Below, one piece after another: positions 1 through 64,000 of a stretch of 64,000 bases of DNA. The stretch's first letter is position 1, and each line of letters begins with the position of its first letter. This stretch comes from an uncultured Desulfosoma sp. (GTDB lineage Bacteria; Desulfobacterota; Syntrophobacteria; Syntrophobacterales; DSM-9756): contig CALGPN010000003.1 of NCBI GenBank assembly GCA_937960435.1, forward strand, positions 128,117 through 192,116. The letters run 5' to 3'. Position numbers and translations under genes: made by a program. The notes below the pieces were generated by a model that had not been told where the DNA came from, ran no database searches, and saw only the letters and a list, made by a program, of their open reading frames with translations.

Positions 1-110
1 CCGAGTATGGACACATGGTTGGGCCGGACCTTGAACCGCACAAGGACCGGCACGAAATAAGTTTGCAACACCTTGTAGTACTGTGTCTCGATAACTGTGC
101 CTTTAAGCAT
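1..110 (-). CDS. Probable CDP-alcohol phosphatidyltransferase family protein, N-terminal fragment (runs off window start)
   Basis: Manual translation of the minus strand from ATG at 110: MLKGTVIETQYYKVLQTYFVPVLVRFKVRPNHVSILG; the PNxxS/TxxG motif is typical of the family start. Only 36 codons visible. Confidence 0.5.
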   Translation of the reverse strand, partial: MLKGTVIETQYYKVLQTYFVPVLVRFKVRPNHVSIL

Positions 111-246
111 CGTTATGATCCTCTCCGCTCCTGAGAAGTCGAGCCCGCACTATACACACATCACGCCTCCTTGAATAGGGGCATGTGCAAAGAGGCCCTT
201 GCACCTCTGTTGAACTGAAGCGGCAGAGACAACATGGCTTGCGAGG

Positions 247-1491
247 TTATCGAGCCGCGATCCCTTTTCCGAGAAAGAGCCTGGCCAAGACGGGGGTTTC
301 GGCTGGAAGAATGCCGCGACCGGATGGAATCACGGCGTAAGCGTTGCTTGCGGCAAAATGAGACAAGGAATGGGTGGAGTCCGAAAGGATTGGGTCGAAC
401 CAGAGCGTTTCTCCGCGCACGAAAAGCTCTCCGGGGATGGCTCGAACCCCGCGGCCTTCCCAAGTCAGCCCGCGCCGGAGACGCGCCGCGTAGGTCGAGC
501 TGAGCGGCTTTTGTGATCCGTGCCAGGTTTCCAGCATCGGCACGAAGAGCTCATGGAAAACCGCCGCCGCCGCCCACGGCGCTCCGGGAAGGGCCCAAAA
601 AAGCTGGTCTCCGCGGCGCCCCAAAGCTGTTCCTCCGCCGGGTTTCATGGTGATCCCCCGAAAAATCGGGACGATTTCGAGATCTCTCCAGACGCGGAAG
701 ATGAAATCTTTGTCGCCGCGTCCGGTCCCTCCCGTGGTGACCACGGCGTGCCCCGGTGCTTTGTCCAGCAGGGTCGCGATAGCCGAAGGGTCGTCCGAGC
801 CGCAACCGAGATGAAGGGGGGCTGCCCCCGACAAATGCGCGAGGGCGGCTAAAAGGTAACGGGTATCGGCGTATGAGGCGCCGGGGCGCCACGCCGTGCC
901 GGGTTCAAGGATTTCGGTCCCGGTGCTCGCCAGGGCCACATGGAAGCGCATGAACACGGGAACACGAGCGTAGCCCATGGCCACGGCCGAGGCCACACAC
1001 GAGGCCGTCATTGGGGTTCCGGCTCGCACCCCGATGGCTCCGCGAGCCATTTGTTCGCCCACCGGGGAGACCCAATGGCCCGGAAGCACCTCCGCAAAAA
1101 CTCTGATCCCGTTCCCCGACCGTTCCACGTCTTCGTCGGGGACGACGGCATCGGCCCCTTGCGGGAGAACGGCCCCCGTGAGAATGCGGCATGCCGTTGC
1201 CGGTTCTAACGACAGGGCCGGTATTGTCCCTGCGGCCAAGACGCCGTCGAGGCATCGCAACTCCCGGGGAGCGGTTCGGGTAGCACCGCGCGTGTCTTGA
1301 GCTCGCACGGCGTAGCCGTCCATTCTCGATCGCGCTTCCGAAGGTATGGCGAAAGGAGCGGTAAGGTCGTGTGCCACGATCCGCCCAAGAGCCGCGTCCA
1401 CGGGAATCCATTGGACGGGCCCCCGTTTCACGGCGCGGGCCGCCAGAACCGAGGCTTCCTCCAAGGAAATAGGCTCTGAGCGTGAAGTCAT
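247..1491 (-). CDS. moeA: Molybdopterin molybdenumtransferase MoeA (gephyrin-like)
   Basis: SRMDGYAV, RILTGA, STGTE, TTGGTGRGDKDF, MKPG, LPGAP motifs; 414 aa; directly downstream of mobA. Confidence 0.9.
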   Translation of the reverse strand: MTSRSEPISLEEASVLAARAVKRGPVQWIPVDAALGRIVAHDLTAPFAIPSEARSRMDGYAVRAQDTRGATRTAPRELRCLDGVLAAGTIPALSLEPATACRILTGAVLPQGADAVVPDEDVERSGNGIRVFAEVLPGHWVSPVGEQMARGAIGVRAGTPMTASCVASAVAMGYARVPVFMRFHVALASTGTEILEPGTAWRPGASYADTRYLLAALAHLSGAAPLHLGCGSDDPSAIATLLDKAPGHAVVTTGGTGRGDKDFIFRVWRDLEIVPIFRGITMKPGGGTALGRRGDQLFWALPGAPWAAAAVFHELFVPMLETWHGSQKPLSSTYAARLRRGLTWEGRGVRAIPGELFVRGETLWFDPILSDSTHSLSHFAASNAYAVIPSGRGILPAETPVLARLFLGKGIAAR

Positions 1492-1492
1492 C

Positions 1493-2119
1493 TTAGGCGT
1501 CTTTGGTCTCCGCAGGCCCCGTCGGAAGAGGTTCCTCGGGAAGCTGAACGATCCTTTGCCAGTCCTCGGGCGTGTTCACATTCCACAGGCTCACGCCTTG
1601 GGGATCATAGACGCGCCATTGAGGTTCGTCCACAGCGTGGACATGGACGCTTCGGTAGAAACTGATCACCTGTCTTCGATCCGCCTCCATGGAGCGACGG
1701 ATGTGCGGCAGGCACCGCACATGATAGAGGGCCATGAGAGGTTCGAAGGCCTGGTCTTTCTTGAGCACGATCACATCCAGGCGGGAGTCCTGCGTGAGGG
1801 AAATGAGGGCCTGGGCCAGGGAGGGCTCCAGGAACGGCATGTCCGTGGCGCGGACGAACACCCAGGGGCGAGGGGAAAAATACAAAGCAGTATAGATACC
1901 CCCAAGGGGCCCGAACCGAGGGACGACGTCCCGCACCAGGAAAGCGTTGAGATCCACATAGGGCGACAGGTCGTTGGCGACGACCATGACCGGATCGCAC
2001 AGAGCGGTGAGCTGAGCGACGGCGCGATCGATGAGGCGCGTGCCTTTCAAGGGCTCGAGAGCTTTGTTGCGTCCGAAACGGCGGCTTTCCCCGCCGGCCA
2101 GGACGGCGCCGGCGATCAC
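1493..2119 (-). CDS. mobA: Molybdenum cofactor guanylyltransferase MobA
   Basis: VLAGGESRRFGRNKAL, GPLGGI, DMPF, NVNTPED motifs; GTG start at 2119 overlaps the mobB stop (GTGA); the ORF-track extension to 2761 overlaps mobB. Confidence 0.92.
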   Translation of the reverse strand: MIAGAVLAGGESRRFGRNKALEPLKGTRLIDRAVAQLTALCDPVMVVANDLSPYVDLNAFLVRDVVPRFGPLGGIYTALYFSPRPWVFVRATDMPFLEPSLAQALISLTQDSRLDVIVLKKDQAFEPLMALYHVRCLPHIRRSMEADRRQVISFYRSVHVHAVDEPQWRVYDPQGVSLWNVNTPEDWQRIVQLPEEPLPTGPAETKDA

Positions 2120-2775
2120 GCCTCGTCTCCCAACGTGATGGTGATGCGCAATTGTCGGGGTCTTTTCCAGCCCCGCAACTGAGAAACCATGCCCACGACG
2201 CCTCCGGCGATAAAATCCTGCACAAAGTCCTTCATGGGAAGCTTTTTGCCGTCCAATTGGACCAGCACACGAGGGCCTTTTCGATCCTCGAGATAGCGCG
2301 ATTGGATAAAATCGGTCAGGCCCTCCACATCGGCAAAGGCAAAGCGAGGCACGTCTATTTCCAGTGCCGTATCGGAGACAAAAGCGATGAGGTTGTCGGA
2401 TGGCGAACACAAGGGCTGGGGTTCGATTTCCGGTCGGAAAAGTTCGATTTTGGGGAACAGGGACTTCTTGAAACCTTCGGCGAGGACGATATCTTCGTCC
2501 CAGAAATATCGCGCCACCACCTCCTCCAACGGCAACTCCTCGGGGACGCTCCGGATGGAGGCGACGCGCATGGGCGAGGAAATGGCGATGGTTTGGGCCC
2601 CAGCCTGGGCGTGACGCCACGTGTCTTTGCCTTCCCGATCCATGTGAAAACCATGGACGTCGTGCTTGACCGTGCCGACGCGGTACCCTCGGCGCACCAA
2701 AGCCGGGATGAGCTTTTCCAGAAAAGTTGTCTTGCCCACGTTGGATGCGCCGACGATACACACGATGGGAACCAT
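2116..2775 (-). CDS. mobB: Molybdopterin-guanine dinucleotide biosynthesis protein MobB with short C-terminal extra domain
   Basis: Walker A GASNVGKTT, VKHDVHGF, GKDTWRH, EGFKK motifs. Confidence 0.92.
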   Translation of the reverse strand: MVPIVCIVGASNVGKTTFLEKLIPALVRRGYRVGTVKHDVHGFHMDREGKDTWRHAQAGAQTIAISSPMRVASIRSVPEELPLEEVVARYFWDEDIVLAEGFKKSLFPKIELFRPEIEPQPLCSPSDNLIAFVSDTALEIDVPRFAFADVEGLTDFIQSRYLEDRKGPRVLVQLDGKKLPMKDFVQDFIAGGVVGMVSQLRGWKRPRQLRITITLGDEA

Positions 2776-2788
2776 CTGCCGCCCCCTT

Positions 2789-4264
2789 TCAATAAGCCAG
2801 ATAGATGGTTTTCAATTCGGTAAAGGCTTCCACACCAAAGCGTGACTTTTCTCGGCCGAGACCGCTGTGTTTCATTCCTCCGAAGGGGGCGTCCGGCAGG
2901 GCTTGATGAATCCCGTTGATCCATACGGTGCCCGCTTCCAGTTCGTGTGCCAGGCGCAAACCCTTGCTGAGATCCTGTGTGAAGACATAAGCGGCAAGCC
3001 CGTAGGGAGATCGGTTGGCCTCCGCGAGGGCTTCCGCCTCGTCGTGAAAAGGGACGAGAAGGGTCACGGGCCCGAAGATTTCTTCGCAAAAGAGCGGCGC
3101 GTGGGCAGGGAGGCCCGTAATGACGGTGGGAGGATAGTAAAAACCGTGTTTGAGCCGGCCCGGCAAGGCGGCTTGCCGCACGGTCGCGCCGGCCTTTTGG
3201 GCTCGAGAAACCTGTTCGGCGACGCGCCGGACGATGTCCGGATGGTTCAGCGGTCCCAGGTCCACATCGGGTTCCAAAGGGTGGCCGACGCGAAGGCGCA
3301 CGACGTGATCGACAAACTCCGAGAGGAAGCTGTCCCAACACGATCTCGCCACGTAAAAACGCGTGATGCGGTAGCAATACTGGCCGGAGTTTTTGTAGGC
3401 CTGGGTGACCATGTGGGGAAGAAGCGAGCGCCAGTCCGCATCCTCACAGATTATGGCGGGACATGTGCCGCCCAGTTCCAGAATGAGGCGTTTAACGCCC
3501 GAGGCGGCCCGCCGCTGGATCTCCTTACCCACCTCCGTACTGCCGGTAAAGGAAATGCAGCGCACGTCCGGATGGGCGACCAAGGCGGCGCCGGTCACGG
3601 GTCCCGGCCCCGTGACCACTTGGAAAAGTCCCGGAGGAAGGGCTGCCTCCAAGGCCAGCTTGGCGAGCTGGAGCGAGGACAAAGGGGTATGCTCATCGGG
3701 TTTGGCCACCACGGCGCATCCCACGGCCAAAGCCGGTATGGCCTTGCACGCGAGGGTGCTCAGCGGATAGTTGAAGGGGGTGACCGCTCCCACCACGCCC
3801 ACCGGTTCCCGAACCACCAGGGTATGGCGCCCCGGATCTCCCAAAAGGGGCAGATGGCCGGAAAGTCGATAACCCTCTTCGGCAAAATAGTCGATGAGCT
3901 GGGCTGTGTTGTCGACTTCCGATGCGGCGGCCCGCAAAGGCTTTCCTGTTTCCCGACTCAGAAGGCTCGAAAGCGCATCCTTGTACGCCCGAACGCGTTG
4001 TCCCAAAGACCGGAGGACGTCCCTGCGGTGCGGCGGTGGGGCGCTTTTCCATTCCTTTTGGGCTTTAGCGGCTCCCTCGACGGCCCGATGGACCCACGAA
4101 GCGTCACACACCGGAACGTGCGCGAAGGGTTCTTCGGAGGCCGGATCGTGAACGGCCATCCACGGTTCCGCGAACCGCTCGGCGCCGTCGATCCAGCATC
4201 CGAATCTTTCTCCAGGCGGCTCCGCCGCCACCGAGGGTTCCAAAGACGTGCTCCTCATCTCCAC
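2789..4264 (-). CDS. NAD(P)-dependent aldehyde dehydrogenase (succinate-semialdehyde dehydrogenase-like)
   Basis: PFNYP, KPDEHTP, FTGS, LELGG (catalytic Glu), NSGQYC (catalytic Cys), EEIFGPV, PFGGMKHSG motifs. Confidence 0.9.
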   Translation of the reverse strand: MEMRSTSLEPSVAAEPPGERFGCWIDGAERFAEPWMAVHDPASEEPFAHVPVCDASWVHRAVEGAAKAQKEWKSAPPPHRRDVLRSLGQRVRAYKDALSSLLSRETGKPLRAAASEVDNTAQLIDYFAEEGYRLSGHLPLLGDPGRHTLVVREPVGVVGAVTPFNYPLSTLACKAIPALAVGCAVVAKPDEHTPLSSLQLAKLALEAALPPGLFQVVTGPGPVTGAALVAHPDVRCISFTGSTEVGKEIQRRAASGVKRLILELGGTCPAIICEDADWRSLLPHMVTQAYKNSGQYCYRITRFYVARSCWDSFLSEFVDHVVRLRVGHPLEPDVDLGPLNHPDIVRRVAEQVSRAQKAGATVRQAALPGRLKHGFYYPPTVITGLPAHAPLFCEEIFGPVTLLVPFHDEAEALAEANRSPYGLAAYVFTQDLSKGLRLAHELEAGTVWINGIHQALPDAPFGGMKHSGLGREKSRFGVEAFTELKTIYLAY

Positions 4265-4346
4265 CTGAAAATCGTGTCAAAGGAAATGGGCCGAAGGATT
4301 GTCGGGAGTCACCGGAGCTTTAAAAAGGTCCGGCAACGGGGCTCAA

Positions 4347-4375
4347 ACTATGCCACACGGTTCCTGGGGTGTCAA
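4347..4375 (-). promoter_or_regulatory. Sigma-70-type promoter for the ALDH-mobB-mobA-moeA unit
   Basis: Minus strand TTGACA (4375-4370), 17-nt spacer, CATAGT (4352-4347). Confidence 0.55.
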
Positions 4376-4460
4376 CGCGTCGACCCGGCGTCGGTCCGGC
4401 GCCGTTGACGGTTTCGGCTTGCGTGTGTTTATATGGGCTCGATTGGGAGGTTGAGACCGC

Positions 4461-5264
4461 ATGATTTCTTATCCTCATATCAGTCCGGACATTGTCGCCA
4501 TCGGGCCGATCCGCATTCGCTGGTACGGCCTGATGTATGTCCTCGGGTTTCTCGCGACGTATTTTCTTGTTCCCAGGCTCCCCAAAGCCAAACAGATCGG
4601 CCTCACTTCCGAGCGCATGCAAGACCTCATCCTCTACTTGGCCGTGGGGTTGATCGTCGGGGCGCGGCTGGGATTCCTCTTTTTTTATCAGTACGACAAT
4701 TGGGAATTCTATTGGAAACATCCGCTGGAAATCATCGCCACCTGGCATGGGGGCATGTCCTTTCACGGGGGATTTCTCGGTGCCGTCGTGGCGGGATGGC
4801 TTTTTTGCCGACGCAGTCGACTGCCATTTTGGGGTGTTGCGGACTGCGTGGCGGTGACGGCGCCCATCGGATTGGGGCTGGGACGGATCGGCAATTTTAT
4901 CAACGGCGAACTTTACGGCCGGCCCAGCGATGTCCCCTGGGCCATGGTGTTTCCCGACGGCGGGCCGTTGCCCCGCCACCCGTCGCAGATCTATGAAGCC
5001 TTGGGCGAGGGTCTCCTTCTTTTCGCCATCCTTTGGATTCTGTCGAGAAAAGACCGCCGCCACGGAGTGATTGTCACGGCTTTTCTTTTCTTCTACGGCG
5101 TCATCCGGTTTCTCCTCGAGTTTTTCCGAGAACCCGACGAAAACTTGGGATTTCTTTTGGGCCATTGGACCATGGGGCAGGTGCTGTGTGCAGCCATGGT
5201 GGTCGCAGCGGCGATCCTCTATTTCAGAGGCCTCGGCCGTGGCGTGCGCCGTCACAAAACATGA
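4461..5264 (+). CDS. lgt: Prolipoprotein diacylglyceryl transferase
   Basis: IRWYGLMY, GARLG, GGMSFHGG, GRIGNFINGELYGR, RHPSQIYE, RFLLEFFREPD motifs; GGAGG SD upstream. Confidence 0.97.
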   Translation: MISYPHISPDIVAIGPIRIRWYGLMYVLGFLATYFLVPRLPKAKQIGLTSERMQDLILYLAVGLIVGARLGFLFFYQYDNWEFYWKHPLEIIATWHGGMSFHGGFLGAVVAGWLFCRRSRLPFWGVADCVAVTAPIGLGLGRIGNFINGELYGRPSDVPWAMVFPDGGPLPRHPSQIYEALGEGLLLFAILWILSRKDRRHGVIVTAFLFFYGVIRFLLEFFREPDENLGFLLGHWTMGQVLCAAMVVAAAILYFRGLGRGVRRHKT

Positions 5265-5277
5265 GGAAGCGGATCAC

Positions 5278-7209
5278 ATGAGCGAAAGCAGGAACGGCTC
5301 CCTTGAAACGGGGCGCCCCGCCGTGGATTCCTGGCGGGAACGCTTTCAAAAAAAACTGACGGACACACGCCGCGCCTTCCGGGCGCTGAAGCGGGGGCAA
5401 AGAATTTTCATCGGGTCGGCCTGCGGGGAGCCCCAGCATTTGGTTCGCGCTTTGGAAGAGACACTGCCGACGCTGGCCGACATCGAGATTCTTCACATAT
5501 TGAGTCTCGGGACGCACACGTTTCTCGAGGAAAGCTATCACGACAAGTGTCGTTTGAAATCTTTCTTCGTGGCGGCAGCCTCCCGCAAAGCGGTGGCGGA
5601 AGGTCGGGCCGACTACACGCCGATCAATTTGGGTGATGTTCCCGGACTTTTTCGAAGCGGGGCCCTACCCATCGACGTGGCCTTGATCCAAGTCTCGCCT
5701 CCCGACGACCACGGGTTCTGTTCTCTGGGCGTTTCTGTGGATATCGTCAAAGCGGCCGCCGAAAACGCCAGAACGGTCATCGCCCAAATCAACAGCCACA
5801 TGCCGCGAACCCTTGGGGATTCTTTCGTCCATATCGACGAAATCGACACGTTGATTGCCTGGGATGAACCGTTGTTGGAAATGCCTGCGCCGCCGATCAC
5901 CCCTGTGGCCTCGGCCATCGGTGCCCAAGCGGCAAAGATCATTGAAGACGGATCCACCATCCGCGTCGGCGTGGGATCCATCCCGAGCGCCGTGATCTAC
6001 GCCCTTGAGGATAAAAAAGATATCGGTGTTCACACGGACATGCTCACCGATCCCTATCTTCACCTCGTGGAACGGGGGGTGATCACCAACGCCAAAAAGA
6101 CTCTCCATCCGGGAAAGATTGTGGCCAGTTTCTGCCTCGGCACCCGAGCGCTTTACGATTTCGTCCACAACAACCCCATGGTGGCCCTTTTCCCCGTGGA
6201 ATACACGAACAACTATCTGATCATCTCGCAAAACGACAAAATGGTCACGGTCAATTCCGCTTTGGAAATCGATCTCACGGGCCAGGTGTGTTCCGATTCC
6301 ATGGGGTATCAGATTTATAGCGGTGTGGGGGGGGCCGTGGATTTCCTAAGAGGCGCCCGCAATTCCCGGGGAGGCAAAACCATTACCGTGTTGCCGTCTT
6401 TAACGGAAGACGGGCGCTCCCGCATCGTCCCCACCCTCACGCCCGGCGGCGGCGTGGTGACCACGCGGGGAGGCGTCCAATTTGTGGTGACGGAATACGG
6501 TATCGCTCAACTTCAGGGCAAGAGCCTCCGGGAACGGGCCTTGGCGTTGATCGGCATCGCCCATCCGGATTTTCGAGAGGAACTCACACGCCATGCCTAC
6601 CGGATCCAGCTGCTCAAAAGGGAGCAGTTTGCCATTAGAGCCGCCAAGGCCATTTATCCTGAGGAACTGGAAGTGACTCAGGTTTTCGACGACCAGACGG
6701 AAGTTTTTTTCCGACCGGCCAAGCCCACCGACGAGCGGCTTCTTCGGGAATTTTTTTACTCGCTGCCGAAGGACGAGGCCTACATCCGGTTTTTGTCCAC
6801 CATGAAAGTCTATCCACAGGTGGATGTGAACCGATTGGTAAATATTGACTACGAAAAGGAAATGACCCTTGTGGGACTGGTGGGAGATATCGAAGAAGAG
6901 CGGATCGTCGCCGTCGGGCGGTTCATCGCCGACGAAGAGTCCCTTGGGGCGGAAGTGGATTTTGCGGTCCATCCCGATTACGGCCGACGTGGCATCGCCT
7001 CTTTTATGATCCAATATCTGGCCGAAATCGCCGTGAAGAACGGTATTCGCCAATTTCGGGCCTACATCCGGCCGGGAAACGAAAGGGTCTTTGGGGTGTT
7101 CCAGAAGCTGGGCTATCTTGTGGACAGTTCCTTTATGGAAGGGTTCTACGAAATCCGGGTGCACTTCGACAAACCCGTGGATATTTGTCTCACCGAGGTG
7201 TCGTCCTGA
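5278..7209 (+). CDS. Acetyl-CoA hydrolase/4-hydroxybutyrate CoA-transferase family domain fused to a C-terminal GNAT acetyltransferase
   Basis: SLGVSVD, INSHMPRTLGDSFVH, DLTGQVCSDS, SGVGGAVDF, VVTEYGIAQL, LIGIAHPDFREEL; C-terminal AVHPDYGRRGIAS acetyl-CoA-binding motif; ATG at 5278 follows the lgt stop. Confidence 0.88.
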   Translation: MSESRNGSLETGRPAVDSWRERFQKKLTDTRRAFRALKRGQRIFIGSACGEPQHLVRALEETLPTLADIEILHILSLGTHTFLEESYHDKCRLKSFFVAAASRKAVAEGRADYTPINLGDVPGLFRSGALPIDVALIQVSPPDDHGFCSLGVSVDIVKAAAENARTVIAQINSHMPRTLGDSFVHIDEIDTLIAWDEPLLEMPAPPITPVASAIGAQAAKIIEDGSTIRVGVGSIPSAVIYALEDKKDIGVHTDMLTDPYLHLVERGVITNAKKTLHPGKIVASFCLGTRALYDFVHNNPMVALFPVEYTNNYLIISQNDKMVTVNSALEIDLTGQVCSDSMGYQIYSGVGGAVDFLRGARNSRGGKTITVLPSLTEDGRSRIVPTLTPGGGVVTTRGGVQFVVTEYGIAQLQGKSLRERALALIGIAHPDFREELTRHAYRIQLLKREQFAIRAAKAIYPEELEVTQVFDDQTEVFFRPAKPTDERLLREFFYSLPKDEAYIRFLSTMKVYPQVDVNRLVNIDYEKEMTLVGLVGDIEEERIVAVGRFIADEESLGAEVDFAVHPDYGRRGIASFMIQYLAEIAVKNGIRQFRAYIRPGNERVFGVFQKLGYLVDSSFMEGFYEIRVHFDKPVDICLTEVSS

Positions 7210-8129
7210 TGGGGGACAAGGAGTGGGAAGCCATTCGCCGCATTTCGGCGCAGCTCGATCGCCTGCAACAGGAGCTGTGGGCGCTGAAGGCTTCGCAGGG
7301 GGCGTGGGTCCATCCTGTGGAGAGCGCCTTGGGGCAAAGGGGGCTTCCCGTGGCCAGTCACGGGGACACCACCCACGTCATGGTGCCGCCCGAGGCTCCC
7401 CAATGGGCCGTAGACCGCTTTTACGGACTGCTGCGGCGATATTCCTTCCGATTGTTTTTGAGAGATTTGATTCATAGCTCGGCGACCTCTTCCCCGGAAT
7501 CTCTCACCCGTTACTGTTCCCTCAAAACCGTCCGAACCTACCTCAAGGAACTCGCGTGTATCGGCATCATCTCCGTGGACCCCCAGGGGCGATGGCAATG
7601 GGCTCGAGAGCCGGTGCCCAGTTTCGGGCCGACGTTGGAATGGTACGTGTGGCAAATTTTTCAGCGCGAGTTCTTGGCCCCGGCCATTTTCAACGTCCGC
7701 CTCGATCGTACGCGGCACGGGGGCGACTACGATGTGATCGCCTTGGTGAACAACCGGCTTGTCCTTGTGGAAGTGAAATCTTCGCCCCCACGCGGTGTGG
7801 AGATGCCGGCCGTCAAAGCTTTCCTCAACCGCCTCAGAGACTTGCAGCCCGATGTGGCCGTGTTTCTGGTGGATACTGAACTGCGGATGCGCGACAAGAT
7901 CGCTCAGCTGTTCCAGGAGGCTCTGGCCGACTCCGGGGACGAACAAGGCGCCGAGGTGACTCGGCTGGTTCACGAACTGTTCCATATCAATCATTGCCTT
8001 TATCTGATCAACAGCCGAAGAGGCATTTACAGCAACCTTCGAGTCTGTCTGAGGGATGCGTTCCGATGGCATCCCATGGCGGGAAGGTTTCGGGGTCGAG
8101 AGGAAAATCGGCACGCCTCGGGGCTGTGA
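7209..8129 (+). CDS. Hypothetical protein with predicted PD-(D/E)xK nuclease-like domain and possible helix-turn-helix segment
   Basis: GPTLEWYV ... GGDYDVIALVNNRLVLVEVKSS gives an E...D-x13-ExK arrangement; ATG overlaps the upstream TGA (TGATG). Confidence 0.6.
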   Translation: MGDKEWEAIRRISAQLDRLQQELWALKASQGAWVHPVESALGQRGLPVASHGDTTHVMVPPEAPQWAVDRFYGLLRRYSFRLFLRDLIHSSATSSPESLTRYCSLKTVRTYLKELACIGIISVDPQGRWQWAREPVPSFGPTLEWYVWQIFQREFLAPAIFNVRLDRTRHGGDYDVIALVNNRLVLVEVKSSPPRGVEMPAVKAFLNRLRDLQPDVAVFLVDTELRMRDKIAQLFQEALADSGDEQGAEVTRLVHELFHINHCLYLINSRRGIYSNLRVCLRDAFRWHPMAGRFRGREENRHASGL

Positions 8130-8210
8130 TCGCCCGCCGGTTCGGCGCGGGGTGTGATGGGCCGGAGTCGGCTGTGGCATGTGACAGGAAAAGTGGAGGT
8201 CAATCAAAGG

Positions 8211-8879
8211 ATGCCCAAACCCGAAAGGCTTTATATCTACCCTTGGGAAAGTTACACGGAAAACAATTGCAACAGTTATTTTATCGACGGTCCCGTCAAA
8301 ACTCTCATCGATCCCGGTCACGCCCATCTGCTTCATCACCTGGAAGCGCGGATGGCGCAGGACGGTTTCAGCCTGGAGGACGTGCACCTTGCCTTGGCGA
8401 CCCATCCTCACCCGGATCATTGCGAAGGCCTGCTGAAACTCAAGGAACTCGGGGCGCTCATTGCCATGCACGAGGAAGCTCTGGCGTTTCTCAAAAGCTT
8501 CAGCGCCCAATGGGAATACATGACCGGCCGAAAAGTTCCCGATTTTCCTGTGGACTTTTTTGTCAAGGAAGGTCGATTGACCTTGGACTCGGAGGTGTTT
8601 GGCGTGCTGGAAACGCCGGGGCATGCCCCGGGATCTATTTGTTTCTATTGGGAAAAGGAAGGCGTGCTATTTTCCGGAGACGTGGTATTCGTCCAGAGCG
8701 TGGGCCGAGTGGACCTTCCGGGCGGCAATGCGGCCCTTTTGGCTCGAAGCATCGCAAAGCTCATGAGCCTGGATGTTCAGCTGCTGTGCCCGGGTCATGG
8801 CCCGACGCTTGAGGGACGGGGCGATGTGAAGGAAAACTTCTATTTGATCCGCCAATATTTCTTTGGGCCTCAGGCCTAG
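8211..8879 (+). CDS. MBL-fold metallo-hydrolase (glyoxalase II-like)
   Basis: LIDPG, THPHPDH, TPGHAPGS, FSGD, PGHG motifs; GGAGGT SD upstream of ATG 8211. Confidence 0.9.
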   Translation: MPKPERLYIYPWESYTENNCNSYFIDGPVKTLIDPGHAHLLHHLEARMAQDGFSLEDVHLALATHPHPDHCEGLLKLKELGALIAMHEEALAFLKSFSAQWEYMTGRKVPDFPVDFFVKEGRLTLDSEVFGVLETPGHAPGSICFYWEKEGVLFSGDVVFVQSVGRVDLPGGNAALLARSIAKLMSLDVQLLCPGHGPTLEGRGDVKENFYLIRQYFFGPQA

Positions 8880-8908
8880 CGGCGTGCGAAGGGTTGCCGA
8901 AACGTCGC

Positions 8909-9472
8909 TTAAGGCTCCGGAGGGCCTGGGGAAGGTTCGGCTTCAAGGGCTGCCCGCCAGTCTTTTTTCAAAGATTCGATTTCGCGGGCCAAAGTTTTTC
9001 GGGTCGTCTGCCAATGGGGATCGACGGCGGGCGTTACATGAACGGCGTCTCCGGCGATGCCCCTTTCGGCGAGATGAGCTAAGAGGCGACGGCGTTGCGC
9101 ATCCCAGGAGTTTTCGGGGGTCGTTTCCATCGTGGTGAGGCGGCTTAAGCGATCCAGGTAGGGCGTTTCCGCCGGGGCGGCGAAGGCTTTCAGAGCGCTT
9201 TCGATTTTCCCCCCCGTTTCTTCGGGGCTTAGGGCGTCCAGCAGTTTCCGGACGATGGCCCTTCGGGCCTCCTCCTGAAAATCCTCGGGAATGGCCCGCC
9301 AGGCGTCTTTCATGTGCTCGAGCGTCCACGCGTCATCCAGAAACCTTTGGATGATGCCGGGGATCTTTTCCAAGTGTTCCTGCCGATCCAACGCACGCCG
9401 TTCTTCGGGGCTGAGCACGAGGTGCTTGGTTTTCTCCAGGACGATATCCAAAGTGCTTTTGATTTCAGCCAT
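8909..9472 (-). CDS. Conserved hypothetical helical protein
   Basis: MAEIKSTLDIVLEKTK start with GAGGAGG SD; amphipathic helical composition; convergent with the MBL hydrolase. Confidence 0.7.
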   Translation of the reverse strand: MAEIKSTLDIVLEKTKHLVLSPEERRALDRQEHLEKIPGIIQRFLDDAWTLEHMKDAWRAIPEDFQEEARRAIVRKLLDALSPEETGGKIESALKAFAAPAETPYLDRLSRLTTMETTPENSWDAQRRRLLAHLAERGIAGDAVHVTPAVDPHWQTTRKTLAREIESLKKDWRAALEAEPSPGPPEP

Positions 9473-9783
9473 ACTGCCTCCTCTTTCGCCCGGCGAATCC
9501 CCGAAACATCTCCGACGGCGGAAGCCCCGCCGCTCCATCCCGGGGCGAAGGCCCTCCTCAGGTATCGGGCCTCGACGATCGCCTTTATAGCCGCTTGACA
9601 GACAAGGGGCAATCTCTTAAGAGGAGCGGGTTCTCCGAGCGATATCAGAGGGATAATTTTTATCAAAAAAACATTCTTCCGCTCCTCGCTTCCTCTATAA
9701 TAAAAGAGAAATCGGGGAAAGCCCGTCAAGGCCCTCGCAAGGTGTGAGGTGGATCAAATTCCGGATTTCAAAAGGAAGGAACG

Positions 9784-11106
9784 ATGCGAAAAGGGAGCCG
9801 AAAGACTCGTTTGGTGATCATGACCGCGTGTGTGGCCCTTGCCGGATGGATGGCACTGCGGGCCATGGCGACGGGGGCCGAGAAGGGTGTTTACGAGCAG
9901 CTCAGGCTGTTCAGTGATGTGATGAACTTGGTCCAAGAGCATTACGTGGAGCAAGTGGATTCCCAGAAGCTCATCTACGGAGCGATCAGCGGGATGCTCC
10001 GCGAACTGGATCCCCACTCTTCTTTTCTTCGCCCTGAGGATTACAAGGAACTGGAAATCGAGACCAAGGGCAAGTTCGGCGGCATTGGGATCGAAATCAC
10101 GATCCGAAACGGGGTGCTGACGGTGGTGGCCCCGCTGGAGGGGACGCCCGCGGACAAGGCGGGCATCCAGGCCAACGACCAGATCATCAAGATCGATGGG
10201 GCACCGACCCAGGAAATGAGCCTCACGGAAGCCGTGCAGAAGATGCGCGGTCCCAGAGGTACCAAGGTCAAACTGACCATCATGCGGGAAGGGCAGCGCA
10301 AGCCTCTGGAATTTGAACTGACCCGGGACATCATCACCATCCAGAGTGTTCGGACCCGTCCTTTGGAAAAAGGTTACGGCTATGTGCGCATCTCCAGCTT
10401 CCAAAGCGGCACGGGACGAGATTTGCGCAAGGTGCTGGAAAAACTGGAAGCGGAAGACAAGCCCCTGCAGGGCTTGATTTTGGATCTCCGGAACAATCCA
10501 GGCGGGCTCTTGGATCAGGCGGTGGCCGTCGCCGACGAATTTTTGGACTCGGGACTCATCGTGTATACCGGCGGGCGGCGCGAAAACCAGCAAATGCGCT
10601 TTGAAGCGACCAAGAACGCTTCGCCCCACCCCTATCCCATCATCGTTTTGGTTAACGGCGGCAGTGCCAGCGCGTCGGAAATCGTCGCCGGGGCGCTCCA
10701 AGACCATCGAAGGGCGGTGGTGGTGGGGGAACCGACCTTCGGGAAGGGCTCGGTCCAGACCGTCATCCCGCTCAATGACGGCTCGGCGGTGCGCCTCACC
10801 ACATCCTTATATTACACGCCAAGCGGCCGATCCATTCAGGCCAAGGGAATCGTCCCGGACATTGTGGTGAAACGTGTCGTGCCGAACCCTGAAAACGGCG
10901 GCGAAGAAGCCTTGCGCCGTCTGAGGGAAAAGGATCTACCCCGTCACATGGAAGTCCCTCAGAATAAACCCGAGGAAGAGGAAAAGACCGCGCCGCAACC
11001 GGAACAATCGGATACCGAAAAATGGCTTGAAGCGGACAATCAATTGCGCCACGCTCTGGAATTGCTTAAGAGCTATCGCATCATGGCGGAGACGCGTTAC
11101 AAATAG
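9784..11106 (+). CDS. ctpA: Carboxy-terminal processing protease, S41 family with PDZ domain
   Basis: LDPHS, GIGIEI (PDZ), LDLRNNPGGLL, SASASEIVAGALQD (catalytic Ser), TFGKGSVQ (catalytic Lys); N-terminal signal anchor. Confidence 0.95.
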   Translation: MRKGSRKTRLVIMTACVALAGWMALRAMATGAEKGVYEQLRLFSDVMNLVQEHYVEQVDSQKLIYGAISGMLRELDPHSSFLRPEDYKELEIETKGKFGGIGIEITIRNGVLTVVAPLEGTPADKAGIQANDQIIKIDGAPTQEMSLTEAVQKMRGPRGTKVKLTIMREGQRKPLEFELTRDIITIQSVRTRPLEKGYGYVRISSFQSGTGRDLRKVLEKLEAEDKPLQGLILDLRNNPGGLLDQAVAVADEFLDSGLIVYTGGRRENQQMRFEATKNASPHPYPIIVLVNGGSASASEIVAGALQDHRRAVVVGEPTFGKGSVQTVIPLNDGSAVRLTTSLYYTPSGRSIQAKGIVPDIVVKRVVPNPENGGEEALRRLREKDLPRHMEVPQNKPEEEEKTAPQPEQSDTEKWLEADNQLRHALELLKSYRIMAETRYK

Positions 11107-11129
11107 CCTGAGGAAGGACCTCCGTCCTT

Positions 11130-12290
11130 ATGGCTTCAACACAGGGGAAAAAGCGTCCGGGATCGGGAACGGCCGTGCGGCACGCGGCGGGGCGCAGACC
11201 TCGGCCCAACGCCTCCGGGTCGGGTGGGGGTCGGAAAACGGGGCCCAGAGACTCCGTATTCCTTCCTCTGCTTACCGTGTGGATCGTGGTCCTCTTGCTT
11301 CTCGTCATCGTTCTCTACTGGACGAGAGGAAGCCTGTTCCGGACGGCCGTGCCCGGAGCCAAAGGAAGGGAAACCGCCGCGGCGGTCCCGGCTCCTGAAC
11401 GCCAAGCCTCACCGCCAAAAACGTCATCAAAGGACTCGCCCCCCCCTTCTTCCCCGGAGGGCTCGGCCTTCGAAACAGGGGACAAAAAGGGCCGCGAAGG
11501 GGAGACACCGAAAGGGAGCGCCGTGGTGGCTTCGGTGCCTAAAGTCGCCCCGGAACCCCCGGTGGCGCCGCTGCCTCCGGCCAAACCCCCCGCCGGTCGA
11601 GCGGCCCTCGTGATCGACGACTTCGGCTACGACATCAAAATCGCACGAAAATTCATCAACCTTCCCGTAGCGATGACCTTTTCCGTGCTTCCACATCTGC
11701 CGCACACGGAAGAAGTCGCGGCTCTTGCTTCACGTCACGGCCATGAAGTGTTGCTCCACATGCCCATGGAACCTCATGGATACCCGAAGAGCGATCCGGG
11801 GCGAGGAGCCCTGCTTGTGGCCATGACGCCCCAAGAGATGGTCGCCGAGATCGACAAGGCCTTGAAGGAAAATCCATACGCCCGCGGGATCAATAACCAC
11901 ATGGGCTCCAAGTTTACCGAAGACGCTGACGCCATGAGGGTCGTTTTACGGCATCTGAAAGAGCGGGGCTTTTATTACTTGGACAGCTACACCAGCCCCC
12001 AGAGTGTCGGCATGGCGGTGGCTCGGGATCTCGGTATGCCGTGTTTGAAAAGAGATATTTTTTTGGACCATGAACCGACGGAAGACTTCGTGCGGCGCCA
12101 AGTCGCGGAGCTCATCCGCCGGGCTAAGATCGAAGGCCGGGCCGTAGGGATCGGTCACCCCTATCCGGTTACTCTAAAGGTTCTGGAGCAAGAGGCCGAG
12201 ACTTTCGAAAAGGAAGGGATCGAAATCGTCCCGCTTAAAAAACTTTTGGACGGGCCCGCGGCAGCAAACGGCGGCAAGGCAGGGGCGTAA
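11130..12290 (+). CDS. Divergent polysaccharide deacetylase family protein (YibQ-like) with TM anchor and Pro-rich linker
   Basis: LVIDDFG, LLHMPMEP, GINNHMGS, RDIFLD, GIGHP motifs; usual position downstream of ctpA. Confidence 0.9.
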   Translation: MASTQGKKRPGSGTAVRHAAGRRPRPNASGSGGGRKTGPRDSVFLPLLTVWIVVLLLLVIVLYWTRGSLFRTAVPGAKGRETAAAVPAPERQASPPKTSSKDSPPPSSPEGSAFETGDKKGREGETPKGSAVVASVPKVAPEPPVAPLPPAKPPAGRAALVIDDFGYDIKIARKFINLPVAMTFSVLPHLPHTEEVAALASRHGHEVLLHMPMEPHGYPKSDPGRGALLVAMTPQEMVAEIDKALKENPYARGINNHMGSKFTEDADAMRVVLRHLKERGFYYLDSYTSPQSVGMAVARDLGMPCLKRDIFLDHEPTEDFVRRQVAELIRRAKIEGRAVGIGHPYPVTLKVLEQEAETFEKEGIEIVPLKKLLDGPAAANGGKAGA

Positions 12291-12530
12291 GACTCCTCAT
12301 AGGCTGGGGCTTTTCGGTTCTTTCACGGAAGACGCCGAGCGCGGCTCTGCCGCTGGCTGAATGTATGGAAAGGCGGGTGCCGAGAAGGTCTTTCCCCAGG
12401 CGAGTGTGGTGCTTTTAATGGAGGATACGGGTGGAGACACGGGGGCTGTGCTTAAGTCGGTTTCCCCCGTCCGAGAGGCTAAGAAATGAAGACTGTGGGA
12501 AAAAGAAGACCGGTGTCTCAAGGAAATGGA

Positions 12531-13571
12531 GTGAAATTAAAGCTTCGGTACTGGGGAGGGCTGATCGTTGCGGTTTTCGGCCTCCTGTGCCTTCCATGTG
12601 CTGCGGTCGCCTCTCAGCCTACGCCGGATCTGGGCTCACAAGCCTCTCAGACCGCTCCCTTACCCAAGATCGTCGTTGAAAACCCGCAGGCGGATCTGGG
12701 AGAAGTGATGGAAGATGGAACCGTTTCCCACGACTTTGTCGTTCGCAATGCGGGCACCGCCCCATTGATCATTGAACAGGTACGCCCCGGCTGAGGCTGC
12801 AGCGTGGCCCGGTTCGACCGGGAGATCCCTCCGGGTCGAGAGGGAAAAGTGACGTTGACGGTCCATCTTGCGGGGTATCGGGGTAAAGTGAACAAAAGCG
12901 CCATAGTTTACTGCAACGATCCTCAAACCCCGAGAGTGCCCCTGTCCGTCAGTGCCAAGGTCGTTCCCTTTGTGGACATCCGCCCGAGCGACGCGGTGGT
13001 GTTCCGCGGTGCCGCGGCGACGCTGAAGCCCCAGGAATTGGAAGTCGAAAGCGCCAAGACTCCGATGCGCATCCTTCGAGTGGAAAGCGATCTGGAAAAG
13101 GAAGTTTCGGTCAAAATCGAACCGCTCGCAGAGGGAAGCCGTTACCGTGTGGTCATCGCGAACCAAGCTGAGCAGGGAAGTTATTCGGGCCGTGTTCGGT
13201 TGATCACGGATCATCCGCAAAAACCCGACGTGACGATTTCTGTTCGAGGGATGGTGGAAGGCCCCATCGGCATTCGCCCGACCCATCTTCTTGTGGGCAA
13301 GACCAAGGGGGATGTCGCCAACCGAGTGGGCAGAGTCCTTGTGGTCAGCCACAGCGGGGCGGCGTTCCGCATCACCGAGATGGACTACGATCGCGAGCTG
13401 TTGGATGTCGCCGTGAGACCTCAGAAGGATCCACCGGGTTATGTGTTGGATGTTTCGGCCAAGCTGGAAGACGTCCCTCCCGGGACGCAGAAACGGACGA
13501 CATTAAAAGTCCAAACCGATGCACGACCGCAGGAGTGGCTGAGCGTCGAGGTTTTTGTGGTGAATCTCTAA
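12531..13571 (+). CDS. Secreted DUF1573-type (Ig-like repeat) protein, probable selenoprotein with in-frame UGA at 12792-12794
   Basis: ORFs 12486-12794 and 12804-13571 are in the same frame, joined by TGA GGC TGC AGC: HDFVVRNAGTAPLIIEQVRPG-U-GCSVARFDREIPPGREGKV, matching the DUF1573 CGC pattern; signal peptide from GTG 12531 (ATG 12486 is the alternative start). Confidence 0.75.
12795..12839 (+). promoter_or_regulatory. Candidate bacterial SECIS element
   Basis: Hairpin CCCGGT-TCG-ACCGGG (12808-12822), G-containing loop beginning 20 nt after the UGA; alternative hairpin TCGACC-G-GGAG-ATCC-CTCC-G-GGTCGA (12814-12839). Confidence 0.5.
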
Positions 13572-13669
13572 GAAGAAGCTGCCCGAAACGCGTCAGGTCC
13601 GTCGGGGAATGAGTCCCGGAAATGTCCGGGGCGTGTCGGTTCGTGCTCCATCCACACCCAAAAGCCCCA

Positions 13670-14797
13670 TCACATGCCGGCGGAAAAGGTTCCCGGTTCG
13701 TAGAGACACAAGGGCTCTTCCGCCATATAATTTCCGGTGGCCTCGTAAGCCCGCGCGCGACATCCTCCGCAGACTCTGACAAATTCACATCGGCCGCACT
13801 TGCCTTCCAGGGCCTTGAAATTCCGCAGACGTTGAAACACGTCCGAGTTTTTCCAGATATCTTGAAAGGGTTCTCGGCGCACATTGCCGCAGTCCACTTC
13901 CAAATAGCCGCAGGGCTGGACCGTACCCACATGGGAAATAAAGCAAAAGCCGGTCCCTCCCAAGCAGCCTCGGGTCATGGCGTCCAACCCGAAGCTATGC
14001 TGATCCACGGGGCGGCCTTCCGCCCGGGCCCGTTGCCGCAGGATTCGGTAATAATGAGGGGCGCATGTGGCTTTGAGCTGCAAAGGGACCTTGTCTCGCT
14101 GGTCATAAAACCAGTGGAGGGTCTTTTCGTATTGCTCGGCGTTGATCGTCTGTTCTTCCAAGTTCTTGCCGCGTCCTACCGGGACCAAAAGGAAAATATG
14201 ATGGGCCACGGCCCCGAGGGCCACGGCAACTTCCTGGATTTTCGGCAGTTCTCGAAGATTGGCCCCTGTGATGGTCGTGTTGATTTGAAAAGGCAGAGCG
14301 GCCGCTTTGGCGTTTCGGATGCCCCGCAGCGCTCCTTCAAAGGCGCCGGGGACCCCGCGAAAAGCATCGTGGCTTGCGGCGTCCGCTCCGTCCAGACTGA
14401 TGCTGATGCGCTGGATGCCCGCTTCTTTCATCCGTCGTGCCGCCTCCGGAGTGACCAAGGTGCCGTTGGGGGCCATGGTCATCCGAAGACCCTTCGCGTG
14501 GCCGTATGCGGCCAATTGGAAAATGTCGGGGCGCAAGAGGGGTTCTCCACCGGTAAGAATCACGATGGGGGAGCCGACCCGTGCGATGTCGTCCAAAAGG
14601 CGGAGACACTCTTCGGTGCTCAATTCGTCGGCGTAGGGTTTGTCCACAGCGGCGGCCCGGCAATGCACGCAGGAGAGATTGCACGTGCGGGTGACCTCCC
14701 ACGCGACCAGGCGCAACGTCCACGAGTGCCGGTGAGAGGTTGAGGCGCTCGTCGGGTGCTCGGCGCCGCTGGCTTTTGCGCATTTATTGGCAGGCAT
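13670..14797 (-). CDS. ahbD: Heme b synthase (Fe-coproporphyrin III decarboxylase), radical SAM/SPASM
   Basis: LRLVAWEVTRTCNLSCVHC (CX3CX2C), LTGGEPLLRPD, SPASM Cys cluster; ahbC-hemB-ahbD order. Confidence 0.85.
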   Translation of the reverse strand: MPANKCAKASGAEHPTSASTSHRHSWTLRLVAWEVTRTCNLSCVHCRAAAVDKPYADELSTEECLRLLDDIARVGSPIVILTGGEPLLRPDIFQLAAYGHAKGLRMTMAPNGTLVTPEAARRMKEAGIQRISISLDGADAASHDAFRGVPGAFEGALRGIRNAKAAALPFQINTTITGANLRELPKIQEVAVALGAVAHHIFLLVPVGRGKNLEEQTINAEQYEKTLHWFYDQRDKVPLQLKATCAPHYYRILRQRARAEGRPVDQHSFGLDAMTRGCLGGTGFCFISHVGTVQPCGYLEVDCGNVRREPFQDIWKNSDVFQRLRNFKALEGKCGRCEFVRVCGGCRARAYEATGNYMAEEPLCLYEPGTFSAGM

Positions 14798-14823
14798 GCA
14801 ATGACCTCATTGGGTTGACCGTT

Positions 14824-15801
14824 TCATGACGACGAAAGAAGGCGGGCGGCGTCCTTGGCAAAGTACGTGATGATGAGATCCGCTCCGGCTCGGTGAATGG
14901 CGGTGAGCACTTCCATCATCACGCGTTGTTCGTCGAGCCAGCCGTTGGCGGCGGCAGCCTTGATCATGGCGTACTCACCGCTCACGTTGTAAGCAGCCAC
15001 CGGCCAGTCGAATTCATCGCGCACGCGCCGAATGATGTCCAGGTAGGCCAGAGCGGGTTTGACCATAATGATGTCGGCCCCCTCGTGCAGATCCAGCTGG
15101 ATTTCTCGTAAGGCCTCCCGAGCGTTGGGCGGGTCCATCTGGTATGAGCGCCGATCCCCGAATTGGGGTGCCGACTCCGCTGCTTCTCGAAAGGGACCGT
15201 AAAAAGCCGAACAGTACTTGGCCGAATAGGCCATGATGGCCGTATGCGTGAATCCTCCTTCGTCGAGTTTTTGGCGAATGGCGCCGATGCGCCCATCCAT
15301 CATGTCCGAAGGAGCCACCATATCGGCGCCTGCCTGAGCGTGGGAAACCGCGATTCGGGCCAGGATCTCGAGCGTGGCATCGTTGTCCACCTCACGGCCT
15401 CGAAGCACGCCGCAATGGCCGTGGCTCGTGTATTCACACAGGCAGACGTCGGTGATGACCACGAGATCCGGGCAGCGGTCCTTGATGGCGCGCACGGCCT
15501 CTTGGACCACGCCGTGGGAGGCGTAGGCTTCGGAGCCCCTTTCGTCCTTGCGCTGGGGAAGACCGAAGAGAATGACGGCGGGAATGCCCAGATCCCCGGC
15601 TTCCCGGGCCTCGTCGGCCACGGTGTCCGGCGAAAACTGGAAGACTCCGGGCATAGACGGCACGGCCTGCCGAATTCCGCGCCCGGCTCGGACGAAAAGG
15701 GGGTAAATGAACATGTCCGGGCTCAGCCGAGTTTCCCGAATCATGCGTCGCAGATTTTCACTCTGTCGCAAGCGCCTCGGGCGGTACTGTGGAAACCACA
15801 T
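14824..15801 (-). CDS. hemB: Porphobilinogen synthase (ALA dehydratase)
   Basis: [20 protein letters not shown] (Zn site), [29 protein letters not shown] motifs. Confidence 0.97.
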
Positions 15802-15818
15802 GCGGGAACCTCCTTCGC

Positions 15819-17009
15819 TCACTTCGATTCGAGGCCGATTTCTTCATCGGTAAGGTAGCAGGCCGGATCGGGGGCCCATAGATCGCCCGTAGCCGCTTCC
15901 GCACGCACGCGAAAGTTGCCGCCGCAGATGGCGAGCCATCGGCATCGGGCGCAGCGACCTGTGACGTAACGTTTTTTGTCTTTGAGGCGGGCCATCAGAG
16001 GGTTGGACAAGTCGGACCAAATGGCACTGAACGGGCGCTGCCGGACGTTTCCGAAGGCGTAGTGACGCCAGAACTGATCGGCGTGGACTTGGCCGTCCCA
16101 GCTCACGCAGCCGATTCCCCTTCCGGAATTGTTGCCTTCGTTCATTTCCAGCAATTTGAGCACGTCCGGGGCCCGGGGAGAACCTTCCCGAACCATCCGC
16201 AGGTACACATAGGGCCCGTCGGCGTGATTGTCCACGGTGAGCACTTCCTTCGGCTTGCCGCGACGGTGTAGATCGGCGGTGCGGTCAATGATGAGGTCGA
16301 CGGCGCGCCGGGTCTCTTGGTGGGTGAGATCGTCTTCCATGAGCCTGGAGCCACGGCCCGCATAGACAAGGTGGTAGAAGCAGACCCTTGGGATGTCGCG
16401 GGATTCCAAAAGATCGAAGATCGCGGGAATTTCGGAGGCGTTTCTTCGGTTCATGGTAAACCGAAGCCCCACCTTGATGCCGGCTTCCTGGCAGGCCGCA
16501 ATGCCTTCCAAAGCCCTTTGAAACGCTCCCTTGACGCCCCGAAACCGATCGTTGACCTCTTCCATGCCGTCCAAACTGATGCCCACGTAGGAAAGGCCGA
16601 GGTCTCTCAGTTCGCGAGCGACGTGCGGGGTGATGAGGGTCCCGTTGGTGGAAATGACGGCGCGCATCCCTTTGTCCACGGCGTAGGCCGCCAGTTCCAC
16701 CAAATCCGGCCTCATCAGAGGCTCCCCGCCGGAAAAGAGCACCACGGGGCATCCGAAGGCGGCCAAGTCATCCAGGAGCGCCTTGCCTTCCGCCGTGGTC
16801 AATTCGTCGGGAAAATCGCGGTCCAGGGCATGCGCGTAACAATGAACGCATTTCAGGTTGCATCGGCGGGTCATGTTCCAGACCACAACGGGTTTCTTAT
16901 CCTGAGAAAACTGCAGGAGATGGGACGGCAGTCGGCCGCTGTGCCGTCCGTAGCGCAGCGCGTCGGACGGTTCCACAGTGCCGCAATACAATTTGGAGAT
17001 GCCGATCAT
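15819..17009 (-). CDS. ahbC: 12,18-didecarboxysiroheme deacetylase, radical SAM/SPASM
   Basis: [10 protein letters not shown] start, [32 protein letters not shown] CxxC-x5-CGGNFR; upstream of hemB. Confidence 0.85.
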
Positions 17010-18799
17010 TGGGCGGATCCTTCCGTGGACGAGGCGGCGTCTCCGGGCAAGGGGTGCTTTCGGTAAGTTTCCCGGATGAGCCGGTCCAAATAGTTTTCCG
17101 GTGCCTCCACGGCCTCTTTGGGCAGAATGAATTGGATCTGCCCGCTTCTTTCCGCGACCAAGCGGAAAGCGTAGTCGTAGTCACGGGAAATTTCACGGCA
17201 TACGGCGGCGGCTGTTTTGTCTTCCGCCAAAGCCTTGAACATGATAGCCGTGATGGCATGGTCGTCAAAGTGGATCTTGAATCCTTGATGATCGTGGAAT
17301 TCGTCCTCGAAGACTTTGACCTGATTGTAGAAAGTGATCATGACATCGAAGAGATCTTCGATGGGTTCTCCGGTTTTCACGTGCTGTTCCACCAGCAGTT
17401 CGAGGCGTCCCGGGGTGAAGACGAACGGGTAATTCTGCACGTAATGCTTTTTCTTCTTGAGGACCTGCTGACGCACGGCTTCCTTTTCCTCGCGCACAAT
17501 GCGTTCGTAAAGGAGGCGCCGTTCGGGGGATTCGGGATCCTTGAGAATGGCGTCCAAGGTTTCCTGCGGATGCAGGACAAGGTCTTTGGTCACCACCAAA
17601 GACCGGATGGAGGTGGAGGGGAGTCGCTTTTCGAACCCGAGCAGCACCCGCTCAATGACGCTCACCAGACCCCGAGCCCCCGTCTTTTCCTGATAGGCCA
17701 TTTCGGCCAGAGTCCATAGGGCTTCGTCTTCGAACTTGAGGTCGATGCCGTAGCAGCGGAAATCTTCCTTTTTCCCTTGAATGACCGGGTTGTTGGGATT
17801 CTTGAGGATCTCGTAAAGGTCTTCCACTTCCAAGGGCTCCAGGACCGCGATGACCGGAAGCCGCCCCACGAATTCGCTTTCGAATCCGAACTGAATGAGA
17901 TCCTCGGCCTTGACGTGCTGGAGGAACTTGGAATCGTCCGAACGGCTGTGCACGGCGGCCTTGAACCCGACGCCTTGTTGCTGGAGGCGCTTTTTGACGA
18001 TGTCGGCCAAGCCGTTGAAGGCCCCGCTCACAATGAAAAGGATGTTCTTGGTATTGATGGTCTGCTTTTCGCGTTTTCCGGTTCGACGGTATTGCTCGAT
18101 GGCCTGCAGCTGAGAGACGGGGTCATGGGCGACCCGAAGATCGACGTCCGTTTCCTCCATGGGTTTCAAAAGAGCCCGCTGCACACCGGTGCGGGAAACA
18201 TCGGGTCCGATGATATGGGGAGAAGAGGCAATTTTGTCGATCTCATCGATATAGATGATTCCATACTGGGCGAGCTCGAGATCGTCGTCGGCGGCCCGCA
18301 CCAGGTCCCGAACCAAGTCTTCCACGTCACCACCCACGTAGCCGGTCTCGCTGAACTTTGTGGCGTCCCCCTTGACGAAAGGCACACCGATCTTTTGGGC
18401 GATGAGCTTGATCATATAGGTTTTACCTACCCCCGTAGGTCCCATCAGAATGATGTTGTTCTTGATCCGACCCACGGGATCCGCGTTTCGATGTCCTCGT
18501 TCCATGCGCCATTTGATGCGGTTGTAATGGGTGCAGATTTTGGTCGCCAAGATGGCTTTCGCTTGGTCTTGTTTGACGACGTATTGGTCCAAATAGGCTT
18601 CCAGTTCTTCGGGTTTCATGTCGAACTGGATTTTGCGCACGTTCTCCGACTCGCCTTTCTTGGATTCGGCGCTTTTGGGCTGGGCCACCATCATGGGGGA
18701 AATCACCCGGATCGGTCGTCCGTATTTCTTGGAAAGGAATTCGCTCAGTTCTTTTTCCAGCTCTTCTTGGTCGGGAAATTTTTGGCATTGATCGTCCAT
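17006..18799 (-). CDS. ClpX-like AAA+ ATPase lacking the N-terminal zinc finger, with long C-terminal extension
   Basis: LDQYVVKQDQAK, GPTGVGKT, DATKFSETGYVG, IYIDEIDK, GVQRALLK, VGF loop, EFVGRLPV, TGARGL; stop overlaps the ahbC start (ATGA). Confidence 0.85.
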   Translation of the reverse strand: MDDQCQKFPDQEELEKELSEFLSKKYGRPIRVISPMMVAQPKSAESKKGESENVRKIQFDMKPEELEAYLDQYVVKQDQAKAILATKICTHYNRIKWRMERGHRNADPVGRIKNNIILMGPTGVGKTYMIKLIAQKIGVPFVKGDATKFSETGYVGGDVEDLVRDLVRAADDDLELAQYGIIYIDEIDKIASSPHIIGPDVSRTGVQRALLKPMEETDVDLRVAHDPVSQLQAIEQYRRTGKREKQTINTKNILFIVSGAFNGLADIVKKRLQQQGVGFKAAVHSRSDDSKFLQHVKAEDLIQFGFESEFVGRLPVIAVLEPLEVEDLYEILKNPNNPVIQGKKEDFRCYGIDLKFEDEALWTLAEMAYQEKTGARGLVSVIERVLLGFEKRLPSTSIRSLVVTKDLVLHPQETLDAILKDPESPERRLLYERIVREEKEAVRQQVLKKKKHYVQNYPFVFTPGRLELLVEQHVKTGEPIEDLFDVMITFYNQVKVFEDEFHDHQGFKIHFDDHAITAIMFKALAEDKTAAAVCREISRDYDYAFRLVAERSGQIQFILPKEAVEAPENYLDRLIRETYRKHPLPGDAASSTEGSAQ

Positions 18800-18852
18800 A
18801 AGGCACCTGTTTTGGGTTTTTCCATAAGGAAAGAAGTGATGCATGCCCAAGC

Positions 18853-18881
18853 ACTATAAGCGTGGCTGCTCGGTTTTTCAA
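18853..18881 (-). promoter_or_regulatory. Promoter for the clpX-like/ahbC/hemB/ahbD unit
   Basis: Minus strand (C)TTGAAA, 17-nt spacer, TATAGT; sigma-70-like, and the CTTGAA also resembles an RpoH-class -35. Confidence 0.55.
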
Positions 18882-19078
18882 GAAAGGCAGGGAACAAGGG
18901 GGCGGGGTGTGATGAAACATGACAGGCCGCAACGGCCTTGGCCGCCGCCTTGAAAAACGCCTCTGGAACCCTCCGACCGCTGTGGGCGTGGGGGTATGGC
19001 ATGAGGCACAAAAGTGTTCAAGAAGGAATGGCAAAGTGCCGAATACTCCATTGAGCGGCGTAAGAAGGGGCGCGGTAC

Positions 19079-19105
19079 TGAAGATTTCGAAAAGAAAGCC
19101 GATAG
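19079..19105 (+). promoter_or_regulatory. Sigma-28 (FliA)-type promoter
   Basis: TGAAGATT-N11-GCCGATAG versus consensus TAAAGTTT-N11-GCCGATAA: 13/16 matches with exact spacing, intergenic, about 60 nt upstream of the PilZ gene. Confidence 0.7.
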
Positions 19106-19168
19106 GGCCCCGCCTTTTTAGGAAGCCCAGGATGAGGCGGGCGCTTCACGGCCATGGAGGAAAGGTCG

Positions 19169-19588
19169 ATGTCGGTCAAGGAAACTCTTTTGGAAAACTT
19201 GAAGGATCTGGAAGAGACTCTGGAGCTGACCAGTGTTTTAGGAAGCGAAACCGTGGTGCGAAAAACATTCCGGGTGCCTGTCAACGAACAGACACCCGTG
19301 GATTTGACCATTTCCGGCGTGACCTACCGGGTGGTCAACATCAGCGAGGGCGGCCTGGGATTTATGGCCGACGTCGGCGACCTCGCCCAGGTCGGCGAGC
19401 GGATCCCCTCCATGCACCTCAGTTTTAACGGAAGAGACATCCCGGCTGAAAGCACGGTTCGCCATGTGACGGCGCTGGAAGACGGCGGGTTCTTGTACGG
19501 TGTTTCGCTCGATATGGAAGAAGAAGACCGTGCCTTTATGGTGGATTTTGTGCAAAAGGCCCGGGAGCGTTTTTTCTCACAGGGGTGA
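19169..19588 (+). CDS. Single PilZ-domain protein (c-di-GMP receptor)
   Basis: RKTFR (RxxxR) and NISEGG (D/NxSxxG) motifs; GGAGG SD 8 nt before ATG 19169. Confidence 0.85.
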   Translation: MSVKETLLENLKDLEETLELTSVLGSETVVRKTFRVPVNEQTPVDLTISGVTYRVVNISEGGLGFMADVGDLAQVGERIPSMHLSFNGRDIPAESTVRHVTALEDGGFLYGVSLDMEEEDRAFMVDFVQKARERFFSQG

Positions 19589-19731
19589 ACCTTTAGACGG
19601 TGAAAATCCTGAGGGCTCCATCCCACAAAGCGGTTCAAGGATGCGTGCACATGGGGAATTTGTTCTGGGGTTTCGAGAATCTGGGGGGCATAGGAGGATT
19701 TCCGGTGGCGCCGTCTCGTCAGGAGGAACCG

Positions 19732-20169
19732 ATGGATATCATGGGGGCCTTGCTCAAGGGGGAAGCGCCCAAAATCACGACGGAAGAAAACGACATCATT
19801 GAGCGACTGGCCTTTTATTTGAGGCGCTTGGAACACCGAAATGCCCCCGACGCGGCCAAAGACCCGCAGGTGTTCCCCGTCCGGCCCAAGGACGCGCGTC
19901 CGAAGAAAAAGGTCACCTACTACCTGACAAAACTCATCATCCAACAATTGGAAAAAGCGCAACAAAAGCTTGCGGAGGCCGAATCCGAGGGAATCAAGCT
20001 GAAGATTTCCAAGTCCGTCATCGTGGAAACGGCTCTGCGTGCGGCGCTCCAGGAGCTGGAAGCCAAGGGGCCCAGGAGCCGATTGCATCGGATACTTCGG
20101 GACGTGTGCCGAAGAACGAAAGAAGCACAACCCACGGCAATGACCAAACCGGGAGAAGACGTCACATGA
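19732..20169 (+). CDS. Hypothetical protein with C-terminal ribbon-helix-helix-like segment
   Basis: KKKVTYYL strand followed by two helices ending SKSVIVETALRAALQEL; AGGAGG SD before ATG 19732 (GTG 19705 is an alternative); stop overlaps the ParA start. Confidence 0.6.
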   Translation: MDIMGALLKGEAPKITTEENDIIERLAFYLRRLEHRNAPDAAKDPQVFPVRPKDARPKKKVTYYLTKLIIQQLEKAQQKLAEAESEGIKLKISKSVIVETALRAALQELEAKGPRSRLHRILRDVCRRTKEAQPTAMTKPGEDVT

Positions 20170-21110
20170 TCATCGTGTGCCCGAGCTGCAAAAGGCAGCA
20201 TAAAGTGGATGAATCGCGCCTTTCGGACAAGGTCAAGGCGGCGAAGTGCGTGTTTTGCGGTCATAAGTTTCCCATCCCCAAACCGGGGGATGTCGAAACG
20301 GAACCGCCCGCCGTTGCCGAAGCTCTCCCCGCTGCAGAAGCTACGGCTTCGTCCATGCGGCGCATCGCCGTCTCCCTCAGTAAAGGAGGGGTGGGGAAGA
20401 CGACGACGGCGGTCAACTTGGCCGCCGGATTGGCCCTGGCCGGCTTCAACGTGCTCTTGGTGGACACCGACACGCAAGGGCAGGCGTCCTACATGCTGGG
20501 GGTGAAGCCCAAGGCGGGGTTGACGGAACTGATGACCGGAGAGCTTATCCCCCAGGAATGTCTGGTGAAAGCCAGGGAACGACTGTGGCTCCTGGCGGGT
20601 GGGCGGGCCTTGGCCGGGGTGAAGCGCCTGATCGCGCGCAAGGATTTCCGGGGCGAAATGACCTTAAGTGAGGCGCTCACGCCTTTCGAGGGGCAGTTCG
20701 ATTACGTCGTCGTCGACACTTCGCCGGGGTGGGATGTCTTGACCATCAACGTCTTGTTTTACGTCAGGGAGGTGCTTATCCCCGTGAGTCTTGAAGTGAT
20801 GACCATCCAAGGACTTTTGGAATTCAGCCGAAGTTTGGCATCCGTCCAGAACTACCACAGGGATCTGACTTTGAAATACGTGGTGCCCACGTTCTTGGAT
20901 AAACGGGTCAAGCAATCCGAAGAAATCTTGCAGCAGTTGACATCCTATTACAACAGCCGGATGTGCCCGCCGATTCGCTACAACGTGAGGCTTTCTGAAG
21001 CCCCGGGTTACGGCAAAACCATTTACGAGTATGCCCCGGGGTCTCCGGGAGCAAAAGATTATCGGGATCTTGTCCGGCGTGTGGCCGGAAACGACGAGCT
21101 GCTGAGCTGA
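20166..21110 (+). CDS. ParA/Soj-family ATPase with N-terminal MJ0042-type zinc ribbon
   Basis: MIIVCPSC-x20-CVFCGHKF finger, linker, then SKGGVGKTT, LVDTDTQG, VVVDTSP, IRYNVRLSEAPGYGKTIYEYAP. Confidence 0.88.
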   Translation: MIIVCPSCKRQHKVDESRLSDKVKAAKCVFCGHKFPIPKPGDVETEPPAVAEALPAAEATASSMRRIAVSLSKGGVGKTTTAVNLAAGLALAGFNVLLVDTDTQGQASYMLGVKPKAGLTELMTGELIPQECLVKARERLWLLAGGRALAGVKRLIARKDFRGEMTLSEALTPFEGQFDYVVVDTSPGWDVLTINVLFYVREVLIPVSLEVMTIQGLLEFSRSLASVQNYHRDLTLKYVVPTFLDKRVKQSEEILQQLTSYYNSRMCPPIRYNVRLSEAPGYGKTIYEYAPGSPGAKDYRDLVRRVAGNDELLS

Positions 21111-21334
21111 ACACTTCCTCGGGGGATTCCGTCCCCCGCACCGTGGACCCGTCGCACCGACCGGTTCCTGCCGCCCCCAGGGGGCGCGTCTCACGGCCCA
21201 CGACCTTCGGGAAGGCTTTTGCGGCACACTGACAAGTCCGCCCAAGCAGTACCGACCGCCGATTCCCGTCTGAGCAGATTTTCGCCGCCTTTGCGAACCT
21301 CTTGCATATCAAGGCATATTTCCCGTGTCTTCCG

Positions 21335-21363
21335 TTGCGCGCGAAAAGCGCCTGTGCTACAAG
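21335..21363 (+). promoter_or_regulatory. Sigma-70-type promoter for leuS-lptE-holA
   Basis: TTGCGC, 17-nt spacer ending in TGC (extended -10), TACAAG. Confidence 0.45.
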
Positions 21364-21433
21364 GCAAGCGCTTTTGTCTTATGGCCTATGATCCCGGCTT
21401 GTGCCGGAAAGACACGGAGTGAGGACATCGGTG

Positions 21434-23923
21434 ATGGAAGCTCGATACAATCCGAAGAGTATTGAAAAAAAATGGCAAGATTACTGGGAACGGGAACAGC
21501 TTTTCAAGGCCTCGGAAGATCCCAAGAAGAAGAAGTTCTACCTCCTGGAGATGTTTCCTTACCCATCGGGCCGCATTCATATGGGCCATGTGCGCAACTA
21601 TTCCATCGGGGACGTGGTGGCCAGGTTCTTGTCCATGCGCGGCTACAACGTGCTCCATCCCATGGGGTGGGACGCTTTCGGCATGCCGGCGGAAAATGCG
21701 GCCATTAAGGCCAAGACGCACCCGGCCAAATGGACCTACGACAATATCGACTACATGCGCAGTCAGCTCAAGCAGCTGGGTTTTTCATACGACTGGTCCA
21801 GAGAATTCGCCACGTGCGATCCGTCCTATTATCGGTGGGAACAGCTCTTCTTTATCAAAATGTTTGAACGGGGGTTGGCGTACAAGAAGAAATCCTACGT
21901 CAACTGGTGCAATACGTGTCAGACGGTCCTGGCCAACGAGCAAGTCGAAGACGGCGCGTGCTGGCGCTGCGATCAACCCGTGATCCAAAAGGAAATGGAA
22001 CAGTGGTTTTTCAAGATCACGGACTATGTGGAAGAGCTTCTGGACTATTTGGACAAACTCCCCGGCTGGCCGGAGCGTGTCCTCACCATGCAGCGCAACT
22101 GGATCGGGAAAAGCTACGGCAGCACCATTCGGTTTCATCTGGCCGCAGGGCCCGGGTTTATCGAAGTGTTTACCACTCGGGCTGATACACTCTTTGGGGC
22201 GACATTCATGAGCTTGGCACCGGAACACCCCATGGTCGCCGCGCTGTGCCGGGGCTCCGAAAACGAAGAGGCGGTTTTGGCCTTCGTGGAAAGGGCCAAG
22301 CAAGCTAAACGCGGGGAGCGGGTCGCGGGGCAGTTGGAAAAAGAGGGCATTTTTACTGGGTCTTACTGCATCAATCCCATGACCGGAGAACGGATGCCCA
22401 TCTTTGTGGCCAATTTCGTGGTCATGGAATACGGCACCGGCGCCGTGATGGCGGTTCCGGCCCACGATCAGCGGGATTTCGAGTTCGCCCGAAAATACGG
22501 CCTGCCCTTGAGGGTGGTCATCAAAGAAAACGAAGCCGCCGTGGCCAAAAGCGCCGATGAACTGACGCACGCCTTTGAAGAAGACGGCGTTCTGGTCAAC
22601 TCCGGCCCTTACAGCGGCATGAGCTCGGCCCAGGCTCGGGAGGCCATCACGCGGGATCTGGAGGCCAAAGGGCAGGGGAGCCTGACGGTCCAATACCGGC
22701 TTCGAGACTGGGGCATTTCCCGTCAGCGTTACTGGGGCGCCCCCATTCCCATCGTCTATTGCGATCAATGCGGCACCGTGCCGGTAGACGAAAAGGACCT
22801 TCCGGTCCTTTTGCCTCTAGACCTGGAGATGCCCGAAAACGGGGCTTCGCCTCTGCCGTTCAGTGAAACATTCGTCAACACCCGATGCCCTCGCTGCGGC
22901 GGTCCGGGGCGCCGGGAGACGGACACCATGGACACTTTCGTGGAATCGTCCTGGTATTTCGCCCGATTCGCCTGTGCCGACTACACCCAGGGCCCGTTGG
23001 ACGGCCCCCGTGTCCATTACTGGATGCCCGTGGACCAATACATCGGCGGGATCGAGCACGCCGTGCTTCACCTGCTCTATTCCAGGTTTTTCACCAAAGT
23101 GCTGCGAGACATGGGCTATTTGCAGGTGGACGAACCCTTCACCAACCTGCTCACCCAGGGCATGGTGATCAAAGACGGCGCCAAGATGAGCAAGTCCAAG
23201 GGGAACGTGGTGGATCCCGACGACATGATCCGCGCTTATGGGGCGGATACGGTGCGGCTGTTCTGCCTTTTTGCGGCGCCGCCGGAAAAGGAGCTGGAGT
23301 GGAGCGACCAGGGCGTGGAGGGGGCCTATCGCTTTCTCGGGCGTGTGTGGCGCCTTGTGGCCGAAAACCTCGAGGCTCTGAAAGGCGTGAGCCCTTACGA
23401 CGGTTCGGTGCCGTTGCCCCAAGAGCTTCGGGGCTTGCATCGAAAAACCCATCAGACCATCAAAAAGGTTACCGAAGACATTGAGCAACGATTCCATTTC
23501 AACACGGCCATTGCCGCCGTCATGGAGCTGGTGAACGAAATTTACGCCGTTATCGACAAGGCCAAAGAAGAACCTCTGTGCTGGCCGGTGGTTCGGGAGG
23601 CCGCGGAGGCGTTGATCCTGATGCTGTCGCCCATGGCGCCGCACATTGCCGAAGAGCTGTGGGTCGAGCTGGGGATGGCTCCCAGTGTGGCCAAAAGGCC
23701 TTGGCCCACATACCGGGAAGAGGCCCTGGCGGCGGAAACGGTTCTCGTGGTCGTGCAGGTGAACGGAAAATTGCGCAGTCGACTCGTTGTCCCGGTGGAC
23801 ATCGCGGAGGAGCGCCTGAAGGAGCTCGCCTTGGCGGATCCCAAGATCCAGAGTTTTGTGGCCGGAAAGCCGGTGCGAAAAGTGATCGTCGTGCCCCAAA
23901 AACTGGTCAATGTCGTTCTTTAG
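21434..23923 (+). CDS. leuS: Leucyl-tRNA synthetase
   Basis: [13 protein letters not shown] (HIGH), [34 protein letters not shown] motifs. Confidence 0.98.
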
Positions 23924-23950
23924 AAACCCAAGCGCAAAGAGGAGGAACTC

Positions 23951-24469
23951 ATGGGCCGAAGCCGATGGGGCGTTCTTGCACTGAGCCTCCTCTTGTGCTG
24001 CAGTTCCTGCGGCTATCGGTTCTCCGCCGACGGCACCGACTTGGACCCAAGCCTTCGCACTGTGTCTGTTCCTGTCTTTGAAAACCTGACGGCGGAGCCC
24101 GGCATCGAAGCGATCTTTACGGGGGCTTTGCGCCAGGAGTTCCTCACCAAAAGCCGGCTGCGGCTGGTTTCGGAGTCTGAGGCGGATGCCGTTTTTATCG
24201 GTCAGATTCGACGCCTTTCCACCACCGATGTGGCGCATCGCAAAGCTCAGGACACCGTCCTCACGCGGCTGACGGTCACTTTGGATGTACGCTGCGTCGA
24301 TCGAAAAACGGGCACGATCCTGTGGCAGGATCGGGCGCTGACCTATTTCGAAGACTACCTGCAAAACATGGACGCTATGGTCGCCTTCCAGAATCGGCAG
24401 GAGGCCCTAAAGAGGGCGGCGAAGGAGATGGCCGCTCGCATCTTCGACAGGTTCATGAGTCGGTTTTGA
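23951..24469 (+). CDS. lptE: LPS assembly lipoprotein LptE family
   Basis: Lipobox (CSSCGY), GYRF, VPVFENLT; conserved leuS-lptE-holA order. Confidence 0.85.
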   Translation: MGRSRWGVLALSLLLCCSSCGYRFSADGTDLDPSLRTVSVPVFENLTAEPGIEAIFTGALRQEFLTKSRLRLVSESEADAVFIGQIRRLSTTDVAHRKAQDTVLTRLTVTLDVRCVDRKTGTILWQDRALTYFEDYLQNMDAMVAFQNRQEALKRAAKEMAARIFDRFMSRF

Positions 24470-24475
24470 CGGGCC

Positions 24476-25522
24476 ATGGACAGCCGTGCTTTTTTGAGAC
24501 AGTTGGGCGAGTCCCCCCTGAAAAACGTCTATCTTTTCCGAGGCGATGAGGCCGCTTTGATGGACAAAGCCTGGGAGGCTCTGCTCCACACCGTCGCGTG
24601 CCGGGAAGGACGGCCCGTCAAAGGCGAACACATGGACGCCAAGGACGTCACGGCCTCCGAGGTGATCGGCAGAGTCCGCACAATTCCCATGTTCGCCCCG
24701 AAACGGGTGCTCCGGGTTCGCAATGTGGACCAGTGGTCGAAGGAGCAGCGCGAGCTTCTAGAGGCTTATGCGGCCGATCCCAGCCCGCGCGCTCATGTGG
24801 TCCTCACGGTGGGGAGCAAGAAAAGCTGGAAGGCGCTGGAAAAGGCCGTGGAAGGTCGTGGCCTTCTTGTGGATTTTGCGCCGATCCAAGAGCGGCACCT
24901 GCCCGGGTGGGTCCAGGAGAAAGCGCGGGCGTACGGCAAGTCCATGACGCCGGCTGTGGCAGCCCAGATTGTGGATGCCGTGGGGGCGGATCTCCACGCC
25001 TTGGAAAAGGAAATCGAAAAGCTCTGTCTCTACGTCGGGGAGGCCCCGCGCATCACGGCGGAGGATGTGGACGCCGCGTGCAGCCGGGTTCGATCCGAAC
25101 ACATTTTCACCCTTATGGAGTATGTCGCGCAGGGGCGCCCGGAAGCCGCCTTCGAAGCCCTTCGGCAGGTGTTGCTCAAAGGCGATTCGCCGCTGGCTTT
25201 GCTGGCGCTTCTGGCCCGTCACGTGCGCCTCATGTGGCAGATCAAGGACGGTTTGTCCAAGGGACACAACCCGGCGGCCATCGGTCAGTTGCTGCACCTT
25301 CCCGCCTATGTTGTGGAAAAGACCGCGCGGTACGCCCAACGTTTTTCCGAAGAGGCTTTGGCGCGGCTTCATGCAACGCTGACGGCCGTGGACGTGTCCC
25401 TCAAGACCACCGCCTTGAGCCCGGATCGGGCTTTGGAAGCGATCATTTACCGTATGTGCGCTTTAGGGGCACAAAAAGAGGCGGACCTGGAAGGCCCGCC
25501 TCGCACGATCCGGGGGAGCTGA
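24476..25522 (+). CDS. holA: DNA polymerase III delta subunit
   Basis: VYLFRGDE, PMFAPKRV, LEKEIEKL, IFTLMEYV; leuS-lptE-holA-rpsT synteny. Confidence 0.9.
   Translation: MDSRAFLRQLGESPLKNVYLFRGDEAALMDKAWEALLHTVACREGRPVKGEHMDAKDVTASEVIGRVRTIPMFAPKRVLRVRNVDQWSKEQRELLEAYAADPSPRAHVVLTVGSKKSWKALEKAVEGRGLLVDFAPIQERHLPGWVQEKARAYGKSMTPAVAAQIVDAVGADLHALEKEIEKLCLYVGEAPRITAEDVDAACSRVRSEHIFTLMEYVAQGRPEAAFEALRQVLLKGDSPLALLALLARHVRLMWQIKDGLSKGHNPAAIGQLLHLPAYVVEKTARYAQRFSEEALARLHATLTAVDVSLKTTALSPDRALEAIIYRMCALGAQKEADLEGPPRTIRGS
25473..25502 (-). terminator. Intrinsic terminator for rpsT, lying antisense inside the holA 3' end
   Basis: Minus strand GAGGCGGGCCT-TCC-AGGTCCGCCTC (11-bp stem, one G-U) followed by TTTTT, about 75 nt after the rpsT stop. 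Confidence 0.7.
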
Positions 25523-25577
25523 GCGGCAGGAGGAACAAACCGGCGCCGCAGCAAAACCGATGACGGGAAAACCTCAA

Positions 25578-25856
25578 TCAGGCGCTCTGCGCCGCCCTGA
25601 GCCCGTTGACTTTTTTGGTCAGCCTGGAAATTTTTCGCGAGGCCGTATTACGATGGATGGTGCCCTTGGAAGCGGTTTTCGCAATGATCGAGGTGGCTTC
25701 CCGAAGGCGCTCCACAGCTTGGTCCACGGCGTTTTCGCGAATGGCTTCTTCCAATTTTCGAATGGCAGTCTTCATGCGGCTCTTGCGTGCGCGGTTGCGC
25801 ATGCGGCGCGCCTCACTTTGCTTGGCTCTCTTGATTGCGGACTTGTGATTGGCCAA
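25578..25856 (-). CDS. rpsT: 30S ribosomal protein S20
   Basis: MANHKSAIKRAKQSEARRMRN ... KGTIHRNTASRKISRL. Confidence 0.98.
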   Translation of the reverse strand: MANHKSAIKRAKQSEARRMRNRARKSRMKTAIRKLEEAIRENAVDQAVERLREATSIIAKTASKGTIHRNTASRKISRLTKKVNGLRAAQSA

Positions 25857-25929
25857 AACCTCTTCCTCCTTCAGTGTCTCACCGTCATCATACTCGGAAT
25901 CGGCCTTCGCTCCGTTTTAGGGAGCTTGT

Positions 25930-25958
25930 CTTTTACCCGCCGGTCGGCCCTCTGTCAA
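25930..25958 (-). promoter_or_regulatory. Sigma-70-type promoter for rpsT
   Basis: Minus strand TTGACA, 17-nt spacer, TAAAAG. Confidence 0.55.
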
Positions 25959-25996
25959 GAAACTTTCCGTATCCCGTCTCGGTTCCGGCACGCCGG

Positions 25997-26467
25997 CTAA
26001 GAGCGGACTTCCACGATCTCCAGTTGGCGGATGCCTTTGGGGGTGCGGACCGAAACCGTATCGCCTTCTTCTTTGCCGATCAGGGCCTTGCCCAAAGGCG
26101 ACGTCACCGAGAGCGTCCCCGATTGAATATCCGCTTCGTAAGGCCCCACAAGCCTATAGGTGTGTTCTTCGCCGCTGTCCAAGTCTTCCAACACGACGGT
26201 GAGACCAAACATGGCCTTCCCGCCGTTGGACCCGTTTGTTTCCACGATTTCGCAGTGACCGAGCTTTTCCTGAATGTCGGCGATCCGGCCTTCGATAAGG
26301 GCCTGTTTTTCCTTGGCGGCTTCATATTCGGCGTTTTCTGAAAGATCGCCGTGCCCGCGGGCTTCCTCAATGGCCTTGATCACTTTCGGGCGCTCTTCTT
26401 TCTGCAGCCGCTGCAGTTCTTGGCGAAGTCTTTCGTAACCTTCCCTAGTGATTGGGACCCTTTCCAT
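25997..26467 (-). CDS. greA: Transcription elongation factor GreA
   Basis: ITREGY, ARGHGDLSENAEY, SVTSPLGKALIG motifs. Confidence 0.97.
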   Translation of the reverse strand: MERVPITREGYERLRQELQRLQKEERPKVIKAIEEARGHGDLSENAEYEAAKEKQALIEGRIADIQEKLGHCEIVETNGSNGGKAMFGLTVVLEDLDSGEEHTYRLVGPYEADIQSGTLSVTSPLGKALIGKEEGDTVSVRTPKGIRQLEIVEVRS

Positions 26468-26775
26468 GTTCTGCCTCCAGATCCGTTGAAGTCACCGTCA
26501 AAACCGTGCGCAGACGGCACTGCCGCCCCGAAATCTTTCCGTTTCATCGGGCCGAAAGATTCGACGGGCGATCTCGGTACGCGTCCCAAAGGCCGGAATG
26601 GCAGGAACAGAGCGCGGCTTTGAGGTGCCGATTCATTTATCGGGATTGTCCCGGGGTGTCAAGAACCCTGTGAGCCTTTCAGGCATTCGAATTTTTTTCT
26701 CTTTCACCTCCAAAACATGGTAGTGATGCAGAGATTTCCGGTTGGGGACTAGAAACATGCATCGAGGACGCAGTC

Positions 26776-27708
26776 ATGGCCTTTTCGAGGAAAGACCTTC
26801 TGGGGATGCGGGATTTGGAGGTCCATGAAATCGAAACCATCCTGGATACCGCTGAATCCCTGAAAGAGATCAATACGCGATCCATCAAGAAAGTCCCCAC
26901 GCTCCGGGGCAAGACCGTGGTGCATCTCTTTTATGAACCCAGCACACGGACGCGCACTTCTTTCGATATCGCCGCCAAGAGGCTCAGCGCAGACACTTAT
27001 AGCATTGCCACCACCACCAGTTCCATGGTCAAGGGCGAGACGTTCTTGGATACGATCAAGAACCTAGAGGCCATGCGCCCGGATGTGTTTATCATTCGGC
27101 ATTCGGCTTCGGGCACGCCGCATCGGGTCGCGCAGCGCACCCCAGCTTCGGTGATCAATGCCGGAGACGGGATGCATGAGCATCCGTCCCAAGCCCTCCT
27201 GGACATGCTGACCATCCGGGAACACAAAGGACGCCTGGAAGGGCTGACCGTGCTCATTGTGGGCGACATCGCCCACAGTCGGGTCGCTCGATCCAACATC
27301 TGGGGTTTGACCAAAATGGGGGCCCGCGTTGTCCTGTGCGGCCCGCCCACGTTGTTGCCCCCTTACGTAGAGCAACTTCCGGTGACGGTCTCGCTGCAGT
27401 TGGCCCCGGTGCTCCCTTCAGCGGATGTCATCATGGTCCTGCGCCTCCAAAGGGAACGGCAAGGGCAAGGGTTGTTGCCGTCCTTGCGGGAATATGCCGC
27501 CTATTATGGGATCGATCGCAAAAAACTGGCTCACGCCAAGCCCGATGTGTTGATCATGCATCCGGGGCCCATAAATCGCGGCGTAGAAATCAGCCCCGAT
27601 GTAGCCGACGGGCCGCATTCCGTCATTTTGGATCAGGTGACCAACGGGGTGGCCGTGCGCATGGCGCTTCTTTACCTTTTGGTCCAGCGTGACGAACCCA
27701 CAGGCTGA
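26776..27708 (+). CDS. pyrB: Aspartate carbamoyltransferase catalytic subunit
   Basis: [49 protein letters not shown]. Confidence 0.97.
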
Positions 27709-27758
27709 AAATCCGCGCCGTTTTATCATGGTGCCGTGTGATGCCGAGGGAGGGAGCC

Positions 27759-29054
27759 GTGGAGATGATTCTTCGGGGCGGCCGCATCCTGGATCCGCAG
27801 CGGCGTGTGGACAGGATCGGCGATGTGGTGATCCGAGACGGCCACATCCATGCCATCGCCTGGGAGCCCGAAGGCGTTTCGCCGTCCGGGGAAGCCCGGG
27901 TGATCGATGTGTCGGGCAAATGGGTGGTCCCGGCCTGGGTGGACATGCATGTCCATCTGAGGGAACCCGGTGAGGAATACAAGGAGACGATCGCTACGGG
28001 GACGGCCGCCGCCGTGGCGGGAGGGTTCGGGGCCGTCGCCTGCATGCCGAACACGCACCCGGTGAACGATTGTGCGGCGGTGACGGAATTCATCCTGCGG
28101 CGGGCCCAGGAACTAGGGTCGTGCCGGGTCTATCCCGTGGCGGCCATCAGCAAGGGGCTCAAGGGCCAAGAGCTTTCGGAGTTCGGAGAGCTTCGCGAAG
28201 CGGGCGCCGTGGCCGTCTCCGACGACGGCCGCCCCGTCATGAATGCGGCGCTCATGCGACGGGCTCTGGAATACTCCAGAGCCTTTGACTTGGTGGTCAT
28301 CAGCCATGCCGAGGACGAGGCTTTGTCCAGAGGCGGTCACATGCACGAAGGGCTCGTCTCGACTCGGCTGGGCCTGCAAGGCATTCCAGCCGCCGCGGAA
28401 GCGGCCATGATCGCCCGAGACGTGCTTCTGGCGGAACTCACGGGAGGCCGACTTCACATCGCCCACGTGAGCACAGAGGCTTCGGTGTGGATTCTTCGAG
28501 AGGCGAAACGGCGCGGCATTGCCGTCAGCTGCGAGACGGCGCCCCACTATTTCACGTTGACCGATGAATGCGTTGAGGGTTTCGACACGGTTTTTAAGGT
28601 CAACCCGCCGTTGCGCACCCGTCGTGATGTGGAGGCCGTAAAAGAGGGCCTCGCGGACGGAACCATCGATGTCATCGCCACCGATCATGCACCGCACAGC
28701 GTCTTGGAAAAAGACACGGAGTTCCCGGATGCCGCCAACGGCGTCATCGGGCTCGAATCGGCCCTGCCCTTGGTCTTGAGCCTCATTCGCGAGGGCGTGG
28801 GGGACCCTTTGGACATTTTGGCCAAGGTGACCTGTAACCCGAGCAGGATCTTAGGGATTCCCATGGGGAGCCTCCAGCCGGGATTCCCGGCCCATGTGAC
28901 CGTCATCGACCCGGACGCGGACGTTGTGATCGATCCGGAGTTGTTTCTATCCAAAGCGCGGAATTGTCCGTTCCGTGGATGGTCTGTAAAGGGTCGTGTA
29001 GTGATGACTCTGGTCGATGGGCAGGTGCGCTATCCCTTCGATGAGGAGGCTTGA
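27759..29054 (+). CDS. pyrC: Dihydroorotase (multifunctional complex type)
   Basis: DMHVHLREPG, MPNTHP, HIAHVST, KVNPPLR, ATDHAPH; GTG start at 27759 after GGAGGGA. Confidence 0.95.
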   Translation: MEMILRGGRILDPQRRVDRIGDVVIRDGHIHAIAWEPEGVSPSGEARVIDVSGKWVVPAWVDMHVHLREPGEEYKETIATGTAAAVAGGFGAVACMPNTHPVNDCAAVTEFILRRAQELGSCRVYPVAAISKGLKGQELSEFGELREAGAVAVSDDGRPVMNAALMRRALEYSRAFDLVVISHAEDEALSRGGHMHEGLVSTRLGLQGIPAAAEAAMIARDVLLAELTGGRLHIAHVSTEASVWILREAKRRGIAVSCETAPHYFTLTDECVEGFDTVFKVNPPLRTRRDVEAVKEGLADGTIDVIATDHAPHSVLEKDTEFPDAANGVIGLESALPLVLSLIREGVGDPLDILAKVTCNPSRILGIPMGSLQPGFPAHVTVIDPDADVVIDPELFLSKARNCPFRGWSVKGRVVMTLVDGQVRYPFDEEA

Positions 29055-29060
29055 CGTTCC

Positions 29061-30488
29061 ATGCCGCAGCGCGGCGAAGGTCGAATCCTGGTGGTGGACG
29101 ATGAAAGGAGCATGCGGGAATTTCTCGAGATTATGCTCCAAAAGGACGGCTACGCGGTGCGGTGCGCCGCCAGCGGTGTGGAAGCTTTGGAAATCCTCAA
29201 GCATGAAAAATTCGATCTGCTCATCACCGACATCCGCATGAAGCCCGTGGACGGCTTGGAAGTCCTCAGGCAGTGCAAACAATTGTCCCCAGCGACCGTC
29301 GTCGTCATCATTTCGGCTTACGCGAGCACGGAAACCGCCGTCGCGGCCATGCGCGAAGGCGCGTATGATTATTTGCCCAAGCCTTTTAAAATCGATGAGA
29401 TGCGTCGGGTCATCGAGAACGCCTTAAAGACCCGGGGGCGTGAACCGCCGCCCCAGGCTCGCCAGGGCCCCTTGTATTTCGGGTGCATGATCGGCGAAAG
29501 CCCCGCCATGAAGAAGATTTACGAACTGATCGAGCGGGTTTCGGCCACCACCAGCAACGTCCTCATCACCGGAGAAAGCGGCACGGGCAAAGAGCTGGTG
29601 GCTAAGGCCATTCATCGGCAGAGCCCCCGGGCGGACAAACCCTTTGTGGCCGTCAACTGCGCCGGTGTGCCCGAATCCCTTATGGAAAGCGAACTTTTCG
29701 GGTACCGCAAAGGGGCCTTTACGGGAGCCGCCACAGACCGAAAGGGCCTGGTGGAGGCGGCCCAAGGCGGCACCTTGTTTTTGGACGAGATCGGGGATTT
29801 GTCGCCCAGTCTCCAGGTCAAGCTACTGCGCGTGGTGCAGGAGAAGACCATCCGCATGGTCGGCGACACGGCGGATATCCCTGTGGATGTGCGCATCATC
29901 TCCGCCACCAACTGCGATCTCGAACAAATGGTCATCGACCGAAAGTTCCGAGAAGACCTCTATTTTCGACTGAACGTGATCCATTTGAGGGTTCCGCCTT
30001 TGAGGGAACGGCGGGAAGACATCCCTTTGCTTGCCGATTATTTTCTCGCCAAATTTTCCAAAGCCTTCGGCAAGGACATTCAGAAAATTTCTTCCTACGC
30101 CATGGATATTCTCAGAAATTATGATTTCCCGGGAAACGTTCGCGAGCTGGAAAACATCATCGAACGGGGGGTTGCTCTGGAGTCGTCGAGCATCATTCTC
30201 CCCGAAAGCCTGACCATCGCCGCCTATCGGAAGAAACGTCAAGACGAGCACGAAACCCTTCGACCCGTATTGCCCCCGGAAGGCATGGATCTGCCCAAGT
30301 TCCTCGCGGACTTGGAAAAAAGCTTTCTCATGCAGGCTCTGGAGCGGTCCGGGGGATCCAAACAAAAAGCCGCACAACTCCTGGGGCTCACCTTTCGATC
30401 CTTTCGTTACCGGCTCCTCAAGCACGGCCTTACCAGCGAAGACGAAGAAGACGATCCCGGCTTTCGAAACCCATCCAGACCCATGTGA
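29061..30488 (+). CDS. Sigma-54-dependent response regulator (NtrC/PilR-like: REC-AAA+-HTH)
   Basis: VVDDE, TDIRM, GESGTGKE, GAFTGA, LFLDEIG, FREDLYFRLNV, PGNVRELEN, AAQLLGLTFRSFRYRL. Confidence 0.93.
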   Translation: MPQRGEGRILVVDDERSMREFLEIMLQKDGYAVRCAASGVEALEILKHEKFDLLITDIRMKPVDGLEVLRQCKQLSPATVVVIISAYASTETAVAAMREGAYDYLPKPFKIDEMRRVIENALKTRGREPPPQARQGPLYFGCMIGESPAMKKIYELIERVSATTSNVLITGESGTGKELVAKAIHRQSPRADKPFVAVNCAGVPESLMESELFGYRKGAFTGAATDRKGLVEAAQGGTLFLDEIGDLSPSLQVKLLRVVQEKTIRMVGDTADIPVDVRIISATNCDLEQMVIDRKFREDLYFRLNVIHLRVPPLRERREDIPLLADYFLAKFSKAFGKDIQKISSYAMDILRNYDFPGNVRELENIIERGVALESSSIILPESLTIAAYRKKRQDEHETLRPVLPPEGMDLPKFLADLEKSFLMQALERSGGSKQKAAQLLGLTFRSFRYRLLKHGLTSEDEEDDPGFRNPSRPM

Positions 30489-30495
30489 GGGGAAT

Positions 30496-31437
30496 CTACC
30501 GAAACCACGAAAGTAAGACGGCGTAGGTCCAGCCGGACACCAAGGTTAACAAGGAAGTGCCTGCGGCGGCCAGTTCGGTGTCACCGCCTAGTTCCGAAGC
30601 CATGATGTAGGTGATGGTCGCCGGCGGGGCCGCCGTAAGGATCAGCACCGGCATGTGGAATGAAGGGGGAACGGAACCCCACCGCATCAGCTCGTAGACA
30701 AGCATGGGAAAGAGAATCAATTTCAAGAATCCGATGACGCTGATGGCCGGGATGAGTTTTTTCAAAGCGCGGAAGGAAAGTGAGGTGCCGATGAGCAAAA
30801 GGGCCAGAGGCAAGGCCATGCCGGAAAGGATTCTGAGGGATTGGGATAGGGCGGGGTGTAAGGAAATGGAAAAATAAGAGAAAATCGTGCCGGCCATGAC
30901 CGAAACGATGATGGGGTTGGTCACGATGCGCTTGATGGTTTCGGTGGGGACGATGCCCCGGGGTGCCGTGCGGGACCCATCACGCGGACCGAAATAGGCG
31001 AAGACGCAGACGGCGAGAAAGTTTTGCGCGATGATCAGAAAGCTGCTCAGGAGGGCGGTTTGTGCGAACAGTTTGTCTCCTAGGGCATAAAACGCGATGG
31101 CGTATGCCATGTAGCCCAAATTGCCGTGGAAGGCGCTGTGGACGAAGGTGGCTCTGAACGGGGCGGGACGGGCGCTCAGACGGGCGCACAGGAGCGCCGA
31201 GGCGGTGATGACGCCGAGGCCCGCCAACATGGACAGCACGGCCCCCGCGTGAAAGTTTTCGGAAAAAGAGGATCGGGCCACTTCATGGAAGAGCATGGCC
31301 GGAACGGCCACGTAATAGACCACACGGTTTGCCGAAGCGATGAATGCCTCCCCGACGAATTGCCGGTGCATGAGGACATAACCCAAGCCGATAATGGAAA
31401 AAACGGGAAGAATGTGGGTCACAAAAACGCTGAGCAT
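30496..31437 (-). CDS. AEC (auxin efflux carrier) family transporter
   Basis: About 10 hydrophobic segments, GNLGYM, NPIIVS, LALLLIG, APPAT motifs; start moved to ATG 31437. Confidence 0.85.
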   Translation of the reverse strand: MLSVFVTHILPVFSIIGLGYVLMHRQFVGEAFIASANRVVYYVAVPAMLFHEVARSSFSENFHAGAVLSMLAGLGVITASALLCARLSARPAPFRATFVHSAFHGNLGYMAYAIAFYALGDKLFAQTALLSSFLIIAQNFLAVCVFAYFGPRDGSRTAPRGIVPTETIKRIVTNPIIVSVMAGTIFSYFSISLHPALSQSLRILSGMALPLALLLIGTSLSFRALKKLIPAISVIGFLKLILFPMLVYELMRWGSVPPSFHMPVLILTAAPPATITYIMASELGGDTELAAAGTSLLTLVSGWTYAVLLSWFR

Positions 31438-31565
31438 CCACCGCCTCCGCTGCAGGGGAAATGATTCGGGCATGCGCCCTGAAAAGGCTTGACCTTGACC
31501 GATCTCGGCTTTAATAGACTCGGGACCCCAAGGGGTAAAGCCAAGAATCCACATGGAGAGCATCG

Positions 31566-31961
31566 ATGGCCAAAGACATGGATAAAGACCAGCTCATGGA
31601 AGACTACGAAGACGACAGCCTGGACTTCGAAGGGGGCGGGGACTTGGACTTCGAAGACGAGGAGGAGGAAATCCTCATCGAAGACGAAGAGGACATGATT
31701 CCCTCCGTCCTTTTGAAAGGGACTCCCAAGCCCAAAACCGAGGAAGACTGGCGAGTCCGCCTTATGGAAGCCAGTCGCGAGGGTGTCCCTGAATACAACA
31801 TGTCGGATTCCTATAAAGAGGGAGATCTGATCTGGCATCCCGTGTTCGGATTGGGAGTGGTGAGCAACGTGATCACCTCTCGAAAGATGGAAGTCGTCTA
31901 CGAAAACAGCAAGAAACTCATGGCCATGAACGTCACCCCTCCCGCTTCCAAGACTTCTTGA
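31566..31961 (+). CDS. Small hypothetical protein: highly acidic N-terminus plus Tudor/SH3-like C-terminal domain
   Basis: D/E-rich first 45 aa; YKEGDLIWHPVFGLGVV motif; GGAG SD. Confidence 0.75.
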   Translation: MAKDMDKDQLMEDYEDDSLDFEGGGDLDFEDEEEEILIEDEEDMIPSVLLKGTPKPKTEEDWRVRLMEASREGVPEYNMSDSYKEGDLIWHPVFGLGVVSNVITSRKMEVVYENSKKLMAMNVTPPASKTS

Positions 31962-32036
31962 TTCTCAGAGACCGTGGCCGGCTGAGCGTTCCCTACGCCC
32001 TCCAGCGCATACCCCTCGTGTGCCGGGGCGTTTGGG

Positions 32037-32897
32037 TCACGAACCGGAGCGCCTCTTCAGCTCTCCTCTTAACGGTTCGATTTTCTCCAGGAGAAAACGG
32101 TGCACTGAGGTTGAACCGGCCACAATGTGGCCGTTTTCCAAGTAGGATTCGGTCGCCCAAAAGTCGGTCACCGTTCCCCCCACTTCTCGGATGAGAAGGG
32201 CTCCGGCGGCGACATCCCAAGGTTTGAGGCCGATTTCCCAGAAGCCCTGGACTCGGCCCGCCGCCACGTAGGCCAGATCCAAGGCGGCGGAACCGGCCCG
32301 GCGAATCCCACTGACCTCGCAAAAGACTTCTTTGAAAACCCGGAGATACGGCTCCAGAAGCTCTTTGGCTCGAAAGGGAAAGCCGGTGGCCAGAAGAGCC
32401 TGTTCCAAAGGGGTTTCTCGAAGAACCTCCAAGGGCCGACCGTTGCATGAGGCGCCGTGACCTCGACAAGCTTCGAACAATTCGTGGCGCAACGGATCGA
32501 ACACCCAGCCCATGACGATGCGTCCCCGGACCGCCAAGGCGACGGAGACGGCGATCATGGGAAAACCATGGATGAAATTAGTGGTGCCGTCCAGCGGATC
32601 CACAATCCACACATGGGACGGCGAATGGTTCTCGATCGGGCGTTCTTCGGACATGAGGGTGTGGTCGGGAAAGGCCTTTCGGATTCGGTTCAAGATAAGG
32701 TCTTCGCAAGAGCGGTCCACTTCGGTCACAAAGTCGAAAGCCCCTTTGCTCTCGACGGCCAGAGGGCCGCGGGACTGAAACTTTTCCCGAATGAGGGCAC
32801 CCGCCTCGAAAATCGCCAGTCGTGCGGTGTGGCGCGCCAGCTTCGCCTCCTGAGGATGAAGAAGCGAGTCCGTGTCCTGACACCTGCCGTCTTTCAC
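32037..32897 (-). CDS. suhB: Inositol monophosphatase family protein (SuhB)
   Basis: FVTEVD, WIVDPLDGTTNF, RRAGSAALDL, WDVAAG motifs. Confidence 0.9.
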   Translation of the reverse strand: MKDGRCQDTDSLLHPQEAKLARHTARLAIFEAGALIREKFQSRGPLAVESKGAFDFVTEVDRSCEDLILNRIRKAFPDHTLMSEERPIENHSPSHVWIVDPLDGTTNFIHGFPMIAVSVALAVRGRIVMGWVFDPLRHELFEACRGHGASCNGRPLEVLRETPLEQALLATGFPFRAKELLEPYLRVFKEVFCEVSGIRRAGSAALDLAYVAAGRVQGFWEIGLKPWDVAAGALLIREVGGTVTDFWATESYLENGHIVAGSTSVHRFLLEKIEPLRGELKRRSGS

Positions 32898-32968
32898 CGT
32901 TGCCCCCCTGGAAACGTTTGCGATAAGGTAGCGACCGTCACCGCTGCGGTTTCCTTATCATCAGGGGG

Positions 32969-33829
32969 ATGGGAATGAAAATAGATTTTCATGTCCACAC
33001 GTTTCCGCCCGAGGTGGTGGCCGATCGGGAACGATTCTTCGACGGGGAGCCGGCCTTTCGGACCCTTTATGGTCATCCCAAGGCGCGCTTATCGGAGACG
33101 GAAGGGGTTCTTGAGGCCATGGACCAAAGCGGCGTGGATGTGGCCGTGATCTTCGGGTTCCCTTGGAAGGACAGGGAAAAGGCGCGCCGTCACAACGACT
33201 ACGTTTTGGAATCCGCATCCCGGCATCCTGAGAGATTCCGAGCCTTGGCCTGTTTTGATCCCACGGCCGACTGGGCTGCGGACGAAGCCGTGCGGTGCCT
33301 CCACGCCGGTGCGGCGGGGTTGGGGGAGTTGGCGGTTTACGAAGGGGCAGACGAGCGAACCGCCCTGGGGGCCTACGGATCCTTGATGGATTTGTGCCGA
33401 GGAAGGCACGCGCTCATTCTTGTGCATGCCAATGAGCCCGTCGGGCATATGTACCCCGGCAAGGCCCCCATGGGTTTACGGTTTTATTATGAACTCGCTA
33501 AAAAAAACCGGGATGTCCCGCTCATCCTGGCTCATTGGGGCGGAGGCCTTCTTTTCTACGAATTGTTAAAAAAGGAAGCCCCGGAAACCCTGGCCCGCGT
33601 CTACTATGACACCGCCGCCTCCCCTTTCCTCTACCGCAGCGATATCTATCGGTGCGCTCTCGACATTGTGGGGCCTCGGCGCATCCTCTTTGGCAGCGAC
33701 TACCCTTTGTTGCCTCCGAGCCGCTATGAAAAGCAGATGGAGGAGGCGGGCCTCGGTGCCGAAGAAAAGGCCGCGCTCTTAGGCGGCAATGCGGCCCGCT
33801 TGCTAGGGTTGGGCGAAACGCCCCCATAA
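32969..33829 (+). CDS. Amidohydrolase_2 family metal-dependent hydrolase
   Basis: IDFHVH, GLGE, ILVHAN, LAHWGG, YYDTAA, LFGSDYP motifs. Confidence 0.88.
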   Translation: MGMKIDFHVHTFPPEVVADRERFFDGEPAFRTLYGHPKARLSETEGVLEAMDQSGVDVAVIFGFPWKDREKARRHNDYVLESASRHPERFRALACFDPTADWAADEAVRCLHAGAAGLGELAVYEGADERTALGAYGSLMDLCRGRHALILVHANEPVGHMYPGKAPMGLRFYYELAKKNRDVPLILAHWGGGLLFYELLKKEAPETLARVYYDTAASPFLYRSDIYRCALDIVGPRRILFGSDYPLLPPSRYEKQMEEAGLGAEEKAALLGGNAARLLGLGETPP

Positions 33830-33861
33830 TCCGGCCCGCGGGGCATGTCCCGGTCCACAAA

Positions 33862-34875
33862 TCATGAAGCGTCGATCAGGCTCTCCTGGAGGAGTTCCAA
33901 GTCCTCCACTTCTTCTTCCAGGTAGGCTTTAAGTTTTTTCTTCAGCCGGCTTTCGATCTGTCGGATCCGTTCGCGGCTGATGCCGAACTGGTCGCCGATT
34001 TCCTGAAGGGTCATGGGTTCGTCGGTGAGCAGTCGATGATCGAAAATGACAGCTTCCTTGTCTTTGAGCCCTTCTCGGAACCGTTTGAGCTTTTCATGGA
34101 GAATGGCTTTGGCTTCGGCATCGGCCAGCATGTCGTCCACGGGAATGTCCCGGGACGGCAAAAAGGCCTTATGAGTGTCCGTGGAATCGTGATCGAGGGG
34201 AGCGTCCAGAGAAATTTCTCCGCTCGCGAGACGCATGTCCATCTCGGTGACTTCGGATTCTTTCACATCCAGCCGTTGACTGAGAAGCTTGGGGCTCACT
34301 TCGATACCTTGGGCTTCCAGCCGCTCCTTTTCCTTGCGCAGATTAAAAAAAAGCTTCCTTTGCGCTTGGGTGGTCCCGATTTTGACCAGCTTCCAGTTGT
34401 CCATGATGAACTTGATGATGTAGGCCTTGATCCAGAAGGAGGCATAATAGGAAAACTTGTAGCCTCGGTAGGGGTCGAATTTTTTGACGGCCTGCATAAG
34501 GCCGATGTTGCCTTCCTGGATGAGGTCCATGAGGTTTTGCATCCAGTGGCGCTGGAAATCCATGGCGATTTTCACCACAAGACGCAGGTTGGAGGTGACC
34601 AGCTTGTAGGCCGCTTCCAGATCGCCTTTTTCCTTGTAGCGAATGGCAAGCTGGGTTTCCTCTTCGCGGCTGAGCAGCGGGTATCTTTTGATTTCCTCCA
34701 AGTAGGCCCGAAGCGGGTCATAAACCTGGGGCCAATCCTTGCTCGGAGTTTCCAGAGCCGGAAGGTCCTGCTCGATCATCTCTTCCGCCTCGGAAAGGGG
34801 CACCTCGTCGGTGAGGATTTCCGACGGGACGTCGTCTTCACCCACCGGGCGTGTGATTTCTTTTTTCTTGACCAT
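33862..34875 (-). CDS. rpoH: RNA polymerase sigma-32 factor
   Basis: RpoH box QRKLFFNLR, NLRLVVKIA, DLIQEGNIGLMQAVKKFDP, TLQEIGDQFGISRERIRQIE. Confidence 0.92.
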   Translation of the reverse strand: MVKKKEITRPVGEDDVPSEILTDEVPLSEAEEMIEQDLPALETPSKDWPQVYDPLRAYLEEIKRYPLLSREEETQLAIRYKEKGDLEAAYKLVTSNLRLVVKIAMDFQRHWMQNLMDLIQEGNIGLMQAVKKFDPYRGYKFSYYASFWIKAYIIKFIMDNWKLVKIGTTQAQRKLFFNLRKEKERLEAQGIEVSPKLLSQRLDVKESEVTEMDMRLASGEISLDAPLDHDSTDTHKAFLPSRDIPVDDMLADAEAKAILHEKLKRFREGLKDKEAVIFDHRLLTDEPMTLQEIGDQFGISRERIRQIESRLKKKLKAYLEEEVEDLELLQESLIDAS

Positions 34876-35005
34876 GGCCTGTCACCGCCTCCCTCCAGTG
34901 CCGGTTCAGGGCGCCGCGTTGCCGTGAACGGTCAAACTCCCACATGGGCCGTTCGGGCATCGTTTAGAACATATTAGCATAATTGGATCAAGACGCCACA
35001 AAAGC

Positions 35006-35034
35006 TTGCGTTTTGGGCGGCTCTTTTCTATAAG
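35006..35034 (+). promoter_or_regulatory. Sigma-70-type promoter for hisC-cmk
   Basis: TTGCGT, 17-nt spacer, TATAAG. Confidence 0.5.
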
Positions 35035-35086
35035 CCTGGGCGTGGACCGGTTGAAAGCCCGCAGAGCGAGAAAGGAGCGCGATCCT

Positions 35087-36193
35087 TTGATCTCCCGGCT
35101 GGTGCCCCCGCATATCGCCGCCATCGACCCGTACCCTCCCGGAAAGCCCATTGAAGAACTGGAGCGGGAACTCGGGATCAAAAACTCCATCAAGTTGGCC
35201 AGTAACGAGAATCCCTTGGGACCGTCCCCCAAGGCCGTGGCGGCCATTCGGGACAAACTCCATGGACTGCACCGTTATCCCGACGGCAGCGGGTTTTATC
35301 TGCGCCGCAGGATCGCCGAAAAATTGGGCGTTCCCATGGAAGCGGTGGTCATCGGCAACGGCTCCAACGAAATTCTCGAGCTGGTCATCCGCACGTTCGT
35401 GCGGCCGGGCCTGGAGGTGATCATCCCCAACCCGTCCTTTCTGGTCTATCAACTGGCCGTGCACACCGTGGGCGGGACGGTGGTCTCCGTTCCCTTGAAG
35501 GACTTCACCATTGACGTGGACGGGGTTCTGCGGGCGGTGACGGAGCGCACGCGCCTGATTTTCATCAACAATCCCAACAACCCCACCGGTACCGTCCTGA
35601 GCGAAACGGCCTTCAGGGAGTTTTTCGCCAAACTTCCTGCCGATGTGGTGGTCGTCATCGACGAAGCCTACATCGAATTTGCACCGCCCGGATCGACCTT
35701 CGACGGGTTGGGTTTTACGGCGTCTCAAGGACCTTGGGTGGTGACCGCCCGAACCTTTTCCAAAGCTTACGGTCTTGCAGGTCTTCGAGTGGGCTACGGG
35801 ATCATGGATCCGGCCGTGGCCGCTTTTCTCCACCGGGTGCGCCAGCCCTTCAATGTGAGCACGCTCGCCCAGGCGGCGGCTCTGGCGGCCTTGGATGACG
35901 ACGATTTTCTGGAAAAAAGCCGCCGGTTGGTTCGCGAGGGCCTGGAATACCTCTATCGAGGGCTCGATGCTTTGGGGGTCAAATACCTGCGGACTTACAC
36001 CAATTTTTTTCTTATCGCCGTTCCGGTGGACGCGAAAAAGGTCTACGAGGCCATGCTCCACGAAGGGGTGATTATTCGAGCCATGAACGCCTACGGATTA
36101 AATCGGTTCGTTCGGGTCAATGTGGGCCTGCCTGAGGAGAACGAGCGATTTCTCAAAACCTTCGCCAAGGTTTTGGCACAGTTCGACCGATGA
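35087..36193 (+). CDS. hisC: Histidinol-phosphate aminotransferase
   Basis: KLASNENP, RYPD, GNGSNE, NPNNPTG, DEAYIEF, RTFSKAYGLAGLRVGY; TTG start after AAGGAG. Confidence 0.93.
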   Translation: MISRLVPPHIAAIDPYPPGKPIEELERELGIKNSIKLASNENPLGPSPKAVAAIRDKLHGLHRYPDGSGFYLRRRIAEKLGVPMEAVVIGNGSNEILELVIRTFVRPGLEVIIPNPSFLVYQLAVHTVGGTVVSVPLKDFTIDVDGVLRAVTERTRLIFINNPNNPTGTVLSETAFREFFAKLPADVVVVIDEAYIEFAPPGSTFDGLGFTASQGPWVVTARTFSKAYGLAGLRVGYGIMDPAVAAFLHRVRQPFNVSTLAQAAALAALDDDDFLEKSRRLVREGLEYLYRGLDALGVKYLRTYTNFFLIAVPVDAKKVYEAMLHEGVIIRAMNAYGLNRFVRVNVGLPEENERFLKTFAKVLAQFDR

Positions 36194-36885
36194 TTGTCGC
36201 CATTGACGGGCCGGCGGGTTCGGGAAAGAGCACCATCAGCCGCCTTTTGGCGGAGCGGCTTGGTGGGGTGTACCTGGATTCCGGGGCCATGTACCGGGCC
36301 GTGGCTTGGGCTTTGGCGCAGAACCGTTTGCTGGAGGCCCAAGACACCGTTCTGGAACGAGTGCTGCCCACCCTGCCCCTGGATTTCGCCGTCCGTGACG
36401 GGCGCCTGCACATCTTGTGGAAGGGGGTTCCACTGGGTGCGGAGATCCGCACCCCCGAGATGACCCGCGCCGCTTCCGCCGTTGCGCAAAGAGAACCCGT
36501 GCGCCGATTCCTCCTGAGTCGACAAAGGGGGGTGGCGCACGAGGGCCTGGTGGTGGCCGAAGGGCGGGATATGGGCAGTGTGGTGTTCCCTGACGCCGAC
36601 GTGAAGATTTTCCTTACGGCCACACTCGAAGAAAGGGCTCGCCGTCGTGTCGCCCAGTATCGGGATCAAGGGATCGATGCCGATTTTCAGGAGGTATTGC
36701 GAAGTCTTCAGGCGAGAGACGACGCCGACACGAACCGTTCCATCGCCCCGCTCAAGCCTGCCCAGGGTGCGGTGCTGGTGGACACTTCCCATCTAACGAT
36801 CGCCGAAGTGGTGCACGTGTTGATGAATGTCGTCGAAAAGGCGGCGAAAAAACAAGCAGGGGATGGAAAGTCCCGTGCAGATTAG
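36190..36885 (+). CDS. cmk: Cytidylate kinase
   Basis: AIDGPAGSGKST, LDSGAMYR, EGRDMGSVVFPDA, RDDADTNRSIAPL. Confidence 0.96.
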   Translation: MIVAIDGPAGSGKSTISRLLAERLGGVYLDSGAMYRAVAWALAQNRLLEAQDTVLERVLPTLPLDFAVRDGRLHILWKGVPLGAEIRTPEMTRAASAVAQREPVRRFLLSRQRGVAHEGLVVAEGRDMGSVVFPDADVKIFLTATLEERARRRVAQYRDQGIDADFQEVLRSLQARDDADTNRSIAPLKPAQGAVLVDTSHLTIAEVVHVLMNVVEKAAKKQAGDGKSRAD

Positions 36886-36972
36886 GATTGTCAAGGGTTG
36901 GGGTGTCTGCTAGAGTGCGCACCCAGTAAAAACGGCGGCAGCCGAAATTCGGACAAGGGGGTAGTGGGTTCA

Positions 36973-38748
36973 ATGGTCACGAAAGAGACATCGGAAAATT
37001 TAGAAATGCAGCATCAAGAGACGCAGGGCACCGTTTTGGAACGCGAAGCCGACGCGGACGACACGGACGGCGACACCTTCGAGAAGCTCTACGAACAGAG
37101 CTTTGGCAATATCCAAGAAGGTGAAGTGGTGCGAGGCAAGGTGGTCCAAATTTCGGACGATTATGTCATGGTGGATATCGGCTATAAGTCCGAAGGAGAA
37201 ATTCCTATCGCCGAATTCAAAGATGAGAAAGGAAACTTGGGGGTCGCCATCGGTGATGAGGTGGACGTGCTCTTGGAATATCACGACGACGACGAAGGGA
37301 CCGTCTTCCTTTCCAAAGAAAAGGCGGAAAAGATAAAAGTGTGGGACGATATCAGCCGCATTTACAACGAAGACGGCGTCATCCAGGGCAAAGTGGTCTC
37401 ACGGGTTAAAGGCGGTCTGGCCGTGGATATCGGCATCCAAGCCTTTGTGCCGGGTTCGCAGGTGGATTTGCGCCCCGTGCGCAACCTGGACGCCCTCATC
37501 GGTAAGACCTTCGATTTCAAGATTCTGAAATACAACAAGAAACGCCGTAACGTGGTCCTCTCGCGCCGCGCCCTGTTGGAAAAGGAGCGCGAGCGCCAAA
37601 AAGGCCAGACCTTGGCCCTGCTGGAAGAGGGCAAGGTCATGGAAGGTGTGGTCAAAAACATTACGGATTACGGGGTGTTTGTGGACCTGGGAGGGATCGA
37701 CGGGCTGCTTCACATCACCGACATGAGCTGGGGTCGGGTGGGGCATCCGTCGGAATTGTGCCAGATCGGGGACACGATCAAGGTCAAGGTGCTTCATTTC
37801 GATCGGGAAAACGAACGTGTCTCTTTGGGACTCAAGCAACTCCAGCCGGATCCGTGGACCAACGCCGCCGAAAAGTACCCCGTGGGCACCAAGATTCAAG
37901 GCAAGGTGGTGAGCCTGACAGATTACGGAGCCTTTGTGGAAATCGAAGAAGGCATCGAGGGGCTCATCCATGTGTCCGAAATGTCCTGGACGCGAAAAAT
38001 CCGCCATCCGTCCAAGATCCTGAGTGTCGGCGACAGAGTCGAAGCCGTCATTCTCAGCATCGATCCGGACCGCAAGCGGATTTCCTTGGGCATGAAGCAG
38101 CTCGAACCGAACCCGTGGAGCGTCATTGCTGAAAAATATCCCGTGGGCACGGTCATTTCCGGCAAGATCAAGAACATCACCGACTTCGGCATCTTCATCG
38201 GGATTGATGAAGGCATCGACGGTCTGGTGCACATTTCGGACATTTCATGGACGAAGCGGATTCGGCACCCCTCGGAAGTCTACAAGAAAGGCCAGGAAGT
38301 CCAGGCCATCGTCCTCAATATCGACAAAGACAATGAACGGTTCTCCCTGGGAATCAAGCAGCTGGAGCCCGACCCGTGGGAGAGTGTGGCCCAACGCTAC
38401 CCTGTGGGAAGCGTCATCACGGGACCCGTGACGAACGTCACCGATTTTGGATTGTTTGTAGAGTTGGAAGAGGGCATTGAAGGCCTGGTCCACGTCTCGG
38501 AAATCGGTAAAGAAAAAGCCAAGGGCGCTCCCGACGAATACAAAGTCGGGGACCGGGTGACGGCCAAGGTGATCAACATTTCGCCGAAAGACCGAAAAAT
38601 CGGTTTGTCCATCAAGAAGGCCGAAGAACACGAAGACCGAACCGACTACAAAGAATACATGAACAACCCGAAAGCGGCCACGTCCAATTTGGGCGAACTG
38701 CTCAAAGGGGCGGCGCTCCAGAACGCGGAAAATTCCCAAGAGGAGTAG
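36973..38748 (+). CDS. rpsA: 30S ribosomal protein S1
   Basis: Six S1 repeats (VDIGYKSEG, AFVPGSQVD, GIDGLLHITDMSW, GLIHVSEMSW, GLVHISDISW, GLVHVSEI); follows cmk. Confidence 0.97.
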   Translation: MVTKETSENLEMQHQETQGTVLEREADADDTDGDTFEKLYEQSFGNIQEGEVVRGKVVQISDDYVMVDIGYKSEGEIPIAEFKDEKGNLGVAIGDEVDVLLEYHDDDEGTVFLSKEKAEKIKVWDDISRIYNEDGVIQGKVVSRVKGGLAVDIGIQAFVPGSQVDLRPVRNLDALIGKTFDFKILKYNKKRRNVVLSRRALLEKERERQKGQTLALLEEGKVMEGVVKNITDYGVFVDLGGIDGLLHITDMSWGRVGHPSELCQIGDTIKVKVLHFDRENERVSLGLKQLQPDPWTNAAEKYPVGTKIQGKVVSLTDYGAFVEIEEGIEGLIHVSEMSWTRKIRHPSKILSVGDRVEAVILSIDPDRKRISLGMKQLEPNPWSVIAEKYPVGTVISGKIKNITDFGIFIGIDEGIDGLVHISDISWTKRIRHPSEVYKKGQEVQAIVLNIDKDNERFSLGIKQLEPDPWESVAQRYPVGSVITGPVTNVTDFGLFVELEEGIEGLVHVSEIGKEKAKGAPDEYKVGDRVTAKVINISPKDRKIGLSIKKAEEHEDRTDYKEYMNNPKAATSNLGELLKGAALQNAENSQEE

Positions 38749-38800
38749 CGCTCGGACGTCTCCCGGGGCGTGAAGCTCATGTTCTTCCCTTGAAGTTGCT

Positions 38801-38832
38801 GGACACCCGGCTTGGTGCAACGCCGGGTGTTC
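38801..38832 (+). other. Stable intergenic hairpin between rpsA and sppA (possible weak terminator or processing stem)
   Basis: GGACACCCGGC / GCCGGGTGTTC 11-bp stem; only a short, offset T-run follows. Confidence 0.4.
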
Positions 38833-38850
38833 GCGTTTAAGGAAGCACGA

Positions 38851-39735
38851 ATGTTCAAGAAGAGCTTAAAAATCCTCTTGATGATCGCCTTTGTCGTCCT
38901 CTTGCCCTTTGTAGGCCTGTATCTCTGGTTGGTTGCTCCGCAATGGGACTGGACAAAGGAACCCAACCGCATCGGCGTCGTGGAAATCGAGGGTCTTTTA
39001 AGTGATGCCCGGCCGATCCTGGAATCGCTCACGGCGTTTCGCAAGGATCCCAGGGTGAAGGCCATCGTCTTGCGCGTGGAATCCCCCGGTGGCGGGGTCG
39101 GGGCGAGCCAGGAAGTGTATCGGGAGGTGCAAAGGACGGTTGCCATAAAGCCTGTGGTGGCCTCTTTGGGCGGTGTGGCGGCTTCCGGCGGCTATTACGC
39201 CTCGGCGGCGGCCTCTTACATTGTGGCCAACCCGGGGACCCTCACGGGCAGTATCGGTGTGGTGGCCCATTTGCCCAACCTGCAAGGCCTGTTCGACAAG
39301 GTGGGGTATCGCACCGTGACCATCAAGAGCGGCCAGTTCAAGGACGTGGGCAATCCCGGTCGCGAGATGAGCGAAGCCGAAAAAGCGCTCCTCCAAGAAA
39401 CCATTGAAACGATGCATGCTCAATTCGTCAAAGACGTGGCCGCAGGGCGGCGGCTCTCTCCCGAAGATGTGGGGCGGATCGCCGACGGGCGGGTTATCTC
39501 GGGCGAAAAGGCTATGGAATGGAAGCTTGTCGACGCCTTGGGGAATTTTCAGGACGCTTTGGACAAGGCGAAGGATCTGGGGCGAATCGTGGGGGAACCC
39601 CGTGTGGTCTACGCGGAAAGGGACAAAAAGAGCCTGCTTCGGCTGATCCTTGGAGCCACCGGGCTCAAGGCCTTGGATGAGGTGCTGGATCCGGCCTTGA
39701 GCCCGGTGCGTTACGAACTCGTGCTGGGCCGCTGA
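38851..39735 (+). CDS. sppA: Signal peptide peptidase SppA, short (S49) form
   Basis: VESPGG, AASGGYY, TGSIGV, KSGQFKD, ADGRV motifs; N-terminal TM. Confidence 0.93.
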   Translation: MFKKSLKILLMIAFVVLLPFVGLYLWLVAPQWDWTKEPNRIGVVEIEGLLSDARPILESLTAFRKDPRVKAIVLRVESPGGGVGASQEVYREVQRTVAIKPVVASLGGVAASGGYYASAAASYIVANPGTLTGSIGVVAHLPNLQGLFDKVGYRTVTIKSGQFKDVGNPGREMSEAEKALLQETIETMHAQFVKDVAAGRRLSPEDVGRIADGRVISGEKAMEWKLVDALGNFQDALDKAKDLGRIVGEPRVVYAERDKKSLLRLILGATGLKALDEVLDPALSPVRYELVLGR

Positions 39736-39736
39736 C

Positions 39737-40360
39737 CTATGGGGTTTGGAAAATTTCCACGTTCCCGCTGCCAACGCGAATCACTTCCGGAATGTCTTCA
39801 ATGAGGGAAATCACACTGGAAGGGCGCCCCGGAACGGGTCCGCCGTCCACGATGAGATCCAGGGAATGGCCCAGAACTTCCCGAATCTCTTGAGGCGCTT
39901 CCAGAATGCGCCCGTTTTCCGGGTCTGTGGCGCTGGTGCTGATGATGGGGTGGCCCAATTCCTTGACGATAGCGGTGCAGATGGGATGGTCCGGCACGCG
40001 AATCCCCACCGCTTTGCGTTTGGTGAGCATGATTCGAGGGACAAGCCGGGAGCCCTCCAGAATGAACGTGTAGGGACCGGGAAGAAGCCGCTTCATGGTC
40101 TTGTAGGCGTAGTTGGTCACCTGAGCGTATTCGCTGATGCTTTTCAAATCGCTGCAGATGATGCTGAAGGGCTGTTGCGGGGACCGTCTTTTCAGCTTGT
40201 AAATCTTTTCGATGGACGGCTTGTGGAACAAATCGCATCCAATCCCGTAATACGTGTCCGTAGGATAGGCGATGACACCTCCTTTGGCGAGAACTTCAAC
40301 AACCTGTTTAATCTTCCGTGGCTCGGGATTGCGGGGGTTGATTTCCAAGATCATAGGCAT
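39737..40360 (-). CDS. Sua5/YciO/YrdC family L-threonylcarbamoyladenylate synthase-like protein
   Basis: IAYPTDTYYGIGC, LPGPYTFIL, GIRVPDH, ISTSA motifs. Confidence 0.92.
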   Translation of the reverse strand: MPMILEINPRNPEPRKIKQVVEVLAKGGVIAYPTDTYYGIGCDLFHKPSIEKIYKLKRRSPQQPFSIICSDLKSISEYAQVTNYAYKTMKRLLPGPYTFILEGSRLVPRIMLTKRKAVGIRVPDHPICTAIVKELGHPIISTSATDPENGRILEAPQEIREVLGHSLDLIVDGGPVPGRPSSVISLIEDIPEVIRVGSGNVEIFQTP

Positions 40361-40469
40361 CCTCTCCTTCTTGTGGTGAAGTGCTCCGGAAGCCCTATGG
40401 CGGATTTCGGCCGACCGAGCCGATCCCCCTTAAGGATTAAGTAAACACAAAGGGAGAAAAAAAACAACG

Positions 40470-41531
40470 ATGTCCCCCGCTCCGGCTCATTGCCGCCTTG
40501 CCGGCTCGACACCCAAAGTTTACGGCGCCGTCGACATCGGATCCCACACGATCCGCGTGTTGGTGGCGGGCTGTAATCCTCAAGAGAAGATTCAACCGAT
40601 GCATCATGAACGGCATGTGACGCGGCTCGCCCAGGGATTTTCCCGGCAGGGGATGTTGACCGATGAGGCGATGGATCGAGCGGTGACGGTGGTGCGACAA
40701 GTGGCTGAGCGACTCCGGGCCTTTCCTCTTCGGGCTTTGCGCTGCGGCGCTACGGGCGTGGTGCGAAAGGCGGCAAACGGCGCGGATTTCGTCCGTCGCG
40801 TTCAGGGGCTCACAGGCTGGGATGTGTCGATTCTTAGCGAGGAACAGGAGGCCTTGCTGTCTCTTCGAGGCATGGTGAGCGTCTTGGAGCCTCCGGAAGG
40901 CCCGCTCGTGTGTTTCGACCTGGGGGGAAGCTCCACGGAGTTTGCCCTGGTGGATTGGCAATCCCGATCCCCTCTTTGGGTGGGCAGTGTTTTTGTGGGG
41001 GCGGCCACCCTCACCGAGGCGTTCTTCAAGACCGCACCGGCCGATGCGGAAAGCCTTCGGAAGGCCGCCGATCATGCGCGCCGATCCATGAGTCCCGCCG
41101 TGGAAAAGATCCTGAAAGTGCTCCAAAGCGGACCCAAAACCGCACAGAAGCCGACCCTGGCAGGGACGGCCGGGACGGTCACCACTCTGGCAGCCATGGA
41201 AGCCCGCATGGCGGAATACGTGCCGTACCGGATCAACAACCGGGTTTTGACCAGAGCGTGGGTCGCCGAAACGGTCCGATCCTTGGCGGCCATGAGCCTG
41301 GAAGAAAGACGCCGGATCGTGGGCGTGGAACCCGGTCGTGAGGACATCATCGTGGGGGGAGCGGTGATCGTGGAGCAAATTCTGGAAAGTTTCGACGCGC
41401 CTCAGATGCGGGTGACCGACGCGGGCCTGCTGGAAGGGCTTCTTTTGGACGGCGTCCGAGCCGGTGTTCCCCATAGGGCGCCGTGGAGGCCGGTCTACGG
41501 GTCTGACCGTGAACTGGAAAAGACACGTTAA
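40470..41531 (+). CDS. Ppx/GppA family phosphatase
   Basis: VDIGSHTIR, RLAQG, ATGVVR, EEQEA, DLGGSSTE, GTAGTVT, GREDIIVGG. Confidence 0.9.
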   Translation: MSPAPAHCRLAGSTPKVYGAVDIGSHTIRVLVAGCNPQEKIQPMHHERHVTRLAQGFSRQGMLTDEAMDRAVTVVRQVAERLRAFPLRALRCGATGVVRKAANGADFVRRVQGLTGWDVSILSEEQEALLSLRGMVSVLEPPEGPLVCFDLGGSSTEFALVDWQSRSPLWVGSVFVGAATLTEAFFKTAPADAESLRKAADHARRSMSPAVEKILKVLQSGPKTAQKPTLAGTAGTVTTLAAMEARMAEYVPYRINNRVLTRAWVAETVRSLAAMSLEERRRIVGVEPGREDIIVGGAVIVEQILESFDAPQMRVTDAGLLEGLLLDGVRAGVPHRAPWRPVYGSDRELEKTR

Positions 41532-43046
<1,515 letters not shown>

Positions 43047-43061
43047 AGAAACGGAGCCGCT

Positions 43062-44618
43062 ATGGATTGGCATGCTCTGCATCCGGACCGAGTCCTCATC
43101 CTGGATTTCGGGTCCCAATACACCCAGCTCATCGCACGAAGAGTGCGGGAAAGCCATGTGTACTGCGAAATCCACCCGTGCACCATGGCTCTGGAAGCGG
43201 TACTCTCTTACAGGCCCAAAGGGATCATCCTGTCCGGAGGCCCCTCCAGCGTGCACGATGCCGAAGCCCCGATGGCGCCGCGCGATCTTTTTTCCATGGG
43301 CATTCCCGTTCTCGGCATCTGCTACGGTATGCAGCTCATGGCGCACCTTCTCGGAGGCGAAGTGGAACGGGCCCAACATCGGGAATACGGCCCGGCCCTG
43401 GTCGATGTGGAGGAGCCCGCCGTGCTTTTCCAGGACATCGACCCCAAGGAGGTGCGGGTCTGGATGAGCCACGGGGACCGAATCGTCGCGCTGCCTCCCG
43501 GATTTCGCATTCTCGCCCGCAGCGCCAATTCCCCCGTGGCGGCCATGGGCGACCTGTCGCGCAAACTTTTCGGCGTCCAGTTCCATCCGGAAGTGGCCCA
43601 CACGCCCTGCGGCCGCACGCTTTTGGACAACTTCCTTTTTCATGTCTGCGGCTGTAAGCCCACATGGACCATGAAGAGCTTCGTGGACTCGGCCATTGCG
43701 GCAGTGCGCCAAAAAGTAGGCTCGGACCGGGTATTGTGCGCCTTGAGCGGCGGTGTGGATTCTTCGGTTGTGGCCGTCTTGCTGCACAAGGCCGTCGGGG
43801 ATCAGCTCCAGTGCATCTTTGTCAACAACGGCCTTTTGCGCAAGGGCGAAGCCGAAACGGTGGAACGGGTCTTTCGAGACCATTTCGAAATCAACCTGGT
43901 TTCGGTCAACGCCACGGACCTCTTCCTCAGTCGTCTCAAAGGCGTGACGGATCCGGAACAGAAACGCAAAATCATCGGGAATCTCTTTATCGAAGTTTTC
44001 GAAAAGGAAGCGGCCAAACTGCGCGGCACGCGCTACTTGGCGCAAGGGACGCTGTATCCCGACGTCATCGAAAGCGTTTCTTTCAAAGGGCCGTCGGCGA
44101 CCATCAAGACGCACCACAACGTGGGCGGCCTTCCCGAACGCATGAAACTGGAACTCATCGAACCGCTGCGGGAGCTTTTCAAAGACGAAGTCCGCCAACT
44201 GGGTCGGGAATTAGGCCTGCCGGAACGCATCATCATGCGGCATCCCTTTCCGGGGCCGGGGTTGGCCATTCGCATCATCGGCGAAGTCACGCCGGAGAGC
44301 CTCAGGATCTTGCGCCACGCCGACGCCATCGTGTTGGAAGAGTTGGAGGCGGAAAATTGGTACGATCGCGTGTGGCAGGCCTTTGCCGTCCTGCTGCCGG
44401 TCCGCTCCGTGGGTGTCATGGGGGATGAGCGCACCTATGAGCAGGTGTTGGCCATCCGAGCGGTGGAAAGTGTGGACGCGATGACCGCCGACTGGGCGCG
44501 TTTACCGTACGACCTTCTTGGGCGCCTATCCAACCGCATCATCAACGAGGTGCCCGGGGTCAACCGGGTCGTGTACGACATTTCCTCCAAACCGCCAAGC
44601 ACCATCGAATGGGAATGA
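43062..44618 (+). CDS. guaA: GMP synthase (glutamine-hydrolyzing)
   Basis: [50 protein letters not shown]. Confidence 0.98.
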
Positions 44619-44619
44619 C

Positions 44620-45354
44620 ATGAACGCCCGGCCGGTCCACAGGTTTTATCGAGACCGACACCGACACGGCCCCTGGCGGATCTTCCGGGTGCAGGTGGAA
44701 CAAACGGATCTGTGGGTGCGTGCCGAGACGGATCTCACCTGCAAAACCCACGACTTGGTGCTCACCTACCGGCGCCAAATCCTTGACTATAGCCGCACAT
44801 GCCCCGCGTTTCTGACAGCCTTGACTCCCCTGCCCGACGATCCCCTAGCTCCGGACATTGTCCGGCGCATGTTGCACGCCGCTCAAAGGGCTCAGGTCGG
44901 CCCCATGGCCGCCGTTGCGGGGGCCATCGCCCAGGCCGTGGCCGAAGGCCTTGGGCCCTGGACTCGGTCCGTCATCGTGGAAAACGGCGGCGACTGTTAC
45001 GCCGTGGCCGACGAAGACCTGGTGGTGGCCGTCTACCCCGGGGAAAATTCCCCCTTTCGGGACCGGTTGGCCCTCAAGCTTTGCGCCCAAGACTTGCCCG
45101 CTGCGGTCTGCACGTCCTCAGGCACCCTGGGTCACTCCTTGAGTTTCGGACGCGCTGATGCGGCCACCATTCTTTCCAAGGACGCGGCCTTGGCGGATGC
45201 CTGCGCTACGGCCTTCGGCAACCGAATCCGGAGCCGAGAAGACCTGGAACCGGCTTTGGCCTGGGTGCAGTCCGTGCCCGGCGTCCTCGGCGCCCTGGCG
45301 GTCTTTCAAGATCGCCTCGCCGCCTGGGGACGGGTCGAACTGACCGAACCCTGA
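44620..45354 (+). CDS. UPF0280/ApbE-like family protein
   Basis: VEQTDL, GPMAAVAGAIA, ENGGD, CTSSGTLGHSLSFG, DAxATAFGN. Confidence 0.88.
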   Translation: MNARPVHRFYRDRHRHGPWRIFRVQVEQTDLWVRAETDLTCKTHDLVLTYRRQILDYSRTCPAFLTALTPLPDDPLAPDIVRRMLHAAQRAQVGPMAAVAGAIAQAVAEGLGPWTRSVIVENGGDCYAVADEDLVVAVYPGENSPFRDRLALKLCAQDLPAAVCTSSGTLGHSLSFGRADAATILSKDAALADACATAFGNRIRSREDLEPALAWVQSVPGVLGALAVFQDRLAAWGRVELTEP

Positions 45355-45450
45355 GGGTCAAAAAGACCTTGTGTTTCACGGGTCCGGCTGCTATATGCTC
45401 GACTAACCACTGGTATTCAAAGCATTTTTTAAATTGGACGGCGGCGGAAC

Positions 45451-45927
45451 ATGAAAATCGCGGTGCTTTCCGACACACACCTCTCCACAGTCACTGAGGA
45501 TCTGCGCGCCTTGTGCGAGCGCTTCTGCGATTCCGCCGATTTGGTGGTCCATTTGGGGGACTGGACGGCGGCGTGTGTGTTGGATTATTTGGAGCAGTAC
45601 CGGTTGGAAGCCGTGTGCGGAAATATGGACGACATGGGAGTGCGCCTTCGACTGCCCACGAAAAAAATCATCCGGGTGGGTTCCTTTCGCATCGCCTTGA
45701 CCCACGGCTGGGGGTACGGCGTCGATCCGAGAGCGCACCTCCTTCAAGAATTTGACGGGGCCGATGCCATTCTTTTCGGGCACACCCATCGGCCTCTTGT
45801 GGAGCGGGTCGGCGAGCGGCTCCTGGTCAATCCGGGGTCGGCTTTTTCCGGCCGAGGGTCTTGGGGGCGAACTTTGGCGGTGCTCCATGTGGGAACGTCG
45901 TTGGATGCGGAAATCGTGAGGCAGTAG
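45451..45927 (+). CDS. YfcE/MJ0936-type metallophosphoesterase
   Basis: SDTH, HLGD, GNMD, THG, FGHTH, NPGS motifs. Confidence 0.92.
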   Translation: MKIAVLSDTHLSTVTEDLRALCERFCDSADLVVHLGDWTAACVLDYLEQYRLEAVCGNMDDMGVRLRLPTKKIIRVGSFRIALTHGWGYGVDPRAHLLQEFDGADAILFGHTHRPLVERVGERLLVNPGSAFSGRGSWGRTLAVLHVGTSLDAEIVRQ

Positions 45928-45937
45928 GAGCGGGATC

Positions 45938-46438
45938 ATGCGGAATTTGTGGGCGCCGTGGCGGATGGAATATATCCTGGGGAAACGAGAACCTTATTGC
46001 ATTTTTTGCCCGGAAGGCGGCGGGCTGAGCGACGAGGAACGGTTGATTCTCTATCGGGGCCGACGCACCATGGTGATGATGAACAAGTACCCGTACAATA
46101 ACGGCCATCTGCTCGTGGCGCCGTGGCGCCACGTGGGCACCCTCGAGGAGCTCACGGACGAGGAAATGACCGATCTCATCAAAAAGGTGCAGACCTGCGT
46201 GAGGATCCTGCGCCGAACCATGCGGCCCGACGGGTTCAACGTAGGGCTCAATTTGGGCGCGGCCGCAGGGGCCGGCGTGGAAAGCCATTTGCATTTTCAC
46301 GTGGTGCCCCGTTGGGAAGGGGACACCAATTTCATGACGGTCTTTGCCGATGTTCGGAGCATTCCCGAGCACTTGAGGCAAACCTACGAGAAATTGCGAC
46401 CGCATTTTGATAAGGAGAAAACGTATGAAGCTCTTTAG
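45938..46438 (+). CDS. HIT family nucleotide hydrolase
   Basis: LWAPWRMEYI, CIFC, NKYPYNNGH, HLHFHVVPRW. Confidence 0.92.
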   Translation: MRNLWAPWRMEYILGKREPYCIFCPEGGGLSDEERLILYRGRRTMVMMNKYPYNNGHLLVAPWRHVGTLEELTDEEMTDLIKKVQTCVRILRRTMRPDGFNVGLNLGAAAGAGVESHLHFHVVPRWEGDTNFMTVFADVRSIPEHLRQTYEKLRPHFDKEKTYEAL

Positions 46439-46805
46439 GCTGTTCACGACCCTTTTGCTCTTGGCGGTGATCGTGCTTTTCGTGCGGCAGAACACGGCGA
46501 CCTTTCAAAGGGAATTGGACTTCAGCCTGTATCTGTTCATCCGAGAAGATGTGCGTTGGTCTCTGAAGGTTTCCACCGTGATCTTCATCTCGGGCTTTGT
46601 AGGGCTCGTCGTGGGGTTGGGGCTCATGTTTCGTCCTTTTTATCAAACTCGGAAAGCCTTGCAGGCGGAACGATCCGAAAAAGAGCGGCTTCTGGGTGAG
46701 AGGGCCAAAGCTTCCGAAGAGGCCGATATGGTGGAACAGGTGGCCGCGGAAGGCCTCCCCCAACAAACGACCCCGGAGCACCAGCCGAGCGGCCCTCCCG
46801 CCTAA
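46425..46805 (+). CDS. LapA-like small membrane protein
   Basis: TM-QN-loop-TM-coiled-coil architecture; AAGGAG SD before ATG 46425. Confidence 0.65.
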   Translation: MKLFRLFTTLLLLAVIVLFVRQNTATFQRELDFSLYLFIREDVRWSLKVSTVIFISGFVGLVVGLGLMFRPFYQTRKALQAERSEKERLLGERAKASEEADMVEQVAAEGLPQQTTPEHQPSGPPA

Positions 46806-46826
46806 GGGCCCTACTTGAGACTCCGC

Positions 46827-49535
46827 ATGGCCATGAACAAAATCACCCCCATGATGCAGCAGTATCTGGACATCAAGGCTCAGCACCCCGAAGCCTTGCT
46901 GCTTTACCGCATGGGGGATTTTTATGAGCTTTTTTTTGAGGACGCCGTGACGGCATCCCGCGTCTTGGACATCGCCCTCACCTCCCGCGATAAGAATGCC
47001 GAAGAACCCGTCCCCATGTGCGGCGTCCCCTATCACGCGGCCGAGGGCTACATCGCGCGGCTCGTGAGCGCCGGCTACAAGGTGGCCGTCTGCGATCAGG
47101 TGGAGGATCCCAAGAAGGCGCGGGGCTTGGTGAAACGCCAGGTGACCCGGGTCATCACGCCGGGGCTGGTCGTGGAAAGCCAAAACCTCTCGGCCAAGGA
47201 TCCCAATTATCTGGCCGCCGTCGCCTGCAAAGGGAATCGGTACGGTCTGGCCTATGTGGATGTGTCGACCGGGGATTTTCAGGTCGTTGAGGTGGACTCC
47301 CGCGATGCGTTGCTGCGCGAACTGGCTCGGGTGAGCCCCAAAGAAATCCTCGTCTCGGACGATCAGCACTCCTTGGGGCTTGCAGACTTTTCGTCCGCCA
47401 ATCCCGTGGCGGTCACGGTTCTGGACGAAGCGGCCTTTGATATGGGCCGCTGTCAGGAAAGGCTGCGGGATCATTTCCGCGTTTATTCCCTGGACAGTTT
47501 CGGTATCGGCGAAAACTCTTCGGTGATTCGGGCTGCAGGGGCCATCCTGGAATATCTGCGGGCCAACCACATGGAGGCCTGCGCCCATCTGCGCACGATT
47601 ACGCCTTACAGTTCCCGTGATTTCATGGCGTTGGATGAGGCGACATTAAAAAATTTGGAAGTTCTGACCGCCGCATCGACGCTGAGCCGAAAAGGGTCCC
47701 TGCTGCACGTGCTCGATGAGACGCTCACGCCCATGGGCGCGCGGCTGCTACAGAAGTGGGTCCGATACCCTCTTGCGGACGTCCCGACCATCCGCAGGCG
47801 TCAGGATGCCGTTGCCGAACTGATCGACAAAGGGGGAGTTCGCACCCAGCTGAGGGAATTGCTGAAGCGAATGGGCGATGTGGAGCGGATTGTCGGCCGG
47901 GTGAGCGTGGGGACGGCAGGCCCTCGAGATCTCGCGGCGCTCCGCCGCTCTTTGGAAGTCCTACCGGCGGTGCGATCCCTCCTTGACGATGTGACGAGCG
48001 ATTTTCTTGTGGAATTGGCGGCAAAGTGGGATTCCGTGGAAGACGCGGCCCGGCGTATTGCCGAAACGCTCGTGGACGAGCCTCCCCATTCCCTCGCCGC
48101 AGGCGGGGTGATCCGGCGCGGCGTGGATGCAGAACTGGACCACTATACGCGTCTGGCCTTGGACGCCAAGGGGTGGATGGCCGACTATGAAGTGCAAGAG
48201 CGGGCCCGAACGGGCATCAGCTCTCTGAAGGTGCGCTACAATAAGGTCTTCGGATACTTTATCGAAGTGTCCAAAGCCAATTTGGCCCTGGTTCCCGACA
48301 ACTACGTGCGCAAACAGACTTTGGTGAATGCCGAGCGGTTCATCACTGAAGAGCTCAAGAACTTCGAAGAACAGGTGCTTCAGGCGGACGAAAGGCGCCG
48401 GGAATTGGAAGAGCGGCTCTATGAGGCGCTTCGGCTTTGGGTCGCGGAACGATCCGAGAGGATTTTGGAAGCCGGTCGGCGCGTCGCCCACCTGGACGTG
48501 TTCGCCGCTCTGGCGGAAACGGCCTGCCGTTACGGCTATTGCCGTCCGGTGGTGGACGACGGTGGAGTCATCGACATTCGGGAAGGGCGACATCCCGTCG
48601 TGGAAAGGTTTCTTTCCGACGGGGCCTTTGTGCCCAACGACGTCCGCTTGGATTCGGAATCCCAGCAGATTCTCATCATCACGGGACCGAACATGGCCGG
48701 CAAATCCACCATTTTGCGCCAAACGGCTCTTTTGGTCCTCATGGCGCAGATGGGCTCCTACATTCCCGCCTCCGAAGCCCGAATCGGCATAGTGGACCGT
48801 ATTTTTACCCGGGTGGGGGCATCCGACGACTTGGCCCGGGGACGGTCCACGTTCATGGTGGAAATGCAGGAGACCGCCAACATCCTCCATCAGGCTACGC
48901 CCAAGAGCTTGATCATTTTGGACGAAATCGGGCGAGGCACGTCCACCTTTGACGGGATGAGCCTGGCTTGGGCTGTGGCCGAATACCTCCACGACCTGGA
49001 CGGGACGGGCGTAAAAACCCTTTTCGCCACCCACTACCATGAGCTTACCGAGCTGGCGGAAAGGCTTCCTCGGGTCAAGAACTACAATGTGGCCGTCAAG
49101 GAATTCGAAACAGACATCGTTTTCTTCCATCGGCTGCTTCCCGGCGGGACGAACAAGAGCTACGGCATTCACGTGGCTCGGCTGGCCGGGCTTCCCCAAG
49201 ACGTCATCGTTCGGGCTCAGGAGATCCTGAGCCAACTGGAGTCGGGAAGCCACAAGCCCCCGGAAAGACCTAGAGATTCCGGCCGCTCGGCATCGCGGCG
49301 CAAATCTCGCGCGGGGTTTCAAATGAGTCTTTTCCAGCCGAGCATGGAATGGTTGCGGGAAGCCATCATGGGCCTGGACCTAGATCGCATGACGCCCCTT
49401 GCTGCCTTAAAAACCCTCTACGGACTGCAGGAACAGATCAAGAGGCGGCCCGCTGAAGGTTGCGCGAAGCATTGGGAGGCAGCCGGCGCCGAGGATCCCT
49501 TGCGGTGTGCCTCGATGCCGATCCCTGAAGCGTGA
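46827..49535 (+). CDS. mutS: DNA mismatch repair protein MutS
   Basis: [77 protein letters not shown]. Confidence 0.98.
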
Positions 49536-49616
49536 GACCGCCTTGGACGCCGGATAATCTTGCGCTGGCCCACCGATTCGTGTCATTGTGACGGCGCCGG
49601 TGTGTGGAGGAGGGCC

Positions 49617-51467
49617 ATGAAGGGATCCGCGAGAAAGCCTCACGGCGTGCCATGGGGCCTCGCCCTGGTCATGATCATGGGGCTGTTGTGCTCCGTGGCG
49701 GCTCTGGGCGCCCAGGGGGACATGGAGGCCCGCTATACGGAAGCGCGCCGCGAGTATCAAAGGCTCCTGGGGCGTTTGGAGGTGCCGGAAAATCAGGCGC
49801 TGTTCCAGAAAAACATCGAGAGGTTTCAAGGGATTCTTCGGGAGGACACTCAGCGGCGCCTGGCGGACCGGTGCCTCTTCATGATTGCCCAGTCGTACCA
49901 CCACCTCTACGATGCCCGCCGCTCGGAAGAAGACCTTAAGAAAGCCCTGAATTTTTACAAACAGGTGGCCGTTCGGTTTCCCCAGAGTCCTTTGGCCGAT
50001 GACGCCCTGTTCCTGTCGGCCGTCCTCTTGGAGGGGCAGGATCCTGCCGAAGCCTACCTGGAATTTGCCAGGGTGGTCGTCTTGTTTCCCCAGGGCGATC
50101 TGACAGAGCGGGCGCGAAAAAAAGCGGAGGCCTTGGCGGCACGGTCATCCGGGAACGCGCCTCTGGCGGCGTTTCCCCAGGCGGCGCGGGATGAAAAGCC
50201 CGCCCCGTCACCGGATCCTTCCGCTGCGGGGAAAAAGGCTAAGGACACTCCGGGGCAGGCCGAGGCGCCTTCCCGTGAGGCCCCCAAGGCTGTGGTGGAA
50301 AAGATTCAGCATTGGTCCGCGGAAGAGTACTCCCGCGTGGTGGTCTATGTCAGTGGGCCCGTACACTACACTCGCACGGTTTTGCCTTCGGAGCCGAAAG
50401 AAAACCGTCCGGCTCGCATCGCTCTGAACTTAGACCGTTGCGGTGTCCAACCCAAGGTGAAGCCCAGGATCCCCATCATGGACGGTTTGCTTCGGGACGT
50501 GCGCGTGGAGTCGTCCGCCGCCGACAAAACCCGCGTGGTGCTGGATCTTCAGTCCATGGAAAGCCATCGGGTTTTCTCCTTGGCCGATCCCTTCCGGGTG
50601 GTGATCGACGTGCAAGGCAAAAGAAAGACGGAGGCGGCACCCTCCCCGGGACCGTCGGCTGCCGCAACGGCGACGCCCCCCCCGGCGCCTCAACCCAGAG
50701 CGCCTTCGGTGCGGACGGCGCCCAAGCCCATGATCAAAAAAGACATGCCCAGCATGGTGGAGCAGTTGGGACTTACGGTTCGACGCATCGTCATCGATCC
50801 CGGACACGGCGGCAAGGACAAAGGCGCTATCGGCCCCAACGGGTTGTTCGAAAAAGACGTCACCTTGGCCCTCGCCAAGCAATTGAAGAAAGTTCTGGAA
50901 AAGGAAGGTTATGAAGTCCTGCTCACTCGAGACACGGATCGATACGTGAGTCTCGAAGAGCGCACGGCCATCGCCAACACGAAAAAAGCGGACCTCTTCT
51001 TGTCCATCCACACCAACGCTCACACGGACCCGAGCCTTGGCGGGATTCAGACGTACTTTCTCAATTTTTCCAACGACAAGGAATCGGCGCGGGTGGCCGC
51101 TCTGGAAAACGCCGCCTCAGCCAAGCAGATCAGCGACCTGGAGGCCATCTTGAACGAATTGTTGCGCAACACCAAGATCAACGAATCCTCGCGGCTGGCC
51201 CGGGAGGTGCACCAAAGGCTGATGAACCGCCTGGAACCCAACCGCAAGCTGCGCGACCTCGGCGTCAAGCAGGCGCCCTTTTATGTGCTGCTCGGCGCCC
51301 AAATGCCCAGCATCCTCATTGAATCATGTTTCATTTCTAACGAAGACGAAGAGCGGCTGCTTAGGGACAGCGCTTTCCAGCGGGAATTGGTGAATGCCAT
51401 CGCCGAGGGCGTTCGATCCTATACGGGTCGGCTGGCTCAAGCGGGCCGTTCGGGGGAAGGGGCATGA
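49617..51467 (+). CDS. N-acetylmuramoyl-L-alanine amidase (TPR + AMIN + Amidase_3)
   Basis: Signal/TM, TPR-like helices, RVVLDL/RVVIDV AMIN strands, IDPGHGGKD, SIHTNA, PSILIE. Confidence 0.9.
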   Translation: MKGSARKPHGVPWGLALVMIMGLLCSVAALGAQGDMEARYTEARREYQRLLGRLEVPENQALFQKNIERFQGILREDTQRRLADRCLFMIAQSYHHLYDARRSEEDLKKALNFYKQVAVRFPQSPLADDALFLSAVLLEGQDPAEAYLEFARVVVLFPQGDLTERARKKAEALAARSSGNAPLAAFPQAARDEKPAPSPDPSAAGKKAKDTPGQAEAPSREAPKAVVEKIQHWSAEEYSRVVVYVSGPVHYTRTVLPSEPKENRPARIALNLDRCGVQPKVKPRIPIMDGLLRDVRVESSAADKTRVVLDLQSMESHRVFSLADPFRVVIDVQGKRKTEAAPSPGPSAAATATPPPAPQPRAPSVRTAPKPMIKKDMPSMVEQLGLTVRRIVIDPGHGGKDKGAIGPNGLFEKDVTLALAKQLKKVLEKEGYEVLLTRDTDRYVSLEERTAIANTKKADLFLSIHTNAHTDPSLGGIQTYFLNFSNDKESARVAALENAASAKQISDLEAILNELLRNTKINESSRLAREVHQRLMNRLEPNRKLRDLGVKQAPFYVLLGAQMPSILIESCFISNEDEERLLRDSAFQRELVNAIAEGVRSYTGRLAQAGRSGEGA

Positions 51468-53488
51468 GCCAATCCGAGTGGCCGGCTGTGGCGCCCGGCA
51501 CGGTGGTGGAGTTTTTCGAAGCCAAAGAGCTGCTCCTCGGCGTCTGCCTCGCCGCCAAAGACCAAAGACTCAGTGTGCTAACGGAAAACAACCGGGAAAT
51601 GAACCTGGTCATGCGGCGTGTGGTGACGGCCTCTTCGGCCAAATTGAATCCGACCTACAGCCGCGACGATCTCGTTCGGGAGCTCAAGAAAATCCGCCGC
51701 GAGCGGGAATCGTTGGCAGCTCAGGTGGAGGTTGCGGAGCTGTGGTCCGTTCTGGAAGGCGAAACGGAGGGCTACAGCGCTCACGATCTGGCCGATTTGG
51801 TCTTCCCCGGCGCAGTGACCGACGACCATGTGGCGGCCGTTCAGCGCGTGCTTTTTGCCGACCGCTTGTATTTTCAATTCAAGGATGGGTTGTTTTGGGC
51901 CCGGACGGCGGAGCAGGTGGAGCGTCGTCGGGAGGAAATGGAACGGGAGGCCCACAGGCAAAGGCTTTTGGAGGAAGGCGCCCAGTGGGTTCGACGCGTC
52001 ATGCAGGCAAAACCCGGCGTGCGGCACGAGCTTTTCGATCAGGAACTTGTCGAGAAAATCAAAGATTTTTGCCTCTTCGGCGAGGATTCCGAAAGTGCCG
52101 TTTTCGTCAAAGAGCTCCTTGGGCACGCGGGAATCCCCGCCCAGCAGGCTGCGGCCTTTCGGTTTCTTGTGCGCTTGGGGGTGTGGTCCGAAAACGAAAA
52201 CCTTTATTTGCACCAGCAGGGTCTGGCCACGGACTTTCCCCAGGAGATCGTGACGGCGGCCGAGGCCGGAAAGAGTCGACTTCAGCTCATTGCCGCCGGA
52301 GAAGAGCGCGCCGATTTCCGCTCTTACGAAACGTTTACCATTGACAGCGCTTCGACCCGAGATTTTGACGACGCCTTGAGTCTTCGGCTTTTGGGGCAGG
52401 ATCGTTGGGAGGTGGGAGTCCATATCGCCGATGCCGCCCATTTTGTGGATATGGACGACCCCGTCGACCAAGAGGCAGCTTCCCGGGTTACCTCCATCTA
52501 TCTGCCGGATCGGCGCATCCCCATGCTCCCGCCGGCTCTTTCGGAAGAGGCCTGCAGCCTGTGCTTGGGCAAAGACAGGGCGACCCTGAGCTTTCTCATG
52601 GAAGTGGACGGGTCGGGGCGGATCCACGGCTGGTCGATCCGGCCGGGGGTGGTTCGGGTTTCACGGCGATTGACCTACGAGCACGTGGACGCTTTGGTGG
52701 AAACCGAGCCGATCTTCAAAACCCTGTTCTACCTGAGCGAACGTCTCAGAGAGCAACGCCGGGAGCGGGGTGCGGTGCTCCTGCCACTGCCGGAAATCCA
52801 CATCAGTGTCAACGACCACGGCATGATCCAGCTCGTGCGCTACGATAAGGAAACGCCGAGCCAGATCATCGTTTCCGAGTGGATGATCGCCGCCAACGGC
52901 ATCGCCGCCGCCTTTCTTGCGGAAAGGGACATGCCGGCGATCTACCGCTGCCAGGCAGAATGCCGTCCGGAGACCGATCAGGTGCAGAGCGACTATCCCA
53001 TCTTTCACATCTATCGGCAGCGTCGCCTTTTCGCACGCGCCGAACTGGAGACGCGGCCGGGGCCTCACTGCAGCTTGGGCATGAAACCCTACACCACGGT
53101 GACGTCCCCCATCCGTCGCTACATCGACTTGGTGGTTCAGCGCCAGATCAAAGCGGTTCTCGGGGAGGGGCGCCCCGCCTATTCGGAAGACGTGCTGGAA
53201 AAGATCCTGACCCATGTGCGGTTCCAGCTCGGCAAAGTGGCCTTTGTCCATCGCAAGTGGACCCGTTACTGGATCCTCCGATATCTGGAACAAGAAGATA
53301 TCCAGACCCTCAGCGCCATCGTTCTCGACAAGAACGCCAAATTCGCCTCTTTGCTGCTCCCCGATTTCCTCATGGAGGTGCACGCCCCTTTGCTTCAGGA
53401 TCAAGCCGTCGCTGCCGGGGAAATGGTGCGCCTGAAAATCGAGCGGTTGAACCCTCGGGACGACCTGCTGCGCGTCCAAATCGTGTAG
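51464..53488 (+). CDS. RNB-domain 3'-5' exoribonuclease (RNase II/R family)
   Basis: TIDSASTRDFDDALS, VHIADAA, SIYLP, YTTVTSPIRRYIDL; start overlaps the amidase stop. Confidence 0.9.
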   Translation: MSQSEWPAVAPGTVVEFFEAKELLLGVCLAAKDQRLSVLTENNREMNLVMRRVVTASSAKLNPTYSRDDLVRELKKIRRERESLAAQVEVAELWSVLEGETEGYSAHDLADLVFPGAVTDDHVAAVQRVLFADRLYFQFKDGLFWARTAEQVERRREEMEREAHRQRLLEEGAQWVRRVMQAKPGVRHELFDQELVEKIKDFCLFGEDSESAVFVKELLGHAGIPAQQAAAFRFLVRLGVWSENENLYLHQQGLATDFPQEIVTAAEAGKSRLQLIAAGEERADFRSYETFTIDSASTRDFDDALSLRLLGQDRWEVGVHIADAAHFVDMDDPVDQEAASRVTSIYLPDRRIPMLPPALSEEACSLCLGKDRATLSFLMEVDGSGRIHGWSIRPGVVRVSRRLTYEHVDALVETEPIFKTLFYLSERLREQRRERGAVLLPLPEIHISVNDHGMIQLVRYDKETPSQIIVSEWMIAANGIAAAFLAERDMPAIYRCQAECRPETDQVQSDYPIFHIYRQRRLFARAELETRPGPHCSLGMKPYTTVTSPIRRYIDLVVQRQIKAVLGEGRPAYSEDVLEKILTHVRFQLGKVAFVHRKWTRYWILRYLEQEDIQTLSAIVLDKNAKFASLLLPDFLMEVHAPLLQDQAVAAGEMVRLKIERLNPRDDLLRVQIV

Positions 53489-53523
53489 CGTGTTGGAAAA
53501 GCCGCGTCGTGAGACGGGACGTA

Positions 53524-54679
53524 TCAGTTGGACGCGGCAATACCGGGGGCCCCTGCGGGGCGTGTCAATTTGCCGTGAAGCTGGTGGAAGAGGAACGCTT
53601 CCATGAACTCGTCCAAATCGCCGTCCAGCACGCTGTCCACGTTGCCTTTTTCCACCTGGGTTCGGTGGTCCTTGACCAAACGGTAGGGTTGGAGCACGTA
53701 GGAACGAATTTGGTTCCCCCAGGCGATATCGTCCAGGTTGTCGTGCAATTCCTGCATTTCCGCCTGCTTTTTTTGAAGCTCCCTTTCATAAATCCGCGCC
53801 CGAAGGACCTTCATGGCGGTATCTCGGTTGCGGTGCTGGGAGCGTTCGTTTTGGCACTGGACGACGATGCCCGTGGGAAGATGCGTGATGCGCACGGCCG
53901 AACTGGTTTTGTTCACATGTTGGCCGCCTGCCCCGCTGGAGCGATAAGTTTCGATGTGTAGGTCCGAAGGCTTGATGTCAATAACAATGGAATCGTCCAC
54001 TTCCGGGTAGACGAACACGGCGGCGAAGGATGTGTGGCGGCGTCCGCTGGCATCGAAAGGCGAAATCCGGACCAGCCGATGCACGCCGGATTCCCCCTTC
54101 AGCAATCCGTAGGCGAAAGGCCCGGATACGGTGAACGTGGCACTTTTGATGCCCGCCTCTTCCCCTTCCAGAAGATCCACCACCTCGGTTTGGAAACCGC
54201 GCCGTTCACACCACCGCAAATACATGCGAAGGAGCATCTCCGCCCAGTCCTGAGCTTCCGTTCCGCCCGCGCCTGCGTTGATGCTCAAGATGGCGTTCCG
54301 ATGGTCGTTTTCTTCCCCGAGCATCTGCCGGACTTCCAGATCCTTGATCTTTTTCTGAAGCTCTTTCGCCTTCCTGGAGACCTCCTGAAGCGCATCCCCG
54401 TCGTTTTCTTCGACGGCCAGATCCAGCAGAAGCTCGTTGTCTTCCAGCTCCGTTTTCAGGGCGTCGAAGGCCGAGACGATTTCCGACAGCTGGGCCCTTT
54501 CCTTGAGGACGTCTTTGGATTTTTCCGGGTCATCCCAGAAGTCCTGGCGGGCCATGAGGCGGTCCAGTTCGGCGAGGCGAGCGCGTTTGCCCGGGATGTC
54601 AAAGATAGCCTCCCAAGGTGTCCACCCTTTGGAGGAGTTCTTTCAGGGAACTTCGGATTTCCGTCGGTTCGATGACCAT
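53524..54679 (-). CDS. prfB: Peptide chain release factor 2 (programmed +1 frameshift after codon 26)
   Basis: ATG 54679 MVIEPT...LGGYL, then CTT TGA C; +1 frame continues DIPGKRARL into ORF 53524-54555 with RISPFD (SPF) and GAGGQHVN (GGQ). Confidence 0.96.
54598..54614 (-). promoter_or_regulatory. prfB autoregulatory frameshift cassette
   Basis: GGGAGG-C-TAT-CTT-TGA-C: internal SD, slippery CTT, UGAC stop context. Confidence 0.95.
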
Positions 54680-54754
54680 AAGGTATCCCTCCTTGCGGCC
54701 CTTCTGATGAGGGCACGCTGTGTCATGACTTTCATATCAGATTTCGGCGCCGTC

Positions 54755-56317
54755 TCACAGGGGCAACCGAGCGGCTTTTCGTGGTCCTGAGCGCCGCGTT
54801 CTTCGGGCCCGCTCCCCATACACGAGGCAGCCCACTGCCGTCAAGGTGCAAGCCCAAGCGAAGAGATCCCCATGGCGCACGTAGAAAGTGGGAGTGTCTT
54901 TTCCGGGGACGATGGCGGCCGCGGCGGTTGCGGCCACGTCCAAGGGCAGGGAGGCCAGAATTTTGCCCGTGTGGTCGAAGACGGCGCTGATGCCTGTATT
55001 GGCGCAACGCGCCACGGGCACGCGGCATTCCACGGAACGCCACCGGGCGATATCCAAATGTTGAAAAGGCGCGGCCGTCCGGCCGAACCAGGCGTCGTTG
55101 GTGAGGTTCACGAGAAGACGGGCCCCGTGGCGCACCGCGTCTCGAGCCAATTCGGGAAAGATGGCCTCATAACAGATGAGCACGCCGATGGGCGCGTTTT
55201 TAAATGGGAAAATCGCCGGGCTTTTGCCGGGGACGAAATCCCCTGCCGCCGCCACGAGCTTTTCCACGAAGAAGAGCAGGCGCTTGAGGGGCACGTATTC
55301 CCCGAAGGGGACCAAGTGGCGTTTGGCATAGGCGGCAACGATCCCTTCCGTGGGGTGGAAGAGCACGGCACGGTTTTGCAGCCGTGGCGTTGTCCCCTCG
55401 GCGATCACCCACGGGATACCCAAAACCACGGGCACGTTCAAAGAAGCGGCGATCTCGTGCAGCATGCGCGTCGGGGTTTCTTCCAGCCCGTAAAAGAAAG
55501 GGGCCGCCGTTTCAGGCCAGATCAGCAGGTCCGGGTGGGATTCCTGTACCGCCGCCTCCGAAAGATTCCGATAGATTGCCAGCGTCTCTTGCTGAAAGGC
55601 GGGATCCCATTTCACGGATTGATCGATATTGCCTTGAATGAGCGCCACCTGAAGGGCCGATGCGGGATCTTTCGGCTCTTTCTTGAGGGTCTGCCCCCGC
55701 CACCCCCCGTATCCGAAAAACAGGGCGAAGCACAGAACCGCGGCCACAAAGGAACGTGGGCCGACGTGTCGCTTCACAAGCCCTAAAAGCACGGTATTGC
55801 CGAGGACCACAAGCCATCCCGCGCCGTAGACCCCGGCGATGTCGGCCGTTTGCAAAAGAGGGTCGACAGTCGTTTGCGTGTAGCCCAGGTTTGTCCAGGG
55901 AAAGCCGGTGAGGGCATGGGCGCGGACCCATTCCAGGGCGATCCAAAGACACGGAAGCCCCCACACCCACAACCCGGGGGAAGCGTTCCAGCGGTGTGCC
56001 GCGGCGAAAAAAAGAGCCGGGTAAAGGGCCAGGTAGGCACACAAGAGGCAAAGCACGGAGGCGGAGACGGGCAGCGGAAGGTTGCCGTAATGGGTGACCA
56101 CGTAAGTGATCCAATAGAGGGCGGTCAGGTTGTGGACAAAGCCGGCGAGAAACCCCGCAAGAAAAGCGGTCCGAAGGGAAAGGCCCCCGATGCCGGCCAG
56201 AAGGGGGATGAGGGCGATCCAGCTTGCGCCGTAAAGGTTAAAAAAGGAAAACCCGGCGGTCAGCAAGAGCCCCGTCATCACGGCAGCCGTCCAGGGGGAG
56301 AGGAGTCGAGTGATCAA
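54755..56317 (-). CDS. lnt: Apolipoprotein N-acyltransferase
   Basis: GFPW, QGNI, WPETA (E), AKRHLVPFGEYVP (K), LICYE (C), TNDAWFG. Confidence 0.96.
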   Translation of the reverse strand: MITRLLSPWTAAVMTGLLLTAGFSFFNLYGASWIALIPLLAGIGGLSLRTAFLAGFLAGFVHNLTALYWITYVVTHYGNLPLPVSASVLCLLCAYLALYPALFFAAAHRWNASPGLWVWGLPCLWIALEWVRAHALTGFPWTNLGYTQTTVDPLLQTADIAGVYGAGWLVVLGNTVLLGLVKRHVGPRSFVAAVLCFALFFGYGGWRGQTLKKEPKDPASALQVALIQGNIDQSVKWDPAFQQETLAIYRNLSEAAVQESHPDLLIWPETAAPFFYGLEETPTRMLHEIAASLNVPVVLGIPWVIAEGTTPRLQNRAVLFHPTEGIVAAYAKRHLVPFGEYVPLKRLLFFVEKLVAAAGDFVPGKSPAIFPFKNAPIGVLICYEAIFPELARDAVRHGARLLVNLTNDAWFGRTAAPFQHLDIARWRSVECRVPVARCANTGISAVFDHTGKILASLPLDVAATAAAAIVPGKDTPTFYVRHGDLFAWACTLTAVGCLVYGERARRTRRSGPRKAARLPL

Positions 56318-56332
56318 TGGGCGGGGTCTCCC

Positions 56333-57205
56333 TTATTGGGACGGCGCCGATTCCGCCGAGTTGTTGTTCACGGAACCTTCACGACGGCGGATGCGGACTT
56401 TTTGCACCTTTCGGCTGTCGGCGGCCTCGACGATCATCTCCAGGTTCTTGAAGAGAACCTTTTCATGGACGGCCGGCACCCGGCCCAGACGGCTGATGAT
56501 GAACCCCCCGACGGATTCGAACTTCCCCTCCGGGAATTCCATATCCAGGTGATCCTCCAGCTCCTCCACATCCAGCCGGGCGTCCACCAAAATCGAACCG
56601 TCTTCCTGCTCCACCAGCCAGTTTTCCTCGGCGTCGTACTCATCCATGATGTCGCCGATGATTTCTTCGATGATATCTTCCATGGTGAGCACGCCGGCCG
56701 TGCCGCCGTATTCATCGATGACGATGGCCATGTGGGATTTGCGATGCCGAAGATCCCGAAGCACTTCACTGATTTTCTTGCTTTCGGGGATGAAATATGG
56801 GGGGCGCAGAATGGCGCGAAGCTCTAGGTCGGTTTTGCCCCAGTGCTGCAGGAGATCCTTGGCGTGCAAGATGCCGATGATGTTGTCGATGGAGTCCTGG
56901 TAGATGGGGATTCGGGAATGGCCCGATTCCACGATGAGGGCGATGAGGGATTCCACGGAAGAATCGTCCGGCGCCGCCACGGTGTCGGTGCGCGGCACCA
57001 TGACCTCGCGGGCCACCGTATCCCGAAAGGAAAAGATCCCTTGGATCATTTCCCCTTCGTCTTCGGAAATCAGCCCGCGTTCTTCCCCTTCGTCGATGAG
57101 CTGCTGGATCTCTTTTTCCAGATCCTTGGGTTTGTCGATCCGCGAGAGGCGACGCAGCGCCTTTTTCAGCCAGCGCGACAAGCCTTTGGCAGATTCCTCT
57201 TCCAA
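56333..57205 (-). CDS. corC: CorC/HlyC family CBS-domain protein
   Basis: AREVMVPRTD, GHSRIP, IDEYGGTAG, EDIIEEIIGDI, CorC C-terminal domain; upstream of lnt. Confidence 0.85.
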   Translation of the reverse strand: MEEESAKGLSRWLKKALRRLSRIDKPKDLEKEIQQLIDEGEERGLISEDEGEMIQGIFSFRDTVAREVMVPRTDTVAAPDDSSVESLIALIVESGHSRIPIYQDSIDNIIGILHAKDLLQHWGKTDLELRAILRPPYFIPESKKISEVLRDLRHRKSHMAIVIDEYGGTAGVLTMEDIIEEIIGDIMDEYDAEENWLVEQEDGSILVDARLDVEELEDHLDMEFPEGKFESVGGFIISRLGRVPAVHEKVLFKNLEMIVEAADSRKVQKVRIRRREGSVNNNSAESAPSQ

Positions 57206-57297
57206 ATCGTTCCCTCAACCTCGTCACATCGGTCTACGGTCACGGGACACCCCGGACCGCCACAGGGCATGAAGTTAAGGAAATCTAACAAGCGCCG

Positions 57298-58212
57298 TCA
57301 TTTCTTGTCCAGAAAAATATAGGCGAGGATTTTGTGAACCAAGCGGGCGGCGAGGAAATCGGGGGCGACCATGCCGGGGATGGGACACAACTCCATGACG
57401 TCAAATCCCACCACACGGCGCCGGGCGGTCACAGAGCGAAGGAGGGCCAAAAGGTCGTACCAGCCCACACCGCCCGGCTCAGGCGTTCCCACGGCGGGCA
57501 TCACCGACGGGTCCAGCACATCCAGATCGATGCTGAGATACACGTTGGGGCCGAGGCGATCCAGGACCCTCGAAACCGTCTCCGTGTCCCTCACCACCTC
57601 TTCGGCGAAAAAAGCCGGAATTCCTCGATGGCGGATCAGCCGGTGCTCCTCCCGGGTCATGGATCGGAGCCCTACCTGGACCAAGTCCGCCAGGCCGAGC
57701 ACATGGCGCATGACACAGGCATTGCTGTAGGCCGTTTCCTGATAGGATTCCCGAAGATCCGGGTGCGCGTCCAAATGGAGGACCGTGAGGGGCTGAAAAA
57801 GCTCGGCCGCGGCCTGAATCATCCCCAAGGACAAAAGGTGTTCGCCGCCGAGCATGACGGGGATTTTGCCGGCTTCGAAAAGAGCCGACCCCACCAGGCG
57901 CACGCGTTCCACCATCTCGCGAGGGGAGGCGGCCGTGACGCTCAGTTCCCCCAAGGTGGCGATCCCGTGCCGATAGGGTTCCGTTTCCGTATCTTCTTCG
58001 TAACATTCCAGTTCACGGGACGCCCACAGGATGGCCCGAGGCCCTTCCCGGGTACCGGCCTTAAAAGTGGTGGTGCCGTCGTAGGGCGCCGCCACGATGA
58101 CCGCGCGGGCTTCTTCCACGGGCCGTGCGTATTCCGGCAGCCCCAAAAAAGACAAACAGGGACCGAGGTGACGCATCACCTCGGCCCCCAGTGCGTGTCG
58201 TTCCATGCCCAT
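57298..58212 (-). CDS. speB: Agmatinase / ureohydrolase
   Basis: APYDGTT, GTREGP, LGGEH, HLDAHPD, SIDLDVLDP, GTPEPGG. Confidence 0.9.
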   Translation of the reverse strand: MGMERHALGAEVMRHLGPCLSFLGLPEYARPVEEARAVIVAAPYDGTTTFKAGTREGPRAILWASRELECYEEDTETEPYRHGIATLGELSVTAASPREMVERVRLVGSALFEAGKIPVMLGGEHLLSLGMIQAAAELFQPLTVLHLDAHPDLRESYQETAYSNACVMRHVLGLADLVQVGLRSMTREEHRLIRHRGIPAFFAEEVVRDTETVSRVLDRLGPNVYLSIDLDVLDPSVMPAVGTPEPGGVGWYDLLALLRSVTARRRVVGFDVMELCPIPGMVAPDFLAARLVHKILAYIFLDKK

Positions 58213-58220
58213 GGGGATAA

Positions 58221-58670
58221 TCAGCGGCTCCGCTGGCGCAGCATTCGATCCATGCGCACCACGTGAGTGGAATCTTCAATGGTGTTGGGAAACTCCTGAC
58301 CCCGATCCAAGACGTTGATTTCGCATTTTCGGATGCGGAACCGTTCCTTGACGGCGGTCACCGCTTTGTCCGTATCGAAGGGCTTGCACGAAAACATGTC
58401 CAAACTGAGATACCTTTTCTCGGGGAAGGTGTGGATGCTGATGTGGCTCTCCGCGATGAGCACGAACCCGGAAATGCCCCAATCCTCAGGGACCGCCCCC
58501 TTGTACCGAAACACGTACGGGGGCATGATCTTAGTCATCTCCATCTGTTGAGGATACTCGTCCAAGAAATTATAGATCCCGTTGATGTCCTGCAAAACCT
58601 CGGGATCGCATCCGTACCCGTCCAGCATGAGATGCACCCCGAAGCCGAATTCCGGTTTTTTTGTGGTCAT
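58221..58670 (-). CDS. Pyruvoyl-dependent S-adenosylmethionine decarboxylase-family proenzyme (SpeD/SpeH-like)
   Basis: HLMLDGYGC, GISGFVLIAE/SHISIHTFPE self-cleavage site, DMFSC; GGAGGT SD before ATG 58670. Confidence 0.88.
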   Translation of the reverse strand: MTTKKPEFGFGVHLMLDGYGCDPEVLQDINGIYNFLDEYPQQMEMTKIMPPYVFRYKGAVPEDWGISGFVLIAESHISIHTFPEKRYLSLDMFSCKPFDTDKAVTAVKERFRIRKCEINVLDRGQEFPNTIEDSTHVVRMDRMLRQRSR

Positions 58671-58755
58671 GTTTCGCACCTCCCCGCCCTTTCGATGAAT
58701 CGAACCGGAAGCCAAGCCACCGGTCATGTCATGCCTTTTCCCGCGCTCGAACCCT

Positions 58756-59307
58756 TTAAAACCGGGATTGACTCACCACCCAAAGGATGTGGGCCTCGCC
58801 CCGGCCCGAATTTTCCACCCAGTGCCGGGTGGAACTCTTGAAGTAGAAACAATCCCCCACGCTCAACCGATGGGGTTTGTTGTCAAACCACAGGGTCACC
58901 GATCCCTTGATCACAAAGCCGAACTCCTCGCCTTCATGCGGCGTGTGCTCGACGGTTCGGCCCCCTTTGTGCATCTTTACGATCACAGGATCCATGACCC
59001 GACCCAAGGCCCGCGGCAACAGAAAATAGATGGCACACTGTTCCGAAGATTCGGAACTGAGCACGCGGGATTTCTTGCGAGCCACCACCGTCGGGCGCGG
59101 CATGTCCTGGAAAAACTCGGCCAAATCCACTCCCAGCACGTCCAAGATGCTTTTTAACGTCGCAATGGACGGGGATGTGAGATCCCGTTCCAGCTGGGAA
59201 ATGAAACCCTTGGTCAAATAGGCACGGTTGGCCAATTCTTCCTGGGTCAGGCCGTTTTCCATGCGGAGCCGTCGGAGTTTGTCCCCGATCTTGAGCCCAT
59301 CCTCCAT
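58756..59307 (-). CDS. XRE-family HTH + cupin transcriptional regulator (PuuR-like)
   Basis: IGDKLRRLR, LTQEELA, ISQLERDLTSPSIATL, HEGEEFGFV, GDCFYF. Confidence 0.9.
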   Translation of the reverse strand: MEDGLKIGDKLRRLRMENGLTQEELANRAYLTKGFISQLERDLTSPSIATLKSILDVLGVDLAEFFQDMPRPTVVARKKSRVLSSESSEQCAIYFLLPRALGRVMDPVIVKMHKGGRTVEHTPHEGEEFGFVIKGSVTLWFDNKPHRLSVGDCFYFKSSTRHWVENSGRGEAHILWVVSQSRF

Positions 59308-59308
59308 G

Positions 59309-59325
59309 GTTTACCTATATTAAAC
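59309..59325. promoter_or_regulatory. Candidate operator palindrome at the XRE-cupin start
   Basis: GTTTA-CCTATAT-TAAAC, 1 nt upstream of the ATG; overlaps a second palindrome TTAAAC-AGAAA-GTTTAA (59320-59336). Confidence 0.55.
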
Positions 59326-59348
59326 AGAAAGTTTAAAAAAGCGCGCTT

Positions 59349-59377
59349 TGTATAAGGGCCCGAACGGGCGATGTCAA
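59349..59377 (-). promoter_or_regulatory. Sigma-70-type promoter for regulator-speD-speB
   Basis: Minus strand TTGACA, 17-nt spacer, TATACA. Confidence 0.55.
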
Positions 59378-59456
59378 GAAAAAATTGTGCACCCTCCCCA
59401 AACAGCGCAGGCTGCCGCGGAGGGCATGGCGAGGGATCAAATGGGCCGCTAATCGA

Positions 59457-60431
59457 TCATCCCGCGGATTGGGAAGACTCTTTCACGAGCGCGACGCCTA
59501 CGGGCTCGGCGCATGGCGAATCCCCGTCCAGGCAGAGCCCGTTGCCCCCCAGATCCTTTTTGGCACGGTACTGGGCGCTGTCGGCCCGCTGGATGAGATC
59601 GTCGATGCTTTTTTCCACGTCGCCGTCCCGATAGTGAAATTGTGCCGCGCCGATGGACAGGGTTGTGGGCGCCGCATCCATGGCCGCATATCGCTTCTGA
59701 ATGCGATCGACCACCATGCGGACCTGATCCGCCGTGAGGTGGGGCAAAACAACGGTGAATTCGTCACCGCCGAAACGAAACGCCGTGTCCACATGCTCCC
59801 GGATGCACTGCTGCAGGATGGATCCCAATTCGATGAGCAACGCATCGCCGGCCTGATGGCCTTCCTGATCGTTGTATTGTTTAAAGCGGTCGATATCGAT
59901 GAAAAGGAGAAACAACGGATGGCCGTAACGCACCGAGCGGACGGCTTCTTGGATGAGAACGTTGCGGAAATGGCGCCGGTTATACAACCCGGTCAAAGGG
60001 TCGCGAATGGCGAGCTGTTCCAGTTCCCGGCGAAGGTAGCGCTCACGGAGCAAACGTCGGATCTTGGCCTCCAATTTGTCCAAGCCGAAAGGTTTGGTGA
60101 TAAAGTCGGCCGCTCCGGCGTTGATCACTTCCACGTATTTATACTTCGTCGCATGGCCCGTGATGGCGATGGTGTCCGTTTCCGGGTAGTGCTGCCGGAT
60201 ATGGCGGATCAGCTCCATGCCGTCCATCCGGGGCATATCCATGTCGGTGACCACAATGTCGAAGGCGCCGTTTTGAAGCTTTTCAGCAGCGTCCGCCCCG
60301 TCGGCGGCGGTGGTGACGTCATGGCCGATATAGCTGAGGCTTTCCGCCACCAGGTCCCGCACACTGCGCTCGTCATCCACCACAAGGATGCGCTGCGGGC
60401 CGAAACTTTGATCGCGCAGGGGTGTTTTCAT
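59457..60431 (-). CDS. Response regulator-diguanylate cyclase (REC + GGDEF)
   Basis: ILVVDDE, TDMDMPRMDG, DPLTGLYNRR, DIDRFK, FRFGGDEF, AQYRAK. Confidence 0.93.
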   Translation of the reverse strand: MKTPLRDQSFGPQRILVVDDERSVRDLVAESLSYIGHDVTTAADGADAAEKLQNGAFDIVVTDMDMPRMDGMELIRHIRQHYPETDTIAITGHATKYKYVEVINAGAADFITKPFGLDKLEAKIRRLLRERYLRRELEQLAIRDPLTGLYNRRHFRNVLIQEAVRSVRYGHPLFLLFIDIDRFKQYNDQEGHQAGDALLIELGSILQQCIREHVDTAFRFGGDEFTVVLPHLTADQVRMVVDRIQKRYAAMDAAPTTLSIGAAQFHYRDGDVEKSIDDLIQRADSAQYRAKKDLGGNGLCLDGDSPCAEPVGVALVKESSQSAG

Positions 60432-60564
60432 ACGTTTTTTTTCCCAAGAACCGTTTGCATGGCCGGGAAAATTACAATAGGGTGTCTTGGCGGCTTTGGC
60501 AATGAGTTTTCCAGGCTCCTGGTGGAAAAGGTCTCCTTGGGGAACGGAGCGGGGCTGCAGGTTG

Positions 60565-61410
60565 ATGCGCCGGATTCTCATCATCTACAAAAGAGGGCGA
60601 AGCGACGCGGCACAGCTGGCTGAAAAGCTCGTGACGCGGCTCGCTTCCTCGGGATTTGACGCTTCGGCCCGAGAAAACATGGCCGACACGGGCACCTTCG
60701 CCCCCCCACCGCCTCCGCCCATGGAGGCGGACGCCATCGTCGTCCTCGGCGGCGACGGCACCCTGCTCAGCGTGGCCCGCCAGGTGGAAGACCGGCAGAT
60801 TCCCATCGTGGGGGTGAACCTCGGGGGGTTGGGGTTTCTTACGGAAATCAGCCGGGAACGTTGCTTCGAAGATTTGGAAAATGTGCTGAGCGGCGCCTAT
60901 GAGATCGAAGAGCGCATGCGGCTTCGTGTGGGGATCCAACGTCAAGGGCACGAGGTTTTCAGCCAGACGGTTCTCAACGACGCGGTCATCAACAAAGGGG
61001 CCCTGGCCCGCATCGTGGACCTCTACACCCATATCGACGACTGCTACCTCACCCACTACCGCGCCGACGGCCTCATCGTGGCCACCCCCACGGGATCTAC
61101 GGCTTATAACCTCTCGGCCGGGGGACCCATCGTGTATCCCACGGCCCTGGCCATGATCCTCACCCCCATCTGCCCCTTCACCCTCACCAACAGGCCCATC
61201 ATTCTGCCGGCTTCCGCCGTGATTCGGGTGGACCTGGACGAAAAGGCTCAAGACGTCACCCTGACCTGCGACGGTCAGGTAGGCCATCGCCTGGCTCCCA
61301 AAGACAAGATCTTCATCGCCATGTCCCCCCATCCCTTAAAGCTTATCAAACCCCGAAGCACTGACTATTTCGAGATTCTCCGCACGAAGCTCAAATGGGG
61401 CCAGACATAG
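60565..61410 (+). CDS. nadK: NAD kinase
   Basis: LGGDGTLL, GVNLGGLGFLT, LNDAVI, ADGLIVATPTGSTAYNLSAGGP. Confidence 0.96.
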   Translation: MRRILIIYKRGRSDAAQLAEKLVTRLASSGFDASARENMADTGTFAPPPPPPMEADAIVVLGGDGTLLSVARQVEDRQIPIVGVNLGGLGFLTEISRERCFEDLENVLSGAYEIEERMRLRVGIQRQGHEVFSQTVLNDAVINKGALARIVDLYTHIDDCYLTHYRADGLIVATPTGSTAYNLSAGGPIVYPTALAMILTPICPFTLTNRPIILPASAVIRVDLDEKAQDVTLTCDGQVGHRLAPKDKIFIAMSPHPLKLIKPRSTDYFEILRTKLKWGQT

Positions 61411-61456
61411 CCCCCGCTTCCCCGAAAGAGGCGTGGGCTCCGCCTTCCGAGGAGAC

Positions 61457-62335
61457 CTAAAGCGCCCGCATCCATTCGGGTTTGAGCGGCACTTGATTCT
61501 TAAGGGCGGCATCGATGACGCCCAGCGCCTTGTCCTTGTCGGCGGGCATCTTCACCTTAAGCGGCAAATAATTGGACGCGTGGTTCGAAAGAAACAACCC
61601 CCGGGACATGTGGGTGTGGGCCAGCATGTGCCGCAGTTCCTGAAGGAGCTCTCGAGGGCTGAGGACCGGAAATTCGCCTCGGCGCACCTTTTCCCCGAGT
61701 TCCGTGTTGGGAAGGACCATGAGGGTGAGCGCCCCCACGTAATGGGGATCCATGGCCGTCAACAGCGACCCCGTGGCTTCCGCGTGGTCGAAGGATCGAT
61801 CCCGACCAGCGATTCCCAAAAGAACGGTCACGGAAAGTTTCAAGCCCGCTTCCCGAACCCGGCGCCCCGCTTCCAGGAGTCTTTCCCGGGATACGCCCTT
61901 CTTAATGGCTTTCAAAGTTTCGGGGTCGCCGCTTTCCACGCCGAGATAGACGATCCCAAGCCCCAGGTCCCTCAGCGCTTCCAGTTCCTGTGGTGTTTTT
62001 CTGAGGATGCTCTTGGCGTTGCCGTACAACCCGACCCGTTGAACCCACGGGAGGGATCGTCGGATTTTTTCAAGAATTTCCACAAGGCGGGCCTGGGGAA
62101 GGATCAACGCGTCGCCGTCCGTGAGGAAAACGCGCCGAAGGAACGGGAAGTTTCGGGCGGCGTAGGCGATATCCCGGTCGATGACGGCCTGGTCCTTGAT
62201 CCGAAACCGCACCCCTTTGTAGGTGCCGCAAAAGGTGCATTTGTTGTGGGAACAGCCCACGGTGACCTGCAAAATGATGCTGTCCGCCTCACTGGGCGGT
62301 CGAATGATGATGCCCTCGTAGTGCATCCCGTCCAT
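61457..62335 (-). CDS. Radical SAM protein of unknown function
   Basis: IIRPPSEA, VGCSHNKCTFC (CX3CX2C), FLTDGDAL, YLGVESG, SNHASNY. Confidence 0.88.
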   Translation of the reverse strand: MDGMHYEGIIIRPPSEADSIILQVTVGCSHNKCTFCGTYKGVRFRIKDQAVIDRDIAYAARNFPFLRRVFLTDGDALILPQARLVEILEKIRRSLPWVQRVGLYGNAKSILRKTPQELEALRDLGLGIVYLGVESGDPETLKAIKKGVSRERLLEAGRRVREAGLKLSVTVLLGIAGRDRSFDHAEATGSLLTAMDPHYVGALTLMVLPNTELGEKVRRGEFPVLSPRELLQELRHMLAHTHMSRGLFLSNHASNYLPLKVKMPADKDKALGVIDAALKNQVPLKPEWMRAL

Positions 62336-62583
62336 TTCCGACACTCCCCATGGACCTTGACCGTCGGCACCCCTTTGGGACTCAGAGAACGAAGCGTCAC
62401 CAATACTCAACTCGACGCGGATCCATCCCGCCTGCGATGAGCTGAACCCGTGTGCCGCACGGTTCTCGAAAACCCTTTGTCCGGCGCGGCCGACGTCACC
62501 CCTCCGGAAGGCTTAAGCGTCTCGCTTTCCCACGGAACCGGAGGTGGGGGTCATGGCCCGCAGCCGGCGCGATGATTCAAAAT

Positions 62584-62616
62584 TTGAGATTTGCAAACAG
62601 TTCCTCTATAGTGAAC
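62584..62616 (+). promoter_or_regulatory. speE promoter with overlapping candidate operator
   Basis: TTGAGA (62584-89), 17 nt, TATAGT (62607-12); palindrome GTTCC-TCTATAG-TGAAC (62600-16) covers the -10. Confidence 0.55.
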
Positions 62617-62650
62617 CGCTCAAAAAATTTCAACCGAGGAGGCTCTTTCC

Positions 62651-63565
62651 ATGACCGATCGCGATGTGACGCTCTACGAACCCTTCACCGCCACCATGGG
62701 CCGCCGGTTTCGTGTCAAACGCGTGGTCCACACGCAAAAGACTCCCTACCAGCTCGTGGAAGTGGTGGAAACCGCCGACTTCGGCGTGACCCTCTTTCTG
62801 GACCGCCGGTTTCAGACTTCCGAAAAGGATGAATTCTTCTACCACGAATCTCTCGTGCATCCGGCCATGATGCTGCACCCGAATCCGCACCGGGTGCTCA
62901 TCATCGGCGGCGGAGACGGCGGCACTCTGGAAGAGGTCCTGAAGCACCCGTCGGTTTCCGCCGTGACCATGGTGGAACTGGATGCAGAAGTCGTGGACAT
63001 CGCCAAGGCGCATCTTCGAAGCATCTGCGGGGCCGCCTTCGAAGACCCTCGGGTCCGCCTCGTCATCGGGGACGGGCGTCGATTCGTGGAAGAGACGGAC
63101 CAATCCTTCGACGTGATCCTTTTGGACCTCACCGACCCCATGGAACCGTCAAAATACGTCTACACCAAAGAATTTTACGGACTGTGCGCCCGCCGATTGC
63201 GCCCCGGGGGGATTGTGGGGCTCCACAACGACTCGCCGTTCTTTTTTCCGAAAGCCTACAACGTCATCACCAAGACCCTGGACGCCGTCTTTCCCCACCG
63301 GCGCCAATATGCGGCCTATATCGTCGGCTATATGCTGGACTTCGCCTTTTCCGTCTGCGCCCTGGACGATGTTCTCCATGTGAGTGAAGAGGAATTGAGC
63401 CGCCGAGCGGCCGAACGCCGCATCGAAGGGCTCCTATACTACACGCCGCAGCTCCTGGACCGGTTCCGCACCCTGCCGGGATACATGCGCCGCACGCTGG
63501 ACCAGCCCTGCGACGTCTCGACCGATGCCGCCCCGTTCGTCATTGAGACGGAACCGTTTGAGTAG
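62651..63565 (+). CDS. speE: Polyamine aminopropyltransferase (spermidine synthase family)
   Basis: TPYQ, FYHESLVHP, IIGGGDGGTLEEV, VELD, DGRRFV, ILLDLTDP. Confidence 0.93.
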   Translation: MTDRDVTLYEPFTATMGRRFRVKRVVHTQKTPYQLVEVVETADFGVTLFLDRRFQTSEKDEFFYHESLVHPAMMLHPNPHRVLIIGGGDGGTLEEVLKHPSVSAVTMVELDAEVVDIAKAHLRSICGAAFEDPRVRLVIGDGRRFVEETDQSFDVILLDLTDPMEPSKYVYTKEFYGLCARRLRPGGIVGLHNDSPFFFPKAYNVITKTLDAVFPHRRQYAAYIVGYMLDFAFSVCALDDVLHVSEEELSRRAAERRIEGLLYYTPQLLDRFRTLPGYMRRTLDQPCDVSTDAAPFVIETEPFE

Positions 63566-63633
63566 AGAACCTTTCAAGGACACGAATCCGCGCCAAGGGA
63601 TGGAATCCGAAGGCCTGTCGAGGAACCCCGATC

Positions 63634-64000
63634 ATGCCCCGTGAAAGCCGGCCGCTTCCCGAAACGGCCAAGTGCACCCGATGCCGGATGCGGGCGGTGA
63701 TCGCCCTGCCCAGCCATCATGCCAATTTTTGTGAGGACTGCTTCCGAGTTTTCTTTCGCCGGGCGGTCCTTCGGGCCATGAAGAAATTCCCCATCAAGGC
63801 CGATGAACCCATCCTGGTGGCCGTCTCGGGCGGCAAAGACTCCCTGGCCGCTTGGGCGGTCTTGCAGGATCTGGGCTATCGCACCCAAGGCGTCCACCTC
63901 AATCTGGGAATTCCTGGCTTTTCCGAGGCCTCCGAAGAAGCCGTGGCCGCCTTCGCCGGGAAACGAAACCTCCCGTGGGTCGGCTATTCCCTTCAGGGAC
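63634..64000 (+). CDS. TtuA/TtcA/Ncs6-family tRNA thiolation PP-loop ATPase, N-terminal fragment (runs off window end)
   Basis: Manual translation from ATG 63634: MPRESRPLPETAKCTRC...NFCEDCF...LVAVSGGKDS; N-terminal CxxC/CxxC finger plus PP-loop, as in TtuA. Confidence 0.8.
   Translation, partial: MPRESRPLPETAKCTRCRMRAVIALPSHHANFCEDCFRVFFRRAVLRAMKKFPIKADEPILVAVSGGKDSLAAWAVLQDLGYRTQGVHLNLGIPGFSEASEEAVAAFAGKRNLPWVGYSLQG

Follow-up and report, generated by a model that had tools for sequence, protein, structure and literature searches.

An in-frame UGA in a DUF1573 gene of a Desulfosoma-type sulfate reducer very probably encodes the selenocysteine of a known selenoprotein family, OS_HP2

We analyzed a stretch of 64,000 nucleotides from a contig of an uncultured Desulfosoma sp. 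(CALGPN010000003.1; this whole stretch is called the window, and positions refer to it unless a contig is named). With high confidence, the gene under study is intact and belongs to a known selenoprotein family, the OS_HP2 / DUF1573 "U-G-C" family; its carrier is a Desulfosoma-type sulfate reducer. A preliminary description of the same DNA had proposed a 346-aa exported selenoprotein with a Sec-Gly-Cys site. Evidence from the codon, the homologues, the decoding machinery of the genome, and the RNA downstream of the UGA supports this proposal, with export predicted from the N-terminal sequence.

The two open reading frames from which that proposal started, one running from an ATG at 12486 to 12794 and the other from 12804 to 13571, do lie in the same frame, and only TGA GGC TGC AGC stands between them. 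The TGA at the head of this short stretch, directly followed by GGC TGC, is the sole interruption of the frame up to 13571, irrespective of whether it is read from 12531 or from 12486 (table 1). An alternative start codon, a GTG at 12531, has AAGGAA just upstream, and it is the more likely start compared with the ATG at 12486. The read-through product has 346 aa from the GTG and 361 aa from the ATG, and around the stop it reads ...IIEQVRPG-U-GCSVARFDREIPPG...

Table 1. Features of the selenoprotein gene, its product, and its neighbours (positions in the window)
Feature	Position	Strand	Basis and remarks
C-terminal processing protease (S41 peptidase, PDZ domain)	9784..11106	+	PF03572, 205.5 bits; first gene of envelope cluster
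Divergent polysaccharide deacetylase (YibQ-like), upstream neighbour	11130..12290	+	PF04748, 274.8 bits
Selenoprotein gene, OS_HP2 / DUF1573 family (very probable)	12531..13571	+	Frame, PF07610, NF041425, full-length alignment with 19 homologues
Predicted Sec-type signal peptide, M1-A27	12531..12611	+	Read by eye from the sequence; cleavage after A-V-A
DUF1573 / OS_HP2 domain, first predicted beta-sandwich, bears U-G-C	12672..12956	+	PF07610, NF041425
UGA codon, very probably selenocysteine, then GGC TGC	12792..12794	+	U88 from GTG 12531; U103 from ATG 12486
Hairpin A, candidate SECIS	12804..12826	+	Pairs 12808-12812 with 12818-12822, loop UUCGA; alignment columns 13-35
Hairpin B, candidate (UCCCUCC-GGGUC-GA-GAGGGA)	12826..12845	+	Directly after hairpin A; invariant GG in apical loop
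Second predicted beta-sandwich domain	12972..13259	+	Strands in residues 148-243, pLDDT about 90-97; no Pfam match
Third predicted beta-sandwich domain	13266..13568	+	Strands from residue 246 to 345; no Pfam match
Radical-SAM/SPASM gene	13670-14797	-	Convergent with the selenoprotein gene
hemB (porphobilinogen synthase), adjoining	14824-15822	-	Convergent with the selenoprotein gene

The domain evidence joins the two halves of the frame. A single match to PF07610 (DUF1573) reaches 78.1 bits against a cut-off of 26.1 and covers residues 63-157 of the 361-aa reading, so that it spans the stop at residue 103; the DUF1573 domain is thus unbroken across the UGA, as had been claimed at the outset. 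Against the NCBIfam model NF041425, "OS_HP2 family (seleno)protein," the read-through protein, its Sec entered as Cys, reaches 110.3 bits and so lies above the curated whole-protein cut-off of 100; when the stop is kept, a six-frame match gives 92.9 bits. OS_HP2, "Olavius symbiont's hypothetical protein 2," is listed among six new selenoprotein families of deltaproteobacterial symbionts in Table 2 of a 2007 paper (Zhang and Gladyshev; PMC1976440). The 2008 Global Ocean Sampling paper by the same authors, in the passage on this family, equates it with pfam07610 and gives a UxC motif and 354 Cys homologues (PMC2398784), and a "DUF1573 domain-containing protein, UGC" appears in the selenoprotein lists of two reviews from 2022 and 2026 (PMC9312934, PMC13188914). 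Since the gene passes the NF041425 threshold and OS_HP2 was published in 2007 and 2008, its family is already catalogued, and the central idea has been in print for almost twenty years.

To follow the codon beyond this genome, we compared homologues, which were found in 34 of the 41 genomes searched (40 related genomes and the window's own). Most of the full-length matches in the related genomes, down to 32% identity, carry exactly one TGA. Among homologues from other genomes, 28 have this TGA in one and the same alignment column, in the context G/S-U-G-C, which excludes a chance stop or a sequencing error. At the codon level, TGA-GGN-TGY occurs in 28 sequences and TGY-GGN-TGY in nine stop-free homologues, with one Thr variant. 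The U-x-C motif (here UGC) is therefore aligned with the CGC of Cys homologues, giving a Sec/Cys pair, and the Cys-Gly-Cys of the stop-free forms agrees with the CGC motif that the preliminary description had ascribed to DUF1573 domains. These nine full-length, stop-free homologues, all from the same order as the window genome, form the Cys set used below.

Past the stop, the protein is conserved along its whole length, down to 38% identity and with a mean column identity of 55% among 19 homologues; His67, Glu61, and Asp96 are invariant near the U-G-C motif in the same alignment. Because the whole length after the stop is conserved, a decaying pseudogene is ruled out. As judged by comparison across these homologues, the TGA codon is shown to be under purifying selection. 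Comparison of this codon among homologues had been named as a check on the selenoprotein reading; close and distant homologues alike have either TGA or Cys at this position, and no accumulating lesions are seen.

The family is not confined to the close relatives. In an even sample of the phylum it was found in 58 of 151 genomes, with many of the matches carrying one TGA, so the OS_HP2 / DUF1573 family is fairly common in the Desulfobacterota, as is its Sec form, to which many of the copies belong. Genomes of a neighbouring family in the same order (G012, G016, G018, G022, G027, and G031-G035) encode up to eight DUF1573 paralogues each, both long ones of ~350 aa and short single-domain ones of ~150-200 aa, most of them with one TGA, a pattern that looks like expansion of the Sec form within this lineage. 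The Thr variant is an orthologue (L024, G030:C93:134-1096, minus strand) with Thr-Gly-Cys in place of Sec-Gly-Cys or Cys-Gly-Cys, and it may represent a variant after loss of the first chalcogen. At another locus (L025, 2459-2485, minus strand), a TGY-GGN-TGY...TWY-GAY pattern of the Cys type (CGC) lies ~200 nt upstream of the Sec-form gene, which suggests an adjacent Cys-type DUF1573 paralogue.

The genome of the window (3.0 Mb in 61 contigs, 95% complete) encodes the complete Sec-decoding trait. A genome search for the sel genes, again a check named beforehand, recovered selA (623 bits), selB (408 bits), and selD (375 bits), and Aragorn, with its output filtered to Sec or tca-anticodon tRNAs, returned one tRNA-Sec (selC) with the anticodon tca. 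Outside the window, selD itself is a selenoprotein gene (C12:12892-13815); its in-frame TGA, at C12:12922, belongs to a GAG-U-ASK motif. There is also a second full-length SelB paralogue (263 bits). The two SelB paralogues, likewise outside the window at C23:21227-23125 (408 bits) and C34:5214-7100 (263 bits), each contain an EF-Tu GTPase domain along with the beta-barrel and winged-helix domains of SelB. All three congeners have a second SelB copy above the cut-off, and so do several genomes of the same family; some of these matches cover just the N-terminal part.

Two other readings of the stop have to be weighed against selenocysteine. The TGA might have inactivated a former Cys-type DUF1573 gene, or the true product might be the 255-aa downstream ORF, which opens with a GTG (12804) only 9 nt past the stop and which gene callers do yield for the orthologues. 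We regard this as very improbable, given that a single TGA is kept in 28 homologues diverged to 38% identity with both halves conserved. Moreover, the stop would cut the DUF1573 domain in the middle of its beta-sandwich, the 255-aa product would have no signal peptide, unlike full-length Cys homologues such as P0014 (which is called full length, signal peptide included), and the genome holds the full Sec machinery. If the UGA is read through, it might instead be decoded as Cys or Trp by near-cognate or suppressor decoding, and Cys would be chemically acceptable at this site, as the paralogues use it. That such decoding operates here is hardly credible, however: the tRNA-Sec is the only tRNA that Aragorn returned among Sec or tca-anticodon tRNAs, UGA stands for Sec elsewhere in the genome, for example in selD, and the conserved RNA structure described below is specific to the TGA-bearing forms, which implies recoding of the SelB type. 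Selenocysteine thus remains our preferred reading of the codon.

Two adjacent hairpins follow the UGA (table 1). The onset of hairpin A lies 9-13 nt past the UGA, close to the spacing of the E. coli fdhF element. Changes on both sides were found in four of its seven pairs; for columns 15 and 33, both of them third codon positions, the pair is CG in seven sequences, GC in six, and UA in six, and the observed covariation score was reached by none of 500 shuffles. Its mean folding energy is -8.6 kcal/mol in the Sec forms versus -2.6 kcal/mol in the Cys forms (p = 3e-4; nine Cys sequences, kinship ignored), and -9.9 kcal/mol in the window copy. The stem of hairpin B is almost invariant in the Sec forms, and the window copy folds with -10.3 kcal/mol. 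Two of its synonymous columns differ between the forms: column 36 is C in 28/28 Sec forms versus 5/9 Cys forms, and column 39 is U in 25/28 versus 3/9 (Fisher p about 0.002 for each, kinship ignored). It should be noted that all these comparisons of Sec with Cys forms are Fisher and Mann-Whitney tests without phylogenetic correction on a small Cys set of nine. Folded as a single sequence, the 91-nt region that includes the UGA is only slightly more stable than shuffled sequences (z = -1.39, nonsignificant), so the evidence for RNA structure comes from the comparative data.

The minimum-energy fold of the window copy is a longer hairpin at 12813-12840 (UCGACCG..CGGGUCGA). This fold was rejected as a candidate for the conserved element: it requires GGT CGA (Gly-Arg) codons that are specific to the lineage, the closest relatives are unable to form it, and G is absent from its loop, AUCC.

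According to the legend of Fig. 2 in the 2026 review, the bacterial SECIS model comprises an apical loop of 3-9 nt, an upper stem of 4-16 bp, a UGA-to-loop spacing of 16-37 nt, and an energy of <= -7.5 kcal/mol, and it wants a G in the first two loop positions; the same source speaks of a subset of bacterial SECIS elements outside this consensus (PMC13188914). Both hairpins are within the model in size, hairpin A with a stem of 5-6 bp and a loop of 3-5 nt in the window copy (in most relatives, 7 bp and 9 nt) and hairpin B with a stem of 7 bp with one bulge and a loop of 3 nt, and both lie below the energy limit. The loop of hairpin A, UUCGA here and AUUUCGAUC in many relatives, has no G in its first two positions in the tightest fold, and gains one only when G20-C28 and G21-C27, the pairs at the top, stay open; its spacing of 16-18 nt is inside the range. 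Hairpin B does present a G there (the invariant G43 and G44), at a spacing of 38-39 nt, which is 1-2 nt beyond the range. Neither hairpin consequently fits all four published constraints. A scan of the whole window with Rfam at gathering thresholds gave no matches, which has no bearing on a SECIS either way. The search for a SECIS that had been suggested for this gene has thus led to conserved stem-loops with compensatory changes after the UGA, neither of which fully fits the standard model. We conclude from the comparative data that a SECIS is present after the UGA, with hairpins A and B both being candidates for SelB binding.

One could go further and propose that the Syntrophobacterales OS_HP2 genes use a bipartite, nonstandard SECIS composed of two adjacent hairpins that are constrained only in the Sec forms, perhaps read, within the family to which the window's genome belongs, by the second full-length SelB (C34:5214-7100), which is kept in that family. 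We consider such an arrangement improbable, and the assignment of the second SelB to the hairpins of this gene is pure speculation; a literature search on the duplication of bacterial SelB turned up nothing relevant. If true, it would mean two SelB/SECIS classes within one bacterium.

The product would be exported by a Sec-type signal peptide. The preliminary description had placed a signal peptide in the N-terminal part, and the layout of the N-terminus, MKLKLRYWGGLIVAVFGLLCLPCAAVA|SQ, agrees with this when read by eye: a K/K/R n-region, a hydrophobic core of 13 residues, and an AVA|SQ site. These residues have a pLDDT below 50 in the AlphaFold2 model, and the N-termini of the homologues are variable and hydrophobic. 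The model, which was calculated from a 20-sequence alignment, has a mean pLDDT of 87, and values above 90 outside the signal peptide. It predicts three tandem beta-sandwich domains at residues ~45-146, 148-243, and 246-346 of the 346-aa numbering, in which U88-G89-C90 sits at a turn that links strand 79-86 to strand 90-95. The best PDB fold matches are tandem Ig-like arrays, namely HYDIN/ASH-type ciliary proteins, RTX adhesin repeats, and cadherins, with no enzyme-like structure among them, and the fold search also matched an uncharacterised Porphyromonas gingivalis protein (2qsv). The Ig-like scaffold suggested earlier is in accordance with this model and its fold matches. A PDB sequence search with the read-through protein gave no match at E <= 1.

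We propose that SelB and Sec-tRNA(Sec) insert selenocysteine at the UGA at 12792, guided by the stem-loops within 55 nt downstream, and that the exported product consists of three tandem Ig-like beta-sandwich domains with Sec88-Gly-Cys90 in a turn of the first. The selenol/thiol pair would then form a reversible selenenylsulfide and serve as a periplasmic thiol-redox site, which is the weakest step of this proposal; by analogy with known motifs, we give the redox couple about an even chance. The cell envelope would be the place of action of the protein, and the conserved position of its gene behind the gene pair for the CtpA protease and the YibQ-like deacetylase agrees with this.

The same U-G-C site might alternatively be a ligand for soft metals or metalloids (Cu(I), Hg, Cd, As), and the protein would then bind or detoxify metals in the periplasm. 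The invariant His67, Glu61, and Asp96 near the motif would suit such a role, and several other catalogued bacterial selenoproteins handle metals, with MerP/MerT-like proteins, P-type ATPases, and YHS proteins named in the family lists of two of the papers cited above (PMC2398784, PMC9312934). A distant homologue, P0024, is named "cupredoxin-like copper-binding protein" in its source, but this database name is an automatic label. Metal-resistance genes are not found adjacent to the gene, whose neighbours are envelope-maturation and haem-synthesis genes, and we consider metal binding unlikely, if a serious possibility. The redox and the metal readings both draw on the general chemistry of CXC/UXC motifs and on the gene neighbourhood.

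Regarding this neighbourhood, the arrangement with a YibQ-like deacetylase gene immediately ahead of the selenoprotein gene and in the same orientation recurs in a congener (L010), in Desulfacinum (L013), and in a member of another family of the order (L017, 42% identity). A weak terminator-like site separates the deacetylase gene from the selenoprotein gene. On the other side, the radical-SAM/SPASM gene adjoins hemB, and it may encode a haem synthase of the AhbD type, an enzyme of the sirohaem-dependent pathway in sulfate reducers. The same radical-SAM gene is convergent on the selenoprotein gene at a further locus (L015).

The preliminary description had expected annotation pipelines to split the gene, and this has indeed happened to its orthologues. 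The deposited records for Desulfosoma caldarium and Desulfacinum hydrothermale are 255-aa fragments with the name "hypothetical protein," and in the protein collection the orthologues occur only as 255-aa (or 240-aa) fragments from the GTG past the stop (MARFDR...). Correctly annotated, the gene would encode a single selenoprotein of 346 aa, with a translation exception marked at 12792-12794, in place of a 255-aa hypothetical protein, and the same correction is due for the deposited Desulfosoma and Desulfacinum orthologues. Beyond correct annotation the significance is small. Since the family is fairly common in the Desulfobacterota, the well-conserved three-domain orthologue, with its fixed neighbours, would lend itself to a first biochemical study of an exported selenoprotein without a thioredoxin fold.

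Compared with OS_HP2 as defined by NF041425, the gene described here differs in nothing essential: it shares the PF07610 domain, its U-G-C is aligned with the C-G-C of Cys homologues, it scores above the curated cut-off, and it comes from the phylum of the deltaproteobacterial symbionts in which the founding members were found. What sets the orthologue group of the window apart is the presence of two extra C-terminal beta-sandwich domains and the fixed place behind the YibQ-like gene, neither of which is mentioned in the passages of the OS_HP2 literature cited here. What is modestly new amounts to three minor points: the predicted architecture of three domains, the conservation of the gene's surroundings, and the arrangement of two hairpins behind the UGA. 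With the Cys proteins of the DUF1573 family (PF07610), whose representative structure is 2qsv from P. gingivalis, the putative selenoprotein shares the Ig-like beta-sandwich fold, the position of the CGC motif, and export, whereas these proteins have Cys for Sec, and in the nine Cys forms the RNA past the codon varies more at its synonymous sites and forms less stable folds. The candidate SECIS resembles bacterial elements of the E. coli fdhF type and the bSECISearch consensus as an in-coding stem-loop near the UGA with stem, loop size, and energy in range, and departs from them in the missing loop G of hairpin A in its tightest fold and in the GG loop of hairpin B, which is ~2 nt too far. Redox motifs of the CXC and CGC type are known from small-molecule and protein mimics of protein disulfide isomerase. 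The U-G-C site shares with them two chalcogen residues with one Gly between them in a turn, within an oxidising extracytoplasmic compartment, but it would be presented on an Ig-like sandwich in place of a thioredoxin fold.
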